From an uncultured Gammaproteobacteria bacterium (lineage in GTDB: Bacteria; Patescibacteriota; Patescibacteriia; Magasanikbacterales; GWA2-37-8): a stretch of 64,000 nucleotides of DNA. A program made the position numbers and the translations under genes. The stretch lies in NCBI GenBank assembly GCA_964496095.1, contig CAZBWU010000003.1:1901-65900 (forward strand). Reading direction: 5' to 3'. Under the pieces are notes generated by a model, which ran no database searches, had not been told where the DNA came from, and worked only from the letters and a program-made list of their open reading frames with translations. Below, in pieces: positions 1 through 64,000 of this stretch; the stretch's first letter is position 1, and each line of letters begins with the position of its first letter.

Positions 1-350
1 CCGCACAAAACACATTTAAACCCATCTCGTTGCATTACTTGGTACCTAAGCTTGGGTTGGATGCCTTTTCGCATGTCTTTTGATTTTACCGATCGTTTGA
101 GGTGTTCGTATGACTTTCTTCCTTTCTCAATAGACAAGTTGAAAGCATCGCTAAAATTTCTTATCACATTTAATTTTTTAAGTTGACGTTGGATTGATCT
201 TGGTGTTATGGAAATTTTTGTTTTTAAAAGTAATTCGTCAGCTATTTCTATAGAAGAAAGTTTTTTATTCAAATAAAGATCCGAAATAACAGTATCAAAG
301 CTCTTCTGTAGAAGATGGGATATTCTTTGGGATTTGTTTAGATTAGCCAT
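1..350 (-). CDS. HNH endonuclease-like protein, 5' partial (N-terminal 116 aa visible; continues beyond window start)
   Basis: Reverse-strand ATG at 348-350 opens a frame running off the window. Translation MANLNKSQRISHLLQ...KLRYQVMQRDGFKCVLCG ends in the RDGxxCxxCG beginning of an HNH motif. Not in the ORF track because it is truncated. Confidence 0.35.
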   Translation of the reverse strand, partial: MANLNKSQRISHLLQKSFDTVISDLYLNKKLSSIEIADELLLKTKISITPRSIQRQLKKLNVIRNFSDAFNLSIEKGRKSYEHLKRSVKSKDMRKGIQPKLRYQVMQRDGFKCVLC

Positions 351-433
351 ATTGAATTGAGTGTAAGAGATATTATACTCAATTATATAATACTCCTAAA
401 ATAGAGTCAAATAACTTATTAACACCTCTCCCC

Positions 434-1495
434 CTACTTCCAATAAACCTTTTCACCAAAGCGGAGGTCAATGTACGCTTTTGGTTTTATTGTTGTTAAC
501 ATTTCCCTAAAGACGGTCATCTGTAAATTTGTATCATTTTTTGGTTGGAAGATAATATACCATGGCTCACCAGTCTCAATTACGATTCCGGAGTTCAAAT
601 TGTCAAAAACGAAGAATTTGGGCTTTAGTCTCCCCTGCTGGCTCAGTTCTTTGTTCCAAGCGATAATACTATCTATATATTCAGTTGGTAAAACATTTTT
701 TTGTTTATCTTCTATATTAATATTTCTTCTATCATAAACCACAGGATAATCTATAAAAAATCTTTTTATTTTTTCGTTATTTGGAGTGTGTTCGTAGGTT
801 GGAGTGCTTGATAGGCTTACTTGTAGCACGCTCAGCGTGCTAGTTACAACGCTTAGCGTTGTAGAGGTGGTACTTGTGCTGGATAGTTGGCTGTAAGAAG
901 GGCTCTGAGGCTTTAGTTTTAGCTCGTCAGCGCCCACATCTGCCAAAGGCTTGATAACTGTCCCTTCCTTATCTAAAAGAAAATATTTTTTGCTATTATC
1001 ATAAATAATAGCCGATATTTTTTCTTTAACTTCGATATTTAATCCATTTGGAAAAACTTTGGTAACAATAACGCTCTCTAGAGAAAAACGGTCTTTGATA
1101 TTGTTGGCCGACCTATTAGAATTGATAAAGAAGTAATTATCAACGGGTAGCCAGCTAGCCCGGTTGAGATAGTTGCTATGTATAAAAGATTCCAGTTCGG
1201 CGCGAGAAGTATTGCCAAGATTGAAGTATGAGATTTTATTTATTTTAAAATATGGCGTATAAGCCAAGCAAAATATCCATCCTAAAATTAGGATGATAAG
1301 AATGATTAGTTTTAGCTTGGTTTTGTTGGGTTTTAATTGATTTTGAGGTTTATATGGGTTTGATTTATAGTGAGAGGGTAAATCAGAAATGGGAATAGCT
1401 TTTTGTTTTCGTTTAAAAACACGCGAAAGTTTCTTTTTCCAACTTTCTTCAGGTTTGTACTTGGCGAATGCTTTTTCGGAACGAAAATGTTTCAT
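434..1495 (-). CDS. ftsQ: cell division protein FtsQ/DivIB-like (single TM + POTRA-like region)
   Basis: N-terminal basic tail, one TM helix (LIILIILILGWIF) and a POTRA-like segment (ISYFNLGN...GLNIEVKEK). Sits next to cell-wall genes (alr). Confidence 0.55.
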   Translation of the reverse strand: MKHFRSEKAFAKYKPEESWKKKLSRVFKRKQKAIPISDLPSHYKSNPYKPQNQLKPNKTKLKLIILIILILGWIFCLAYTPYFKINKISYFNLGNTSRAELESFIHSNYLNRASWLPVDNYFFINSNRSANNIKDRFSLESVIVTKVFPNGLNIEVKEKISAIIYDNSKKYFLLDKEGTVIKPLADVGADELKLKPQSPSYSQLSSTSTTSTTLSVVTSTLSVLQVSLSSTPTYEHTPNNEKIKRFFIDYPVVYDRRNINIEDKQKNVLPTEYIDSIIAWNKELSQQGRLKPKFFVFDNLNSGIVIETGEPWYIIFQPKNDTNLQMTVFREMLTTIKPKAYIDLRFGEKVYWK

Positions 1496-1513
1496 GTGCT
1501 TATTAGTGTGTAT

Positions 1514-2617
1514 TTATAGGCGTGGTAAAGTTGGATTAATTCTATCTACGATTTCGTAGTTGATGGTCAGGCACCATTTAGCTAGGTCATCTATAGAGAC
1601 AATCTTTTTTCCACTTTGGCCAACAAGCGTCACTCTATCCCCTGCTTTTACTTTTAAACCGGTAATATCCACCATGCAAATATTCATGCAAACCCTGCCG
1701 ATAATTTTACAAAATTTATTTTTTATTAAAACATGACCGTTGTTTGATAATCTCCTATCATAGCCGTCCCAATAACCAACTGCCAGCACAGCCACTTGAG
1801 TTTGTTTTTTGGTTGTATAAGTGCCCCCATACCCTACTTTTGTGCCCTTAGGCAGATCTTTTGTCTGGATTATGGTTGTATACCATGAAAGAGCGGGTTT
1901 CAATTTGATAGTTTGTTTTTTATCTGGGTATAAGCCATACAAACTAATGCCTAATCTTACAGCATTTTCATGAGTAAATTTTGTGTTCAAGGTAGCTGAA
2001 GAGCAAGCGATGTGTTTTATGGGAATATTAAAACCATTTTTTTGCAAAGTATCGTCAACTGACATTAATATACTATGTTGAGTTTTAGTATATTCTGGAT
2101 CATCTTCGCTTGAAGCAAAATGGCTCCATAATCCTTCTAATTCCAGGTGCTTAAATTTTTGCAAAGCTTTGACAAAACTAAGGGTGTCCTTTGGTGAAAT
2201 GCCCAGACGAGAGGCGCCAGTATCAATTTTTAAATGTACTTTTATTTTTTTCTTTAGCCTCTCCCCTGCTCTATTTAAAATCCGGGCATTTTTGAGATCG
2301 TATAATGGAAAGATTATATTATTTTTTATAGCCAAATTGAATTTTTCACTGTCTTGATTATCAAAAAAACTTAAGATAATTACTGGTTTATTAGTAAGTT
2401 TATTTTTGATAAGATCGACTGCTTCATCTAGATTGACAACGCAAATTCTATCTACTTCTTTTATATCTTGAAGAATCTTGGCTACTTTTAGAAATCCATG
2501 ACCATAAGCATTGGCCTTGATTACAGGCATGAGCAAGACTTTTGGTCCGATCAGTTTTTTGAATTGCTTTGCATTATATTTGATAGCCTCAGCATCTATT
2601 TTTAGCCAAGTGAGCAT
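1514..2617 (-). CDS. alr: alanine racemase
   Basis: PLP-lysine motif VIKANAYGHG near the N-terminus, length ~367 aa. Confidence 0.9.
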   Translation of the reverse strand: MLTWLKIDAEAIKYNAKQFKKLIGPKVLLMPVIKANAYGHGFLKVAKILQDIKEVDRICVVNLDEAVDLIKNKLTNKPVIILSFFDNQDSEKFNLAIKNNIIFPLYDLKNARILNRAGERLKKKIKVHLKIDTGASRLGISPKDTLSFVKALQKFKHLELEGLWSHFASSEDDPEYTKTQHSILMSVDDTLQKNGFNIPIKHIACSSATLNTKFTHENAVRLGISLYGLYPDKKQTIKLKPALSWYTTIIQTKDLPKGTKVGYGGTYTTKKQTQVAVLAVGYWDGYDRRLSNNGHVLIKNKFCKIIGRVCMNICMVDITGLKVKAGDRVTLVGQSGKKIVSIDDLAKWCLTINYEIVDRINPTLPRL

Positions 2618-2632
2618 ACAAAATATAATTGT

Positions 2633-3868
2633 TTAGAGTTTTTCAAAGCCGGTATATTTTTGTAAAACTTTTGGAATAAGAACGCTGCCATCAGCTTGCT
2701 GGAAGTTTTCAACAATGGCAATTGGAAAACGGCTCAGTACCACCGCAGTGCCATTTAAGGTATGAACAAATTCATTTGAGCCGTCTTCTTTTTTGTATTT
2801 AATATTAAGTCTGCGCGCTTGGTAGTCTGTACAGTTGCTAGTACTGGTTATCTCTCCGTAATCATTTTTCATAGTCATCCAAGCCTCAATATCATATTTG
2901 CGATATGCTGGTCCGCCTAGATCACCACTAGCAATATCAATCACTCTGTATGGTATTTCTAGGCCAGTAGCAATTTCCCGCTCGATACCCAAGAGCTCTT
3001 GGTGCATTTTCTCACTATCTTCCGGTCGACAATAGACAAACATTTCCAATTTTGTGAATTGGTGTACTCGGTATAAACCCTTGCTAGTACGTCCGTAGGC
3101 ACCAGCTTCTTTGCGGAAACAATGTGAAACAGCCGCGTATTTGATTGGTCCTTTTGACAAGTCTAAAACTTCGTTGGCATGATAACCACCCATAGTTATT
3201 TCAGCGGTACCAATCAAGCTCATCTCTTCGCCGGCTACTTGGTAAATTTGGTCTTCTTCACCTCTTGGATTAAAGCCAAGGCCAGTCAGGATTTCGTTTT
3301 TAGCCATATCTGGTGTTTCTACCAGGGTAAAACCATGGCGGCTAACAACATCCATACCGTAATTTATTAAGGCTTGATTGAGTCGTACTAGATTATTTTT
3401 GGTAAAATAAAACTTGGAACTAGCCACTTTGGCGCCACGTTCAAAATCAATCAAATCAAGGTTTGTCATTAATTCCTCATGGTCTTTGGCAGGGAAAGAA
3501 AACTCAGGTGGATTACCACTTGTTATAATAACTTTATAATCCTCTTCTCCGCCGACTGGAGTTTCTGAGTGAGTAAGATTAGGAATTTTTAATAAAAGAT
3601 CCAAATATTTTGGTTCTAAATCTGATATTTTATTTTCCAACAAAGCTATCTCATCCCCCATTTTACGAAGCTTTAGCATGTCTTCTTCGCTGGGCTTGCC
3701 TTTGGATTGGCTTTTTCTTTGAGCCCTTAAGCTCTCTATTTCTTTTTGAATAGAGCGTTTTTCTTCGTCAATTTTTAATAGTTCGTCTAGATCTACTTTA
3801 ACAAAACGATTAGCGCAATTTTGTCTTATTAACTCTATGTTTTCTCTGATAAATTTTATGTCTAGCAT
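2633..3868 (-). CDS. serS: seryl-tRNA synthetase
   Basis: N-terminal coiled-coil tRNA-binding arm, class II motifs (FRKEAGAYGRTSKGLYRVHQFTKLE), GTAVVLSRF near the C-terminus. Confidence 0.9.
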   Translation of the reverse strand: MLDIKFIRENIELIRQNCANRFVKVDLDELLKIDEEKRSIQKEIESLRAQRKSQSKGKPSEEDMLKLRKMGDEIALLENKISDLEPKYLDLLLKIPNLTHSETPVGGEEDYKVIITSGNPPEFSFPAKDHEELMTNLDLIDFERGAKVASSKFYFTKNNLVRLNQALINYGMDVVSRHGFTLVETPDMAKNEILTGLGFNPRGEEDQIYQVAGEEMSLIGTAEITMGGYHANEVLDLSKGPIKYAAVSHCFRKEAGAYGRTSKGLYRVHQFTKLEMFVYCRPEDSEKMHQELLGIEREIATGLEIPYRVIDIASGDLGGPAYRKYDIEAWMTMKNDYGEITSTSNCTDYQARRLNIKYKKEDGSNEFVHTLNGTAVVLSRFPIAIVENFQQADGSVLIPKVLQKYTGFEKL

Positions 3869-3920
3869 ATTGATTTAACGAAATCACGTCGCGCAATCGT
3901 CTATTGAAGCGCGACGGTTT

Positions 3921-4946
3921 TTACTTAATATATTTTAAAAGTATTTTTTTGTTATTTTTAGATTGAATAAGTTTTTTGTTCAAAGGTAACATGTCCATCT
4001 TCAAAGCTTCTTTGTAGGTAAACCATCCATAGTCAGAACTTTCGGCTTCAGCTATTTTTATTTTTCCCGACACGATTGAGCAAATACACATAAATAAATG
4101 TACTTGGTAGTGTTCTTTTTTAACGAGAGACGTCAAAATATCAGGCAACTGTTCTTCAACCTTCACCTTAAAGCCGGACTCTTCTAGGACTTCATCTCTT
4201 ACTGTCTCTATAAAAGTTGCACCGTCTTCTACTCCACCACCGGGAAATTCCCACTTGTCATTAAAGTCAGGTCTATGGTCACGTCGTTTGGTCATAAGCA
4301 TCTTGCCGTCTTTGACAACAATGCCAGCAGCGCAGATTATTTGTTTTGGTTGGTAATTTTTTATTAAAAAATACCTAACCTGGTTAATCATCTTTCCTCT
4401 GTGGCTAATTCTGTTTTTTTCTAAAATATTCATTTCAGAAAATAATTTTTTAAGGTTCGGAAAATAAAAAATCGGATCATAACCCATATCTTCATTGAGA
4501 TCGCTGCCAATTTTATCTGTAATCAAACCATCCAACCTTCCGTTAAACGTAAAAAAATTATCTGTTTGTGGATCAAAAAGACAGCCAGTAGTTTCAAAGT
4601 AAGCACTGCGTTTTTTTTCAGGTATGCCTTTTAATTGTTCTAAAATTTTAGTATTTCTCTCTAGAGCTGTCGGGGCGTATCTTTTTGATTTTATTCCAGG
4701 TTGACCTTTTAGATGATTTATAAATAAGCCTGTGTCTTCGGCTAAAGTCAGTAGCCCACTTTTTTTTGCAAAAAATCTAGCCTTTTCTAAAGCATTTTGC
4801 CAAGTGGTGTCGTGCGGTTCATCTACTTCGATTTTGTCTAAGCCTACGTCTTTGAGGCTGACAAACTTAAAATGCATGTCGGCCAACTCAGCTGTTATTT
4901 CTCTAAACTTTTCTTTATTACCAGTAGCGATAAGAATTTTTTGCAT
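3921..4946 (-). CDS. fusion protein: RdgB/HAM1 non-canonical NTP pyrophosphatase (N-terminal) + NUDIX hydrolase (C-terminal)
   Basis: N-terminus MQKILIATGNKEKFREI...KGQPGIKSKRY matches the HAM1/RdgB family. The C-terminus carries the Nudix box GGGVEDGATFIETVRDEVLEESGF. Confidence 0.75.
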   Translation of the reverse strand: MQKILIATGNKEKFREITAELADMHFKFVSLKDVGLDKIEVDEPHDTTWQNALEKARFFAKKSGLLTLAEDTGLFINHLKGQPGIKSKRYAPTALERNTKILEQLKGIPEKKRSAYFETTGCLFDPQTDNFFTFNGRLDGLITDKIGSDLNEDMGYDPIFYFPNLKKLFSEMNILEKNRISHRGKMINQVRYFLIKNYQPKQIICAAGIVVKDGKMLMTKRRDHRPDFNDKWEFPGGGVEDGATFIETVRDEVLEESGFKVKVEEQLPDILTSLVKKEHYQVHLFMCICSIVSGKIKIAEAESSDYGWFTYKEALKMDMLPLNKKLIQSKNNKKILLKYIK

Positions 4947-4951
4947 ATTAG

Positions 4952-5365
4952 CTATTCTTGATTTTGCATTTTTTCTTTTATTTTTGAGCTTTTATAAATT
5001 TCCGGTTGAAATGGTTGGAGGCGAACTATTTTTATAGTATCTTTTATATTTTCTTTGAGCTTATCAACAAAAGCGACTTGATCATATCCTAGCGCGATAA
5101 TATCAGGGTCCTCTTCTCTGATAGCTTGATATCTATCTTCTCCCAAGTTTCCTAGCCTGACTTTGTCGGCAATATTTAATTGTTTAACGTGTTCTAATCG
5201 TGTTTTTTCATCTAGCATTGGCGCTTTGCCTTTTACTTGGTGGGTGATTTCGTCCCTAGAAACAATTACAATAAGATAATCACCGTAGGTTTTGGCTTCT
5301 TTTAACATATGGATATGCCCGGGATGGACAATATCAAATGTGCCAAATACCATTACTTTCTGCAT
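4952..5365 (-). CDS. cytidylyltransferase-like nucleotidyltransferase (TagD/RibL/RfaE-domain-II-like)
   Basis: FGTFDIVHPGHIHMLKEAKTYGDYLIVIVSRDE contains the HxGH nucleotidyltransferase motif. At ~137 aa it has the size of glycerol-3-phosphate cytidylyltransferase. Confidence 0.6.
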   Translation of the reverse strand: MQKVMVFGTFDIVHPGHIHMLKEAKTYGDYLIVIVSRDEITHQVKGKAPMLDEKTRLEHVKQLNIADKVRLGNLGEDRYQAIREEDPDIIALGYDQVAFVDKLKENIKDTIKIVRLQPFQPEIYKSSKIKEKMQNQE

Positions 5366-5369
5366 ACAA

Positions 5370-6836
5370 CTATTCTTTATTTTCCGGTTTTAAGGTGGGG
5401 AATAAAATTACTTCTTTTAGATTTTGGACATCCATTAAAAGTTTGACTAGTCTATCAATACCCATGCCAAGACCTGCGGTTGGTGGCATGCCGTGCTTGA
5501 GAGCAGTCACAAAATCTTCGTCATAAGGCATGCTCTCTTCATCTCCGGCTGCGCCAAGGCGTTCTTGGTCTTTGAATCTTGATTCTTGATCTATTGGGTC
5601 GTTGAGCTCAGAGAAGCCATTACATAATTCGTTTCCTCCCACACAAACAAGCTGTAGACGTTCTACATATTTGTCGTTGTCGGTTTTGCGTTTGGCCAGT
5701 GGAGAAAGTTCTACTGGGTGGTCAATCATAAATATCGGATTGATGATTTTTGGTCGGGCGTAAGTTTTATAAATTTCATCAACCATCTTGCCATAGCCGG
5801 TATCCTTGTCCACGCCATCTATATGAAGATCTTTTATTTTTTCATATAAAGATTTTTGGTCAGCAAATTCTTCTATATCAATTTTGGCATATTCCATGAT
5901 AATTGCGCGCATAGTTTGGCGAGGATAAGGAGGGGTAAAATCAACATCATCATCCCCTACTTTAAATTTGAGAGGTAAGCCGGCGGCTGTAATTATTTTT
6001 GGTAATAAATCTTCTACCAAATTCATTAGATCTTGGTAGTTAGCATATGCCCAATAAAATTCAATCTGAGTAAATTCGGGATTATGATTATTGTCTATTC
6101 CTTCATTTCTAAAACATTTGGCTACTTCATAGACTTTTTCAAAACCACCAACAATCAAGCGTTTGAGATATAGCTCCGGAGCAACACGAAGATATAAAGG
6201 AATGTCTAAAGCATTGTGATGGGTCACAAACGGTTTGGCTAGAGCGCCACCATAAAGAGTTTGTAAAACTGGAGTTTCTACTTCAAAAAAACCTTTACTA
6301 TCAAAATAATTTCTAATTTCTCGAACGATAAGACTACGAACTTTGGCAATTCGCATTGATTCTTCGTTGGCAATCAAATCCAAATATCTTTGTCTGTACC
6401 TAGTTTCTATATCATTGAGACCGTGAAATTTTTCAGGCATCGGCAGAAGCGCCTTGCTTAGTAGTTGATATTTTTTTACTAGAACTGTCAGTTCGCCTTT
6501 GTGGGTAGTAAAAATATCGCCTTCAATATGCAAAAAATCACCTAAGTCAAAATATTTTATAAAAAGTTTATATTGGTCTTTGCCAAGTTCTTTTTCAGAA
6601 AAAGCGACTTGAATTTTACCGCTAGCATCTCTAAGATGAGAAAAACTAATTTTTCCCATCTCTCTTTTGGCTATAAGTCTCCCAGCAATTTTAACTGGAG
6701 TAGCTTCCGGCTTAGTCAAAGCTTCGGAAATAGAAATTCTTTCTTCTGTCAGGCTTGGGTAAGGATTAATACCAGCCGAGCGCAAATAATTTAGTCTTTC
6801 CAATCGTACGATATCTTCTCTGATTTCATTTGGCAT
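5370..6836 (-). CDS. lysS: lysyl-tRNA synthetase (class II)
   Basis: N-terminal OB anticodon-binding domain, class II motif 2 FRNEGIDNNHNPEFTQIEFY, motif 3 GMGIDRLVKLL. Confidence 0.9.
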   Translation of the reverse strand: MPNEIREDIVRLERLNYLRSAGINPYPSLTEERISISEALTKPEATPVKIAGRLIAKREMGKISFSHLRDASGKIQVAFSEKELGKDQYKLFIKYFDLGDFLHIEGDIFTTHKGELTVLVKKYQLLSKALLPMPEKFHGLNDIETRYRQRYLDLIANEESMRIAKVRSLIVREIRNYFDSKGFFEVETPVLQTLYGGALAKPFVTHHNALDIPLYLRVAPELYLKRLIVGGFEKVYEVAKCFRNEGIDNNHNPEFTQIEFYWAYANYQDLMNLVEDLLPKIITAAGLPLKFKVGDDDVDFTPPYPRQTMRAIIMEYAKIDIEEFADQKSLYEKIKDLHIDGVDKDTGYGKMVDEIYKTYARPKIINPIFMIDHPVELSPLAKRKTDNDKYVERLQLVCVGGNELCNGFSELNDPIDQESRFKDQERLGAAGDEESMPYDEDFVTALKHGMPPTAGLGMGIDRLVKLLMDVQNLKEVILFPTLKPENKE

Positions 6837-6866
6837 ATTTAAAAAATTACTATGGATGATTCGCTA

Positions 6867-7337
6867 TTACTTTACTTCTAAAATTTCGTATGTTTGTTTT
6901 CCTGCTGGGGTGTGAGCCAAAACTTCATCCCCTACCTTATGGCCAAGGAAAGCTTCTCCTAAAGGTGATTGGTTGGAAATTTTACCTTGCAAAGGATCTG
7001 CTTCTTGCGGACCGACAATGGTATAAGTTTTTGTTTTGTCGTTTGTTTTAATAACAATGGTACTGCCGACGATTATCTTGCCTTGTTTTTGAGGAGCAGA
7101 ACTTACTACTTGGGCGTTATCTATAATATATTCAAGCTCTTGGCGTCTTCCGTGAGCCCAGGCCATCTCTTCTTTAGCTTGGTGGTATTCAGCATTTTCT
7201 GATAAGTCGCCATGCTGTTTGGCGTCATCTATACGAGTGGCGATGTTTGGGATTTTTTCATCTTTGAGGTGAATCAATTCTTGTTTTAATTCTTCCAATC
7301 TTTGAGGGCTTACATACTGAATTTTTTCATCTGACAT
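6867..7337 (-). CDS. greA: transcription elongation factor GreA
   Basis: GreA N-terminal coiled coil with DLSENAEYHQAKEE, C-terminal FKBP-like domain, 156 aa. Confidence 0.9.
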   Translation of the reverse strand: MSDEKIQYVSPQRLEELKQELIHLKDEKIPNIATRIDDAKQHGDLSENAEYHQAKEEMAWAHGRRQELEYIIDNAQVVSSAPQKQGKIIVGSTIVIKTNDKTKTYTIVGPQEADPLQGKISNQSPLGEAFLGHKVGDEVLAHTPAGKQTYEILEVK

Positions 7338-7419
7338 AGGGTATTTTAGTTGGCTTAAAAGTTTAAAATTTACTTAAATAGCTTTTAAAAGTATAGCATA
7401 CCGTATAAATAAATCAACC

Positions 7420-9390
7420 TTAATTTTGATACTTTTTACCCCACCAGAGCAGAAAGTCTCGAGCGATCGGTTCGACGGCTGTGCTTCCTTCGACCCCCTC
7501 TTCTACAAGCACGGTAACCACGATTTTTGGGTTTTCTAAAGGCGCAAATGAGGTAAACCAAGCATGGTTATCTTTGTTTGAGTTCCATTGGGCAGTTCCC
7601 GTTTTACCACCACTTGAGAATGGCAAAGCTTTCATCATCTGACAGCTACCGTAGCTGACACAGTCTCGCATACCTTGACGCACCAAAGCTAGATTATAGT
7701 CACTCACTGGAACCTTGGTTTTTTTAAAGTCTAGATTAGTCTTATTGTGAGTGACTGGTTCTTCCAATTGTTGAGCTAGGTGTGGCTGGACAACACTTCC
7801 ACCGTTGGCTACAGCCGCAGTCCAAACTGCAACTTGAATAGGTGTGACTAGTAAGTCTCCCTGGCCGATAGAAAGATTATAAGTATCACCCACATACCAA
7901 GTTTCTTTTTTGGTCGCCAGCTTCCAATCTTTGCTTGGTAAAAAACCAGTGGCTTCGCCGTTTATATCAATGCCTGATTTTTTAGAAATTCCAAAAGCCT
8001 GCATGTATTTTACAATTCTATCCACCCCTAAGCCAACAAAATTTTTGTATCCACCACCAACATAATAGAAAAAAGTATTCACTGACCAAGCCAGAGCCTT
8101 GCCTACATTTGTAATTCCATGCCCCCCAACCTTCCAATCTCTGAATAAGTGGTCTCCTAGTTGCAAGCCACCAGTACTTAAAAAAGTAGTTGCCGAAGTA
8201 ATAACTTTTTCTTCTAAAGCAGCGGCTGCGATAATTAGTTTGATTGTAGATCCTGAAGGATAAGTACCGCCGACAGATCTGTTGAATAAAGGATGGTCGA
8301 GGTCATTACTATATTTAGAGTAATCAGCCTGAGAAATACCGCCTGAAAAATCATTATTATTAAAAGCTGGCAAACTGACCATAGCGATGATTGAGCCGTC
8401 GCGCGGATCCATAGCAATAGCCGAGGCACGTTTTTTGTTTAGATGAGTCAACATTTTTTGAGTCAAATCTTCCAGTTTTTTTTGCGCTTCAAAATCTAAT
8501 GAGAGAATAAGATTTTTACCTGGGTATGGAGGTTCTTCGGCCAGAACATTTTGTTCGTGACCAATAGCATTTACTTCAACTTTTTTTAAGCCGTATTTAC
8601 CACGCAGATCTGATTCATAAGTTTTTTCTAAACCTGTTTTACCAATATTATCAAATGGTAAATATTCATTTTGTCCCTTTAAATTTTCCAGTTCTGTTTC
8701 GTTTAATTTCCCTAGATAGCCAAGCAAATGAGAGATACTTAGACTGCTACTAACGCTAACACTGTCGTGAATGTAGTTTCGTTTACTGCCTTTTTCAATG
8801 GAAATGCCTGGCAGTTGGGAACTTTTTATATATAGCTTAAGAGCAGATTCGTAATCTAGATTTTCTTTGATTACCAAAGAAGCGTAACTATAAAATTGGT
8901 ACTTATTCAATAAATCAGTAATTTGTTCTTTGGGAATACTGCTTAATTCTACCACTTTATTAATTATTTCTTCCCTCTTTTCTTTATTACGAGGCAAATC
9001 TTGAGGGACAAGATTGAGAGAAAAGTTTGGAATGTTCTGGACAAGTTCGTTATGAAATCTGTCGTAGATAATCCCCCGTTCTGCCAAAATTGGTCTCAGA
9101 CGAATACGATTGCCTTCCGCCAAAGTTTCGTAATAATTACCTTTTAAAATTTGTAAATAAAAAGTTTTACCAAAAAGCACGCCTAAACCTAAAGCAACCA
9201 CGATTGTCAAAATGGCAACGGTTTTTTTGGAGATGCTGGTGCCCAGATAATTGTTGGTATGGGAAACGGCCACTTGTTTGCCACTCTGACCTTCGAAATT
9301 AAAAGACTCTTCTACCCAGTTACGGCTATATTTCCCATCCAGATTGGCATCCCCTATTTTTTCTTCAGATACATTAAAAAGTTTTGCCAT
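7420..9390 (-). CDS. mrdA: penicillin-binding protein 2 / peptidoglycan D,D-transpeptidase (class B PBP)
   Basis: SXXK (SGSTIK), SXN (SVN) and KTG (KTGTA) motifs plus an N-terminal TM helix. The start was moved to the internal Met (MAKLFNV) because the ORF-track start would overlap mreD by 100 nt. Gene order is mreB-mreC-mreD-pbp2. Confidence 0.8.
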   Translation of the reverse strand: MAKLFNVSEEKIGDANLDGKYSRNWVEESFNFEGQSGKQVAVSHTNNYLGTSISKKTVAILTIVVALGLGVLFGKTFYLQILKGNYYETLAEGNRIRLRPILAERGIIYDRFHNELVQNIPNFSLNLVPQDLPRNKEKREEIINKVVELSSIPKEQITDLLNKYQFYSYASLVIKENLDYESALKLYIKSSQLPGISIEKGSKRNYIHDSVSVSSSLSISHLLGYLGKLNETELENLKGQNEYLPFDNIGKTGLEKTYESDLRGKYGLKKVEVNAIGHEQNVLAEEPPYPGKNLILSLDFEAQKKLEDLTQKMLTHLNKKRASAIAMDPRDGSIIAMVSLPAFNNNDFSGGISQADYSKYSNDLDHPLFNRSVGGTYPSGSTIKLIIAAAALEEKVITSATTFLSTGGLQLGDHLFRDWKVGGHGITNVGKALAWSVNTFFYYVGGGYKNFVGLGVDRIVKYMQAFGISKKSGIDINGEATGFLPSKDWKLATKKETWYVGDTYNLSIGQGDLLVTPIQVAVWTAAVANGGSVVQPHLAQQLEEPVTHNKTNLDFKKTKVPVSDYNLALVRQGMRDCVSYGSCQMMKALPFSSGGKTGTAQWNSNKDNHAWFTSFAPLENPKIVVTVLVEEGVEGSTAVEPIARDFLLWWGKKYQN

Positions 9391-9392
9391 AT

Positions 9393-9923
9393 TTAGTAGC
9401 TTATTCGAAAATTTTTGCGAAAAATTCTGATAAATTTGGAATAAATAAAATAGAGAATAGCAACTTCTAAAGAAGTTAATAAAACTTCCCAAGCAATATC
9501 GCTAAATACCTCCTTGCCTGGTAATAAGGGATTGTTACCGAAATAATTATAAATAACTAAAAAGGAAAAAAATATAGCTCGATAAAAAATCATGCCAATA
9601 GCTGTAGAGATAAAAATGATATAGGCAGAACGATTAGTAAGGATATTTAGCTGAAACCAATTGATGGCAATCAGGCTAATAATTAGAGAAGCTTGGCCAA
9701 TGCCAAAAGGAATACCGCTGAGAAGCTCTAAAAAATAGGAAAGAATAATTGCTAGCCAAATAATCTGTCGGCTAGGTTTGATAGTAAGAAAAAATAGCAA
9801 CATTCCAAAAACAGTATTGAGATGATTATATGGATAAGGAAATAGATTGATTATAAAAATATGTGCTACCAAAATAAGCAGGACAGATAAAAATAAAAAT
9901 AGTGTTTTTTGTAAAAATTTCAT
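9393..9923 (-). CDS. mreD: rod shape-determining protein MreD-like membrane protein
   Basis: Polytopic small membrane protein immediately downstream of mreC and upstream of pbp2. Confidence 0.5.
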   Translation of the reverse strand: MKFLQKTLFLFLSVLLILVAHIFIINLFPYPYNHLNTVFGMLLFFLTIKPSRQIIWLAIILSYFLELLSGIPFGIGQASLIISLIAINWFQLNILTNRSAYIIFISTAIGMIFYRAIFFSFLVIYNYFGNNPLLPGKEVFSDIAWEVLLTSLEVAILYFIYSKFIRIFRKNFRISY

Positions 9924-9937
9924 AACCGGTTTGAAAA

Positions 9938-10741
9938 TTAGTTGGAAATCAAAACACTAACAATAAAGAGTTTGGAAAGATCTACAGCGGGGGTAAGTAC
10001 TGCTTGCTGGAAGGGTTGGTAGGCTTCGTTTTCAGCTACTGATACTTCTCCAATCAAAAGTCCTCTGGGCACGTTTTCTTCTAAGCCTGAAGTAATTACC
10101 TTATCTCCAACTAACACAACTTCGTTTCTAGGGATAAAATTCATTTTAATACTTAGACCATAACCACCTTCCACTACACCCAAACTACCGTCTTTGTTGA
10201 GTAGAGTTGCAGCAACTTTACTTTGGTTGTCGTTTATCAGGCGTACCATGGAAATATCTTTTTCTACCTTAGCGATAGTGCCAACGATTACACCGTCTCC
10301 TACAATCACCGGCTGATCATTTTTCAAACCATCCTGCTCTCCGGCATTAATAATTATCATTTTTTCAATATTGTCGGTATTAAGCCCTACAACATTAGCA
10401 GTGACATGAGTAAAATTACGGCGATGAAAAAAACCAAGCTGTTTTCTTAGTTCGTTGTTTTCTTGTTCTAAGTCTTTTGATTTTACATCAGCCACTTCGC
10501 TGTCTTGATTTTTTGCCAGGCATTTATTGTAGCTTTCTACAAGTTCGTCCTTATTGGAAAAATAACTATTAAAAAAATCTTGAGAAGATACCCGCCAATG
10601 AGTAATTCTTGTAGAAATTGGAATAATCAGAGCCTTAATAGGTCTTTCGATAAAATTTAACCAGCCGAAGTAGTGAAAAAAGATAATTAAAATCAAGATA
10701 AATCCTAAAAATAGATAATTTCTTGTTTTAAAACGAAGCAT
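9938..10741 (-). CDS. mreC: rod shape-determining protein MreC
   Basis: N-terminal TM helix, a coiled-coil segment (DLEQENNELRKQL) and a beta-rich C-terminus. Positioned after mreB. Confidence 0.75.
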   Translation of the reverse strand: MLRFKTRNYLFLGFILILIIFFHYFGWLNFIERPIKALIIPISTRITHWRVSSQDFFNSYFSNKDELVESYNKCLAKNQDSEVADVKSKDLEQENNELRKQLGFFHRRNFTHVTANVVGLNTDNIEKMIIINAGEQDGLKNDQPVIVGDGVIVGTIAKVEKDISMVRLINDNQSKVAATLLNKDGSLGVVEGGYGLSIKMNFIPRNEVVLVGDKVITSGLEENVPRGLLIGEVSVAENEAYQPFQQAVLTPAVDLSKLFIVSVLISN

Positions 10742-10750
10742 ATTTACAAA

Positions 10751-11803
10751 TTAAAGTTCAGTCCCCTTCTGTCTGTTTTTAATTGCAATTTCATTAAGAA
10801 GTTCGTCGTCATCTAAAAGAATGCCTGTGCCTCGCACAACCGAAGTAAGTGGATCATCAGCAATGCGTACTGGAATCTCAACAGCTCTGGCAATTAGCTG
10901 ATCAAAACCTCGCAGAAGCGCGCCACCACCGGAAAGGACAATACCTCGTTCGTGAATGTCGGCCACTAATTCTGGTGGAGTAGTTTCCAAGACTCCTTTG
11001 ATATTTTCAATAATGGTTCGCAGTGATTTTGTCATTGATTCTCTGACCTGAGTATCATTAATCATTATTTCTTTTGGCAGACCAGTCACCAGATCTCGTC
11101 CACGCATTGGGAACAGCATAGGTTCGTTGAGCTCGATAGCTGAACCGATCTTTATTTTTATTTCTTCAGATTGTTTTTCACCCAAAAGAAGATTAAATTT
11201 TTCTCTGGCATATTGTACAATATTGCGATTGAGTTCATCCCCCGCTACTGGAATTGATCGCCATGTCACAATTCCGCTTAGTGATATAACTGCAATCTCT
11301 GATGTTCCGCCACCCATTTCCACAATAAAATTTCCGACCGGTTCGCGGATGGGCATACGAGCGCCAATAGCAGCGGCCATTGGTTCTTGGACAACAATCA
11401 CTTCTCTGGCGCCGGCATTGGTAGCGGCGTCGTTAATAGCTTTTAATTCTACTTCGGTAATTTCAAGAGGCGCGCCCACAACTACTCGCGGACGAGTCAT
11501 AATATTCATGTTGTCTTCGTAGACTTTATCAATAAAATATTTTAACATTTTTTCCGTCACTTCGAAATCAGAAATAATACCGCTGATGAGTGGTCTGGTA
11601 GTGACAATATGAGGTGGAGTTTTGCCAAGCATGTCCTTGGCTTCGTTGCCAACTGCCAAAATCTGTTCCGTTTTGGTATTGACGGCCACCACGCTTGGTT
11701 CGTTGATAACTATCCCCCGTCCTTTGACATAGACAAGAGTGTTGGCTGTGCCCAAATCAATGCCAATATCTTTTCTGAATTTTTTTAATAATCCTTCAAA
11801 CAT
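10751..11803 (-). CDS. mreB: rod shape-determining protein MreB (actin homolog)
   Basis: DLGTANTLVYVKGRGIVINEPSVVAV phosphate-1 motif and actin-fold motifs, 350 aa. Confidence 0.9.
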   Translation of the reverse strand: MFEGLLKKFRKDIGIDLGTANTLVYVKGRGIVINEPSVVAVNTKTEQILAVGNEAKDMLGKTPPHIVTTRPLISGIISDFEVTEKMLKYFIDKVYEDNMNIMTRPRVVVGAPLEITEVELKAINDAATNAGAREVIVVQEPMAAAIGARMPIREPVGNFIVEMGGGTSEIAVISLSGIVTWRSIPVAGDELNRNIVQYAREKFNLLLGEKQSEEIKIKIGSAIELNEPMLFPMRGRDLVTGLPKEIMINDTQVRESMTKSLRTIIENIKGVLETTPPELVADIHERGIVLSGGGALLRGFDQLIARAVEIPVRIADDPLTSVVRGTGILLDDDELLNEIAIKNRQKGTEL

Positions 11804-11805
11804 AT

Positions 11806-12201
11806 TTATAAATCACGATTGTTATATTTACGACTGGTAAAAATAACTCCTTCTATTGTGGCAAAGAGCAGAATAAGTAAAATCGCGCTCCACCAAGCTA
11901 GTAATTTTATCTGTAAAAGAATCAAACCTGAAATGATGAGAAGGGCGGTCAAAGTTCCTTGTCTAAAAGTTGACTTCACATGATGAAAAACAACCTGGTC
12001 TTCTTTTAAAATTATTTTTTTAATCAGAAAGCCAATAACAGATATAGTGCCAGTAAGAGCCAAAAACAGACTGAGATAGAAAAATAGAAACCCAAAAAAC
12101 TTGGCTTGGGTTGGATCAATACTGCCTAAAACAAAAAACCAGGCCAACCAACAAATAAACGCCCCGATGGACATTAAGATTAGATAATGACGTAAAGTCA
12201 T
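11806..12201 (-). CDS. hypothetical membrane protein (3-4 TM)
   Basis: Hydrophobic ORF packed tightly between mreB and the DUF721 gene. Confidence 0.4.
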   Translation of the reverse strand: MTLRHYLILMSIGAFICWLAWFFVLGSIDPTQAKFFGFLFFYLSLFLALTGTISVIGFLIKKIILKEDQVVFHHVKSTFRQGTLTALLIISGLILLQIKLLAWWSAILLILLFATIEGVIFTSRKYNNRDL

Positions 12202-12274
12202 AAGTTTAGGTAGTTGTCAGGTTATTTTAGCCCTATTTTATGGGTTTGGCAACCCTGTGTATTTATGTCTTATT

Positions 12275-12571
12275 TTACACCAAATACTTGATTTGTTCCA
12301 CTACATTTGAGCCGAGTTTGTTGTTGGTAGTTAGAAGTATTTTCTTTTCGTTTAGCTTGATTTCCTGAGCCATAACCGAGCTCAGACAAGTAATAGCAAT
12401 AACTTTGTTTTTAAAGTAAATTGCCTGGGCGTATTTACCTGCTCCCTGGCCGAATAATTCTTTGATAACATCATTTACTTTTTCTACCACAAGAGTAGCT
12501 GTCACTTGTTTCCAGACAGGGGTTTGTTTCATCTGACGTTTGAGAATGTCTCCGAGTGATCTCATGACCAT
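12275..12571 (-). CDS. DUF721 (DciA-like) family protein
   Basis: ~98 aa with the LGDIL...W..V...L...V......V.......WAQEL pattern of DUF721. Confidence 0.5.
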   Translation of the reverse strand: MVMRSLGDILKRQMKQTPVWKQVTATLVVEKVNDVIKELFGQGAGKYAQAIYFKNKVIAITCLSSVMAQEIKLNEKKILLTTNNKLGSNVVEQIKYLV

Positions 12572-12603
12572 AAAAAGTAATTAATTTCTATAGATGTAAG
12601 TTT

Positions 12604-13059
12604 TTATTCACTAATTGGCATAAATACTCCTTTGACAATAGGCATATCTCGGAATAAAAGTATTGGTGATTTGGAAACATTGCTTATCTCAAGTGTTTGT
12701 TTACAATCAGTATCAGGTTCAGCAAAATGTGATCCGAGCAAAATGCTTAATCCGATTTGGGCGCACGAACCGCGAGCGCTTAACATGCAGGCGTACTTAC
12801 CATTTAATGTTAATTTTTCTTTAGTAAACCCAAGCACAAACTGACCAGGTTCAAGAATATATCCTTCGTCTGGTATTGAATGTTCTGTGTGTTTTGGTTT
12901 TGTATCTGCTCGCAATATTTGTCCTTCGTCTAAGCAGTGTATTGTTGCATCGAGAGTAAATGTATAGCTTGCGCCTTTAATATTAGCCTCGTTAAACGAA
13001 TCAATACCAAGCTTACCTTCTTGTACCACCTCCTTAATTTGTTGAGCAGAGAGAATCAT
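12604..13059 (-). CDS. dcd: dCTP deaminase family protein (dUTPase fold)
   Basis: ARGSCAQIGLSIL resembles the Dcd GRSSLARLGL motif, ~150 aa. Start trimmed to the internal Met (MILSAQQIKE) to avoid overlapping the helicase gene. Confidence 0.6.
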   Translation of the reverse strand: MILSAQQIKEVVQEGKLGIDSFNEANIKGASYTFTLDATIHCLDEGQILRADTKPKHTEHSIPDEGYILEPGQFVLGFTKEKLTLNGKYACMLSARGSCAQIGLSILLGSHFAEPDTDCKQTLEISNVSKSPILLFRDMPIVKGVFMPISE

Positions 13060-13069
13060 ACTAAAAATA

Positions 13070-16012
13070 TTAAACTCTAAATTGGCAAATATTTCTAAAA
13101 TCACAACTCTTACATACTTGCGCGCTCGGAGTGGCTTTAAAATTTCCAGATTTAATTTCAGACATAGTGTTAGTCATTTTTTCTTTAAGCTTTTCTATTT
13201 CTTTCTCAGTGCCTAGGAAAGATAGTTTGGCATTATCATTTAGATAAAAATAAGTCAGCTTGCCAGCGTTGCCCACTTGGTTATATTCTGGTAATTGATT
13301 AACAGCTATTTGGTAAATTAATAATTGGTCTTTATCTTCGCTCTCTAATTTTTCTTTACTCTTGCCGGTTTTGTAATCAATAATTTCTAAAGTGCCATCG
13401 GCTGATTGATCTATTCTATCTATGCGTCCATGCACTAGATGTTCCCCAACTTTGATTTTGAACCAGCCTTCCATTGCCACTGGCACAGTCCAATTTTCTT
13501 TTTCTGACTCATAAAAAGCGCGCAAAATTTCTTTACCGGTTTTATAATATTTTTCTTTTTGAGCTGCGTCCTGGTACCAATCGCCTATCCACGATTCTTC
13601 ATAAAATGCCATTAATTCATCTAGACTAGGGGCTTTTACACCATTACTAGAAACTTTGCCAGCAGGTGTTTCGGTAAACAAAGAGGTTTGGGTAGCTTGG
13701 TTTAGCTCTTTTAATTTCTCGTAAAATTTTTGCATGGTGCTGTGCATGCTCTGGCCAAAGCTAAAACTGGCGCTACCGCTAGTTGGAATTCTCAAGATAT
13801 GTGCCAGTTTATACTGATATGGACAAGTACGATAGGCCTTTATTTGAGAAAAGGAAAAAACTTTTGGCAACTCGTAAACAAACTCCGCATCATCTTTGTG
13901 TTTGGTTGGGTTGGAAAGTTTGAAGTCTTCTTTTTGGGCGGCGGTTTTTTCTAAGACATTGAAACCCAGCTCGGGCAAGAAACGAGAAATTTTTTTATTT
14001 TTTACCCCGCCGTAATCATCAGCGCTTGTAAGGTATAGTCGTTCTTTGGCTCTGGTAATGGCCACATAAAACAAACGCCGTTCTTCTTGCATATGATTAT
14101 CCCCTTCTGACAGTTGTTCTTTGATAAAAGCGCTTGGGAGCTCTATAGACTCGCCACGGCGACGACCAGGAAATCTGTCTTCCACCATATTTACCACAAA
14201 CGCATACTTAAACTCCAAACCTTTGGATTTGTGAACAGTAATAATATTGATAGCGTCTGTGTTGTCGCTTGCTTGATACATTCCGCCAGGATCGCCAGAC
14301 TCTATCACATAATTAAAATGTTCTAGGAAATTCACAACCGTTGCGCCCATCACGCTTGTTTCGTAATTTTTTATATACTCAAAAAATTCCTTGAGTTGGT
14401 ATATTTGTCTAATGACTTCTTTGTTTTGATTCAATTCTTCTTTGGTGAGATATTCCAACATGCCGCTGTCTTGGAGGAAGTGGAATAAAACCGTAGTTGG
14501 TTTTTCTTTTTTGGCATTTTGCAAACCGGAATTAATAATAGCGATCAGTTTGTTGGCTGTCTCAATTCCTTGGGGAGATAAACCAAACTGTTCGGCGTAT
14601 TTTAACGATTCGTAAAATGAAATAGCTTTTCTTTTGGCATTATAAGTGATTTTTTGTAAATCATGATCATCTATTTTCCAAACCGGTAGTAGTAGCAATC
14701 GAAAAACTGCGGTTGATTCTCGGTAATTATCAAGTAGTTTAAAGAAGTTGAGACAATCCAAAACTAATGGTTGGCGGTAGAGTCCGGAAGCGGCCAAAAA
14801 TTCATAAGGCATGCCCGATTTTTCTAGGGCAGAAATAAACGGCTCGCTATGACTATTGGCGCGTACTAAAATAGCAAAGTCACTCCATTTGGTATTGATA
14901 TCTGAATGTTTTAATCTCGCTATTTCTTCTAAGGTTTTCTTGACTTCTTCGTCGAGGGTGGCGCAGTGTATATGAGCTACGGCTGAAGTCTCAGATTCTT
15001 TTTTCTCCCCTGTAAAAATCAATTTTTTATTAACATTGAGTTTTACTTCCAAACGATCTGGGTTGTTATTTTGAATAAGCTTGTAGGCATAATCCAAAAT
15101 TTCTTGTTGAGAGCGGTAATTTTCATTGAGAACAATTTCTTTGGCTTGAGGAAAGTCATCTTTGAATCGTAAAATATTTGAGACCGAAGCACCTCTAAAG
15201 GCATAGATGCTTTGGTCATCATCCCCCACTACGGTTAGTTGGGAGGTGTCGCCTGTTAGTAGTCGCACCAATTGGTACTGCGACCAATTGACATCTTGAA
15301 ATTCATCAATCAAAATATATTTAAACTTTTTTTGTATGGCTTTCAAAATGGCTGGACGCTCTTTGAGTAGTTTGGTGGTATAAAAAATAAGATCAGCAAA
15401 ATCAAGCGCATTGTTATCCAAAAGCAATTGATTATATACGTGATAGGCATTGGCAATTTCCGTGAGCCGTGACTGGTCATCTAGTTCAATATTGTCTTGA
15501 TTAGCAACGATACCTTCAGCATACTTGAGATAATCTGCCGGAGTGATAAGTTCGTCTTTACATTTTTGGAAATGTGAAATCAGGGCGTGTAAGTGACTAG
15601 CCGGATTGCCCATTGGACGATAATAATCAAGATTAAATTTATCTAAATTTTGTCTAGCGAGAAGCCAAGCATCTGTTTCAGTAATGAGTTTGAATTTTTG
15701 ACTAAGGCCAATATGAAGACCGTATTCTTCTAAAATCTTTTGACAAAAGGCGTGAAAGGTAGAAATCTGTAAATCCACATAACCAATATCAATGTCAGCG
15801 TCTACTCGATCAAACATTTCGGTAGCGGCTTTTTCAGTAAAAGTGAGCGCCAAAACTTCTTCAGCCGTAGCCAAGTTATTTTTTAGAATATGAGAAATCT
15901 TTTCGGTAATAACAGTGGTTTTACCTGTCCCTGCCCCAGCCACAATAATTAGCGGTCCGCCAAAGTATTCCACAGCTTGTTTTTGGGCTTCGTTTAGTTT
16001 GTAATTAGCCAT
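13070..16012 (-). CDS. UvrD/PcrA-family helicase fused to a C-terminal PD-(D/E)xK (RecB/Cas4-like) nuclease with a Cys cluster
   Basis: Walker A GAGTGKTT, UvrD helicase motifs (DEFQD, VVGDDDQSIYAFRGA), and a C-terminal GRIDRID...IIDYKTG nuclease core followed by CKSCDFRNIC. Confidence 0.8.
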   Translation of the reverse strand: MANYKLNEAQKQAVEYFGGPLIIVAGAGTGKTTVITEKISHILKNNLATAEEVLALTFTEKAATEMFDRVDADIDIGYVDLQISTFHAFCQKILEEYGLHIGLSQKFKLITETDAWLLARQNLDKFNLDYYRPMGNPASHLHALISHFQKCKDELITPADYLKYAEGIVANQDNIELDDQSRLTEIANAYHVYNQLLLDNNALDFADLIFYTTKLLKERPAILKAIQKKFKYILIDEFQDVNWSQYQLVRLLTGDTSQLTVVGDDDQSIYAFRGASVSNILRFKDDFPQAKEIVLNENYRSQQEILDYAYKLIQNNNPDRLEVKLNVNKKLIFTGEKKESETSAVAHIHCATLDEEVKKTLEEIARLKHSDINTKWSDFAILVRANSHSEPFISALEKSGMPYEFLAASGLYRQPLVLDCLNFFKLLDNYRESTAVFRLLLLPVWKIDDHDLQKITYNAKRKAISFYESLKYAEQFGLSPQGIETANKLIAIINSGLQNAKKEKPTTVLFHFLQDSGMLEYLTKEELNQNKEVIRQIYQLKEFFEYIKNYETSVMGATVVNFLEHFNYVIESGDPGGMYQASDNTDAINIITVHKSKGLEFKYAFVVNMVEDRFPGRRRGESIELPSAFIKEQLSEGDNHMQEERRLFYVAITRAKERLYLTSADDYGGVKNKKISRFLPELGFNVLEKTAAQKEDFKLSNPTKHKDDAEFVYELPKVFSFSQIKAYRTCPYQYKLAHILRIPTSGSASFSFGQSMHSTMQKFYEKLKELNQATQTSLFTETPAGKVSSNGVKAPSLDELMAFYEESWIGDWYQDAAQKEKYYKTGKEILRAFYESEKENWTVPVAMEGWFKIKVGEHLVHGRIDRIDQSADGTLEIIDYKTGKSKEKLESEDKDQLLIYQIAVNQLPEYNQVGNAGKLTYFYLNDNAKLSFLGTEKEIEKLKEKMTNTMSEIKSGNFKATPSAQVCKSCDFRNICQFRV

Positions 16013-16020
16013 AAATTGTT

Positions 16021-16045
16021 AGATAAAACAGCCCTTTTGGGGCTG
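16021..16045 (-). terminator. rho-independent terminator after the ABC transporter gene
   Basis: Hairpin cagccc-tttt-gggctg (16029-16045) followed on the minus strand by TTTTATCT. Confidence 0.55.
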
Positions 16046-16087
16046 CTTTATTATAAACGAAATGAGTCAGTGAAGCAAGGAGATTTT

Positions 16088-17848
16088 TTAAGCAATAAAC
16101 CCGCCTGCCTGCACTTCCCAGAGTTTTTTATACAAGCCTTTTTCTTGCTGTAATAATTCTTGATGGGATCCGTTCTCTACAATCTTACCCTCTTTAATCA
16201 CGATAATTCTATCCATTTTCATAATCGTAGATAAACGATGAGCCACCACAATCACAGTCTTGCCTTTTATAAGGACATCCAGGGCTTTTTGAATCAATTG
16301 TTCAGATTCAGAATCAAGACTAGAAGTCGCTTCATCTAGAATAAGTATTGGTGCGTTGTGCAGAATCGCCCTAGCTATAGCTACGCGCTGACGTTCACCA
16401 CCGGATAATTTTACCCCTCTTTCACCTACAAAAGTATTATACCCTTCTGGCAAGTCTTTGATAAATTCGTGACAGTGAGCCAGTTTGGCAGCTTTAATAA
16501 CTTCTTCTTCGGTGGCGTCTGGTTTGCCATAGCGAATATTTTCTAGCAAGCTTCTGTGGAAAAGAATTGGATCTTGCGGAACCATGCTAACATTTTTCCA
16601 TAAACTTTCCATTTTGACATGGCTGATATTTTGCCCATCAATCACAATACTTCCTGCGCTTACATCGTACATGCGCAAAAGCAATTTAATGATTGTGGTT
16701 TTACCTCCTCCAGATGGACCGACTAAAGCCACCTTTTCTTTGGCAGAAATACTAAGGTTGAATTTTTCTAGAATAGGACGAGTTTTATGGTAGAAGAAAT
16801 CAACTTTGTTGAATTCAATTTTACCTTCGGTAATTTTTAAGTCTTTGGCATTTTTAGTGTCTACTATGCTGTGCGGTTCACTTAAAACAGCGCTCATCTC
16901 ATCCGCTTCAGCCAGGCTTTCATATATATCTCGAATTACGCGACCAAAATCCCATGTTCTCATAATAACAATCAATATGTATGACTGTATGAGAATAAAA
17001 TCACCAATTGTTAAAATATTTTGTTTCCATAATAAAATAGCAATATAAAAAATTCCGACTTCTAAAACTGTAGTGAGTAAAGCTTGAGTTGCCTCATAAA
17101 CATTGCTCAGATTCCAGGTAAATAAGCGTAGTTTTTTTACGGTACCAATCGCTTTGGCAAAGTTTTTTACTTCAGCCATATAGCCGCCAAACAATTTAAC
17201 GTTGGTATTATTTGTTATTGTATCTGCTAGAATTCCAGTCGCGGAAGAATCTGCTTCGCTTCGCGCGAGATCGTATTTGAGCTTAAATTTTGTAAACAAT
17301 ATATTTATAATAAAAAAGATGGTAATCCAAACGCCGATTGCGATAGCAAGATAAGCATTCTTTCTAATTAAAACAAAGATTATTAAACTTATATTTATTA
17401 ATAATTGTAAAATATCAAAAGATAACTTATCTGTAATATGTTCGAATGACCTGGTAAAACGATTTACTTTTTTTACAAGTGACCCAACAAAATTATCATT
17501 AAAATAAGCAAAAGAATGCTTGTGAATGTATCTAAAACAAAAATCAGACAAATTTACCATTACGGAAACTTGAAAATAAGAGATAAAAAAAGTGCTGATA
17601 CGCCAAAACATCCAGCCGATAAATTCTATAACCGCAATAATAAACAGGTTGTGAATCAGCTGAGGTGCCAAAATTTCTTTTGGCTGTGATTGGGCCAAAA
17701 GGTCAAAGATTTTTTTAAAATACAAGGGGGTTATAACAGTTACAGCCGAAGCTAAGATAACAGCAAAAAACACAACCAGCGCTGAAATTTTGTGTTGCTT
17801 TATCTGGTCCCAATATATTTCAATTGTTTTCTTTGTATTTACTTGCAT
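16088..17848 (-). CDS. ABC transporter, fused permease/ATP-binding (MsbA-like exporter)
   Basis: Six-TM N-terminal domain, Walker A GPSGGGKTT, signature LSGGERQRVAIARA, Walker B ILILDEATS. Confidence 0.85.
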   Translation of the reverse strand: MQVNTKKTIEIYWDQIKQHKISALVVFFAVILASAVTVITPLYFKKIFDLLAQSQPKEILAPQLIHNLFIIAVIEFIGWMFWRISTFFISYFQVSVMVNLSDFCFRYIHKHSFAYFNDNFVGSLVKKVNRFTRSFEHITDKLSFDILQLLINISLIIFVLIRKNAYLAIAIGVWITIFFIINILFTKFKLKYDLARSEADSSATGILADTITNNTNVKLFGGYMAEVKNFAKAIGTVKKLRLFTWNLSNVYEATQALLTTVLEVGIFYIAILLWKQNILTIGDFILIQSYILIVIMRTWDFGRVIRDIYESLAEADEMSAVLSEPHSIVDTKNAKDLKITEGKIEFNKVDFFYHKTRPILEKFNLSISAKEKVALVGPSGGGKTTIIKLLLRMYDVSAGSIVIDGQNISHVKMESLWKNVSMVPQDPILFHRSLLENIRYGKPDATEEEVIKAAKLAHCHEFIKDLPEGYNTFVGERGVKLSGGERQRVAIARAILHNAPILILDEATSSLDSESEQLIQKALDVLIKGKTVIVVAHRLSTIMKMDRIIVIKEGKIVENGSHQELLQQEKGLYKKLWEVQAGGFIA

Positions 17849-17864
17849 AATTTTTATAAAACAG

Positions 17865-17900
17865 CATTATCTCCCCTGTTTGGGGAGATATGTGTATATT
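17865..17900 (-). terminator. probable atp-operon terminator hairpin
   Basis: Stem tatctcccc / ggggagata (17878-17900) followed on the minus strand by a T-rich run. Confidence 0.4.
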
Positions 17901-17965
17901 ATAGAAGACGTAAAAACTGAGGTTTTGTTACCGTGAAGGCTAATCTTAGAGAAAAATTGAAGTTT

Positions 17966-18103
17966 TTAGGCGTTTACCTTATCAATACATTCACAACCGC
18001 AAGTCTGATCACATTCACAACAAGCCACACATATACTTTCATTACACAAGCAAGGATCTGCTTGCTCTCCTAAAACTGTTTTGCATTTTGGGCATTTTTC
18101 CAT
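17966..18103 (-). CDS. unannotated small Cys-rich protein (45 aa, 11 Cys)
   Basis: ATG at 18103 and TAA at 17966-17968. Translation: MEKCPKCKTVLGEQADPCLCNESICVACCECDQTCGCECIDKVNA. It lies 29 nt downstream of atpC and is below the ORF-track length cutoff. Confidence 0.35.
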   Translation of the reverse strand: MEKCPKCKTVLGEQADPCLCNESICVACCECDQTCGCECIDKVNA

Positions 18104-18132
18104 ATGAATGTTTGATTATTAATTTAAAGTTT

Positions 18133-18558
18133 TTATTTACTTGCTGGTAAATTCCTGTATTTTTTTGCTACTCTCAATCTATTGAGCTCTCTGTCTATAA
18201 CTGCTTGCAACTTGGCAAAGTCGACGTCTTGAACGTTCTTAATATTCTTCATTTGTTCTTGAGCGCGTACTCTGGCTTCTTCGGCTCTGGTAATATCTAT
18301 CTGGTCTACTCGTTCAGCGTGATCGGCTAAAATCACAATTTCATTTTTTCCTCTTACTTCCAAAAATCCTCCCGAAACTGCCATCTGATGTTCGCCATCC
18401 TTGTCTTTGAATTTTAATTCACCGGCTTTAAGAACAGAGACAAGCGGAATATGATTTGGTAAAACTGTAATTTCACCGTCCATAGTCGGAATGGTAATTT
18501 GAAAAATTTCATTTTCATAGATACTTTTTTCCGGAGTGACGATTTTGAATTTTAACAT
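18133..18558 (-). CDS. atpC: F-type ATP synthase subunit epsilon
   Basis: 141 aa, MLKFKIVTPEK...ITVLPNHIP beta-sandwich plus C-terminal helices. Last gene of the atp operon. Confidence 0.85.
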   Translation of the reverse strand: MLKFKIVTPEKSIYENEIFQITIPTMDGEITVLPNHIPLVSVLKAGELKFKDKDGEHQMAVSGGFLEVRGKNEIVILADHAERVDQIDITRAEEARVRAQEQMKNIKNVQDVDFAKLQAVIDRELNRLRVAKKYRNLPASK

Positions 18559-18571
18559 AAATTTTTATTTT

Positions 18572-18670
18572 TTGTCATCCCGAGCGAGGCCGTAGCCGAC
18601 GAGGGATCTATTCCGATTATTAAAATAAAGTATAGATTCCTCATCCCACAAGAGGGATTCGGAATGACAA
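18572..18670. mobile_element. MITE-like palindromic element, copy 1 (intergenic atpC/atpD)
   Basis: tgtcatcccgagcgagg...gacgagggatc ... gattcctcatccc...gggattcggaatgacaa. Both half-units recur in reverse complement at 34083 and 41785. Confidence 0.7.
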
Positions 18671-18676
18671 CAAACT

Positions 18677-20077
<1,401 letters not shown>

Positions 20078-20089
20078 TTATTAGTAATT

Positions 20090-21040
20090 TTATTCAAGTG
20101 CCGCTGCTCCACCCGCAATCTCGGCAATTTCCTGGGTAATACCTGCTTGTCTAGCTTTGTTAAATGTCAGGTTCAACTCTTCTATCATATCTTTAGCAGA
20201 TTCGCTGGCGTTTTTCATAGCTACCATACGGCTACTATGTTCACTAGCTGATGACTCTAACAGAGTTTGATAAATCTGACTTTCTACCAATCTTGGTAAA
20301 ACTATTTTTAAAACATCCGTTCGGTTTGGTTCAAATAAATATTCATTCAAGTCTGTTTTTTTAGGAATTTTGGATTGGTGGGTTTCGCTCACATCAGAAA
20401 TCATTTTTTCTAAATCAATTTCAGAAATTGGTAATACTTGTCTTAGTTTGGCTACTTGTAATAGAGCGGATTTAAAATCAGTGTAAGCTACAACCACCTT
20501 GTCATAAGTTTGCTTTTCATAAGCGTCAATAATCATTCTAGCAACCGGCAAGGCGTCTTCTAAACTTGGAGTGTCAGTAAGATTATTAAATGAAGCAATC
20601 AAATTATATCCCATTTTTTTGGCAAAGTCTGCACCCTTCTTGCCAATGCCAATAACTTCTACAGAAATTGGTTTGTTTGATAAAACTTCCTTGCCCTTTA
20701 TTCTTTGCTTGGCAATATTTTGTGGGTTTTTTAACTGAGCCGCTGTTTTTCTGATTATGTTAGCATTAAAACTTCCACACAAACCTCGGTTTGAAGTAAT
20801 AATAATCATTAAAATCTTTTCTACCGGACGAACATCCAGAAGTGGCATCTTTTCTTTTTGAACAGTAGAAAGATTTACTAAAAGTTCCCAAGCCAAAGTG
20901 GCATAGCTTCTAGTATCTAAAGCAGCGTTAACCGCTTTGCGCATTTTGGCAGCCGCAATCATTTCCATGGCTTTGGTAATTTTTTTGGTACTACCAATGG
21001 ATTTGAGGCGACGTTTAATTACTTTTGTGTTTACGGCCAT
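20090..21040 (-). CDS. atpG: F-type ATP synthase subunit gamma
   Basis: MAVNTKVIKRRLKSIGSTKKITKAMEMIAAAKMRKA N-terminus and C-terminal ...ITQEIAEIAGGAAALE. Start moved to the internal Met because the 25-aa extension in the ORF track overlaps the upstream ORF. Confidence 0.85.
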   Translation of the reverse strand: MAVNTKVIKRRLKSIGSTKKITKAMEMIAAAKMRKAVNAALDTRSYATLAWELLVNLSTVQKEKMPLLDVRPVEKILMIIITSNRGLCGSFNANIIRKTAAQLKNPQNIAKQRIKGKEVLSNKPISVEVIGIGKKGADFAKKMGYNLIASFNNLTDTPSLEDALPVARMIIDAYEKQTYDKVVVAYTDFKSALLQVAKLRQVLPISEIDLEKMISDVSETHQSKIPKKTDLNEYLFEPNRTDVLKIVLPRLVESQIYQTLLESSASEHSSRMVAMKNASESAKDMIEELNLTFNKARQAGITQEIAEIAGGAAALE

Positions 21041-21044
21041 ATAT

Positions 21045-21455
21045 TTATTTTTTGTGGAATACACTATATTCTTCGACTGCGTTTCTATACCCCAGTATAG
21101 ACAAATCATTAGCACGATTGGTCATTAATCGATTTTCTTCTTCCAGATCAGCATCTAAGTGGTTGCTTTCTGCAAAGTCTAAATCAACTGCAATTACAGT
21201 TATTATCTGGTATAATTCAAGGTCTGTGTCAGTAATCAAATAGTGCGTTGAATTTCTTGGGTTTTTTTTAGCGTGTGCTTTACTAAACTCTTTTTCAAGA
21301 TCAATTATGGATTGTAGGATAAGTAAACGGTCAGTTTTTTCAAAACCAATCAAATTTTCATGCTCTTCTAAACGTTCAGCTATTATTTGCACTGAAAGTC
21401 TATCAACCTCTGCATTTAATTCTTGGCTTGGGAATTCCCTCATCATACCTAGCAA
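21045..21455 (-). CDS. hypothetical acidic protein inserted between atpA and atpG
   Basis: The open frame fills the whole atpA-atpG gap. It begins at a TTG abutting the atpA stop (first ATG at 21446). I recognise no motif. Confidence 0.35.
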   Translation of the reverse strand: MLGMMREFPSQELNAEVDRLSVQIIAERLEEHENLIGFEKTDRLLILQSIIDLEKEFSKAHAKKNPRNSTHYLITDTDLELYQIITVIAVDLDFAESNHLDADLEEENRLMTNRANDLSILGYRNAVEEYSVFHKK

Positions 21456-22952
21456 CTAAATCTTAAATTCTTTACAAGCCTCTTTTAACTCTCCTTCAAC
21501 TTTTTCATCCCACTCCCCTTTTTCCATTTTTCCTAAGAGTGAACCTTTGGATTTTTCCAAGAAATCGTGGAATTTTTCTTCCCAATCACGAATGTCTTTG
21601 ACCGCTACTTGGCTGGCATAGCCATTACTGACAGCATAAATTACCGCTACTTGCTGAGCCACTGACATTGGACTATATTGAGGCTGTTTGAGAACTTCTA
21701 CCATTCTCTGACCAAGATCAATCTGATTCTTTGTTTCTGCATCTAGGTCACTTGAGAATTGAGCAAAGGCTTCCATTTCACGAAATTGCGCCAAAGAAAG
21801 TTTGAGTTTTCCGGCTACTTTTTTCATTGGTTTGATTTGAGCTGTTCCACCAACGCGAGATACGGATATACCAACATTGAGAGCTGGGCGAACACCTTTA
21901 TAGAATAAATCTGTTTCCAAGAAAATCTGACCATCAGTAATAGAAATTACGTTGGTAGGGATATAGGCAGAGATATCACCAGCTTGAGTTTCGATAATTG
22001 GCAAGGCGGTAATAGAACCTCCGCCGGATTCTTTATTGCGTCGGCAAGAACGTTCAAGTAAACGAGAATGCAGATAGAAGACGTCGCCAGGGTAAGCTTC
22101 ACGACCCGGTGGACGACGAAGTAAAAGAGATATTTCACGGTAAGCCCAAGCTTGCTTGGACAAATCATCATAAACACACAAAACATCTTTGCCCTGATCC
22201 ATAAAATATTCAGCCATAGCCACGCCAGCATAAGGAGCAATATAGGAAAGAGCTGCAGGCTGAGAAGCGCCGGCTACTACCACGATTGTATATTCCATCG
22301 CCCCAGCTTCTTTGAGCTTAGCTACAATACGAGCAACTTTAGATTCTTTTTGACCAACTGCAACATAGACACAAATAATATCTTTGCCTTTTTGGTTGAT
22401 AATAGCATCAATCGCGACAGCAGTTTTACCAGTCTGGCGGTCACCAATGATAAGTTCGCGCTGACCGCGACCAACGGGAATGAGAGCGTCAATTGCTTTA
22501 ATACCAGTTTGTAAAGGCTGATTTACAGGCTCTCTAGTCATAACACCCGGAGCCACTTTTTCAATTGGGTAAAATTTACCAGATTTTATTTCTTTACCTC
22601 CGTCAATCGCTTGCCCTAACGGATTGACTACGCGTCCGATTAATTCTTCTCCAACTGGCACAGATAAAATTCTGCTTGTTCTTTTAACTGTATCGCCTTC
22701 TTTAATATATCTATATTCGCCGAGCAAAACACAACCAACAGTCTCTTCTTCAAGGTTTAAAGCCAAGCCATAGGTAGTTTCACCATTGGCGATAAACTCA
22801 AGCATTTCTCCAGCTTGACATTTGGTTAAACCTGAAAGACGGGCAATACCATCGCCTACTTCAATTACTTTTCCAGTTTCCTCTTTAGTTGTTTCTTTTT
22901 GGAAAAGGGAAATATTTTTTCTGATTTCTTCAACGATCGTGTTTGTGGACAT
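21456..22952 (-). CDS. atpA: F-type ATP synthase subunit alpha
   Basis: [18 protein letters not shown] Walker A, 498 aa. Confidence 0.95.
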
Positions 22953-22962
22953 ACAATTTTAG

Positions 22963-23352
22963 TTAAGCTAGTAATGATTGTTTTAATTTAGATAATTGAG
23001 TTTTGAGACTGCCGTCGTATATAGTATCATCAACTTTTATTTTTACTCCACCTAATAGATCTTTATTTAATGTTTGGGATATTTCCGCATCTTGACCAAA
23101 TACTTTTTTTATTTTATTTAATAAGTCCTGATCTGCCGGATGAGCGGTTTCAACATTAACTGTTTTTATTCCGGATTGTTTTTTTGAATATTTTATAAAC
23201 TCGTCGATAATATAATTTATTTTGTTTAACTTGTTATTTTTTTGTAGAACTAAAAAGAATTGTTTTACAACTTCGGAAGTTTTGGCCTCTGGTAAATCTT
23301 TGGTCACTTCGTATAAGGCCTTGGCAAATTGTAAATTGCTTTGTTTTTTCAC
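22963..23352 (-). CDS. atpH: F-type ATP synthase subunit delta (OSCP)
   Basis: 129 aa helical protein sitting between atpF and atpA. Confidence 0.75.
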   Translation of the reverse strand: MKKQSNLQFAKALYEVTKDLPEAKTSEVVKQFFLVLQKNNKLNKINYIIDEFIKYSKKQSGIKTVNVETAHPADQDLLNKIKKVFGQDAEISQTLNKDLLGGVKIKVDDTIYDGSLKTQLSKLKQSLLA

Positions 23353-23356
23353 ACTA

Positions 23357-23902
23357 TTATTTTAAACCTTTAATTGCTTCTTCTACTACTTTATTATCTT
23401 TTTCTATATCAATTTTTCCAGCTAAAATCTTTTCAGCTGCTTCTACTACCAAATTCGCTACCTGCTGTTTGATTTCAGCAATTGATTCAGTTCTTTCAGT
23501 TTTAATATTTTTTCTAGCGTCTTCCACTAGCTGTTCTATTTCTTTTCTAGTTTTTTCTTTGGCTACTTCGGCTACTGCCAAAGCTTCAGTGCTGGCTTTT
23601 TCGATAATTTTATTAGCATCAACTTTGGCTTGATCTATTTTTTCTTGATATTTCTTTTCGCTCATACCAAGGTTAGTTTCAATTTTCTTTACATTATCAA
23701 CACTGTCCTCAATCATTTTTTGTCTCTCAGCCATTTTCTTGGTAAGTGGTTTTAAAATTAAAAACCATAAAATTACAGAAACCAAGGCAAAGTTAAACAT
23801 CTGTTCAGCGATTTGAATTCCGTGTATACCAAGAGAAGCAAGTACCCCTTCGTCAGTTGCGGTTTTAGCTACTTCACTAGCGTAAGCAATATCTATAAAC
23901 AT
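23357..23902 (-). CDS. atpF: F-type ATP synthase subunit b
   Basis: One TM helix (FNFALVSVILWFLIL) followed by a long charged helix. The ORF-track start at 24067 reads through MITE copy 2 (VILSRAKNPCPKK...GVQDDK); I place the start at the first Met after the element. Confidence 0.65.
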   Translation of the reverse strand: MFIDIAYASEVAKTATDEGVLASLGIHGIQIAEQMFNFALVSVILWFLILKPLTKKMAERQKMIEDSVDNVKKIETNLGMSEKKYQEKIDQAKVDANKIIEKASTEALAVAEVAKEKTRKEIEQLVEDARKNIKTERTESIAEIKQQVANLVVEAAEKILAGKIDIEKDNKVVEEAIKGLK

Positions 23903-23921
23903 ACCTATTAAGTTAGTTATT

Positions 23922-24021
23922 TTGTCATCCTGAACCCCCGCAAGCGAGGATAAATTCCATGAAGGACCTCTGTCCGTTTGTTTTTTTGGACAGGGATTCT
24001 TCGCTCTGCTCAGAATGACAA
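23922..24021. mobile_element. MITE-like palindromic element, copy 2 (just upstream of atpF)
   Basis: tgtcatcctgaac...ggacctctgtcc...ggacagggattcttcgctctgctcagaatgacaa, with terminal inverted repeats and an internal hairpin. Confidence 0.7.
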
Positions 24022-24072
24022 AACGGTAAATAATCCCACTAAGCTGGGTATTTACATACCCAGCCAATTGAA

Positions 24073-24294
24073 TTACTTCAAAGTGAATACTACTACGAGT
24101 GCGTAGATAGCGATAGCTTCGGCAAAAGCGGCGCCAAGCAACATGGGTACGAACAACTTATCAGAAGCTTCTGGGTTACGGCCAATAGCTTCCATAGCCT
24201 TACCTACTAAATTTCCGATTGCCAAAGCTGGCAAAAAACCTCCGACAGCCATGGTAAAAGCCTTGGCTAAAACTACGATGGATTCGTGCTCCAT
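24073..24294 (-). CDS. atpE: F-type ATP synthase subunit c
   Basis: Two-helix proteolipid, ...GRNPEASDKLFVPMLLGAAFAEAIAIYALVVVF, start at MEHES. Confidence 0.85.
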   Translation of the reverse strand: MEHESIVVLAKAFTMAVGGFLPALAIGNLVGKAMEAIGRNPEASDKLFVPMLLGAAFAEAIAIYALVVVFTLK

Positions 24295-24451
24295 ATTTTT
24301 ACTCCCCAAAGATTTTCCTTGGGACTTTCTGATATCAAACCGGTTGAGGAGGGTTGGGTTTTACCTCGCGGGTGATATCAATTAATTAGTTAACTCGTTA
24401 ATTTGTTCATTGACCGTTTACTAATCAACAAATTAACTAATCAACAAATGC

Positions 24452-25243
24452 TTACGCATGTTGTTTTTCTTCGTGTCCATGCGGTTTGGTAGATAACACT
24501 GTTAGATAAACAAGAGTTAACATGGTAAATACGCTTGCTTGGATCAAACCAACTAAAATTTCCAACATCATAAATGGGGCTGGTACAATTAGTCCAGCGA
24601 TACTACTAATAACAGAAATTAAAACTTCTCCAGCAAAAATATTTCCGAATAATCTTAGTGACAAAGAAACAACTTTAGCCATCTCACTTACAATTTCAAT
24701 AAGGCCTACAGCTAACTCAATGATGGCAGTAAAAATAGCAATTGGACCTTTTCTTAAACTTTTTATAAAAGTCCCTAATTGAATAAATTTGTTTAAATGA
24801 GTAAAAAGACCAACGCTAAAAAGACCAAATAAGTGGGATGAAACAACTGCCACTAACGCCATAGATACAGTCAGGTTCAAATCTGTGTTGGCTGGTCGCA
24901 GTAGTGGCGCTTCACCTACAAAAATACTACCAGTCCCTGGTAATAGTCCTAACCAATTAGATAATAAGATAAAGAAAAAAACAGGGCCAACCACCGGAAG
25001 AAACTTTATTGTTTTTGCGCGACTACCTGTGACCTGGTCAAAATAAATAAAGATTTTTTCTAAGAAAAATTCAATAAAATTTTGAACTTTAGTTGGTTTA
25101 AGATGAATTTTTTTGCGAAGATATAAACCCAAAACAAGAAATATAGTTATAGCTAACCAAGTATTTATAATTGTATTTGTAATCGGAAGACTCCCTATAT
25201 GAAAGAGAATTTCAGGAGCTAAAGTTGGGATGTGTAATTCCAT
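24452..25243 (-). CDS. atpB: F-type ATP synthase subunit a
   Basis: Polytopic, 263 aa, with the conserved Arg-containing helix (LSLRLFGNIFAGE). Confidence 0.85.
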   Translation of the reverse strand: MELHIPTLAPEILFHIGSLPITNTIINTWLAITIFLVLGLYLRKKIHLKPTKVQNFIEFFLEKIFIYFDQVTGSRAKTIKFLPVVGPVFFFILLSNWLGLLPGTGSIFVGEAPLLRPANTDLNLTVSMALVAVVSSHLFGLFSVGLFTHLNKFIQLGTFIKSLRKGPIAIFTAIIELAVGLIEIVSEMAKVVSLSLRLFGNIFAGEVLISVISSIAGLIVPAPFMMLEILVGLIQASVFTMLTLVYLTVLSTKPHGHEEKQHA

Positions 25244-25251
25244 AGAGGTGA

Positions 25252-25524
25252 TTATTCTTTCTTTTCTCCAAGTTTTTTATATTCCGCACCGTAGGTGTTG
25301 GCTTTTTTGTATACAATCCTTCCGGAAATAAGAGCTGAAACCACAAAGCCTAAAATCGTAAATAATGGCGATAAATTGTATTTTTGGTCTAAATATTGCC
25401 CTAGTAAAACGAGCGCAACTACTGGTATCGCAATCGAAGCTCCAAAGTCACCGATGATCTTTAAAGCAAAAATCTGATACTCGCGACTGGAAGATTTTTG
25501 TGATTTTTTTTCTTCCATACGCAT
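25252..25524 (-). CDS. AtpI/AtpZ-like small membrane protein (first gene of the atp operon)
   Basis: 90 aa with two TM helices, located directly upstream of atpB. Confidence 0.45.
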   Translation of the reverse strand: MRMEEKKSQKSSSREYQIFALKIIGDFGASIAIPVVALVLLGQYLDQKYNLSPLFTILGFVVSALISGRIVYKKANTYGAEYKKLGEKKE

Positions 25525-25663
25525 TATTGATAACTATACAATAAAAACAGTAGAACGCCATTATTCTACATAGAATTTTGGATAAAGTCAATACCCTTGA
25601 AAAATCGGTTTTTTGTTGATTTGTATGATTGACTATGCTAACTTTATATATGAGGAGGTTGCG

Positions 25664-25822
25664 ATGTTGATCCAGCACTTTGTAGATTTCCTCGCATCAC
25701 AAATCAGGGGTGTGAGGAAGACCACCGCGGTCCTCGCGGTGGGAATCCCGCTGGCTACCATACTCGGTCTTTACCTTCGACTGACCCGCAAGGGTAAGCC
25801 GACGGACGAGATCGGATGGTGA
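25664..25822 (+). CDS. small GC-rich hydrophobic peptide (52 aa) with canonical SD
   Basis: GAGGAGG lies 5 nt upstream of the ATG. Translation: MLIQHFVDFLASQIRGVRKTTAVLAVGIPLATILGLYLRLTRKGKPTDEIGW, with one TM helix. GC content ~60% against ~35% background. Confidence 0.35.
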   Translation: MLIQHFVDFLASQIRGVRKTTAVLAVGIPLATILGLYLRLTRKGKPTDEIGW

Positions 25823-25837
25823 TCCAGCGCTGTCGTC

Positions 25838-25863
25838 CCCCGCCCCGCAGTTGCGGGGCGGGG
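25838..25863. other. GC-rich perfect hairpin (ccccgccccgc-agtt-gcggggcgggg)
   Basis: 11-bp G/C stem immediately after the small + strand ORF, with no T-tract. Confidence 0.5.
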
Positions 25864-25883
25864 TTAAGCACTCCAAAAAAAAC

Positions 25884-25915
25884 AAAAGCACCTTATGAAA
25901 ATAGGTGCTTTTGTC
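25884..25915. terminator. bidirectional rho-independent terminator separating the tatD and atp transcription units
   Basis: aaaagcacct-tatgaaaat-aggtgctttt, with an A-tract upstream and a T-tract downstream. Confidence 0.6.
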
Positions 25916-26156
25916 TGTTAAGTATTGACTTTTTAATTAAAAAATGATAAAAGCTTTCTATGAAAAATGTTCCTTCCTTTTTCAAAGTGGTTGTCATGGC
26001 CACCTGGACGATCCTGCTCCACGACATGCTCGAGATCCTCGACTACGGTCGAGAGATCAAGATCGACAACCTCTGAGCCGTCGACGAGCCTCCTCGTCCC
26101 GTCTCGCAACCCCTGCCCCTCGCACGCGACCTGTTCGCCGCGAGGGTTCGTCATTT

Positions 26157-26996
26157 TTAAGAAGAAATTCCAAATAACCTTTTTGCATTTTCCGTAGTCG
26201 CTTTTTCCACTTCTGCAAAAGAAAGATTTTTTAACTCAGCGATTTTTTTAATAACTTCTTCTACCATTGGCGGTTCGCAACGAGTACCTCTGTATGCTTG
26301 CGGAGCTAGGTAAGGTGCATCTGTCTCTATAACTATTCTTTCTAATGGACAGTTTTTGACAACTTCTAACAAATCCAATTGTGCCTGTGGATCTGTTTTG
26401 CGAGGAGGAAAAGTTAAAACACCAGTAAAACCAAGGTTGAGACCTAAATCTAAATATTGTTTGGCAAAATGCCAGTTGCTGGTATAGCAATGAACAGTGC
26501 CTCGAACAGCAGAAGTCATTGTTTTTAATAAATCAATCAATTGTTGATGGGCTTCACGACAATGAATAACCATCGCCAAATTTAATTCCTGCGCCAATTT
26601 ATATTGCAAAGTAAAAACTTTTTTTTGTTTTTCCAACACTTCTTCTACAGTTCTGCCTTCAGGCAAACGATACAAATCAAGACCACATTCACCAACGGCA
26701 ACCACCTTTGGGTTTTGGCAAAGGGCTTTATAATATTCATAATCAAAATCTTCTTCGCGTGAAGTAAAACTACTTTCTTCCTCATCTATATGAGTAGAAA
26801 ATAAATGCACCGGATGGAGGCCGATACTAGCGTAAGTAAAAGAATATTTTTGAGCCATCTCAACTCCGGCACGACTTGTATCCTTTTGCGTCCCAACCAA
26901 ATTAAGTATCATCCCCTTCTCTCCGCATTTTTTTACAATTTCTTCAGCATCTTTTTTAAAACCTTGAAATTGGACATGGCAGTGGGTATCAAACAT
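26157..26996 (-). CDS. tatD: TatD-family metal-dependent DNase/hydrolase
   Basis: MFDTHCHVQF N-terminal His motif, TIM-barrel pattern, 279 aa. Confidence 0.85.
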   Translation of the reverse strand: MFDTHCHVQFQGFKKDAEEIVKKCGEKGMILNLVGTQKDTSRAGVEMAQKYSFTYASIGLHPVHLFSTHIDEEESSFTSREEDFDYEYYKALCQNPKVVAVGECGLDLYRLPEGRTVEEVLEKQKKVFTLQYKLAQELNLAMVIHCREAHQQLIDLLKTMTSAVRGTVHCYTSNWHFAKQYLDLGLNLGFTGVLTFPPRKTDPQAQLDLLEVVKNCPLERIVIETDAPYLAPQAYRGTRCEPPMVEEVIKKIAELKNLSFAEVEKATTENAKRLFGISS

Positions 26997-27021
26997 ATAT
27001 ATTTATTTTATAACTCCAAAC

Positions 27022-27519
27022 CTAAACTCCTGATAAACAGTCGCCTATCATCATCAAACCAAAAGGTTTACCGAACAAATCGTACTGCTTGCTCATTAAC
27101 ATAATATTTTTATCTCTAAATAGTGTAAAAATATTTAAATTGCCGAAGGCGGTTTTTTCAATCAAGTAAATGGTCGAACCATTATCAATCTTAATAAGCG
27201 GTGCTTTATCTCCAAGATTACCCACTATCGAAGGGTTCTCTGCATCTATATCAACAAATGTTAACACTGTGGGCTTATTATCAATTTTAGCTTCTCCATT
27301 AATATGGCCTTCTTCAAATTTAGTTACTGTGGATATTTTCAAACTACAAACAACATCATTTGAATAAGGAGTTTGCGCCTCTTTCCAATTTTTATCAACA
27401 GACAGCTTCTTACTATTAAGTGACAACAAATTTGTACATCCACTTAAAAACAAGGTCGAAAGTAGGACTGCTGGTAAAATAACTCTTTTAGTGATAAGGC
27501 TATTTAAATGAAATTTCAT
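27022..27519 (-). CDS. hypothetical lipoprotein
   Basis: Signal peptide with lipobox LFLSGC. Confidence 0.5.
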   Translation of the reverse strand: MKFHLNSLITKRVILPAVLLSTLFLSGCTNLLSLNSKKLSVDKNWKEAQTPYSNDVVCSLKISTVTKFEEGHINGEAKIDNKPTVLTFVDIDAENPSIVGNLGDKAPLIKIDNGSTIYLIEKTAFGNLNIFTLFRDKNIMLMSKQYDLFGKPFGLMMIGDCLSGV

Positions 27520-27536
27520 ACAAACACTAAATTCTT

Positions 27537-28061
27537 TTAAATCAAATTATCAACTGTACTACGCAACATGCGTAAAGCCTCGGGAAAAAGCGGTACTAAT
27601 ATAGAAGCAATTTTAACAAGTGGTGGAGCGATTTGCGATGTAGATAGTCCGTTCATAAAAATTGCACTGATAGGAAAACGAGAAATAAAAAATAAAGAAA
27701 CCCCCACCACAATGACTCCTTCCAAAGCTCCCAGAACCATACCTAGTATCTTGTCTATACTATGCAAAAATGGCAACCTGGTAATAATAGAAAAAACCTT
27801 TTCAATAATCCAAAAAATAAAACCGACCAACCGAGTAATGATAAGAAACGAAGCCACAAAGACAATTACTTTGACATAGTTTTGACTCCAACCCGTAAAA
27901 CCTATTACCCAATTTGCCAACGCCTCATAATAACGACCAGCCACATAGACACCGACAAGTGTACCAATCAGAGACCCTAGAGTTCGCACTAAGCCGAACC
28001 ATAATCCAAACAACGCAAAACCACCTATTATAATAAGAAGTGCTATGTCGAAGATTGACAT
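27537..28061 (-). CDS. cvpA: CvpA-family membrane protein
   Basis: MSIFDIALLIIIGGFALFGLWFGLVRTLGSLIGTLVGVYVAGRYY is the typical CvpA N-terminus. Confidence 0.65.
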   Translation of the reverse strand: MSIFDIALLIIIGGFALFGLWFGLVRTLGSLIGTLVGVYVAGRYYEALANWVIGFTGWSQNYVKVIVFVASFLIITRLVGFIFWIIEKVFSIITRLPFLHSIDKILGMVLGALEGVIVVGVSLFFISRFPISAIFMNGLSTSQIAPPLVKIASILVPLFPEALRMLRSTVDNLI

Positions 28062-28069
28062 AAAATAAA

Positions 28070-29605
28070 TTAATTATTTAATCTTGGAAAAAGTTGTTCT
28101 GGTTTTGCAATTTTATTTCCTACCATCAATTGTACCCAATTTTGCAATTCTGATAAAGACTTAGAGAGCTCTACAGACACATCTAATCCTAACTGAGAAA
28201 ATATTTTCTCAGCAGTCTCTGGCATTATCGGCCAAATCATAACGGCAATATGACGCAAGCCTTCGGCTAAGTGATAAAGCATATCTTTTACTTCAGCTTC
28301 TTTACCAACTTTGATCATTGCCCACGGCTGACGGTCGGAAATCATTTGATCGCAATAAGACACAAACTTCCAAACAGACTCTAAAGCTCTGTCAAAACGC
28401 CAAATATCCATACTCTTGGCATAATCAACATAAATAGTTTTGCTCAAAAATTCTATTATCTCTGAATTTGCTTCTGTCACTTCTGGAACAAGACTGTCAC
28501 AATATTTTTCAATCATCACCATAATACGATTGGTAAGATTTCCCAAACCATTGGCCAAATCTGCCTGGTAACGTTCGTTAAATTTTGTATAAGAAAAATC
28601 TCCGTCATTATCAAATTGGATTTCGCGCATCAAAAAATATCGCACGGCTTCTATAGGATATTTCTCTACAAGTTCTATCGGATCCACTACATTACCGATA
28701 CTCTTGCTCATCTTCTGGCCATCAACGGTAATCCAACCATGCACTGCTATTTGTTTTGGGAGCTCTATGCCAGCAGACATCAGCATCGCTGGCCACAGAA
28801 GAGAATGAAAACGATTAATTTCCTTACCAATTACATGCGCGTCCACTGGCCAGAATTTTTTAAATAATTTATCATCATCACTCCCCCAACCTAAAGCGGT
28901 AATATAGTTGGTGAGTGCGTCAAACCAAACATACATGACTTGGGTTTTATCGTCAGGCACAGGTATTCCCCAAGGTAACTTGTCTTTCACTCTAGAAATA
29001 CTCACATCTTCCAAACCATTTTTGAGCATATTTTTCATTTCTTTGAAACGGTGCTCAGGATAAACAAACTCTGGATTTTTCTCAAACAAAGATTCTATAT
29101 CTTTTTGGTATTTTGAAAGTTTGAAGAAATAGTTTTCTTCGGAAAATTCCTCCGGAGCTTTGAGATGGTCAGGACATTTACCGTCTACCAAGTCTGTTTC
29201 AAGTTTAAATGATTCACAACCTACACAATACAAACCCGTATAACTTTTTTTATAAATATCGCCGTTAGTCAAAGATTTTTTCCAAAACTCTTGCGCAGAT
29301 TGCATGTGACGAGCTTCGGTGGTACGAATAAAATCGTCATTAGATATATTCCACTGATCTGCTAAGTTTGAATAAGTCGCTGATTTTTCAGCGACAAAAT
29401 CCTCCACAGATTGATTATTTTCTTTAGCGCTTTTGAGAATCTTTTGACCATGTTCGTCCGTACCAGTTAAGAAATGCACATCTTTACCAAGAAGTCTTTG
29501 GTAGCGAGCCATTACATCTGTGTATAAAAACTCTAAAGCATGGCCAATGTGCGGACTAGCATTAACATAGAAAATGGCTGTAGTGAGATAATATTTATTT
29601 TTCAT
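28070..29605 (-). CDS. metG: methionyl-tRNA synthetase
   Basis: HIGH-type motif (ASPHIGHALE) and KMSKS (KMSKSIGN), 511 aa. Confidence 0.9.
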   Translation of the reverse strand: MKNKYYLTTAIFYVNASPHIGHALEFLYTDVMARYQRLLGKDVHFLTGTDEHGQKILKSAKENNQSVEDFVAEKSATYSNLADQWNISNDDFIRTTEARHMQSAQEFWKKSLTNGDIYKKSYTGLYCVGCESFKLETDLVDGKCPDHLKAPEEFSEENYFFKLSKYQKDIESLFEKNPEFVYPEHRFKEMKNMLKNGLEDVSISRVKDKLPWGIPVPDDKTQVMYVWFDALTNYITALGWGSDDDKLFKKFWPVDAHVIGKEINRFHSLLWPAMLMSAGIELPKQIAVHGWITVDGQKMSKSIGNVVDPIELVEKYPIEAVRYFLMREIQFDNDGDFSYTKFNERYQADLANGLGNLTNRIMVMIEKYCDSLVPEVTEANSEIIEFLSKTIYVDYAKSMDIWRFDRALESVWKFVSYCDQMISDRQPWAMIKVGKEAEVKDMLYHLAEGLRHIAVMIWPIMPETAEKIFSQLGLDVSVELSKSLSELQNWVQLMVGNKIAKPEQLFPRLNN

Positions 29606-29610
29606 AAGTT

Positions 29611-29820
29611 TTACAAGGCTCTGTTTATCAAGACAATTAAAGGATAGATAGTTAGATAGTAAACAATAGTCCCTAAAACCAAAGATGGTATAAAAAATAT
29701 TTTCTTCAAAAAATTACTTGCTCTACGACTAGTAAACGCAAAGTAACTTGCATAAATAACCGGATAAATCAAAGCACTTATGAATCCTATACTTACTAAA
29801 AGAAAAATTAAATCGTACAT
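29611..29820 (-). CDS. hypothetical small membrane protein
   Basis: 69 aa with two TM helices. Confidence 0.3.
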   Translation of the reverse strand: MYDLIFLLVSIGFISALIYPVIYASYFAFTSRRASNFLKKIFFIPSLVLGTIVYYLTIYPLIVLINRAL

Positions 29821-29826
29821 ATATAA

Positions 29827-30501
29827 TTATATAGAGTTAATAACAATAACAAACTCTCCCCTCTCATCGTGCATCTTTTCACAAATTTCATCAATTGTTC
29901 CCCTGTAAATTGTTTCAAACTTTTTTGTAAGCTCCCGACAAATCATCAATTTTCTTTTTGGGTCTAGGTATTCTTTTAATTCCCCCAAGCATTTTTTGAT
30001 TCTGTGGCCTGATTCATAAAAAACCACCACACTTTCGTTCATTGCTACTTCTTTGAAATATTTCTGTCTTTTATTTTTATGTGGAGGAAAACCCATGAAA
30101 ATAAATCTATCTGTGGGAAATCCGGAAATAGACAAGGCCGAAACCATAGCTGAAGCTCCGGGAATAGGAATTATTTCTACTGATTGTGAAAAATTTACAA
30201 TCTGACTTATTAGGATTCCTCCTGGATCACTAATACCGGGCGTGCCAGCATCTGTCACTAGTGCTATGTTTTTACCATCTTCTAACCAAGAAATTATTTC
30301 TTTCATTTTTTTTGTATCGGTGTGTTGGTGATAGCTACTTAGCGTTTTGCGGATATCGTAATGTTCTAATAAATTTTTGGTAACTCTAGTATCTTCGCAT
30401 AAAATAACATCAACGCTTTTTAGCGTTTCCAGGGCTCGAAGTGTAATATCGCCAAGATTACCAATGGGCGTGGCGACAATATAGATTTTTCCTGTTGACA
30501 T
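29827..30501 (-). CDS. rsmI: 16S rRNA (cytidine1402-2'-O)-methyltransferase RsmI (tetrapyrrole-methylase fold)
   Basis: KIYIVATPIGNLGDITLRALETLKSVDVILCEDTRVT. Confidence 0.85.
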   Translation of the reverse strand: MSTGKIYIVATPIGNLGDITLRALETLKSVDVILCEDTRVTKNLLEHYDIRKTLSSYHQHTDTKKMKEIISWLEDGKNIALVTDAGTPGISDPGGILISQIVNFSQSVEIIPIPGASAMVSALSISGFPTDRFIFMGFPPHKNKRQKYFKEVAMNESVVVFYESGHRIKKCLGELKEYLDPKRKLMICRELTKKFETIYRGTIDEICEKMHDERGEFVIVINSI

Positions 30502-30524
30502 AAAATTTTTTCACCATCATTTCG

Positions 30525-30600
30525 CTGTCATCCTGAGCTTTAGCGAAGGATCCCTTTCAGTTGTAGTTTAAGGGATTCTTCATTTCATTCAGAATGACAA
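30525..30600. mobile_element. MITE-like palindromic element, copy 3
   Basis: tgtcatcctgagctttagcgaaggatccc...gggattcttcatttcattcagaatgacaa. Confidence 0.65.
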
Positions 30601-30636
30601 TACCTGACCTAAGCTTAACAATAATCTAACGAATAA

Positions 30637-31125
30637 TCAACTTTTCTTAGTTTTACTTTTAACCTTAACAACTTCAGCAACTTTTTCTGCTTTCTTGAAA
30701 AAATCGGAAATATACCAACCTAAAACAAAAGAGATTGAGCCAAGCATGCCCATAATCATATCTTTCATAGTGTCGTCTACGCTGGGTTGAGAAAGATATG
30801 GCCCAGGGAAAAATTTATCATGGAAATATTCATAATATTCCCAAAAACTAGCTACACACATGGCGGAGATAACTAACAACAAAAAATCAAACCATTTGTT
30901 TGATGTGGAAATAAACTTATTGGCTTTGGCCCATTTAAGAACAATGAAAATAGGCACAGAGATGCTTAGGCCTCCAAGAAAATGAACTACTCGGTTCGGC
31001 CATTCAAGCAATTGATAAACTGGCACAAAATTTTCTAAGCAATAACCAATCATAAAAACAAAAAACGGAGCCACTGCCATTTTTAAAATATCTTTTATAC
31101 TAAGTTTAGAGTGCATATAATTCAT
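30637..31125 (-). CDS. hypothetical membrane protein
   Basis: 162 aa, polytopic. Confidence 0.4.
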   Translation of the reverse strand: MNYMHSKLSIKDILKMAVAPFFVFMIGYCLENFVPVYQLLEWPNRVVHFLGGLSISVPIFIVLKWAKANKFISTSNKWFDFLLLVISAMCVASFWEYYEYFHDKFFPGPYLSQPSVDDTMKDMIMGMLGSISFVLGWYISDFFKKAEKVAEVVKVKSKTKKS

Positions 31126-31438
31126 CTTCTAAAATTTTATTTAAATTTTCTTCTTTTTGTTTTTTGGTAAGCGGAGTAGCGTTTGCAATCTTGGCAATTT
31201 CGGACATAACTGTCTCTGGTTTTAAACCCATCACAATCTCGCTATTAACTAAAATATTTGGTCCAAAATCACAACCACCTAGACAACCGCTGCGATCAAA
31301 ATCATATTTACTATTTTGTTCGCCCATTTCCAAACCAGTACCTTCTTCAATACTTTTAATTACTGCCAAAGCCCCATTGTCTACACAAGAACAATCTTCA
31401 CAAGCTCGGATAACAATCTTTTTTTTAGATTTAGACAT
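31106..31438 (-). CDS. thioredoxin-like [2Fe-2S] ferredoxin family protein
   Basis: Cys pairs CEDCSC and CLGGCDFGP. Located directly downstream of the cysteine desulfurase. Confidence 0.55.
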   Translation of the reverse strand: MSKSKKKIVIRACEDCSCVDNGALAVIKSIEEGTGLEMGEQNSKYDFDRSGCLGGCDFGPNILVNSEIVMGLKPETVMSEIAKIANATPLTKKQKEENLNKILEDELYAL

Positions 31439-31440
31439 AT

Positions 31441-32643
31441 TTATTTTGTTTTTTGCATAGCACGCACTTGCGCCACTATCACTGGTAAATGTTTCATTGC
31501 ATAATCTATTTCTTGTTTGGTGTTATTATGCCCAACAGAAAATCGCAAAGCGCCTTTGGCTTCGGTATAAGTTCTACCCATCGCTTTGAGCACATGCGAA
31601 GCTTCTTGCAACCTACTAGAGCAAGCCGAACCGGTAGAACACATAATCCCCTTCGCGCTAAGATATAATAATAACGCATCACCTTCGGCTCCGGCAAAAG
31701 AAATATTGAGATTATTCGGCAATCTAGTTTCGCCAATCTCTGGACCATTTAATTCTATATCTGGAATCTGTTTTTTAATTTTTTCAAAAAAATATTTGGT
31801 TAGTTGGGTAGCTTGTTTAAATCTTTTGTCTTTTTCAGCCATCGCCAAACTTAAAGCTTTGGTAAAACCAACAATGGCTGGCAAGTTCTGGGTACCCGCG
31901 CGCAAACCCATTTCTTGCTCTCCACCAACTAACATCGGACTAATCGGCACACCTCGACGGACGTATAACACTCCAGATCCTTTTGGTCCGTAAATTTTAC
32001 TTCCAGACAAAGTCATTAGGTCGATATGAAGTTTTTCTACACTCAAATCCAAGTATTGAGTTGCTTGACAAGCGTCCGTATGAAAAAATGGATAAATAGT
32101 TTTATTTGTTTTTCGGTATTGCAAAATCTTGCGACCAATTTCGGCAATGGGAGCAATGCTGCCAACTTCGTTATTGGCATAGCCAATAGAAATCAAAACT
32201 GTTTCGGGTTTGATCGCTTTTATCACCTGATCAGCAGTTACCAAGCCCTCCCTACTAGGTTGAAGATACGTCACTTGCCAACCATAAGTCTGCAGTTCTT
32301 CTAAAGGCTTGAGAATAGCGCTATGTTCTATGGCGGTAGTGATAATATGTCCTGGCCGAGCAGATTTACTTACCGCTTTGGCTAATCCGTAGATGGCCAA
32401 GTTATCAGATTCAGTCCCCCCAGTCGTAAAAATTATATTGTCAGGCAAAGCGCCAATAAAACCTGCGACATCCTTGCTACATCTGACTAATTCTTTTTCC
32501 GCTTTTTGGCCTTCGGCATGCAAAGAAGAAGGGTTGGCAAAAACCTTATCAAAAATCGGACGCATCGCCGCCAAAACTCGAATATCAGTTGGAGTTGATG
32601 CGGCATTGTCTAAATAAATTGTTTTTATTTTTTTCTGTGGCAT
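31441..32643 (-). CDS. cysteine desulfurase (class V aminotransferase, IscS/NifS-like)
   Basis: PLP-lysine context SGSKIYGPKGSGVLYVRRG, C-terminal catalytic Cys (CSTGSACSS), 400 aa. Confidence 0.85.
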   Translation of the reverse strand: MPQKKIKTIYLDNAASTPTDIRVLAAMRPIFDKVFANPSSLHAEGQKAEKELVRCSKDVAGFIGALPDNIIFTTGGTESDNLAIYGLAKAVSKSARPGHIITTAIEHSAILKPLEELQTYGWQVTYLQPSREGLVTADQVIKAIKPETVLISIGYANNEVGSIAPIAEIGRKILQYRKTNKTIYPFFHTDACQATQYLDLSVEKLHIDLMTLSGSKIYGPKGSGVLYVRRGVPISPMLVGGEQEMGLRAGTQNLPAIVGFTKALSLAMAEKDKRFKQATQLTKYFFEKIKKQIPDIELNGPEIGETRLPNNLNISFAGAEGDALLLYLSAKGIMCSTGSACSSRLQEASHVLKAMGRTYTEAKGALRFSVGHNNTKQEIDYAMKHLPVIVAQVRAMQKTK

Positions 32644-32648
32644 ACCAA

Positions 32649-33230
32649 TTAAAACGGCAATGTCAAATTAATATTCTTTTTCGCACTTGCATTTTCTTTT
32701 CCAGAATTAGGCATTTCAAAATTAACTGCAAAAGGCAAAACTTCACCGGTTAAATTTTTATAAAATAATTGTTTGTTATTCTTGCCAAATTCATAGACTT
32801 CTTTAGTCACTTTTACATCCTGCTCACAATATTTTTTTATTTCATCTATTTTACCTTCTTTCCACCATTTCATGGCCTGCAAACCATCTGCGCTTTTACT
32901 AATATCTAGCGTCGCCTCAGCCACATCGTTTAGTCTCAACCTTCGCCCGATAGAATCTTTGATAACTCGCAAAAGATCTAAACTCGGAAAAGCCAGTAAA
33001 TCTCCAGGATAATAACGATTAAGAATGGGAATATCAAAATGTTCACTATTATAACCGATTAGACAAGTAGCTTTTTCCAAAATAGGCCACAGTTTGCCTA
33101 GCTCATGCCGTTCAAAAGAACTATAAGCGTCTTTCTCATATTCATAGATAGAAACCACAGTTATTTCCATTGTAGTCAGGTCGGTAATATCGCCGATTGT
33201 TTCTATATCAAAGATGACTTCATTACTCAT
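32649..33230 (-). CDS. DEDD-type 3'-5' exonuclease-like protein
   Basis: Exo I motif FDIETIG plus YNSEHFDIPIL, 193 aa. Confidence 0.5.
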   Translation of the reverse strand: MSNEVIFDIETIGDITDLTTMEITVVSIYEYEKDAYSSFERHELGKLWPILEKATCLIGYNSEHFDIPILNRYYPGDLLAFPSLDLLRVIKDSIGRRLRLNDVAEATLDISKSADGLQAMKWWKEGKIDEIKKYCEQDVKVTKEVYEFGKNNKQLFYKNLTGEVLPFAVNFEMPNSGKENASAKKNINLTLPF

Positions 33231-33301
33231 AATTTTTATTATAACTTGATATTTTACCGAAATACTATATCATAACTAGGCTATATTAACAATATAATTA
33301 T

Positions 33302-33700
33302 ATGTCCAAAAACATCGCCATAATCCTCGGAGAGTTCCATAAAAAAGAAGTGGCAGAAATGCTAAACGAAGCTCGCAAAATAGCCAAGGAAAATAATTTA
33401 AAAATTACAGAAGAAATTTGGGTTACCGGTTCCTATGAAAAGCCTTTAGCTTTGAAGCGGGTTTTGAAGAAGAAAAATATTGCGGGTGCGGTGCTGCTTG
33501 GTATTATTGAGCGTGGAGAAACCAAGCATGGTCTGGTTATGGGTCAAGTGGTCATGCAAGCTGTAGTTAATTTGGAACTAGAATTTATGAAACCAGTTGG
33601 TATTGGTATTTTGGGCCCAGAAATTTTACCTGAACAAATCAACCCTCGCTTATTACCACATGCCAGACAGGCGGTGTTGGCGGTGGCAAAAATGTTATAA
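33302..33700 (+). CDS. 6,7-dimethyl-8-ribityllumazine synthase-like protein
   Basis: 132 aa. IAIILGEF...IWVTGSYEKP...GAVLLGIIERGETKHG resembles RibH flavodoxin-fold motifs. Confidence 0.45.
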   Translation: MSKNIAIILGEFHKKEVAEMLNEARKIAKENNLKITEEIWVTGSYEKPLALKRVLKKKNIAGAVLLGIIERGETKHGLVMGQVVMQAVVNLELEFMKPVGIGILGPEILPEQINPRLLPHARQAVLAVAKML

Positions 33701-35917
33701 ATTTACAACCTTCAAAATCTTCTCCTTAATCCCCTCTGGTGACATCCCAGCCAAATCATAAACTTCTTTTACATTTCCAGATTTGAGGTAATGATTTATC
33801 CCGATGGCCTTTTGATTATAATTTTCTGTCAACATAAATGGATATAAAAACCCTGGCCAACCATTATGTAATGTGACAACTAGTTTTCTTTCTTCATCTG
33901 ACAAAATACTTTCCGCTTTTTCAGGATTTGTTTTTCTAAGGTCTTCAAATAATTCTGGCGAAGTGACAGCGATAATTTTTACATCAAGATTTTGTTTTTC
34001 AAGTTCTGGTAAAATTTCTAGAACATTTTGTAATATTTGGGAGCCGGAGATTACTAAGACGATTTTTTTATTGTTAGGAATAGATCCCTCGTCGGCTACG
34101 GCCTCGCTCGGGATGACAGTGTTGGAAAATTGTTTGTAAACATACGCACCGTTGCTAGATTCAATCGCTTTTGGCACACCATTAGACCTGTTCAAAACTG
34201 GCATTTCCGGCCTAGAGACAGACAAAACAATCGGTTCGCCTTTTTCTAAAGATGCAAAAAGCATCTCAATAGTCTCGTTGGCATCTAGGGGCTTGTAGAC
34301 CTTGATCCCAGGCAAAGCAGTATAAAGTGACATCCAATACATTCCCTGATGTGTAGGACCATCCTCGCCGGTTTCTGGACCATCGTGGGCTGCGAGTGCG
34401 ATAAAAAAGCCTTTCAATTCGGGGTTGAGCTGGTTGCCAATGACAGCCAAGCGAATAGCATTACCCATCATCGTAGTAAAGACTGCAAAAGTGCCAAACA
34501 CCGATACTGGTCTATACCCACCAGGCAAAACATCCATCGTCAGTCCTGCACCCATCATCGCCATATTTTGTTCGGCAATACCAAAGCGAATACCACGACC
34601 CAAAGGATTCTGTTTACTAATAATTCCATAAACTTCTTCGGCGCTATTGGTAAAGACAGATTTTGATAAGTCCCCTGCTCCGGCATAAAAAAACGCAGTC
34701 TGTTTCATAAACCAATTCATCCAGGCTTGTGCAGCTTTGCGAGTAGAAACTTTTTCTCCTTCTTTAAAAACTAATTCGGGAGGTAAATTTTTTGGACGAC
34801 GAATAGAAAGTGGATTAACAATCGGTCTACCTGCCAACGATTTTTTCATTTGATTTACCAATACTGATTCAGGTAAAACTTTTTTGGCACCCACTTCCAA
34901 TCTTTCTAAAATATATTTTTCATCTTCTGCGCTTATTTCACTCATCACAGTTTCTATATCAGACATCACGTCACCTTTTTTACCCTCTATAAAAAACCCT
35001 AATTGTTTCATTATCTCTACATAGTCATCATGCTTGACTGGTGAACCGTGAGAAGCAGCAGTGTTTTCTAGTTTGCCATAGCCTTTACCTTTGAGAGTAT
35101 GACACAGCACGACTGTCGGCTGATTATTTTCAAACCCTTGAGCTGCTAGGTGGTAGGCTTGCGCGACTTCTACAACATTATGACCGTTTACTTCTATCAA
35201 ATTCCAACCTAGCCCTAGCCAATGATTGATATATGGCGAAGAAATAACTTCTTCGATATCGGCGTCAATACCAAAATGATTATAATCCAAACTGACAATC
35301 AAATTTTTGAGACCATTGGTGGAGGCCAAATTGCGCGCTTCATAGGTCATACCTTCTTCGCTCTCGGCATCACCCATAAATACCCAAGTTTTGGTATCTA
35401 GTCCCGAGGCTTGGTGAGACATCGCAATTCCTACCGCTGCTGAAAAACCATGACCAGATGGGCCGGTAGTAAAATCAGAATAAGGATAACTAGACTCAGC
35501 ATGTCCTTGCGGACCATCGGCGTGACGGAAACGAATTAAGTCTTCTAATGTAGCTGCTTTGACCACGGCTTCAGAGAATTGCCGACCACCTCGACGCAAG
35601 ATTTCATAATACAAAGCTTGCCCGGCAAAAAGTAATGGTGTGCAGTGCCCTGCGCTCCAAATCAATCTGTCTCGGCCAGGATTTTTGGGCAACATTGGAT
35701 CATAAGCCAATACTCCACCCAAAGTCATAGCCAAAAATTGTTCTACCTTGCCACTACTACCAGGATGACCAGACTGCCCCGCTTCAACAGTGGCAAAAAT
35801 AAGGCCACGTAAAACTCTGGCTAACTTTTCCATCTTAGGAATATCTATACCTTCTAGATTTGTTATTTTTTTCTTTTGGAGGTTTAGGTATTGGGGGGCT
35901 GAGGGGTTTTTGGTCAT
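33695..35917 (-). CDS. tkt: transketolase (740 aa; carries an in-frame 13-codon MITE half-element)
   Basis: TPP-binding GHPGSSGKVEQF, pyrimidine-binding and C-terminal domains. The segment TVIPSEAVADEGS is encoded by the repeat unit at 34083-34119. Confidence 0.8.
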   Translation of the reverse strand: MTKNPSAPQYLNLQKKKITNLEGIDIPKMEKLARVLRGLIFATVEAGQSGHPGSSGKVEQFLAMTLGGVLAYDPMLPKNPGRDRLIWSAGHCTPLLFAGQALYYEILRRGGRQFSEAVVKAATLEDLIRFRHADGPQGHAESSYPYSDFTTGPSGHGFSAAVGIAMSHQASGLDTKTWVFMGDAESEEGMTYEARNLASTNGLKNLIVSLDYNHFGIDADIEEVISSPYINHWLGLGWNLIEVNGHNVVEVAQAYHLAAQGFENNQPTVVLCHTLKGKGYGKLENTAASHGSPVKHDDYVEIMKQLGFFIEGKKGDVMSDIETVMSEISAEDEKYILERLEVGAKKVLPESVLVNQMKKSLAGRPIVNPLSIRRPKNLPPELVFKEGEKVSTRKAAQAWMNWFMKQTAFFYAGAGDLSKSVFTNSAEEVYGIISKQNPLGRGIRFGIAEQNMAMMGAGLTMDVLPGGYRPVSVFGTFAVFTTMMGNAIRLAVIGNQLNPELKGFFIALAAHDGPETGEDGPTHQGMYWMSLYTALPGIKVYKPLDANETIEMLFASLEKGEPIVLSVSRPEMPVLNRSNGVPKAIESSNGAYVYKQFSNTVIPSEAVADEGSIPNNKKIVLVISGSQILQNVLEILPELEKQNLDVKIIAVTSPELFEDLRKTNPEKAESILSDEERKLVVTLHNGWPGFLYPFMLTENYNQKAIGINHYLKSGNVKEVYDLAGMSPEGIKEKILKVVNL
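34083..34119. mobile_element. MITE half-unit inserted in-frame in tkt
   Basis: gatccctcgtcggctacggcctcgctcgggatgaca is the exact reverse complement of the left half of copy 1. Confidence 0.7.
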
Positions 35918-35939
35918 AGAACAAACTAAAATTTTTAAA

Positions 35940-36353
35940 CTATGTCAAAATTATAATTGCAACTAACGCTCCTTGTTCCTTAATTCTGAAAGTTCCCCCT
36001 ACTTCATCTTGAAAAACTTCCTCTAATCTTTCGGGGTCATAAACAGCTATAGCTGGTTTACTATAACCACTGAGCGAAGTTGCGAATAAAAAAGGGTTTT
36101 CATGCCGATCTTCTTCAGGATTAAAATTTATTTCTGGTCTAGCATAAAAGATATTATCTGGATCTAACATCTGGTCTAGAGATTTTTTATTAGCATTAAA
36201 ACCGCAATATAAAAGACCCGGACGGTAAAATTTTTGTTTTTTTAATTCGTCAAGAAAAATGCTAATTTGTTGAGATTCGTCCCACCCTACTGATGTATCA
36301 ATTATAAATTTTAACGATTCAAGTTCTTTACCGTCTATTCGTTCAATTGTCAT
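35940..36353 (-). CDS. hypothetical protein
   Basis: 137-aa ORF, no recognised motif. Confidence 0.35.
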   Translation of the reverse strand: MTIERIDGKELESLKFIIDTSVGWDESQQISIFLDELKKQKFYRPGLLYCGFNANKKSLDQMLDPDNIFYARPEINFNPEEDRHENPFLFATSLSGYSKPAIAVYDPERLEEVFQDEVGGTFRIKEQGALVAIIILT

Positions 36354-36382
36354 AAAAGCTCAACTTAATAGAGTAATTTTAA

Positions 36383-37003
36383 TTAATCATTTATTAGATT
36401 AATTCTTTTGGCACAAATATTTACTACCTCTTCTGCATTGCTTACACCACAAATACAGACTTCGTTTAGGAAAGCACGGTGTAGATCAAATCGGCTCATA
36501 GGTAACGGACCTGTTTTCATTTTTAAAACCACCACATTTTTTTCACTTCCACCAATCTTTGTACCATCGGCAAATTCCTTCCATTGAATTGAGTTTATCT
36601 TGCTTTTTTGAAGATGTATTAATCTGGTAGGCGTGCTTACAAAAATACCACTATTTTTAAACAAGGGTTTAATACCAAGCACTAGCAGAACAATTCCAGC
36701 CACTATCAAGGCACCAGCGAACACAACCGCCGAAGTGGCTTGCTCTAAATGGCCTGGAGAAACACGTTCAAACTGAAAATGTGTAATGAAATTTGAATAA
36801 AAATAAGCTTCTTTACCCTGAAAAATTCGTAAAAAATTATAGACCAAATCAGAAATTGACCACAAACAAATAGCTAATCCAAAAAGTATAAAGTACTTTG
36901 ATGTCTCAGCTATGTAAAAACCCTTGGACTCTAAAACAAAATCTGGTTTTTCAGAACCAATTATATCGTTTAATTCTGCCGGTAAGGGAATATTCTTGAT
37001 CAT
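36383..37003 (-). CDS. hypothetical membrane protein
   Basis: 206 aa, 2-3 TM helices. Confidence 0.4.
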   Translation of the reverse strand: MIKNIPLPAELNDIIGSEKPDFVLESKGFYIAETSKYFILFGLAICLWSISDLVYNFLRIFQGKEAYFYSNFITHFQFERVSPGHLEQATSAVVFAGALIVAGIVLLVLGIKPLFKNSGIFVSTPTRLIHLQKSKINSIQWKEFADGTKIGGSEKNVVVLKMKTGPLPMSRFDLHRAFLNEVCICGVSNAEEVVNICAKRINLIND

Positions 37004-37019
37004 AATTTAATAAATAATG

Positions 37020-37150
37020 TTTTTATTTTCTCCAGAACCTTTCCTGTTCAAACATCTACCCTTCCCACTTATAAAATTTCTAAATAATTACAAAAAGTTA
37101 ACGGCATACTGGTTCTAATTGTATCATTTTCTACTTTGCACTACAAATTA
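37020..37150 (-). pseudogene. remnant duplicate of the 3' end of the LtaS-like sulfatase gene
   Basis: ~80% nt identity to 37975-38100. The reverse frame gives VENDTIRTSMPLTFCNYLEIL*, compared with DVENDTVNSSTPLTLCEYLEFYKW... at the C-terminus of the intact gene. Confidence 0.5.
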
Positions 37151-37261
37151 ATCTCCCGGCCGGGATTTCTTGGTAATATCAATACCTCCTAGGTTTGGTT
37201 TTTTTCTTTTGAAGATTTAGGTATAAAAAATGAAAGGTTAGTTAAGGGAATATTTTTTTAA

Positions 37262-37633
37262 TTACTTTTTTGGAATTATAGAAATAGGTAAATAAATTAC
37301 TTTGGCTTCTTTGCCAGTTTCAAGCCCATCTTCCCTTGCCTCTCTTTCAGGCATTTTAAGAAAAGCTCGAACATTACGGGTGGCTTCATGGATTTCTTCC
37401 GAGGGTATATATAAATCCCGTAACTGCATGGTGAAACTTATCCATGCTTTATTAATCACTTGTGTAATATCATTGGGATTGGACACCCCTTTCTTTGCAT
37501 CAAAATAACAAACAAAAAACTTATCCTTTAAATCTTTTTCACTATTACCAGAAAGCAAACTCAGCTTTCGGATTATAGGATTAGTTATTTTTGAAATCAA
37601 CTGCTTCTCAATATTAGAAATATCGCCAATCAT
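37262..37633 (-). CDS. hypothetical protein
   Basis: 123-aa ORF. Confidence 0.35.
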   Translation of the reverse strand: MIGDISNIEKQLISKITNPIIRKLSLLSGNSEKDLKDKFFVCYFDAKKGVSNPNDITQVINKAWISFTMQLRDLYIPSEEIHEATRNVRAFLKMPEREAREDGLETGKEAKVIYLPISIIPKK

Positions 37634-37650
37634 AAAATAAACTTAACTCC

Positions 37651-37968
37651 CTATTTGCCTCTGTATTTTTTAGTGATAAATTTAGCAATTCTATAAACGT
37701 AGAAAAAAATAAATCCATAAATTAGAACGGTAAGGATAGCCATCGCAAAATATATCCAAGCTTCGAAATCATCCTTAAAATAATACTGCCCAAAAGCACC
37801 AAACATTAGTCCTCCAAGAACAAAAGCTACTGGTAATGCTAAAAATGCAGGAGCAAAGAAAAAATCCAACCCCGGTTCATTTCTAAAGATAATTAGAATA
37901 ACCCCGAATAAACAGCCGGCGAGAAAAAAATGTAACTCCCTTGATCTAATTATACTTCCTACATTCAT
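37651..37968 (-). CDS. hypothetical membrane protein
   Basis: 105 aa, 3 TM helices. Confidence 0.4.
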   Translation of the reverse strand: MNVGSIIRSRELHFFLAGCLFGVILIIFRNEPGLDFFFAPAFLALPVAFVLGGLMFGAFGQYYFKDDFEAWIYFAMAILTVLIYGFIFFYVYRIAKFITKKYRGK

Positions 37969-37974
37969 AAGATT

Positions 37975-40359
37975 TTATATTCCCCAAAATCTACCTTCCT
38001 GAAACATCTGTCGTTTCCACTTATAAAATTCTAAATATTCACACAAAGTTAACGGCGTACTAGAATTAACTGTATCATTTTCCACATCACACTTCAAATC
38101 ACTTGGAATCTGATAACTTACGTTACGTTTTCCATTTTCTTCTTGATTAATATACAAGCCGTATTCATGCATGCCCAAAATATTTTGATATTTTTCTCTA
38201 TCATCAAAAATTGAATGACCTTCAAAATTATTTTCCGGATTAATATTTAAAATTTGTAATAAAGTGGGAGCGATATCTATACTAGAAGAATAGAGGTTAA
38301 CTTCTTTTGACAATGTCGGTTGTCTGTCATTCTGAGCGGAGTGAAGAATCTTTCCGTTTGAAAGCTCTTGCTCGGAAAGATCCCTCGTCGCCTTTAAAGG
38401 CTCGCTCGGGATGACAGTTGTTGATTGTGGCACGTACATCATCAACATGTTTTCATCATAAAAACTCAGTTTTTTTGCATCTGCAGGAAATAAATTTTTA
38501 ATCTCAGCTCCTGGAAAGGCTGAGTGATCTGCTACTGCCACCACAATTGTATTGTCGTAATATTCACTATTTCTGAACTGCTCCCAAAACTGACCAAAAG
38601 CATCGTCGGCTGTATAGTATGAATTTAAAACATTATTTTTACCATCTCCATACATAATCATATCTTTGGCCAAATCAAATGGCGGATGCGTATCTACCGT
38701 GGAGAGCATCATTAAAAATGGCTCTTCTTGTTTTTTACTAATTAATTTTCTTTCTACCATATCCCACATAAAATTAAAAAGTTGGTGATCCGAATAACCC
38801 CAAGATAACGGTTCGTTTCCCGTTAGTTTTTTAATCTCTGCTTGTCCATAGATATTTTCCACATCCATACTTCCAAAAATCGAAGCTTTGTTTTCAAATT
38901 CTTTAGGTACGGCGGTGATATAAGTGTTGTAATAACCATTTTCTTTCAAGATGTTTGACAAACAAAGCAAACGTAGTCTCTGTAAATTTTTATTATCTTC
39001 TATCTCAGTATAACCGGTCGGAGGCAAAAAAGAACAAAGCTGAGCCAGAATACCGTTGATAGTCGGTGTTGAAGCGTTAAAATAATTTTTAAAAATAGTT
39101 GTGTGCGGATCGTTAGCCATTTTTTCTAAGTTAGGTGTGAGTCCTGATAAATTTTTGTTGTAAACACTTGTCAATCGACTGGAGAAAGATTCAAAAAAAA
39201 GAATAATAACATTTGGCTTTTGCTTGATTAAATCTTCTGGCAAAAGTTTTTTAACGGCAGTGAAAACCTTATCTCGATGCGCCAAATCAAACCGATCGGT
39301 GTCATAAAACAGACCAAATTTTTCTAACTTTTGTTTTACCACTGGACTTAAAACTGCCTCTGATTTGTCACCTTTAAAAAATTCATAAAAATTTCTGGCG
39401 ATTGTATATTCCGGAGTGTTTTGGAAAGAACTTAAGCCCAACAAAGACACCAGCGCCACCGCAATCAAAGCCATACTATAATATGACCATTGGCGAAAAG
39501 AACTTTTTTGATATGATTTAATAATTTGACGAAAGATTAAAATAAAAATTATAAGAACTAATACACCAATAGATCCAACCAGAATACTAAAACTATTCAA
39601 CGTAACACCCGATGAACCTTGGGCCACTTCTAGCATTAAAGGACTAAGATAAAGCCCTGTAAAATATAAAATACCTATGTTTGCAACCCATACAGACAAA
39701 ATTAAAACAAAAAACAAAACCCATAATCCTAAAACTAAATAACGCCAAATTGATTTTGTTTTCGAGTAAATCAGCGTAGCTAGAGCAAAACCCAAAATCA
39801 AAAACATGGTCATTGCCCAAGCGCGGAACAAAACTATGTTATGAAATTTTAAGTAGTTGTCAAAGTTGGCCAGACGAAATGCTAAATATTGAAACACGGA
39901 AAAGAAAATAAACAAGAAAAAAATTAAAGTAAAAATATTTTTGTTTACCAACTTCCACTGATGAGCGTCGGGATGAAAGGAAATATATTTTTGGGTTCGC
40001 CAGAAAAACAAACCCATTAGCAACAAAAATACTACTAGACTCAAAATTTGATTTGGACTAAAAAATACCAAGAAAAAAAGTGAGAAATAAAAAAACAGGT
40101 TGTCTAAAAATAAACCGAATTCTTTTTGCCAAAAAATATGGCGATTAAATTTGGCAGTAAAGAAATGATAGGACCACTTGAAAATATGGTAGCCGACAAA
40201 AACCGTAATCCAAATCACAAACACCTTAATCAAAAAAGGGTTATAGGGTTTATGTTTGAAGTGGTACCAGCTCCAACCAGAGGAAATAATAAAAGAACCG
40301 GCTAAGGTCTGCACTATCCCCCACCAAGATTTAAGTTTACCGAAGATTGTTTTAAGCAT
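37975..40359 (-). CDS. LtaS-like membrane sulfatase / alkaline-phosphatase-superfamily protein (794 aa; carries a full in-frame MITE)
   Basis: N-terminal polytopic domain followed by a C-terminal sulfatase domain. The stretch VIPSEPLKATRDLSEQELSNGKILHSAQNDRQ is the translation of MITE copy 5. Confidence 0.65.
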   Translation of the reverse strand: MLKTIFGKLKSWWGIVQTLAGSFIISSGWSWYHFKHKPYNPFLIKVFVIWITVFVGYHIFKWSYHFFTAKFNRHIFWQKEFGLFLDNLFFYFSLFFLVFFSPNQILSLVVFLLLMGLFFWRTQKYISFHPDAHQWKLVNKNIFTLIFFLFIFFSVFQYLAFRLANFDNYLKFHNIVLFRAWAMTMFLILGFALATLIYSKTKSIWRYLVLGLWVLFFVLILSVWVANIGILYFTGLYLSPLMLEVAQGSSGVTLNSFSILVGSIGVLVLIIFILIFRQIIKSYQKSSFRQWSYYSMALIAVALVSLLGLSSFQNTPEYTIARNFYEFFKGDKSEAVLSPVVKQKLEKFGLFYDTDRFDLAHRDKVFTAVKKLLPEDLIKQKPNVIILFFESFSSRLTSVYNKNLSGLTPNLEKMANDPHTTIFKNYFNASTPTINGILAQLCSFLPPTGYTEIEDNKNLQRLRLLCLSNILKENGYYNTYITAVPKEFENKASIFGSMDVENIYGQAEIKKLTGNEPLSWGYSDHQLFNFMWDMVERKLISKKQEEPFLMMLSTVDTHPPFDLAKDMIMYGDGKNNVLNSYYTADDAFGQFWEQFRNSEYYDNTIVVAVADHSAFPGAEIKNLFPADAKKLSFYDENMLMMYVPQSTTVIPSEPLKATRDLSEQELSNGKILHSAQNDRQPTLSKEVNLYSSSIDIAPTLLQILNINPENNFEGHSIFDDREKYQNILGMHEYGLYINQEENGKRNVSYQIPSDLKCDVENDTVNSSTPLTLCEYLEFYKWKRQMFQEGRFWGI
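38325..38416. mobile_element. MITE-like palindromic element, copy 5 (in-frame in the sulfatase-like gene)
   Basis: tgtcattctgagcggagtgaagaatc...gatccctcgtcgcc...ggctcgctcgggatgaca. Confidence 0.7.
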
Positions 40360-40363
40360 TAAA

Positions 40364-40723
40364 TTAGAGCTCGATTTCGTATTCTTTGGCTTGGCGTCTT
40401 TGTTTCTTTTCTTTTTCAGTGACTCTTTGTTTCATTTTATATTTTTTAAGTTCTGATTCCAAGTAATCACGAATCATATCAATGGCTTTGTAAAGTGTGT
40501 CAGCTGATTTGGAAGCAAACAGATCCTTGCCAGCGACTTGTAATTTATACTCTGCAAAAAACATATCCCCTTTGGTGTGGTGTTTACTGTTTATACCCAC
40601 CACTACCTCAGTACGAATAATGCCGTTATTGTAAAATTTATTTAATGACTCGGCTTTTTTGGTAGCATACTCTTTGATAGCGTCTGTGAGATCCATGCCT
40701 CGGCCTGTTATTTGTGTTTTCAT
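40364..40723 (-). CDS. hpf: ribosome hibernation promoting factor (RaiA/HPF, S30AE family)
   Basis: MKTQITGRGMDLTDAIKEYATKK..., 119 aa. Confidence 0.85.
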   Translation of the reverse strand: MKTQITGRGMDLTDAIKEYATKKAESLNKFYNNGIIRTEVVVGINSKHHTKGDMFFAEYKLQVAGKDLFASKSADTLYKAIDMIRDYLESELKKYKMKQRVTEKEKKQRRQAKEYEIEL

Positions 40724-40742
40724 ACTAGAATGAATTAATTTC

Positions 40743-40821
40743 TGTCATCCTGAACGCACTGAAGGATCTCTATCAGTTCTTAAAAATTGGACAGAGATTC
40801 TTCGCGTTGCTCAGAATGACA
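40743..40821. mobile_element. MITE-like palindromic element, copy 6
   Basis: tgtcatcctgaacgcactgaaggatctct...agagattcttcgcgttgctcagaatgaca. Confidence 0.7.
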
Positions 40822-40829
40822 TTTTTAAA

Positions 40830-41777
40830 TTATTTAACTATTTGTACTTCTGGCTCCAATTCTATTCCATATCTATCATACACTTTTTGCTTAATCTTTT
40901 CAACCAAACCTAAAACATCCGCTTGGGTGGCATGATCAAAATTTATTAAGTAGTTGCCGTGCTCATCTGAAATCTTGGCTCCACCCACTGCCAAACCGCG
41001 CAAACCTAACTGTTCCGTAAGCCAACCCACAGGCACAGTACCTCTTTTTAAAAATAATTCTGGTAAATCTTTTGTATCCTGCACCCACTGATGTAATTTG
41101 ATATTTTTAAAGAAACTGCCAGCCGAAGGAAAAGCTGTGTGTTTGCGTTGTTTGAGGTATCCTTGCATCCTCTCCATAATTTCTGCCTTATCTCCCGGTT
41201 CCAAATAAATTTCTCCGCGTAAAATAATATCTTTATTATGTTTAAAATCACTATTGCGATAACTAAAACCACACTCTTCTACTTTGAGCCTTATTACTTC
41301 TCCATCACGCCACACTTCTGCCCAAGTTAAATTATTTTTTATTTCTTTTCCCATCGCTCCCGCATTGCCCCGAATCGCTCCACCAAAGGTACCTGGAATA
41401 CCAATCGCCCAATCAAACCCTGTCAGACTGTTCTGAGATGCCAAATTAACCACAGCACTAAGTTTTACTCCAGCTTCAGCTTCTATCAGCATCCCATTAC
41501 CGCTAGGTGTTATTTTTGGCGCAGTATTTGTAGAAATTTTGACTACGACCCCGTCGAAACCATCGTCACTCATAAGTAGATTGGACCCACCTGCAACCAC
41601 AAAATAATCCAACCCCTCAGCGCTTAGATAGTTAAATAACCCAACAAGCTTATCAGTTTTAGTCACATTAACAAACAGACGAGCAGGACCGCCGATTTTG
41701 AAGGTCGTATGTTTTGTTAAAGATTCATTGATTTTAACATCGCCGAATTCTTTGAGTTTTTGGTATTGTTCGTCCAT
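40830..41777 (-). CDS. murB: UDP-N-acetylenolpyruvoylglucosamine reductase
   Basis: FAD-binding TTFKIGGPARLFV, 315 aa. Confidence 0.85.
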   Translation of the reverse strand: MDEQYQKLKEFGDVKINESLTKHTTFKIGGPARLFVNVTKTDKLVGLFNYLSAEGLDYFVVAGGSNLLMSDDGFDGVVVKISTNTAPKITPSGNGMLIEAEAGVKLSAVVNLASQNSLTGFDWAIGIPGTFGGAIRGNAGAMGKEIKNNLTWAEVWRDGEVIRLKVEECGFSYRNSDFKHNKDIILRGEIYLEPGDKAEIMERMQGYLKQRKHTAFPSAGSFFKNIKLHQWVQDTKDLPELFLKRGTVPVGWLTEQLGLRGLAVGGAKISDEHGNYLINFDHATQADVLGLVEKIKQKVYDRYGIELEPEVQIVK

Positions 41778-41784
41778 AATTTCT

Positions 41785-41900
41785 TGTCATTGTCATTCCG
41801 AATCCCCCTTGTGGGGTGAGGAATCTATTCATTAACTTTAAGGTACTAAAATGTATAGATCCCTCGTCAGCCGCAGGAGCGGCTTCGCTCGGGATGACAA
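41785..41900. mobile_element. MITE-like palindromic element, copy 7 (upstream of murB)
   Basis: tgtcattgtcattccgaatccccc...gaggaatc...gatccctcgtcagccgcaggagcggcttcgctcgggatgacaa. Confidence 0.7.
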
Positions 41901-42040
41901 CGGTACTACAACCTTGCTTTTACGCCCTTTTTAGGCTATTATATTCATCAGTATATATCATTTGATGATATAATTGCAATTCGCTCGGAATAGCTTACAA
42001 GTAAGCTATTCTCTCACTTCATTACAATTATAGTAAATTT

Positions 42041-43351
42041 ATGGCAATTTCAAATGCATTAAATTCGGCCATTGCCAAGCGGTTATCCAAACACCGCCTG
42101 TTTTATGTTTGCCGAGATGTGGAACGGGCTTTTGTGTCAGGCTTATCTTTAGGCAATTACTATATAATAACCAACTCAAACACTTATTCTGCCAAGCTAG
42201 CCAAATCTAACAATAACATTATTTTAATAAAAAATAAACAACCCCTTGATACAGCTGAACTTTTACAACACCTTGAAGTAAAAAAAATAATTCAAGCCAA
42301 AGATTTTGTAGTCGTTTTTAAAAATAACGCCATCGTCAAAAATATCTGTCAAAAAAATAAGTGGCAATTACTTAATCCTGACTTCAAATTGGCAGACGAA
42401 ATCGAAAGTAAAATTTCTCAAATAACATGGCTCGGAAAATTAGCGAAATATTTACCTCCACACAAAGTTGACCTTTGCCAAAATATAAACTGGGGTGGAG
42501 AAAAATTTATTTTACAGTTTAATCATTCTCATACTGGCGCTGGTACTTTTTTAATAAATTCCAAAAAACAATTAGCTGAATTAAAAAATAAATTTCCAAA
42601 TCGCGAGATTCGGACTATAAAATTTATCGAGGGGCCAGTTTTCACTAACAACAATGTGATTTGGAACGATAAAACATTAATAGGTAATATTAACTATCAA
42701 ATCACCGGCCTATCCCCTTTTACAGATAATAAATTTACGACCATTGGCAATGATTGGTCTCTACCACCTAAGATTTTAAACAACAACCAGATAAAGCAGT
42801 ACGAAAAAATTGCTCATGATATTGGCACAAAAATGGCTAAAAATGGTTGGAAAGGATTGTTTGGAATTGATATGATAATGGATGAAAAAAGCGGACAATT
42901 ATACCTATTAGAGATAAACGCTCGTCAGCCTGCTTCGACTACTTTTGAATCACAACTACAAACACTTGTCATTCTGAGTGAAGTCGCTCTTGAGGCTGAC
43001 GAGAAATCTATTCCAAAAAAACAAGACAGAGATCCCTCACCCCGTAAAGGGTTCGGGATGACAAAATTGACCACAACTTTTGAAGCACACTTGGCTAGCT
43101 TTTTAAACATACCTAATAAAAACTACCAGCTCACTGCCATAAACAATGGCGCGCAAATCATCCAACGTGTCACAAAAAATATTTCTAATCCTAAATTTAT
43201 TCTAAAAAATAAATCGATTTTAAATGTAATAAATTATAAAAATAAAACCATCGGCTCAGACCTAGTCCGTATTCAATGCCAAGAAGGTCTGATGGCCAAG
43301 CATAATGTTTTAAATAAGCTAGGAAAAAATATCCGAGACTCAATATGTTAA
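42041..43351 (+). CDS. ATP-grasp domain ligase (carries an in-frame MITE)
   Basis: LFGIDMIMDEKSGQLYLLEINARQPAST is an ATP-grasp C-terminal motif. VILSEVALEADEKSIPKKQDRDPSPRKGFGMT is encoded by MITE copy 8. Confidence 0.6.
   Translation: MAISNALNSAIAKRLSKHRLFYVCRDVERAFVSGLSLGNYYIITNSNTYSAKLAKSNNNIILIKNKQPLDTAELLQHLEVKKIIQAKDFVVVFKNNAIVKNICQKNKWQLLNPDFKLADEIESKISQITWLGKLAKYLPPHKVDLCQNINWGGEKFILQFNHSHTGAGTFLINSKKQLAELKNKFPNREIRTIKFIEGPVFTNNNVIWNDKTLIGNINYQITGLSPFTDNKFTTIGNDWSLPPKILNNNQIKQYEKIAHDIGTKMAKNGWKGLFGIDMIMDEKSGQLYLLEINARQPASTTFESQLQTLVILSEVALEADEKSIPKKQDRDPSPRKGFGMTKLTTTFEAHLASFLNIPNKNYQLTAINNGAQIIQRVTKNISNPKFILKNKSILNVINYKNKTIGSDLVRIQCQEGLMAKHNVLNKLGKNIRDSIC
42967..43064. mobile_element. 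MITE-like palindromic element, copy 8 (in-frame in the ATP-grasp gene)
   Basis: tgtcattctgagtgaagtcgctc...gatccctcaccccgtaaagggttcgggatgacaa. Confidence 0.7.
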
Positions 43352-44118
43352 ACCAAACAAAAATCTCACCTGAGGCTGAAAAGGTAATTGAAGATTATCT
43401 TAACCTCCCCTTTCCAAACATAGACGGAGTTAGATGTCCTTATTTTAATAATGCCAGACTTGGCCAAAGAGGACAGCTTAAAGTTTTGGTGGGCAAAGGC
43501 ACACCTCAAGAAATTGTAGAAGAAGCAAAAATAATTGCTATCCAATACAAACAAGAAATTTCAAAAGCCGGCATTACACCCGAACATATTCGTAAGTTTT
43601 TAATTGACCACAACCTTGGTGTTGATTGTTCCGGTTTTATTAGTAATGTTTTGATTGCTCACTTGGCTACTAGAGGTAGTCATCTCACCAAAAAAATGTT
43701 TATCACCCCAAAAGCAAATGTTTTGCGCTGGCTTATTAGTCATTTGCGACCTGTAGAGCAAATAAATGTAAAAGTTTATGCGGATAATAGAAACACAGAA
43801 AAAATTGACGACCTTTCCAAAATTGAAGCTGGTGATTTGGTGGTAATGCTTAGCACTGGTCCGAAAAAAAATCATGATCATATACTACTTATCACCGAAA
43901 CCCAAGATAATGTTTTACATTATGCCCATGCTCGTGCCTGGTCATCCGAGGGTAGATACGGCCATGGCGTTTCGACTGGTACTATTACCCTCAACAATCC
44001 AAATAAAGGACTACTAGATCAAACTTGGGAAGAAAAAGATAAATTAAATCAAAATAACGAAACATATTGGGAAGCAAGAGATGCAACTGTTTTGGAAATT
44101 AGACGCTTAAAATTTTAA
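43345..44118 (+). CDS. hypothetical protein, possible papain-fold (NlpC/P60- or BtrH-like) Cys peptidase/acyltransferase
   Basis: GVDCSGFISNVL, later NHDHILLITE and HYAHA, consistent with a Cys...His...His triad. Weak. Confidence 0.3.
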   Translation: MLNQTKISPEAEKVIEDYLNLPFPNIDGVRCPYFNNARLGQRGQLKVLVGKGTPQEIVEEAKIIAIQYKQEISKAGITPEHIRKFLIDHNLGVDCSGFISNVLIAHLATRGSHLTKKMFITPKANVLRWLISHLRPVEQINVKVYADNRNTEKIDDLSKIEAGDLVVMLSTGPKKNHDHILLITETQDNVLHYAHARAWSSEGRYGHGVSTGTITLNNPNKGLLDQTWEEKDKLNQNNETYWEARDATVLEIRRLKF

Positions 44119-44126
44119 ATACTACT

Positions 44127-45242
44127 ATGAACATGGGTCTAATCCAGCACGCCCTCACCTATATAATATTTTCCGCCATTGGCGCGTTTATTTGGGCGCC
44201 CTTGCTCACAAAATTTTTATACAAATACAAGATAACTCGTCGAGATGAATTTGATTTCAGTCTCAAAGGCGAAAGAAGCCAAAAGGTGGGCACGCCGATT
44301 ATGGGCGGACTCTTGGTAATAGTCACCGTCGTAATTATTACCATGATTTTTAACTGGAACCGAGAAAATACTTATGTGCCAATTGGTGTAATGACAATTG
44401 CAGCTTTACTTGGCGGAGCTGATGACCTACTAAATATTTTTGGCAAAAAAAGACGCGACCGAAAAATTTCACACATCATTACTCTAATCAAAGTTCATAA
44501 AAATATCTTCATGAAGCTTTGGTATATTTTTATTCTTCCTTGGGAAGTATTTCGTCGAGCGACAGCAATTCTAGGTTCTCATCCTGGCAGAGGTATACAG
44601 GTGCATGAAAAATTATTATTTCAATTTATCGCCGGCGCTATCACTGCTTGGTGGATCTATTTCAAACTCGGCATTCAATGGCACGCCTTATGGATACCGT
44701 TTGATGGTAATCCAAATATCGGCTGGTGGATAATTCCAATTGTTATCTTTTTTGTTATGTTTACGGCCAATGCAGTCAACTTTGCCGATGGACTCGATGG
44801 ACTGGTGGGCGGATCTCTTATCCTTACTTTTTTGGGACTGATGATTATTAGCTGGACCGAAGGCAGAGTTTCATTTATGTATCTCAACGCTACTGTTGTC
44901 GGCGCATTAGTTGCCTATACGTATTTTAATATCAAACCCGCGCGCTTCCAGATGGGAGATGTGGGGTCGCTTGGGTTGGGAGCGCTACTAGCAATTAATG
45001 CCATTGCTATTAACCGCACCATGCTTATCCCCTTCCTTGGTTTTATTTTTTATGTAGAAATTATTTCAGTAATTATTCAAGTATTTTTCCGTCGATTACT
45101 GGGACGAAGATTTTTCAAAATGGCTCCTATCCACCACCACTTTGAATTCCGTGGTTGGAGTGAAGAAAAAATTGTGATGCGCTTTTGGCTTATTCATGGA
45201 TTTTTTGTAATCTTGGCAATTTGGATGAGTCTTTACAAGTAA
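44127..45242 (+). CDS. mraY: phospho-N-acetylmuramoyl-pentapeptide transferase
   Basis: ANAVNFADGLDGLVGG and PIHHHFE signatures, 10 TM helices. Confidence 0.8.
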   Translation: MNMGLIQHALTYIIFSAIGAFIWAPLLTKFLYKYKITRRDEFDFSLKGERSQKVGTPIMGGLLVIVTVVIITMIFNWNRENTYVPIGVMTIAALLGGADDLLNIFGKKRRDRKISHIITLIKVHKNIFMKLWYIFILPWEVFRRATAILGSHPGRGIQVHEKLLFQFIAGAITAWWIYFKLGIQWHALWIPFDGNPNIGWWIIPIVIFFVMFTANAVNFADGLDGLVGGSLILTFLGLMIISWTEGRVSFMYLNATVVGALVAYTYFNIKPARFQMGDVGSLGLGALLAINAIAINRTMLIPFLGFIFYVEIISVIIQVFFRRLLGRRFFKMAPIHHHFEFRGWSEEKIVMRFWLIHGFFVILAIWMSLYK

Positions 45243-45245
45243 AAT

Positions 45246-45980
45246 ATGTACCTATCCTGGAACGAAAAAACAATAACCGATTTTTCTGATGAAAATATAG
45301 AGTCCGCTTATAATGACGGCTATGTTTTTACGCGTGTTGGCAAAGGTGTAATGAAACAAACCAGAAGCCTGAGAATTGATTTAAGTAAATTTGAGTTATC
45401 TTCGGAGAATAAAAGAATTTTAAAAAAAACCGAAGAGTTAGATTTGAGCATATTCCCTATTCCTTATGAGAAATATACTTGGGAGATACATAAGCTAGGC
45501 AAAAATTTTTATGAACATAAATTTGGCAAAGGAACTTTTAGCGCGCAAAAAATAAAAGAGCTAATAACAGACAAAGAAAAAAGTAATTTCAATCAGCTGT
45601 TTGTGTATTCACTTCCAACTGTCATTCTGAACGAAGTGAAGAATCCCTTAAGCCAAGACAAAAGGGATCCTTCGGTCGCAGAGCTCCCTCAGGATGACAA
45701 ACGACTCGAAACGGGCTACTGCATAGCCTTAGAAACAAAAAATGTCCTACACTACTGCTATCCGTTTTATAACCTAGAAGTAAACTATCCAAATCTTGGC
45801 ATGGGTATGATGCTCAAAGCTATTGTTTGGGCAAAAAAAAATAATAAAAAGTATATTTATCTGGGTAGTTTTTCACGACCAACCGATACTTACAAATTAC
45901 AGTTCTCCGGATTAGAATGGTTTGATGGAAAAAATTGGCAGACAAGCACAGATGAATTAAAAAATGTCTTACATAATTAA
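45246..45980 (+). CDS. hypothetical protein (carries an in-frame MITE)
   Basis: 244 aa. TVILNEVKNPLSQDKRDPSVAELPQDDK is encoded by MITE copy 9. The cell-wall context hints at a GNAT-fold aminoacyl-transferase-like protein, but this is unproven. Confidence 0.4.
   Translation: MYLSWNEKTITDFSDENIESAYNDGYVFTRVGKGVMKQTRSLRIDLSKFELSSENKRILKKTEELDLSIFPIPYEKYTWEIHKLGKNFYEHKFGKGTFSAQKIKELITDKEKSNFNQLFVYSLPTVILNEVKNPLSQDKRDPSVAELPQDDKRLETGYCIALETKNVLHYCYPFYNLEVNYPNLGMGMMLKAIVWAKKNNKKYIYLGSFSRPTDTYKLQFSGLEWFDGKNWQTSTDELKNVLHN
45620..45700. mobile_element. MITE-like palindromic element, copy 9 (in-frame, 81 nt = 27 codons)
   Basis: tgtcattctgaacgaagtgaagaatccc...gggatccttcggtcgcagagctccctcaggatgacaa. 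Confidence 0.7.
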
Positions 45981-46518
45981 TATGCCTAAAGAATATATAG
46001 ATATACAACTTTCAAAAATAGATGTGGCCAGACGGCAGCTAGACCACGCTCTTAAATTATTCTTCTTTAATGGCGATAGTGTAATTGTCCATGTTTTAGC
46101 AGGTAATGCACAAGAGATTTTATATTCTTTAGGAAAAAAATCAGGAATCAAATCTTTTATACTAGACGACATGTTTACAATGGTAAGACCTGAAAAAAAG
46201 AAAGATTTCTTATACACTATCAATGAACCTAAAAATTTTTTTAAACATGCGGCCACTGATAGTACCAAAACATTACCATTCAGTGATGGCAGAAATCATT
46301 ACTTGCTCTGGGACGCTTGTTTACTTTATAATAAATTAACTAATGAGCTAACGGACATAATGCAAGTATTTTTAAACTGGTTTTACGCAATATATCCCGA
46401 TATACTAACGGAAAAATCCGATATAGAGAAATACAGAAATTTTTTTTCCAACCCAAAAAATAGACCTACATTTTATCAAGAAGTAATGGATGTGCTCAGC
46501 CAAAAATATAAACTATGA
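45964..46518 (+). CDS. hypothetical protein
   Basis: 184-aa ORF overlapping its neighbours by a few nt on each side (operonic). Confidence 0.35.
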   Translation: MSYIINMPKEYIDIQLSKIDVARRQLDHALKLFFFNGDSVIVHVLAGNAQEILYSLGKKSGIKSFILDDMFTMVRPEKKKDFLYTINEPKNFFKHAATDSTKTLPFSDGRNHYLLWDACLLYNKLTNELTDIMQVFLNWFYAIYPDILTEKSDIEKYRNFFSNPKNRPTFYQEVMDVLSQKYKL

Positions 46519-48005
46519 AAATCCATTTTATCGGTATCTGTGGGGTTGCCATGAGCGCACTTGCTACTGCCTTTCACAATGATGGCTGGCAAGTAACTGG
46601 CAGCGATGTGGGATTTTTCCCGCCGATTTCTGATTTCTTAAAAGATAATAGCATCCAATTTTATCCAGGCTGGCATCCAGAGAAAATGATAGAAAACGGC
46701 ACACCTGATTTGATAGTAGTTGGCAATGTGGCCGGTTCAACTAACCCTGAATTTTTATTTGTCCAAAAAAATAATCTAAATTATAAATCTTACCCTGAGG
46801 TAATTGCGGAATATATTGTTGAAAAAAATTCTCTAGTTTGCGCTGGTACCTATGGCAAAACTTCTAGCGCCACATTACTTACTTTAATATTAAAAAACGC
46901 AAAACTTGATCCAAGCTATATGTTTGGCGGACTGAGTCTCAATCTGCCGTATAGCGCTAAACTAAAAAATAGTAATACTTGGAGCGTACTGGAAGGCGAC
47001 GAATATAAAACTGCGCGCTGGGATAATCGTCCAAAATTTGCGCTTTACTCCCCCACTCATTTATTACTTACTTCTGTTTCATGGGATCATGCTGATGTTT
47101 ACCCAACCGAAGAATCCTACCTACAGGCTTTCCGCGAACTAGTTGGCAAAATTCCAAAAGATGGCTTAATTGTTGCTTGTACCGATGGCGCTAATATCGA
47201 AACTATTTTGTCTAATAACAAAAACAAGGCAAAGATAATTAAATACGGCAAAACTCCAGATAATGATTATTACTACCACGACCTAAATCAGACAAAAGCT
47301 GGATTAGAATATAAAATAAAAAATAAAGATATTGAATATAATATTACGGCACCGGTTTTGGGAGAGCATATGTCCGAAAATATCTGCGGGGCATTTGCGA
47401 TGGCCAAAGAAATTGGAATAGAGGCAAGTATTATCATAGACACAATCAAACAATTTAGAGGTGTCAAACGTAGATTAGAAAAAAAATACGAAGGCGAAAT
47501 TACTGTCTATGACGACCTAGCCCACTCTCCCGCCAAAGCAAGTGCCAGTCTCAAAACCTTACGCAAAATTTATCCCCACAATAAAATCATCGCTATCTTT
47601 GAACCAAACACAGGCAATCGCAAACTCCAAGCTATGCCAGGATATAACAATGCTTTCAAAGATGCAGATGAAGTAATTATTCCAACTCTTACAAAATTGA
47701 AAATAGACCCAACTGACCTAGAACCACCATTTGATGGCGAATTTTTGAAAAATGTAATTGCCAAAACTCACCCGCATGCAATTTTTATTGAGAATGATAA
47801 AGCACTAATTGACTATGTAAAAAATAACAGCCGCGTTTCAGCTGACGGGGCGGGCCGGGTTTTAAAGGACGTTACCCGGCATGATTCCGTTGAATCACAT
47901 ATTCCGTTAGAATCAAAAAAGGAAGACGTTGTCGTCTTCCTTGGTTCGCATGGATTTCGAGGGATGATAGATTCTATTTCCCTTCATCAACCACCTCAGC
48001 CTTAA
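46515..48005 (+). CDS. Mur ligase family protein (MurC/Mpl-like)
   Basis: N-terminal IHFIGICGVAMSALA is the MurC/Mpl signature, plus a P-loop AGTYGKTSSATLL. The C-terminal ~55 aa are atypical and overlap a convergent gene and its terminator. Confidence 0.7.
   Translation: MKIHFIGICGVAMSALATAFHNDGWQVTGSDVGFFPPISDFLKDNSIQFYPGWHPEKMIENGTPDLIVVGNVAGSTNPEFLFVQKNNLNYKSYPEVIAEYIVEKNSLVCAGTYGKTSSATLLTLILKNAKLDPSYMFGGLSLNLPYSAKLKNSNTWSVLEGDEYKTARWDNRPKFALYSPTHLLLTSVSWDHADVYPTEESYLQAFRELVGKIPKDGLIVACTDGANIETILSNNKNKAKIIKYGKTPDNDYYYHDLNQTKAGLEYKIKNKDIEYNITAPVLGEHMSENICGAFAMAKEIGIEASIIIDTIKQFRGVKRRLEKKYEGEITVYDDLAHSPAKASASLKTLRKIYPHNKIIAIFEPNTGNRKLQAMPGYNNAFKDADEVIIPTLTKLKIDPTDLEPPFDGEFLKNVIAKTHPHAIFIENDKALIDYVKNNSRVSADGAGRVLKDVTRHDSVESHIPLESKKEDVVVFLGSHGFRGMIDSISLHQPPQP
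47911..47942 (-). terminator. rho-independent terminator for the LysW-like gene
   Basis: Perfect 10-bp stem aaggaagacg-ttgt-cgtcttcctt followed on the minus strand by TTTTGATT. Confidence 0.55.
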
Positions 48006-48138
48006 CTACATCATCTTTCATTTCATTTACTAACAAAGTAATACCACAGACATCACATTCAATCACATTTCCTACAGCCAAGTTGATATAACTAGAAAGA
48101 TTAACTTCATTTTGACATTCCGGACAAGTTAGTTTCAT
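47974..48138 (-). CDS. LysW/ArgW-like zinc-ribbon amino-group carrier protein candidate (54 aa)
   Basis: MKLTCPECQNEVNLSSYINLAVGNVIECDVCGITLLVNEMKDDVVKAEVVDEGK, i.e. CPxC...15...CxxCG plus an acidic C-terminal tail. Trimmed from the 94-aa ORF-track call to the Met preceding the zinc ribbon. Confidence 0.4.
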   Translation of the reverse strand: MKLTCPECQNEVNLSSYINLAVGNVIECDVCGITLLVNEMKDDVVKAEVVDEGK

Positions 48139-48302
48139 AGTGTTATACAAAATATTACGCAAATTAAGTTTAGAAAGGGGCAGGGGGGCCGAAATTAATA
48201 GACCCCTCCACTCCGACCTAGGTCGGAATATTCCCTTTTTAGGGAGAATACAAAACAAACCTAGACTAATTTTACTCTAAATCCCTTAAAAGTCAAGCTA
48301 GT

Positions 48303-49172
48303 ATGATTACTCCCCAAACAAAAACTCAAAAATTGGCTTCTGCGATCGGTCTAAACACCGATCTATATCTAAAACGCGAAGACCTACATCCTTACGGCTC
48401 ACACAAAGGCAGGTCTATTCCCGTAATGATTGAAATTTATATAAAGGAAGGTTGGAAAGATTTTTGTATTTCTTCATCTGGTAATGCAGCACTGGCAGCC
48501 ATCTATACAATCAAAGATTTAAATCAAAAATCAGGCAACCAAAATACTCTGCATGTTTTTGTTGGCAATCATATCAAACCAGAAAAATTAGAAAGATTAG
48601 AACAGACTAAAGATGATGACAAAAATATAACTATTGAAAAAGTAAGCAATCCGAAACAATCAGCATTTATACTGAATAAAGAAAATAAAGCTAAAAATCT
48701 TCGCCAATCTACAGATGATAATGCTTTGATTGGATACCAAACACTGGCTGACGAATTATCAGAAATAAAAAATCTCACTGCCGTATTTATTCCTACTTCT
48801 AGTGGCACAACCGCTCAAGGTTTATACGAAGGTTTTAGAAAAAACAATCTCAATCCTCAAATTCATATCGTTCAAACACCAAAATGCCACCCTCTCGTTG
48901 ACAATTCTCCAACTGGCGAATCAATCGCAAACGCTATTGTAGACACTGTTGGTTATCGTAAAGAAGCTATCCAAAAAATATTCCGAGAAACGGATGGAAA
49001 AGGTTGGATAGCAAAAGACAAAGATATTGTCGAAGCTCAAAAACTAATTAAAGAAAAAGAAGGATTAGATATTTCTCCTAACAGCGCCCTATCTTTGGCC
49101 GGATTGAACCTGGCTATAAATAATGACTGGAAATTTGAAGGCGTCGTTGTTTGTTTGATTACGGGATTATAA
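48303..49172 (+). CDS. PLP-dependent enzyme, tryptophan-synthase-beta superfamily (threonine/cysteine-synthase-like)
   Basis: LKREDLHPYGSHKGRS has the PLP-lysine context, plus a Gly-rich loop TSSGTTAQG. Confidence 0.65.
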   Translation: MITPQTKTQKLASAIGLNTDLYLKREDLHPYGSHKGRSIPVMIEIYIKEGWKDFCISSSGNAALAAIYTIKDLNQKSGNQNTLHVFVGNHIKPEKLERLEQTKDDDKNITIEKVSNPKQSAFILNKENKAKNLRQSTDDNALIGYQTLADELSEIKNLTAVFIPTSSGTTAQGLYEGFRKNNLNPQIHIVQTPKCHPLVDNSPTGESIANAIVDTVGYRKEAIQKIFRETDGKGWIAKDKDIVEAQKLIKEKEGLDISPNSALSLAGLNLAINNDWKFEGVVVCLITGL

Positions 49173-49174
49173 TT

Positions 49175-51271
49175 TTATTGTCCATTCATCAAAACAATTT
49201 CATCTCTTCCATCAAAATCCACATCAACCGCGCCAACCTTAAGAGCGCCAGTAGTAAAGCTACCCGACAGCTTAAATTGAGATAATAATTTACCCGCAAA
49301 ATTATATACTTTTACTTGCTTGCTCGTGCCGTAATCTAGCGCTACGATAATTTCTTTATTTTTGTCTCCGCTCACATCCCCAACCGCTACACCTAACTCC
49401 CCTCTTAATATTCTAGTATCTACAAAAAATCTTTTACTAATTTTTGATAAAGTACTATCAAAAATAACTACTTCCGGACGAGAATTTCCCCCTGTTCCCA
49501 AAATAATTTGGCCATTTTTGGCTATACCCGGTGAATTACTGTCTGCCACCGCTATATTTAATCCTAATTTAAACTTCTTACCCAGTGGAAATATTTTTTC
49601 TTTTATAACTCCACCATGATAATTATAAATAACAGCCTCACCGCCTTTATTCTCTGAAACCACAATCGAATCTGCAGGCTCTCCACCTAGTCTACCGATA
49701 GCAATATTAAGTTCTCCTTTGTAACTGCCGTCAAACGGAAAACCATCAAACCAAATTTCTCCGGCCGAATTAAAAATCTGTAATTTTTGCCCTGTAGCAA
49801 TAATTTTTTCTTCTAATCCATCGCCGTCCAAATCACCATAATATATTTTGGCTCCACCCAAGATACCTTCTTCATAGATAAACAAACCATTACGAGAACG
49901 CGTGCCGTTGGTATTAAAAAAACGCACAAAATTACCGTTTTTAAACACAACGTTCTTCAGGCTTTGCACTGGTCTTAACATTACCAAACCATCTTTAGAT
50001 TGGAGGTTTACCTGACTGACAATGGCGCCATCATTAACCGCTTTATCTTGCGTGCCTTTTATTTTTTCATAGTCCCCACCAAGATCAACATCTTGAGGTT
50101 GGCCTGTAGCATTGACTAAAGCAATCCCATTTTGATATTCACGACGCCAGACATCTTCTTCAAACTGAGGTTTGTTGTTGAGTGATATTGCCGAGCCTAA
50201 TGGATTACCAAGGTCAACACTATACTCATCATACCACCAAGTTTGACCATGATTTTGATCGCCAAAATCAAACGAATAATAACCGTCTAAAAGCAGAGTG
50301 CTAGCCAAACCAAAACGGACTTTTTTATAATTATTATTTTTGCCATTATTGCCAGTATTAACATTGATAATGGTAAATCGAGGCTGAATTTGACCCGTTT
50401 GATTAGAAGCATAAATTTTCATGGCTTGTTGCCAACCAAAAAATGATGGAAAGCTCTCAAGCATAATGCCATTTAAATCGTTCCTATAAGCATCACTGGT
50501 CGCATTACCCACCAAAATATATTTATTATTTGTTAACCGTCTAGTTTCTTGATAAATTTTGCGCATTCCTTGTTGCCAATGATAATCTATCTCCGTATCA
50601 AGCAAACCGTCTTTGTTCAAATCTACTGTATCTCCTGTCAGCCATTTTACTTCCTTCCAAGCATTGTCAAAAAAAACCCCATCCCACAATCCGGTAGACA
50701 AAACTTCTTGAGCTACAAAATTGGCAAAGTATTGATTATATTTTAGACCATTAACTACAGGCGCGTTATCGGCCAAATCTAACATCCAGGTACCTGGCCA
50801 AAAAGTAAGCTTATTATTATTAATATCGGTCAAATACGAATTCTCGCTAATACCACTAACAAACTTACGTCTCATAATACTAGTGCCGGAACTGGCATCC
50901 TTGCTAATTTCTTGTGGAGCAACATAAACCAATAAAATTATATTTGGATTAAGTTGTTTTATTCTTTTAATAGCCTCGGGACTAGTAATCTGCGTTTCCA
51001 TATCTAACACTAACAAATCCCATTGAGCGAGTTCAACTACTTTAGAAGCTGGTATATCCCAACCTAAAAAATAATTAGCCCGCTTGGGTGAACCTCGCAA
51101 AGCCAAGGATAAATTCGGAAATAACAAACCTATATAACCAAAAAATACTAAAACTAAAGCAACGGCTACCAAATAAGGCCGTTTTATTTTTGTTCTTTGC
51201 ACTTGCCTCCTCCTATGTACAGGCATACTTAAATTTGACTTTATTTTATCATAAAATAGTGCTATAATCAA
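49175..51271 (-). CDS. signal-anchored surface protein: TIM-barrel glycoside-hydrolase-like (GH114/GHL-like) domain + C-terminal FG-GAP/VCBS repeats
   Basis: N-terminal TM anchor, WDLLVLDME...GVFFDN motifs, and C-terminal repeats DGDGLEEKII, GDVSGDKNKEIIV, VDVDFDGRDEIVL. Confidence 0.5.
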   Translation of the reverse strand: MIIALFYDKIKSNLSMPVHRRRQVQRTKIKRPYLVAVALVLVFFGYIGLLFPNLSLALRGSPKRANYFLGWDIPASKVVELAQWDLLVLDMETQITSPEAIKRIKQLNPNIILLVYVAPQEISKDASSGTSIMRRKFVSGISENSYLTDINNNKLTFWPGTWMLDLADNAPVVNGLKYNQYFANFVAQEVLSTGLWDGVFFDNAWKEVKWLTGDTVDLNKDGLLDTEIDYHWQQGMRKIYQETRRLTNNKYILVGNATSDAYRNDLNGIMLESFPSFFGWQQAMKIYASNQTGQIQPRFTIINVNTGNNGKNNNYKKVRFGLASTLLLDGYYSFDFGDQNHGQTWWYDEYSVDLGNPLGSAISLNNKPQFEEDVWRREYQNGIALVNATGQPQDVDLGGDYEKIKGTQDKAVNDGAIVSQVNLQSKDGLVMLRPVQSLKNVVFKNGNFVRFFNTNGTRSRNGLFIYEEGILGGAKIYYGDLDGDGLEEKIIATGQKLQIFNSAGEIWFDGFPFDGSYKGELNIAIGRLGGEPADSIVVSENKGGEAVIYNYHGGVIKEKIFPLGKKFKLGLNIAVADSNSPGIAKNGQIILGTGGNSRPEVVIFDSTLSKISKRFFVDTRILRGELGVAVGDVSGDKNKEIIVALDYGTSKQVKVYNFAGKLLSQFKLSGSFTTGALKVGAVDVDFDGRDEIVLMNGQ

Positions 51272-51286
51272 GGAAAATTACCGTAC

Positions 51287-51412
51287 TGTCATTCTGAGTG
51301 TAGCGCCCGCCCGTACCGAACGAGTACGTTCGGGCGGGAAGAATCCCTGTCCAAATTTAATAATGACAAACGAACAGAGATCCCTCGGGGCGAACCCCGC
51401 TCGGGATGACAG
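51287..51412. mobile_element. MITE-like palindromic element, copy 10
   Basis: tgtcattctgagtgtagcgcccgcccgtaccgaacgagtacgttcgggcggg...gatccctcggggcgaaccccgctcgggatgaca. Its terminal ATGACA supplies the ATG called at 51406. Confidence 0.7.
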
Positions 51413-51423
51413 TTAAAAATCCT

Positions 51424-52800
51424 ATGAATTACCTCAAAAATTTTTCTCTTAGTGGCTTGACCGTGATTTTTTTGTCTATTTTTATAATTGGCAATGCCAA
51501 CACCGGTCTAGATGCGGTCTCTTTTCTACTTATCGCTTTTATTGTTTTACAAAAAATATTTGGAGAGTACTTTATTCTTATTCCTCTGGCGCTCCGCACT
51601 ATCCTGGACTATTGGCGAGATTATAATATTTTTTCATTTCATTTTTTTAACTTTAATATCAACGCCGCCCTCTCTTTATTTTTATTGATTTGGTCAATAA
51701 TATTTTTCATTAAAAATCATGAGTACTTCCGAAAAATTCCCTTAAATATAGTCTGGCCTGTGTTTATAGCTTGGTGCGCACTCTCATCTATTTATACCTA
51801 TAATATCTCATCAACATTTATTGAAACCTTAAAACTAACTAATTTGTTTAGCTTGTTTGGCATCTGCTATATTATGTCAGAAAAAGACGGAGGTAAATTC
51901 AAAAATACTTTTCTGAAATCCATGACAATAACTGCGGCCGTTCCAATCTCTGTTGCCACCTACCAGCTCATTACCAGAACTGGTATGACTATAGAAGAAA
52001 TCTCAAACCGAATATATGGCACTTTTACACACCCAAACGTCTTGGCCGCATTTGCCTTAGTAATGTTAATTGTTTTAGTTAACGAATTTTTAAAGACCAA
52101 AAAAGAAAATCGAAAGAAACTTAATCTGCTAAAATTCTTTAGCGTAATTCTTCTTCTAGTAATAGCCTTTACCTACACCCGCATCGCTTGGATTGGCACC
52201 GCCTTTTTGTTTATAGTGCTTGGCTTGGTCTATTACAGAAAAATTCTTCTATATACGCTAGGCGCCATTGTATTATTTTTTACTCTATTCTACCCTATCA
52301 ATAAATATCTAACCTCGCATTATAGCCTAAACTTACAAACAAATAGTCTGATAGCTCGCCTCACATCTCGCAACCCAGATTCTGATTCAGTCAGCTGGAG
52401 AACCGGGATTATTATGAAAACACTGCCGTTAATCAGAAAAAAATATTTAGCAGGCTATGGCTATGGCACTTTCCCTCGGGTGTGGGATGATAACAAAGAT
52501 CTGCAAAATATTTGGGACAATACTTCCGAAGCCCACAATGACTATATAAGAATCGCGCTTGAGTCAGGTATTGTTGGTTTGATTTTATTCCTTACTATCT
52601 TTACTAGTCTGCTATATAAACAGATAGGCATTACTTTCAAAACTCATTTTAAAAATATTGTTTTTCTCACTAGTATTTTTATCTACCTCATTTTAAGCCT
52701 CTCAGATAATATGCTTCATCATACGCCGGTAATCTGGTGGCTTTGGGCGGTATGGGGAGTTTGGATGCATGAAACAAAAATAGTTAACGCTAATTCTTAG
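51424..52800 (+). CDS. O-antigen ligase/polymerase-like (Wzy_C) membrane protein
   Basis: ~12 TM helices and the periplasmic-loop motif AHNDYIRIALESGIVGL. Start moved from 51406, which is inside the MITE, to the next Met (MNYLKNF). Confidence 0.65.
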   Translation: MNYLKNFSLSGLTVIFLSIFIIGNANTGLDAVSFLLIAFIVLQKIFGEYFILIPLALRTILDYWRDYNIFSFHFFNFNINAALSLFLLIWSIIFFIKNHEYFRKIPLNIVWPVFIAWCALSSIYTYNISSTFIETLKLTNLFSLFGICYIMSEKDGGKFKNTFLKSMTITAAVPISVATYQLITRTGMTIEEISNRIYGTFTHPNVLAAFALVMLIVLVNEFLKTKKENRKKLNLLKFFSVILLLVIAFTYTRIAWIGTAFLFIVLGLVYYRKILLYTLGAIVLFFTLFYPINKYLTSHYSLNLQTNSLIARLTSRNPDSDSVSWRTGIIMKTLPLIRKKYLAGYGYGTFPRVWDDNKDLQNIWDNTSEAHNDYIRIALESGIVGLILFLTIFTSLLYKQIGITFKTHFKNIVFLTSIFIYLILSLSDNMLHHTPVIWWLWAVWGVWMHETKIVNANS

Positions 52801-53220
52801 AATCCGCCAGAGGCGGATTGTTAGCCAGATGGATTCAAACTTCACCACTTTCAGTGGTTCTTTTTCATCTCATCGCTAACAACAAAAAAACCATCCAGAG
52901 AGAGTCACCTAAATAACTAATCGAAATTATTTATTCAGGCGATCGGATGGTGATTTTGCAAGACAGATAAATCTGTCTATTTTTATTTACTAACTTGTTT
53001 GCCCACTCCTTATTAAGGAGGGGGGGAGGTCTTATCTATAACCCCTCCTGCGCCTCCCCTTCTTAAAGGGAGGACAACTAGTAAATACAAATAGCTAGAT
53101 TTGAATTGTAGATTTGAAAGAGCGGTAAAGCCGAGGAGGAAGCGCGTAGGGTGACCAGGCTAACGCGTGTCGCGCAGCCCGGCAATAGCCAGGCGACATC
53201 CTCCTGTTTGGGAGTGGCGG

Positions 53221-54000
53221 TTAGCCGCCCCCGACCTTCACGACCACACTGGCCCGGTAGGGCCCGCACGCGATCGTGTAGGTGTAGGTGCCGGGGTTAC
53301 CATTCCCGGCCAGAAATATACTGCTACGGCCGGTGCCTGGCCGATCGATGGCGGGCCAATCACCATCGCCACTGGAGTCGCAGGCTGCTGCCAATGACTC
53401 CCAGTCGAGGTAAATTCTGTCGCCAGCCGCGACAGAATACCACCCACCGGTGTTCCAGGTGGCGGGCGTGGGCACGCCGGCGATGTTGACAAGGACATCA
53501 AAGCGCATCGCGTAGGCCACCAGGGCCTTCGCGTCGCTCATGTCCTCATCCTCGCACACCAGACCGTAGATCGTCTCGCCGAATGGCAGGACGACCTCAG
53601 TCTGCCCAGTCGTCGGCGGCAGGTCCTGGGCCACCCAGTCCCCGCTAACCTGCGCCACGCCGTTGATGGCGGTCGCCCGTTCGCAGGTAGTGGACGAGAT
53701 GGCACTTACCACCTCGTAGCCGAGGACCACCGGCTCCCCAACACGGAGGTTCCGCACCTCCTGCGGGGCCGCCAGCTCCGCGGCCGTGAGGCTCACGGAG
53801 AGAACAGGCCTCGGCGGCAGCGGCAGGCCGATCTCCTGGTTGCCCAGGAACCCCACTGCGGCCGCCGGCGGCTTGCCCGGAGGCTGGTCATCGCCACCCC
53901 CGCCAGCGGGGGTGAAGCCGCACCCCTCGAGAAGGAGTGCGAGCGCGAAGACGAGCGCGCAGAGCGCGCACACCAAGAGGCATTTACGGATGTCCCACAT
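53221..54000 (-). CDS. GC-rich island gene 4: secreted lipoprotein
   Basis: MWDIRKCLLVCALCALVFALALLLEGCG has a lipobox, and AGGGGG lies 8 nt upstream. GC content ~68%. Confidence 0.55.
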   Translation of the reverse strand: MWDIRKCLLVCALCALVFALALLLEGCGFTPAGGGGDDQPPGKPPAAAVGFLGNQEIGLPLPPRPVLSVSLTAAELAAPQEVRNLRVGEPVVLGYEVVSAISSTTCERATAINGVAQVSGDWVAQDLPPTTGQTEVVLPFGETIYGLVCEDEDMSDAKALVAYAMRFDVLVNIAGVPTPATWNTGGWYSVAAGDRIYLDWESLAAACDSSGDGDWPAIDRPGTGRSSIFLAGNGNPGTYTYTIACGPYRASVVVKVGGG

Positions 54001-54457
54001 GATGGACACCCCCTTTCCGGCCCAAGCGGGCCATTACCCAACGGGCCCAGAAAATGTCAAAGTACCGAACGACACAGCATGTGTCGCCCTTCATTGAGTT
54101 TAGAAAATCAATTCTAAACTCTAGAAGAACAACATTTTTTTAAAATGCTATACATTTAGTATAGCATTTTAGTTTTTTTCTGACTATTTATAATCTTTTA
54201 GAACCTATCATTCCCCTACCTAGTAGGAAAATAAATTAGTTTTAAACTTTAAACCTTGCTTCCGACGAGGTGTGTGTTACCACAACACCTCGTCGTCCTC
54301 ACCTAGACCTGGCCGTGGCGCTCGAAACTCGAGCGGCCAGATTGGCCATGCGATGGTCCAGAGTGAGATTTTGGGCAGCTTGTTAAAGCCACCACTTCCC
54401 TGGGGGTAAAACCCCTCCTCCGATTAGGGCAGGTCGGATGAGGCTCGAGGCGCGCTA

Positions 54458-55129
54458 CTACGGCAGGGTGTGCCGGTTGCGCCCGTCGATGTTGCAGCCG
54501 AAGCCACCCTCCCCACCGGCCAGCCAGTAGGCCGGTTGGGTCGCCGGCTGGCCCGGCCACGACAGGTTGCAGGTGCAGCCCTGCGGGAGGTGGGCCAGCC
54601 ACCACGCCGGACCCTTGGTGAAGTCCTCCCAGCGGAGGACCCACAGGATCGTGACCGACGTGGCCGTCGTCGGCGCGACGCGGTTGCCGCTGCCGTTGGC
54701 CGCGAGGGGCACCGGGTCGCCGACCGGCGTGGCCGCCGGGGCGGCGTACCACTGGACGCCCGTGGTGATCCGCTCGAGATCCGTGCTGGCCGCGCACGTG
54801 ATCGACCAGGGCTGGCCGGTCGGGCTGCAGACGTTCGGGCTGGCCGTGTTGCAGGACCAGCCGGTCTCGACCGTGCAGGTCGAGCTGCAGCCGTCGCCGT
54901 TGGCGAGGTTGCCCTGGTCGCACTGCTCGGCGCCGGCCTTGATGCCGTCGCCGCAGATGGCGGCGGACGGGGCGTCCGGGGGCGTCACCGCACCGTCGAT
55001 CGGGGGCGGGTTGGCGGCGTCGACCTCGTCACCGCCGGAGGGGTTCTCGCCCTCCATGGTGCAACCGACGCCGATGACCGCCGTGATGCCGATGATGGAC
55101 GCGCACAGGAACTTGCTGAACTTGAACAT
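54458..55129 (-). CDS. GC-rich island gene 1: secreted Cys-rich protein with Myxococcales-type Cys repeat
   Basis: GGAGG SD 5 nt upstream, signal peptide MFKFSKFLCASIIGITAVIGVGC, and the repeat ICGDGIKAGAEQCDQGNLANGDGCSSTC. Confidence 0.6.
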   Translation of the reverse strand: MFKFSKFLCASIIGITAVIGVGCTMEGENPSGGDEVDAANPPPIDGAVTPPDAPSAAICGDGIKAGAEQCDQGNLANGDGCSSTCTVETGWSCNTASPNVCSPTGQPWSITCAASTDLERITTGVQWYAAPAATPVGDPVPLAANGSGNRVAPTTATSVTILWVLRWEDFTKGPAWWLAHLPQGCTCNLSWPGQPATQPAYWLAGGEGGFGCNIDGRNRHTLP

Positions 55130-55626
55130 GAGAACCTCCGCTTGAGAATGCGTCCACCGCCGGAATGGCGACAGACATTGGGAAACGTTGGGTGCCGAAC
55201 AACTTGGTTTGATTCCTTGCATCTCCAATACGATAGGAGATGAGGATTCTTACCTTGTTCTCGACATTTCAATATCCCTTATTAAATAAAGAATGGTTTT
55301 AATTCTTTGCTTAATGCGGGATATTGATCCGGGTGGTTCTTCTTTTTTGATTGGTTTGATTTGTAAAGAGCTGATTTCCATCTCTATCATTCCCCTATCA
55401 TATAAGGAAATGATTCGATGTGGCCAGGTGCGTGAGCAGAGCTGGCCGTCGATCCGAACGAGGGCCTCCTAGATCCTCGTCGGGGTGATGGCGACTGCAG
55501 TGGCTCCGGATGGAGCCAACGAACAGCACGCACAGGATGTGCAGGTTGACGACGCGGGCGACGCGCGTCGTCGCTCCGACCGGTTGCACTTCCGGTCGGA
55601 GGGGGGTGGGGTCAGAGCGCGACGCG
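55130..55626. repeat. island upstream module copy A (leader + promoter + terminator block)
   Basis: 55257-55626 is ~100% identical (one 1-nt indel) to 56586-56962. 55111-55270 is identical to 57496-57670 apart from 1 nt. Confidence 0.9.
55214..55246 (-). promoter_or_regulatory. conserved 5'-leader hairpin (catctcc...ggagatg) ~85 nt upstream of the start codon
   Basis: Retained in all three leader copies (55214-55246, 56553-56585, 57609-57641) even in the diverged copy B. Confidence 0.5.
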
Positions 55627-56460
55627 GACACCGCCGAAGCCGGCACCGACGATGCTCTTGTCGAGCGGCGCCATCTCCGGCGCGTCGTAGGTCTGCCGGA
55701 GCACGTCGCCCCGCAGGAACACCTCGACACCGAGCTTCTTCGACTCGACCTGGTAGACCGCCTCGAAGGCCGCGCCGTAGAAGCGGAGGGTCGGGGTGTC
55801 CAGCATGTTCCCGAGGTGGATGCGCTGGGTGATCGTGGCGCCGCCGGCGAGCATGATGTGCTCGCTGACGTAACCGTGGATCATCGCATCCGCCCCGTAC
55901 ATGCCCTTCCCCTCGTCGCCGGCGGCGCCACCCTCGTTGATGCCGAGGCGGCCGGTCAGCCGCATCCGACCGTCGAGGAAGGTACCGGAGAAACCGACGA
56001 AGCCGACCGGTCCGGCCTCGCCCATGTACCCGCCCAGGAGCCCGATGTGCAACCGGCCGGGCTTCGTCTGCCGGGTGGCGAGGCGCGCGAGCGCCTCGGC
56101 CTGCGCCTTCTGCGCGGCCGCCAGCTCGTCGAGACGGGCCTTGTCGGCCTGCTGGGCCGCGAGCGCGTCGGCCTGCTGCTTGGCGAGCTCGTCGAGCCGC
56201 TTCTGCTGGTCGCTGCCCTCCATCTCGATGCCCTCGTCGCCGGGGGCCGTGGTGAAGTGGGTGCACGCACCCACTTCGACTTCGACGGTCTTGGTGACGA
56301 GCGGGCCGCCCTCGATGGTCTTCATGCCGTCGGGGCAGGGCTGCGTCGTGACGATGACCTTGTGGTTGTCATCCTCCGCCGCCGCCGGCTTGACGCCGAT
56401 GACGGTGAGGCTGGCGACCGCGACGATGGACGCGCACAGGAACTTGCTGAACTTGAACAT
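55612..56460 (-). CDS. GC-rich island gene 2: secreted protein with coiled-coil and beta-rich C-terminal domain
   Basis: GAGGAG SD, signal peptide MFKFSKFLCASIVAVASLTVIGV...AAA, an Ala/Gln-rich coiled coil, and an alternating-hydrophobic C-terminal half. Confidence 0.55.
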   Translation of the reverse strand: MFKFSKFLCASIVAVASLTVIGVKPAAAEDDNHKVIVTTQPCPDGMKTIEGGPLVTKTVEVEVGACTHFTTAPGDEGIEMEGSDQQKRLDELAKQQADALAAQQADKARLDELAAAQKAQAEALARLATRQTKPGRLHIGLLGGYMGEAGPVGFVGFSGTFLDGRMRLTGRLGINEGGAAGDEGKGMYGADAMIHGYVSEHIMLAGGATITQRIHLGNMLDTPTLRFYGAAFEAVYQVESKKLGVEVFLRGDVLRQTYDAPEMAPLDKSIVGAGFGGVRVAL

Positions 56461-56962
56461 GACGTAGCTCCTCATGAGAGAGTGGTGCGTCCATCGCCGG
56501 AATGGCGGACGGACATTGGGAACCATTCGGGTATCGAACAACTCAGTTTGATTCCTTGCATCTCCACTACGATAGGAGATGAGGAGTCATTCTTTGTTCT
56601 CGACATTTTCAATATCCCTTATTAAATAAAGAATGGTTTTAATTCTTTGCTTAATGCGGGATATTGATCCGGGTGGTTCTTCTTTTTTGATTGGTTTGAT
56701 TTGTAAAGAGCTGATTTCCATCTCTATCATTCCCCTATCATATAAGGAAATGATTCGATGTGGCCAGGTGCGTGAGCAGAGCTGGCCGTCGATCCGAACG
56801 AGGGCCTCCTAGATCCTCGTCGGGGTGATGGCGACTGCAGTGGCTCCGGATGGAGCCAACGAACAGCACGCACAGGATGTGCAGGTTGACGACGCGGGCG
56901 ACGCGCGTCGTCGCTCCGACCGGTTGCACTTCCGGTCGGAGGGGGGTGGGGTCAGAGCGCGA
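56461..56962. repeat. island upstream module copy B
   Basis: See copy A. The leader part (56461-56588) has diverged by ~20%, while the 370-bp promoter/terminator block is identical. Confidence 0.9.
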
Positions 56963-56963
56963 C

Positions 56964-57524
56964 CTACTTGGTGATCGAGACGACGGTCGCCGCCTTGCTG
57001 CCGAGGTTGCGGGCACGCCGCAGGTTGTTGAACTGCGCCTGGAGGCGCAACATGTCCGCCGCGAAGCGGCGGATGAACCACCCCTGCATGTGATCGCGGT
57101 TCTGGGCGTGCTTGGCCATGGCGACGGGGTCCGGCGTCGCGCAGTCCGCGCTGCAGCCGTCGCCGTCCTGCGTCACGCAGACCGCGTCGTCGCCGGGGCA
57201 CTCGCTGTCCCGGGTGCAGAACGCACCCTTCTGGGGTCCGCTGTCGCAGTGACGACCGTTGTCGCACGCCTCGCCGTCCTCGACGACGTCGTTGCCGCAG
57301 ACGGCGTCCCACGACATGTTGATGGTGGCGGTGACCCAGCTGCAGTCCGCGCTGCAGCTATCGCCGTCGACCTTGTTGCCGTCGTCGCACATCTCGTCGC
57401 CGGCGGCGGTGCCGTCGCCGCAGACGACGGGCGGATCCTCCGCCGACGCCGACTTGACGCCGACGGTGGCGACCACGAGCCCGAGGATGATGGACGCGAA
57501 CGTGAGCTTGCTGAACTTGCACAT
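56964..57524 (-). CDS. GC-rich island gene 3: secreted Cys-rich protein with Myxococcales-type Cys repeats
   Basis: GGAGG SD, signal peptide MCKFSKLTFASIILGLVVATVGV, and repeats VCGDGTAAGDEMCDDGNKVDGDSCSADC and VCGNDVVEDGEACDNGRHC. Confidence 0.6.
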   Translation of the reverse strand: MCKFSKLTFASIILGLVVATVGVKSASAEDPPVVCGDGTAAGDEMCDDGNKVDGDSCSADCSWVTATINMSWDAVCGNDVVEDGEACDNGRHCDSGPQKGAFCTRDSECPGDDAVCVTQDGDGCSADCATPDPVAMAKHAQNRDHMQGWFIRRFAADMLRLQAQFNNLRRARNLGSKAATVVSITK

Positions 57525-57740
57525 GAGAACCTCCGCTTGAGAATGCGTCCACCGCCGGAATGGCGACAGACATTGGGAAACGTTGGGTGCCGAACAACTT
57601 GGTTTGATTCCTTGCATCTCCAATACGATAGGAGATGAGGATTCTTACCTTGTTCTCGACATTTCAATATCCCTTATTAAATAAAGAATGGTTTTAATTC
57701 TTTGCTTAATGCGGGATATTGATCCGGGTGGTTTCGCTGT
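57525..57740. repeat. island upstream module copy C (leader identical to A; promoter part truncated/diverged beyond 57740)
   Basis: Matches the A leader and the first ~85 nt of the AT-rich promoter block. Confidence 0.85.
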
Positions 57741-58102
57741 TTGGTTTGGTTGGGTTGTATGGTTTCACATACAAACTCATTCGCTCGACAATACTTTGCT
57801 TGCAAAGTATTGTTCTCGCTCATTTCGATTGTAAAGAGCTTATGCCTACTATTCTTGTTTGAACTACCAATTGCATATATAACTCAATTGATAATTCCAT
57901 TTAAAAACAGTAAAACCTCTACTTTGTGAGAGAGGCTACATATATAGACTATTTACCTGCTTTGTTGATGGCCTAGACAATACTCTCTCACGATATTGCG
58001 TTGGCCGTTAAAAAATCAACAATAGAATACTATACCACAAACTGGAGATATTGTCAAGAGTTCAATGAAAGTATAGCGGAATAATCTGTATTTTTTGGCT
58101 AA

Positions 58103-58136
58103 CTATAAACAAAAATGCCCTAGTATTAGGGCATTT
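58103..58136 (-). terminator. rho-independent terminator of the giant gene
   Basis: Perfect stem aaatgcccta-gtat-tagggcattt followed on the minus strand by TTGTTTAT. Confidence 0.55.
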
Positions 58137-58160
58137 ACTATCCAGAAAACTTTTTTATTC

Positions 58161-61100
58161 CTATCTTCCGCCAAGTATTTGTTGAGCAATCTTTTCACGC
58201 TGGCCAGCTTGACCATTAATCATAGCTATTGCTTCATTGTGCGTATATCTAATTACTTCACCTGTTTTAGAATTATTTTCAATAAGTTCGTCCTTATCGA
58301 CTGTAAATGTGCTACCCTCAGAAATAAACAAACGCTCGTTACCATTATCCATTAATCGAAATCCATTACTGCCGTTAGCCAACATGTCGGCCTTACTATC
58401 ATTAGACTCCTTGATTAAATCTATGATAGACATTTTAATTCCTCCAAATTTATCAGATGCTCCCCCTTTATAGGTGGCAATTGCCTTTTGTATATAATTA
58501 TAATTTTGTCGATCGGTAGCATCTAGGGCGGTACCGGCAACAATCTTATTTTCTATGCTTTCCATTGGACCTACCAAATGAGACGTCACCATATCTTCTA
58601 ATACCCTAATACTTCCTGGATCTACCTGAAAAAAATGACTCTCAGCGACCAAAGAAACATCCTTTAAAATTGTTTCTAAATCGTTTCCAATTTTTGGAAG
58701 CTCCTCTACAATTTCTACTATTTTTATTTCTTGTTCATGAGGTGTTGTATCAGGTGTGACTACTGCTGACTTCGCACCAGCTCCTGTATCAGGAGTAGTT
58801 CCACCACCCGAGGTCTGTTTATCAAAATCAACTCCAAAATCTTTAGCAATACCCTTAGCAAACTCTCCTGCTTGTGTGCCAGCCTTACCAAGACTATCAG
58901 CGGTATTCTTGACGGCATTCGTTAATGCCTGTTTATCTTGTTCTGTAGGCGGCACAGCTGCCATGGTTTCGCCAGCGTTTCCACTGCTCGTAGGCAAAGC
59001 TTCTACTACCTGACCACTTGGCCTAAATGTTTCTAGGGTTTTAACCTTAATTGTCCTTTGTTCGCCAAGCAAGCCCTCTCCAATAGGCACTGGATGACGG
59101 TGACCTTTGGAATCAAGCACGCCCTGAGCTCGGTTTAACACCTCAACATGCTCGGCTCCGGCTTGAGCAAATTTTATTTTATCGCCTTCTATCTCTGCCA
59201 ACACGGCTCGCTCATCAGCAGTCATCTCGGATGCCGGAACATTATTTTCGGTGTGTTCTCTATATGGATGATCACCTTGCATCTCATTTATTTTGCTGGC
59301 ATTATTCCACATTTGTTTATCAGGATTTTTATCAATAGCTATCTTGCGTCCACCCACAACTCGCATTTGATCCTTGGTAACATAGCCATCTTTACCCTCT
59401 ACAGCACTAAGAATTGGCTTACCTTTTTCATCTACACCAAAACTATAGATATGCCCATGAATATGAAGATCTACCCCCTTACCAGTAAGTCTGGCGTTGG
59501 CAAAATCTTGATTTTCTTCTCCTTGCATAGATCTCCACAACCCCTCTACCATCTTATGATCGGAACCATCTGTCTCTTTATATTTTGCTGCAAACGCTTT
59601 CCAATCAACTTTAGCGCTGGTCTTACCTTTACCTACCCAATCTTCAATGTATTTGAGTTGCGGACGACTAAATTTGAGGCTCTCTAAATATTTTGCCGCT
59701 CTTTCCGGACCGCCTTTGTCTAAAATTTCTTCAAAAATTACTTGCTGGCGTTCGGCTCCCACTTCTACCTCGGTATTTATTTCATATTTAATAAAACCGT
59801 GATGAGAATGCACACCGCTTCCACCTTCACTAGCTGACAATATACGTTGCAAAGATTCCGAATTGTTCAATTCTGGGAAACCTTTTTCACCGGTGACTAA
59901 TTTTTCTAAATGGGGATAAAAATCTTTATCTAATTTATTGTCGACGCCAAATTCTCGCACCGCTGATCCTGGTGTACGAACTTCAGCTATAGGTTGATCT
60001 GCTTCGACCGCAGTTCCTGGTTTATGCGAATCTCCTCCTGGTTGAGGCGCTGCTGGAATTGGAACTGGTATTGGTTCCGGGTGCGCTTGAGCAACCGCAT
60101 CATTCATCGCTCTTTTTAATATACCGTGGTCTGTTTGGCCCCCACCAGTTATCTTATCTTTTATGCTTTCAAGAGTTTCAATCGGATTAGCCACTGCATG
60201 TACGACACGCCCATAACTTTCCAAAGCCCGGCTAGCATTATGGATAGGTTCCTCCCAAATTTTTAAAACTTGACCGCTTTCAACACGATCAATAATCGCA
60301 TCTATTTGCTCTCCAGGTGAAGCGTGTGATGAAAGAAGGGAGCCGTAGATACCAACCGCGCGAGCGATAGTGCCCAAGGCTTTGACAAAATCCATAGCCT
60401 TACCAGTTCCACTCGTACCTTTCTTTGCTCCTTGCCCAGCCAAAGAACGCACTGTTTCCCAAGCAGCCCTTACCGTTACATCTTTGGCCACAAAACCAAA
60501 CTCCGATTCACCGTTAATGCTACCAGCATTCTTATACGTGTGTTCTCTACGTGCTTTTTGGACTCTTTCTGCTACAGAACCAACCGCATAGCCAATACCA
60601 CGCGCAAACAAACCGCCGCCAAGTGTCAGGAGCGTGTTGAGGCCATCTTTGGCAATTTGCGCCCCAGAAACTTTGGCGTGAATATACGATTCTAATAGAC
60701 GCCTGACTTCCGCATCTCTCTCTTCTCTGGCTTCATCCGTGTCTTCTTGGTGTTTGATCGAAATTGCCCATATTCTTTCTGTGATCTGCTGTTTAGCTTC
60801 TGGGCTAATTTTTTTGGTATCATTAATTATTGATTTTAAATCTTCCAAACGAACTCCCACTCCTTCATCCAAAGCCGAGGGCTCTCCTTTTTTTGTTCTT
60901 TCTGAAGATTGGAGTAATTTTTGATATGCATCAAAAATTGATTCCACAAATACCTTAGATTCTTTAGTGCCTTTTCTCCACTCGGCTATATCTCCCTTAC
61001 CAAAAGCTGCAAGGCCTAAATCAGTGATAGTCTTTATACCTAAGACTGAAGTTATTGTATTATAAGCAACTTTTCTGGAAAATTTACGTGTTTCTTTATC

Positions 61101-63989
61101 TTTAAAGGCATCCTTAAAACGCTCCCACCGACTCTTGTCTGGTGGAGGAGGAACTACTGTATCGGCTGGTTTTTTCTTGCCAAAACCTAACAATCCACCA
61201 ATGCGGGATATGATGCCTTTTTTTTCTGGAACAGCAACTATAGAGCCGTCTAAGAATTCAGATTCTGGGGACAATCCTTGTAATGCATCTTGAAATTGTT
61301 GATAGACATCTTTATTTGGATCATTTTTTACTAATTCTATAAATTCTGCAAGTTTAATTTTTACATTGTCTGTAGCAGCTAAGAATGCTTTAGACTCTTC
61401 TTCTGATGTGACTGGTAAATTACGTGCGTCATCAATAATACTAACTAGAGCGTCATAAGAGCCAAGATATTTATTTACTAGTTTAACATTCTTTTTATCC
61501 TTATATAAATTATTAAAAACTTCAGCTAATTTTGTAAGGTCTCTTTCATAGTTAATCAAACGTTCCTCTGCCATAGTTTCTGGTGAAGGTAAATCATTGA
61601 AATCTTCATACAAAGATGTGACACCACCTTCTATTTCCGTAATTAGAGGTTCCAACTCATTCTTACCATCAACTGCTTCGGCTGAAGTAATTTTAACTTC
61701 AATTTCATTAATTTTTTTTTCTATAGCTTCTGTACCAACTTTTTGGGGTAAATAATAATCTCTTAATCTTTGCAGATTTTTTTTAGTATTAGCAAGGGAT
61801 CTTGTTTGAATTTCCGTTTTTCGTTCTGGCAGAGCGCGGATATCTGCCGATAATTGACCAGAAAGAATTGTTTCTATCTGAGAAACCAAACCTTTCAATT
61901 TGCCATAATCTGTACACGTCTCTGCTTCTGTTATTTTACTCTCTAGATCTGCCATTGTAGCATCTATGGCCAGTGTCGAGATTCTTTTCTCTAATCGAGA
62001 CTCCAGGAGTGTAAAATAATTCTTATGACCAATCAAACTAGCTTCCAAATCCAAAGCTTCTATATCTTTTAATATCTCCTCAAGGAGATTATCTAATTCA
62101 GCATTTGGAGTTGAATTTATCAGTTCAATCTTATCATGAATAGGTGGCAACTTTGGTTCTAAGACAGTGAGCCTATTATCAGCGGCAAGACGGCTTCTTA
62201 AATCTCTAAATCTATTTGGAATGATTCTATCTATCCTAAATCTCTGCGCATCGGTAAGCAAAGACAGGTCAGGTCCAAGTGGCGGAAGGACATCCGTTCC
62301 AGCCCGAGGAAGTGGATCAAAATCCGGAAACTCTACATCTGGCTCTGATGAGCCAGCAGGTGGAAGCGCATTAAAATCTTCGTATAATTGCAAAATATCT
62401 CTATCTAGCACCAAAAGGAGAGGTTTTAATTCAGACTTATTAATAAAAGGTACTTTAGCCAAGGTCAAATTTGCCTCAATTTCATCAATTTGAGCTTTCA
62501 ATCTATCTGAATAGGCTTTTGTATGCAATCCATTTTTTACTATAGCTAAATTTTCTTTATACTCCCGTAATTTTTCTTCTTGCTCTGATGTCACAGATTC
62601 AACAGTATCCGAAGCACCAGTAGCTGCGTCAGGAGTTGGAACTGTTTTAGCAGGAAGCTTGCTTATATCTGCGCGCAGAGCATCAAGAATACCTTGTATG
62701 GTTTGAAGTATACCTTCCAAGGTGTTTTTATCGGTACATCTATTTGCCACTTCTAAATTCTTTTTCAACCGTATAAGCCCTGATTCAAGCCTAATCATCT
62801 CCTCATCTTCCCCATCTCTTTTATCTAGCATACCTCCGAGTAACACAAGCTGATCTCGACAATGTCGCAATTTTACTTTTTGCTGATCAGAAATAGGCTC
62901 GGTAGGTGGAGCTACATCCCCTTTAGCCGGAAGTGCCTCTATTTCCGCGACTAAATTACCAAGGCCTGTTTTTATACCATCAAGCGCAACAGCCATATCG
63001 GCACGCGTACGAATATGGCTCAATCTGGTATTCCCTATTTTGACATCAACTTCATCAAGCTTATCCTCCATACCTGGAGTACCTTGTTTTTGCATCAAAA
63101 GATCTTTTAACCTTTGAAGTTCCGTCCTATACCCTTGACGCACATTTATCTGTTCATTAGTAATAAACTCTTGAGAGGCCGGATTTCCAGCTACTCTACT
63201 CTCAAATTCCTGTTTTACTTGAGGCAGTAACTTATTTTCAATTTTCCCAAAATACTTGCCTACAGCTTCCATTTTTTTATCATAAACTTCAAGGTCATTT
63301 GTGCGCGCAGCCTGGTTTAAACATCTTTCTATATCAGTCACCCAGCCAGATATTTTGGATTTCTGTTTATCAGACATCATTTCATCACGAACCGTCACTA
63401 AAATACCTAGTTTACGCTCTGCTTTTTTTCGCTTTTCTATTCTATTCTCAGACTTCTCAGCATCGCTTTGACTTGGATTATCTGCACCATTCTCAGCCTT
63501 AGGTTCAGGCACTTTTTTCTTCGCCTTCAAAGCCTCCATTTCTGTATGAAATTGCTCCAATAAATCATCGACTTCTTTAGTTTTATTCTTGGAAAAATTC
63601 CATTTTTTATGATCAAACGCACTCTTCTCTGTTAAAAACGCCTTAATAAGTTCTTTTACCTTTTCTGTTAAACCAACCATCTCGGCACTATCTTTACCAA
63701 ATTTTTTTTCCATTTCTGCAATCTCTGGTCCAAGAGTTTTAAGATCTTCATCGTGTTTTTTTAATTTTTGACTATAGATTTTTTCTGGATCTAGCAATAC
63801 TTCTTTTTTAACGGCCAATGTTCGAAGTCCAACTTCAATATGTCCTAAAAGATTTTCAACAGTGGCCTTATTTTTACTAGCATAGTCAGACGACTTAAGG
63901 CTCTCTTCTAAACTCTTACATCGACGCAACAGTTCTTTTATCTTAGTTCTACTTTCAGGCAACGCGGCAGTCCCTGATAAATCTTCCAA
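58161..63989 (-). CDS. giant protein (>1,942 aa; N-terminus probably beyond the window end), largely alpha-helical/coiled-coil with a Gly/Thr-rich linker
   Basis: Single uninterrupted minus-strand frame with host-like AT-rich codon usage. The only large ORF on either strand here. I could assign no catalytic motif with confidence (GVDLHIHGHIYSFG and HSHHG noted). Confidence 0.7.
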   Translation of the reverse strand: MEDLSGTAALPESRTKIKELLRRCKSLEESLKSSDYASKNKATVENLLGHIEVGLRTLAVKKEVLLDPEKIYSQKLKKHDEDLKTLGPEIAEMEKKFGKDSAEMVGLTEKVKELIKAFLTEKSAFDHKKWNFSKNKTKEVDDLLEQFHTEMEALKAKKKVPEPKAENGADNPSQSDAEKSENRIEKRKKAERKLGILVTVRDEMMSDKQKSKISGWVTDIERCLNQAARTNDLEVYDKKMEAVGKYFGKIENKLLPQVKQEFESRVAGNPASQEFITNEQINVRQGYRTELQRLKDLLMQKQGTPGMEDKLDEVDVKIGNTRLSHIRTRADMAVALDGIKTGLGNLVAEIEALPAKGDVAPPTEPISDQQKVKLRHCRDQLVLLGGMLDKRDGEDEEMIRLESGLIRLKKNLEVANRCTDKNTLEGILQTIQGILDALRADISKLPAKTVPTPDAATGASDTVESVTSEQEEKLREYKENLAIVKNGLHTKAYSDRLKAQIDEIEANLTLAKVPFINKSELKPLLLVLDRDILQLYEDFNALPPAGSSEPDVEFPDFDPLPRAGTDVLPPLGPDLSLLTDAQRFRIDRIIPNRFRDLRSRLAADNRLTVLEPKLPPIHDKIELINSTPNAELDNLLEEILKDIEALDLEASLIGHKNYFTLLESRLEKRISTLAIDATMADLESKITEAETCTDYGKLKGLVSQIETILSGQLSADIRALPERKTEIQTRSLANTKKNLQRLRDYYLPQKVGTEAIEKKINEIEVKITSAEAVDGKNELEPLITEIEGGVTSLYEDFNDLPSPETMAEERLINYERDLTKLAEVFNNLYKDKKNVKLVNKYLGSYDALVSIIDDARNLPVTSEEESKAFLAATDNVKIKLAEFIELVKNDPNKDVYQQFQDALQGLSPESEFLDGSIVAVPEKKGIISRIGGLLGFGKKKPADTVVPPPPDKSRWERFKDAFKDKETRKFSRKVAYNTITSVLGIKTITDLGLAAFGKGDIAEWRKGTKESKVFVESIFDAYQKLLQSSERTKKGEPSALDEGVGVRLEDLKSIINDTKKISPEAKQQITERIWAISIKHQEDTDEAREERDAEVRRLLESYIHAKVSGAQIAKDGLNTLLTLGGGLFARGIGYAVGSVAERVQKARREHTYKNAGSINGESEFGFVAKDVTVRAAWETVRSLAGQGAKKGTSGTGKAMDFVKALGTIARAVGIYGSLLSSHASPGEQIDAIIDRVESGQVLKIWEEPIHNASRALESYGRVVHAVANPIETLESIKDKITGGGQTDHGILKRAMNDAVAQAHPEPIPVPIPAAPQPGGDSHKPGTAVEADQPIAEVRTPGSAVREFGVDNKLDKDFYPHLEKLVTGEKGFPELNNSESLQRILSASEGGSGVHSHHGFIKYEINTEVEVGAERQQVIFEEILDKGGPERAAKYLESLKFSRPQLKYIEDWVGKGKTSAKVDWKAFAAKYKETDGSDHKMVEGLWRSMQGEENQDFANARLTGKGVDLHIHGHIYSFGVDEKGKPILSAVEGKDGYVTKDQMRVVGGRKIAIDKNPDKQMWNNASKINEMQGDHPYREHTENNVPASEMTADERAVLAEIEGDKIKFAQAGAEHVEVLNRAQGVLDSKGHRHPVPIGEGLLGEQRTIKVKTLETFRPSGQVVEALPTSSGNAGETMAAVPPTEQDKQALTNAVKNTADSLGKAGTQAGEFAKGIAKDFGVDFDKQTSGGGTTPDTGAGAKSAVVTPDTTPHEQEIKIVEIVEELPKIGNDLETILKDVSLVAESHFFQVDPGSIRVLEDMVTSHLVGPMESIENKIVAGTALDATDRQNYNYIQKAIATYKGGASDKFGGIKMSIIDLIKESNDSKADMLANGSNGFRLMDNGNERLFISEGSTFTVDKDELIENNSKTGEVIRYTHNEAIAMINGQAGQREKIAQQILGGR

Positions 63990-64000
63990 TTGTTTTTTCG

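Follow-up and report, generated by a model that had tools for sequence, protein, structure and literature searches.

A giant helical-repeat protein and its small upstream partner in a Candidatus Magasanikbacteria genome: a possible scaffold of an envelope complex

The long minus-strand open reading frame at the end of the analysed window, a stretch of 64,000 nucleotides, encodes a giant protein of 1,974 amino acids that resembles nothing described so far. It contains a helical domain of ~340 aa, termed Mid, which represents a new domain family, and its gene is preceded by the gene of a small protein, termed sm96. Our best explanation of this arrangement is an undescribed two-protein core consisting of sm96 and the giant protein as the large subunit. 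An internal, membrane-attached scaffold is more likely than a surface adhesin or a toxin, and we tentatively propose that the giant protein acts in the cytoplasm as a membrane-docked scaffold for an envelope complex. A formerly anonymous giant ORF has become a defined and searchable system comprising the Mid family, the obligate partner of ~96 aa, and a conserved operon of five genes. For now its importance is a matter of potential. Patescibacteria may represent a quarter of bacterial diversity, and for the study of how they build their envelope or attach to hosts the sm96-Mid system offers defined objects for co-folding, metaproteomics and cryo-ET.

Translation of positions 58161-63998 on the minus strand resulted in 1,945 codons without a single internal stop and ended with TAG at 58161-58163. 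The frame is uninterrupted from 58161 to the window edge and open through the last base of the window. A TTG at 63989 is merely the first start-capable codon past the window edge and not the true start. The full-length protein was found in a public protein collection (P0001; 1,974 aa, 100% identity across the part covered by the window) and begins with MARKPGTGEG. From its known length and start it follows that just 29 N-terminal residues fall outside the window, and these were supplied by P0001. A separately assembled Logan contig (SRR10036081_7600, referred to as L001) aligned to 6,297 nt of the window without a mismatch. Because this independent contig agrees, an assembly artefact can be dismissed. 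Thus, the single 5.8-kb minus-strand ORF running off the window end, as described in the initial annotation, is real. Its description as host-like in composition also held: the gene has a GC content of 0.38-0.40 and a GC3 of 0.28, compared to a GC3 of 0.31 for ATP synthase beta and 0.33 for MetRS, and is unlike the genes of the adjacent GC-rich island (GC3 0.81-0.96). The protein is rich in E (9.5%), K (9.3%) and L (9.1%), a composition typical of intracellular helical proteins, and its C-terminal 1,000 residues are devoid of cysteine.

The ATP synthase beta of this genome shares 93-95% identity with proteins of Candidatus Magasanikbacteria. On this basis the organism is an ultra-small groundwater bacterium of this group (Patescibacteria/CPR), in agreement with the small-genome bacterium assumed before. 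A gammaproteobacterial origin was rejected: the MAG of a relative is labelled in this way, but its contig carries an ATP synthase beta of the Magasanikbacteria type.

The features of the protein and the end of its operon are compiled in Table 1. The N-terminal half contains a series of helical repeats (residues 303-388, 397-480, 496-575, 684-754 and 756-835, with a weaker copy at ~600-680), each closing with an 'LP' motif and a Pro-rich linker. These repeats were missed by a BLASTP self-comparison and detected by HMMs built from single repeats, with i-E values of 1e-5 to 1e-11 between copies. The earlier characterization as coiled-coil-rich is supported in part by a 3.5-residue hydrophobic periodicity in 21-33% of the 28-aa windows of residues 1-975 (expected 5%). 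The helices, however, form short-helix bundles and not long coiled-coil arms, since the longest run free of Pro and Gly comprises 54 aa.

Table 1. Sequence features of the giant protein and its gene in the window.
Feature	Position	Strand	Remarks
Giant ORF	58161..64000	minus	residues 30-1974 of 1,974 aa plus stop codon 58161-58163; runs off window
N-terminal helical arm, residues 30-300 in window	63186..63998	minus	lineage-specific; common to three orthologues only
Helical-repeat array, ~80-95 aa each	61581..63179	minus	hmmsearch of single repeats against the protein
Amphipathic/basic motif GIISRIGGLLGFGKKKP, entry of Mid domain	61161..61217	minus	family consensus PKKG[LF]W.[RK].K[ED]
Mid domain, residues 975-1315	60141..61163	minus	family-defining, helical; profile comparison and AF2 model
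Gly-rich helix 1, marginally hydrophobic, residues 1010-1029	60999..61058	minus	KD19 1.26; not translocon-grade
Gly-rich helix 2, marginally hydrophobic, residues 1151-1171	60573..60635	minus	KD19 1.11; summed Hessa scale +5.5 kcal/mol
Gly-rich helix 3, marginally hydrophobic, residues 1233-1252	60330..60389	minus	KD19 1.29
C1 module, residues 1380-1578	59352..59948	minus	best-conserved part: 72% and 63% identity to two orthologues
C2 motif region, residues 1675-1760	58806..59063	minus	TLETFRPSG ... GKAG..A.EFAKGIA.DFG
Gly/Thr/Pro-rich linker GGGTTPDTGAGAKSAVVTPDTTP, residues ~1760-1782	58740..58808	minus	seen in translation
C3 module, residues 1780-1974, 195 aa	58164..58748	minus	fastest-evolving: 25% and 23% identity to orthologues
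Intrinsic terminator hairpin and T-run	58113..58136	minus	begins 25 nt past giant stop codon; operon end

A profile of residues 925-1974 recovered about 260 relatives (E<=1e-3) from 1.84 billion representatives, and the region common to this family is the Mid domain, for which the comparison of the giant protein with the orthologue profile gave an E-value of 6e-194. Motifs of the domain are Y.T.TS.LGVK..TD, KVSG..IAKDALNTALTA.G...LRG..Y, ER..KA, KD....ET.R.L, DF.KA.G..R..GI and NF..N..R. An AF2 model of Mid was all-helical with a pLDDT of 64 (core 73-93), i.e. of moderate confidence only. The amphipathic and basic motif GIISRIGGLLGFGKKKP is a putative membrane-binding helix, and the three glycine-rich amphipathic helices of Mid are conserved. 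Anchoring by transmembrane (TM) helices of Mid was considered and rejected, as the hydrophobicity of these helices is below translocon grade.

The linker GGGTTPDTGAGAKSAVVTPDTTP was correctly noted before, and the distinct C-terminal region of ~350 aa proposed together with it resolved into the conserved C2 region, this linker, and the fast-evolving C3 module. C1 also occurs in other giant proteins without Mid, and C3 in other giants and as a stand-alone protein of 216 aa. Structural parsing of the C-terminus was attempted with an AF2 model of the last 600 aa, which was based on an alignment of 3 sequences and proved unusable (pLDDT 38.8). The giant protein evolves fast: identity between orthologues is 47%, compared to 68-85% for the more slowly evolving operon partners. 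Across the family the N- and C-terminal parts are freely swapped. Proteins that are exposed at the surface or contact a host typically show fast evolution and swapped termini as well.

The initial annotation had assigned no domain to this protein, and our searches led to the same result. Pfam, NCBIfam, PHROGs and PADLOC gave matches only to the operon partners, and Pfam remained empty for 5 + 29 full-length relatives, 24 Mid domains and 14 C1 modules. Sequence and profile searches of the PDB with the whole protein, Mid, C1 and sm96 were without matches, and sm96 matched no known family in Pfam, NCBIfam or the PDB. Foldseek comparisons of the Mid model with the PDB and BFVD reached best E-values of 0.11 and 0.16 and a TM below 0.2. 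Among 2.9 million viral contigs no relative of the giant was detected. A literature search covering the accessions, giant proteins of CPR bacteria and high-GC islands of Patescibacteria retrieved no account.

An sm96-domain gene (~96 aa, helical) is located directly upstream of the Mid gene on the same strand in 12 out of 12 loci with upstream DNA; the sm96-Mid loci listed are L001-3 and L005-L012, with L001 being the window's own genome. The two genes are separated by 4-12 nt or overlap in L001-L003, L008 and L012, and are ~200 nt apart in L009-L011. The pairing is kept even in a 27%-GC contig in which Mid identity is only 24%. In Magasanikbacteria-like operons the gene order is polytopic membrane protein, HtrA-like/PDZ protein, CpsC/Wzz-like protein, sm96 and giant, complete in L001, L002, L005, L008 and L010 and partial in L003, L006, L007 and L009. 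A promoter-like site precedes the first gene, and no convincing plus-strand terminator was found between the five genes. The CpsC/Wzz-like partner (~205 aa) has two TM helices, one at each end, and matched PF02706 (1e-8) and TIGR01006 (7e-11); the score of its CpsC-like match lies far under the curated cut-off (42 vs 296 bits). The membrane-anchored HtrA-like partner matched DegP/DegQ structures in profile searches (3e-9). An active protease was rejected for this partner, since the position of the catalytic serine is unconserved. All three envelope partners carry true TM helices (summed Hessa -4.3 to -0.1 kcal/mol). The chromosomal neighbours of the operon are the housekeeping genes smpB, infC, rpmI and rplT. 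Wzy_C-family and GHL15 genes are also found near the operon.

Signals for export or anchoring were not detected. The N-terminus of the giant (MARKPGTGEGMESVAHGE) and the charged, hydrophilic N-termini of ~60 relatives, judged by residue character, lack a signal peptide. Across 150 family proteins, the summed Hessa value of every 19-aa window was +1 kcal/mol or higher, too high for a translocon-grade TM helix. In addition, the giant has no LPXTG at its C-terminus and no Pfam anchor domain. These results speak against the adhesin or effector proposed initially.

According to our tentative scaffold model, the giant protein would be made and retained in the cytoplasm, a location proposed because it carries no export signal. 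The product of the tightly spaced preceding gene, sm96, would bind it as a partner or chaperone. The basic-aromatic amphipathic motif of Mid and the three Gly-rich helices may dock the giant at the membrane, the target being either the inner membrane face or those portions of the three membrane proteins that lie in the cytoplasm. The rod of N-terminal repeats and the C-terminal modules C1 and C3 would project as a spacer and as a platform for interactions. This platform may organise an envelope or surface-glycan process, which we propose because of the PCP-like partner and the nearby Wzy_C and GHL15 genes. The model is weakened by the fast evolution, the swapped termini, the Cys-free C-terminus and the adjoining block of secreted proteins, as well as by pLDDT values of only 64 for the Mid model and 39 for the C-terminal model. 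By analogy with alpha-helical pore formers, the three Gly-rich helices could also insert post-translationally, which counts against a scaffold.

A related arrangement is known from CpsC/CpsD of monoderms, a PCP-2b protein and its cytoplasmic BY-kinase. As in this system, the operon encodes a two-TM CpsC/Wzz-like protein followed by genes of cytoplasmic partners, and a Wzy_C-family gene is nearby. In contrast, the partners here are sm96 and a giant without Walker A rather than a P-loop tyrosine kinase. EzrA-type spectrin-like scaffolds and HMW2 of the Mycoplasma terminal organelle resemble the giant in being large, leaderless proteins of helical repeats. Located at the membrane in bacteria that are monoderm or have a reduced wall, they organise the machinery of the envelope or of attachment. 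However, the giant has no Pfam match to them, and Mid, C1 and C3 are without counterpart; moreover, EzrA possesses an N-terminal TM helix, which the giant lacks.

In a less likely explanation, the protein would serve host contact: an episymbiont would use it as an adhesin, tether or effector, either exported by a non-classical route or inserted into a membrane. In this case sm96 would assist export as a chaperone, the Mid helices would enter the membrane of the producer or the host, C3 would contact the host, and the adjacent island with its secreted proteins would be part of the same interaction locus. The CPR affiliation of the organism, the fast evolution with modular termini (C3 is just 23-25% identical among orthologues), the conserved Gly-rich Mid helices, and the lack of cysteine in the C-terminal 1,000 aa are consistent with this explanation. 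Also, genes of secretion chaperones are small and lie directly upstream of their partners, as does the gene of the helical sm96, and in 6 out of 7 loci with downstream DNA the giant gene directly adjoins a block of GC-rich secreted-protein genes. However, neither a signal peptide nor an anchor or TM helix was found among 150 relatives, the operon lacks a secretion ATPase or known secretion component, the K/E/L-rich composition points to the cell interior, and the island is transcribed separately and its content is not conserved alongside the giant. A more elaborate version, which we regard as improbable, unites sm96-Mid and the three membrane partners in a new CPR-specific envelope apparatus for contact with the host, acting jointly with an adjacent gene-capture site for high-GC genes. 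The giant would be inserted or exported leaderless with its fast-evolving C-terminus engaging the host, and the capture site would repeatedly gain secreted-protein genes with a GC3 of ~0.95, each fitted with a native leader. If true, the locus would be both a record of and a tool for the interaction with a high-GC diderm host.

The remaining explanations have far lower probability. That the giant is a domesticated tape-measure-like protein of phage origin, accompanied by its chaperone, is very improbable. It resembles such proteins in its length, its helical character, its central Gly-rich, semi-hydrophobic helices and the small gene before it, and several tape-measure proteins were among the non-significant BFVD matches (E 0.4-2), but PHROG, Pfam and viral-contig searches revealed no relative, and the neighbourhood consists of housekeeping genes without other phage genes. 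The large size, the variable C-terminus, and the small helical protein encoded upstream, loosely similar to the Lap partners of LXG toxins, also recall a polymorphic toxin (LXG, RHS or CdiA type), in which a toxin domain forms the C-terminus and an immunity gene follows downstream. This explanation is largely refuted and scarcely probable: Pfam, NCBIfam, PADLOC and PDB sequences gave no LXG, RHS, PT-TG or toxin domain, T7SS genes are missing, and the C-termini of three orthologues are homologous and alignable instead of being swapped. Furthermore, the best-conserved part is C1 and not an N-terminal delivery domain, and between the giant stop codon and the island, where the initial annotation advised looking for an immunity-like gene, the terminator follows and there is no same-strand ORF >=60 aa. 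A coiled-coil ATPase of chromosome partition, SMC-like or other, or of the cytoskeleton has a similarly minute probability. The protein is large, helical and cytoplasmic-looking with heptad-like periodicity in its N-terminal half, but Walker A ([AG]xxxxGK[ST]) is absent throughout and Pfam revealed no SMC_N, AAA, hinge or Rad50 domain. The short Pro/Gly-free runs and the envelope proteins encoded in the operon likewise speak against it. SMC membership, named initially as a result that would overturn the annotation, is refuted. A cytoskeletal role in a general sense would coincide in part with the scaffold model.

Between the giant gene and the GC-rich island lie the terminator, a promoter close to the consensus, and a non-coding element that is conserved and represents a candidate small RNA; Rfam scans of the window and the island gave no match. 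The giant is not co-transcribed with the island. The cell-surface locus suggested initially is supported by the operon with its three envelope proteins and by the secreted block that directly follows the giant gene in 6 out of 7 loci with downstream DNA. The position of the island is conserved while its gene content turns over, which contradicts a foreign island acquired by a one-off insertion. Its presence at a conserved site in several related genomes is much more difficult to account for than one isolated transfer. Its secreted proteins contain Cys-rich DUF4215 or TSP_3 repeats, and some end in Phe, which recalls outer-membrane proteins.

The giant protein encoded at the window end is a leaderless, modular and fast-evolving helical protein with one universally conserved domain (Mid) and an obligate small partner (sm96), accompanied in the window's lineage by three membrane proteins of the envelope, among them a polysaccharide co-polymerase-type protein. 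Its frame is unclosed at the window edge. Extending the sequence to recover the N-terminus, as proposed in the initial annotation, succeeded with the complete protein in a public collection (P0001, 1,974 aa, beginning MARKPGTGEG), to which the window part is 100% identical and of which it lacks only the 29 N-terminal residues. An independent assembly of the same genome (L001) aligned over 6,297 nt with 0 mismatches, which removes the objection of an interrupted frame as far as assemblies can. The host-like composition attributed to the gene was borne out by a GC3 of 0.28 compared with 0.31-0.33 in housekeeping genes.

The organism was correctly taken for a small-genome CPR bacterium, since the ATP synthase beta in the window shares 93-95% identity with proteins named Candidatus Magasanikbacteria. 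Core genes in the window comprise F-ATPase, MetRS, a LysRS-type synthetase, PBP2, a Mur ligase, an AddA-like helicase-nuclease and transketolase. The sole relative in the set of species-representative genomes came from a MAG titled 'uncultured Gammaproteobacteria bacterium' (L002/L004; GCA_964514995.1, CAZETA010000003.1, 78,117 bp). This label looks wrong, because the ATP synthase beta encoded on the contig is of Magasanikbacteria type and shares 92% identity with that of the window.

The domain layout (see table) was derived from an alignment of the giant with its two orthologues, P0002 and P0003 (identity 42-43% by BLASTP, 46-47% by global alignment), and from HMM searches with sub-regions. 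C1 was 72/63% identical to its counterparts in the two orthologues, Mid 54/51% and C3 25/23%, with values of 44-52% in the N-terminal parts. The repeat copies matched one another with E-values of 1e-5 to 1e-11, and each closes with 'LP' followed by a Pro-rich linker; we read each as a three-helix unit. The Gly/Thr/Pro-rich linker noticed initially is present. As to the description as coiled-coil-rich, a 3.5-residue hydrophobic periodicity is indeed enriched in the N-terminal half, but the longest run free of Pro and Gly is only 54 aa, which points to a chain of helical bundles and to no SMC-like arm.

Locations of the features described (residues refer to P0001)
Feature	Location	Remarks
Giant frame, window part	window 63998-58164, minus strand	1,945 sense codons; stop at 58161-58163
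N-terminal arm	residues 1-300	helical
Repeat array	residues 303-835	at least 5 clear copies of a ~80-95-aa helical unit
Entry motif	residues ~957-975	amphipathic, polybasic: GIISRIGGLLGFGKKKP
Mid domain	residues 975-1315	family-defining
C1	residues 1380-1578	best-conserved module
C2	residues 1675-1760	conserved motif region
Gly/Thr/Pro linker	residues ~1760-1782	
C3	residues 1780-1974	module with fastest evolution
Cluster gene 1		266-aa polytopic membrane protein, Trp-rich
Cluster gene 2	L001 1141-2205, just past window end	354 aa; N-terminal TM helix, HtrA/DegP-like domain, PDZ domain
Cluster gene 3		~205-aa CpsC/Wzz-like protein, two TM
Cluster gene 4		sm96, 96-aa helical protein
Cluster gene 5		giant
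Island	window 52800-58100	
Island counterparts	L002 15700-22400; L007 5500-7354; L008 8600-12100; L009 7000-11582; L010 6500-10300	
Island leaders	window 55065-55566, 56396-56906, 57460-57756	one before each island gene
Candidate small RNA or conserved leader	window 57893-58057, minus strand	just past giant gene terminator
Its promoter	window 58057-58029	TTGACA-17-TG-TATAGT, near-consensus
Its counterpart	L002 15805-16020	

A word-index search with the giant found only the two orthologues. An exhaustive HMMER profile search of 1.84 billion representatives with residues 925-1974 yielded 260 matches at E<=1e-3, 153 at E<=1e-10 and 50 at E<=1e-30. Common to these relatives is the Mid domain, whose position varies between residues ~30 and ~1,300 and whose host proteins measure 250-2,400 aa; on either side of it, members of the family have unrelated N- and C-terminal parts. 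C1 and C3 were found again in the closer relatives of the giant. Further proteins of ~1,600-1,900 aa that lack Mid and have a different, non-helical-looking N-terminus contain them as well, and C3 forms a stand-alone 216-aa protein (modules outside Mid giants: P0018, P0021, P0034, P0023, P0051 and P0136), which suggests that both are modules mobile between giant proteins.

The giant had no significant family in Pfam, NCBIfam, PADLOC or PHROGs and no significant PDB sequence match. Pfam likewise returned no domain for any of 34 additional full-length relatives, nor for 24 Mid domains and 14 C1 modules, and profiles of Mid, C1 and sm96 found no match in the PDB. Modelled with AF2 from an alignment of 24 sequences, Mid was all-helical (pLDDT 64 overall, 73-93 in the core); the model had no structural neighbours in PDB or BFVD (best E 0.11 and 0.16, TM <0.2). 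In the libraries searched, no part of the giant, of its family or of the operon corresponded to a family or system already described. CPR genomes commonly encode hypothetical proteins; of interest here are the newly defined domain family, its invariant partner, the conservation of the operon and an odd neighbour that is likewise conserved.

In L001 and the orthologous loci the giant gene is the last of a same-strand cluster. The first gene has a near-consensus promoter-like site upstream, the genes are not separated by any convincing same-strand terminator, and a 10-bp hairpin with T-run begins 25 nt past the stop codon of the giant. Scanning metagenome contigs with the Mid core added seven loci, some from the 0.1 and 0.2 µm fractions of Hainich groundwater. 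HMMs of the partner proteins recovered the same gene order in L005 and L008, a partial order in the truncated contigs L006 and L007, and a diverged form in L009 and L010. The sm96 gene lies directly 5' of the Mid gene in all 12 loci with upstream DNA, including the most distant, L011 and L012 (Mid 24% identical in the latter). The gap is 4-12 nt or an overlap in several loci, the three orthologous ones included, and ~200 nt in L009-L011. L012 (GCA_009937645.1, JAACFH010000052.1), a 27%-GC contig with a CPR-type sm96-Mid pair, is labelled 'Xanthomonadaceae bacterium', which looks wrong as well. Between L001 and L002 the partners are 68-85% identical and the giant 47%. The HtrA-like partner matched DegP/DegQ structures (E 3e-9). 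The catalytic-serine position is unconserved (FASGG, FNTGQ, FNVGE); judged by this residue, the partner is probably an inactive protein of protease fold.

We tentatively favour a cytoplasmic, membrane-docked scaffold, a possible reading of the giant that draws on its K/E/L-rich composition, the membrane proteins of the operon, which could act as docking sites, and the lack of export or anchor signals among 150 relatives. By simple calculations rather than dedicated predictors, the N-termini of the giant and of ~60 relatives inspected are hydrophilic, and a C-terminal LPXTG motif was searched for and absent. Three Mid segments look hydrophobic (residues 1010-1029, 1151-1171 and 1233-1252); they reach Kyte-Doolittle values of only 1.1-1.3, and conserved K, R or D residues lie within all three. 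When the Hessa biological hydrophobicity scale was summed per 19-aa window, none of 150 family proteins had a window below +1 kcal/mol (median of minima +5.5); the operon membrane proteins gave -4.3, -1.4 and -0.1.

The main rival supposes that the giant is exported without a leader, or inserts into a membrane after translation, and exposes its C-terminus to a host. The evolutionary rate of the giant, the domain shuffling, its amphipathic glycine-rich helices, a C-terminal half devoid of cysteine and the adjoining genes for secreted proteins all speak for this reading, which we nevertheless consider rather unlikely. A polymorphic toxin, an SMC-like protein and a tape-measure protein each failed the defining features tested; a Walker A motif was searched for in the giant and absent. 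To something other than the scaffold or the rivals listed we give about a third of the probability.

The giant gene is followed by the GC-rich island of secreted-protein genes. The two are set apart by a terminator, a near-consensus promoter and an AT-rich non-coding stretch of ~360 nt, so that giant gene and island are separate transcription units. GC3 is 0.94-0.96 in three of the four island ORFs beside the giant gene and 0.81 in the fourth, compared with ~0.3 in host genes. Downstream of the Mid gene the DNA is GC-rich (0.5-0.68) in the window, L002 and L007-L010, so that six independent contigs from related low-GC genomes have such a block at the same chromosomal site; none was present in the downstream DNA of L011. 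In the window, L002, L008 and apparently L010 the block is bordered on its far side by a gene for a Wzy_C-type membrane protein. The island proteins carry signal peptides; among them are proteins with DUF4215 Cys-rich repeats (window) or TSP_3 repeats (L009), and beta-rich ones with a terminal Phe, an end that recalls outer-membrane proteins and is odd in a CPR bacterium. Their homology is confined to closely related loci, which suggests that the site is fixed and the content turns over. Conserved adjacency and secreted proteins thus loosely support the envelope or surface locus proposed initially, although a functional link between island and giant did not emerge. In L009 a 203-aa ORF (5956-6567; …FVTICT…MPNHVHGIVEI…) separates the Mid-protein gene from the GC-rich block; by eye, it resembles an IS200/REP-associated tyrosine transposase. 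A second GC-rich stretch (0.52-0.54) at L002 1-4000, ~6 kb upstream of the operon, hints that such blocks may occupy more than one site per genome.

The island genes are preceded by near-identical leaders, whose repeats measure 80, 271 and 300 nt and are 89-100% identical. The leaders contain a hairpin (CATCTCC-N8-GGAGATG) and lead into a common signal-peptide start, MFKFSKF...; L002 has two related leaders (88% identity). The candidate small RNA or conserved leader found no match in Rfam, and no covariation was seen between the two sequences compared. It extends ~130 nt after its promoter, ends in a hairpin and U-tract, and folds with an MFE of -29.5 kcal/mol (z-score -2.1). Between the window and L002 the element is ~80% identical, the flanking giants only 47%.
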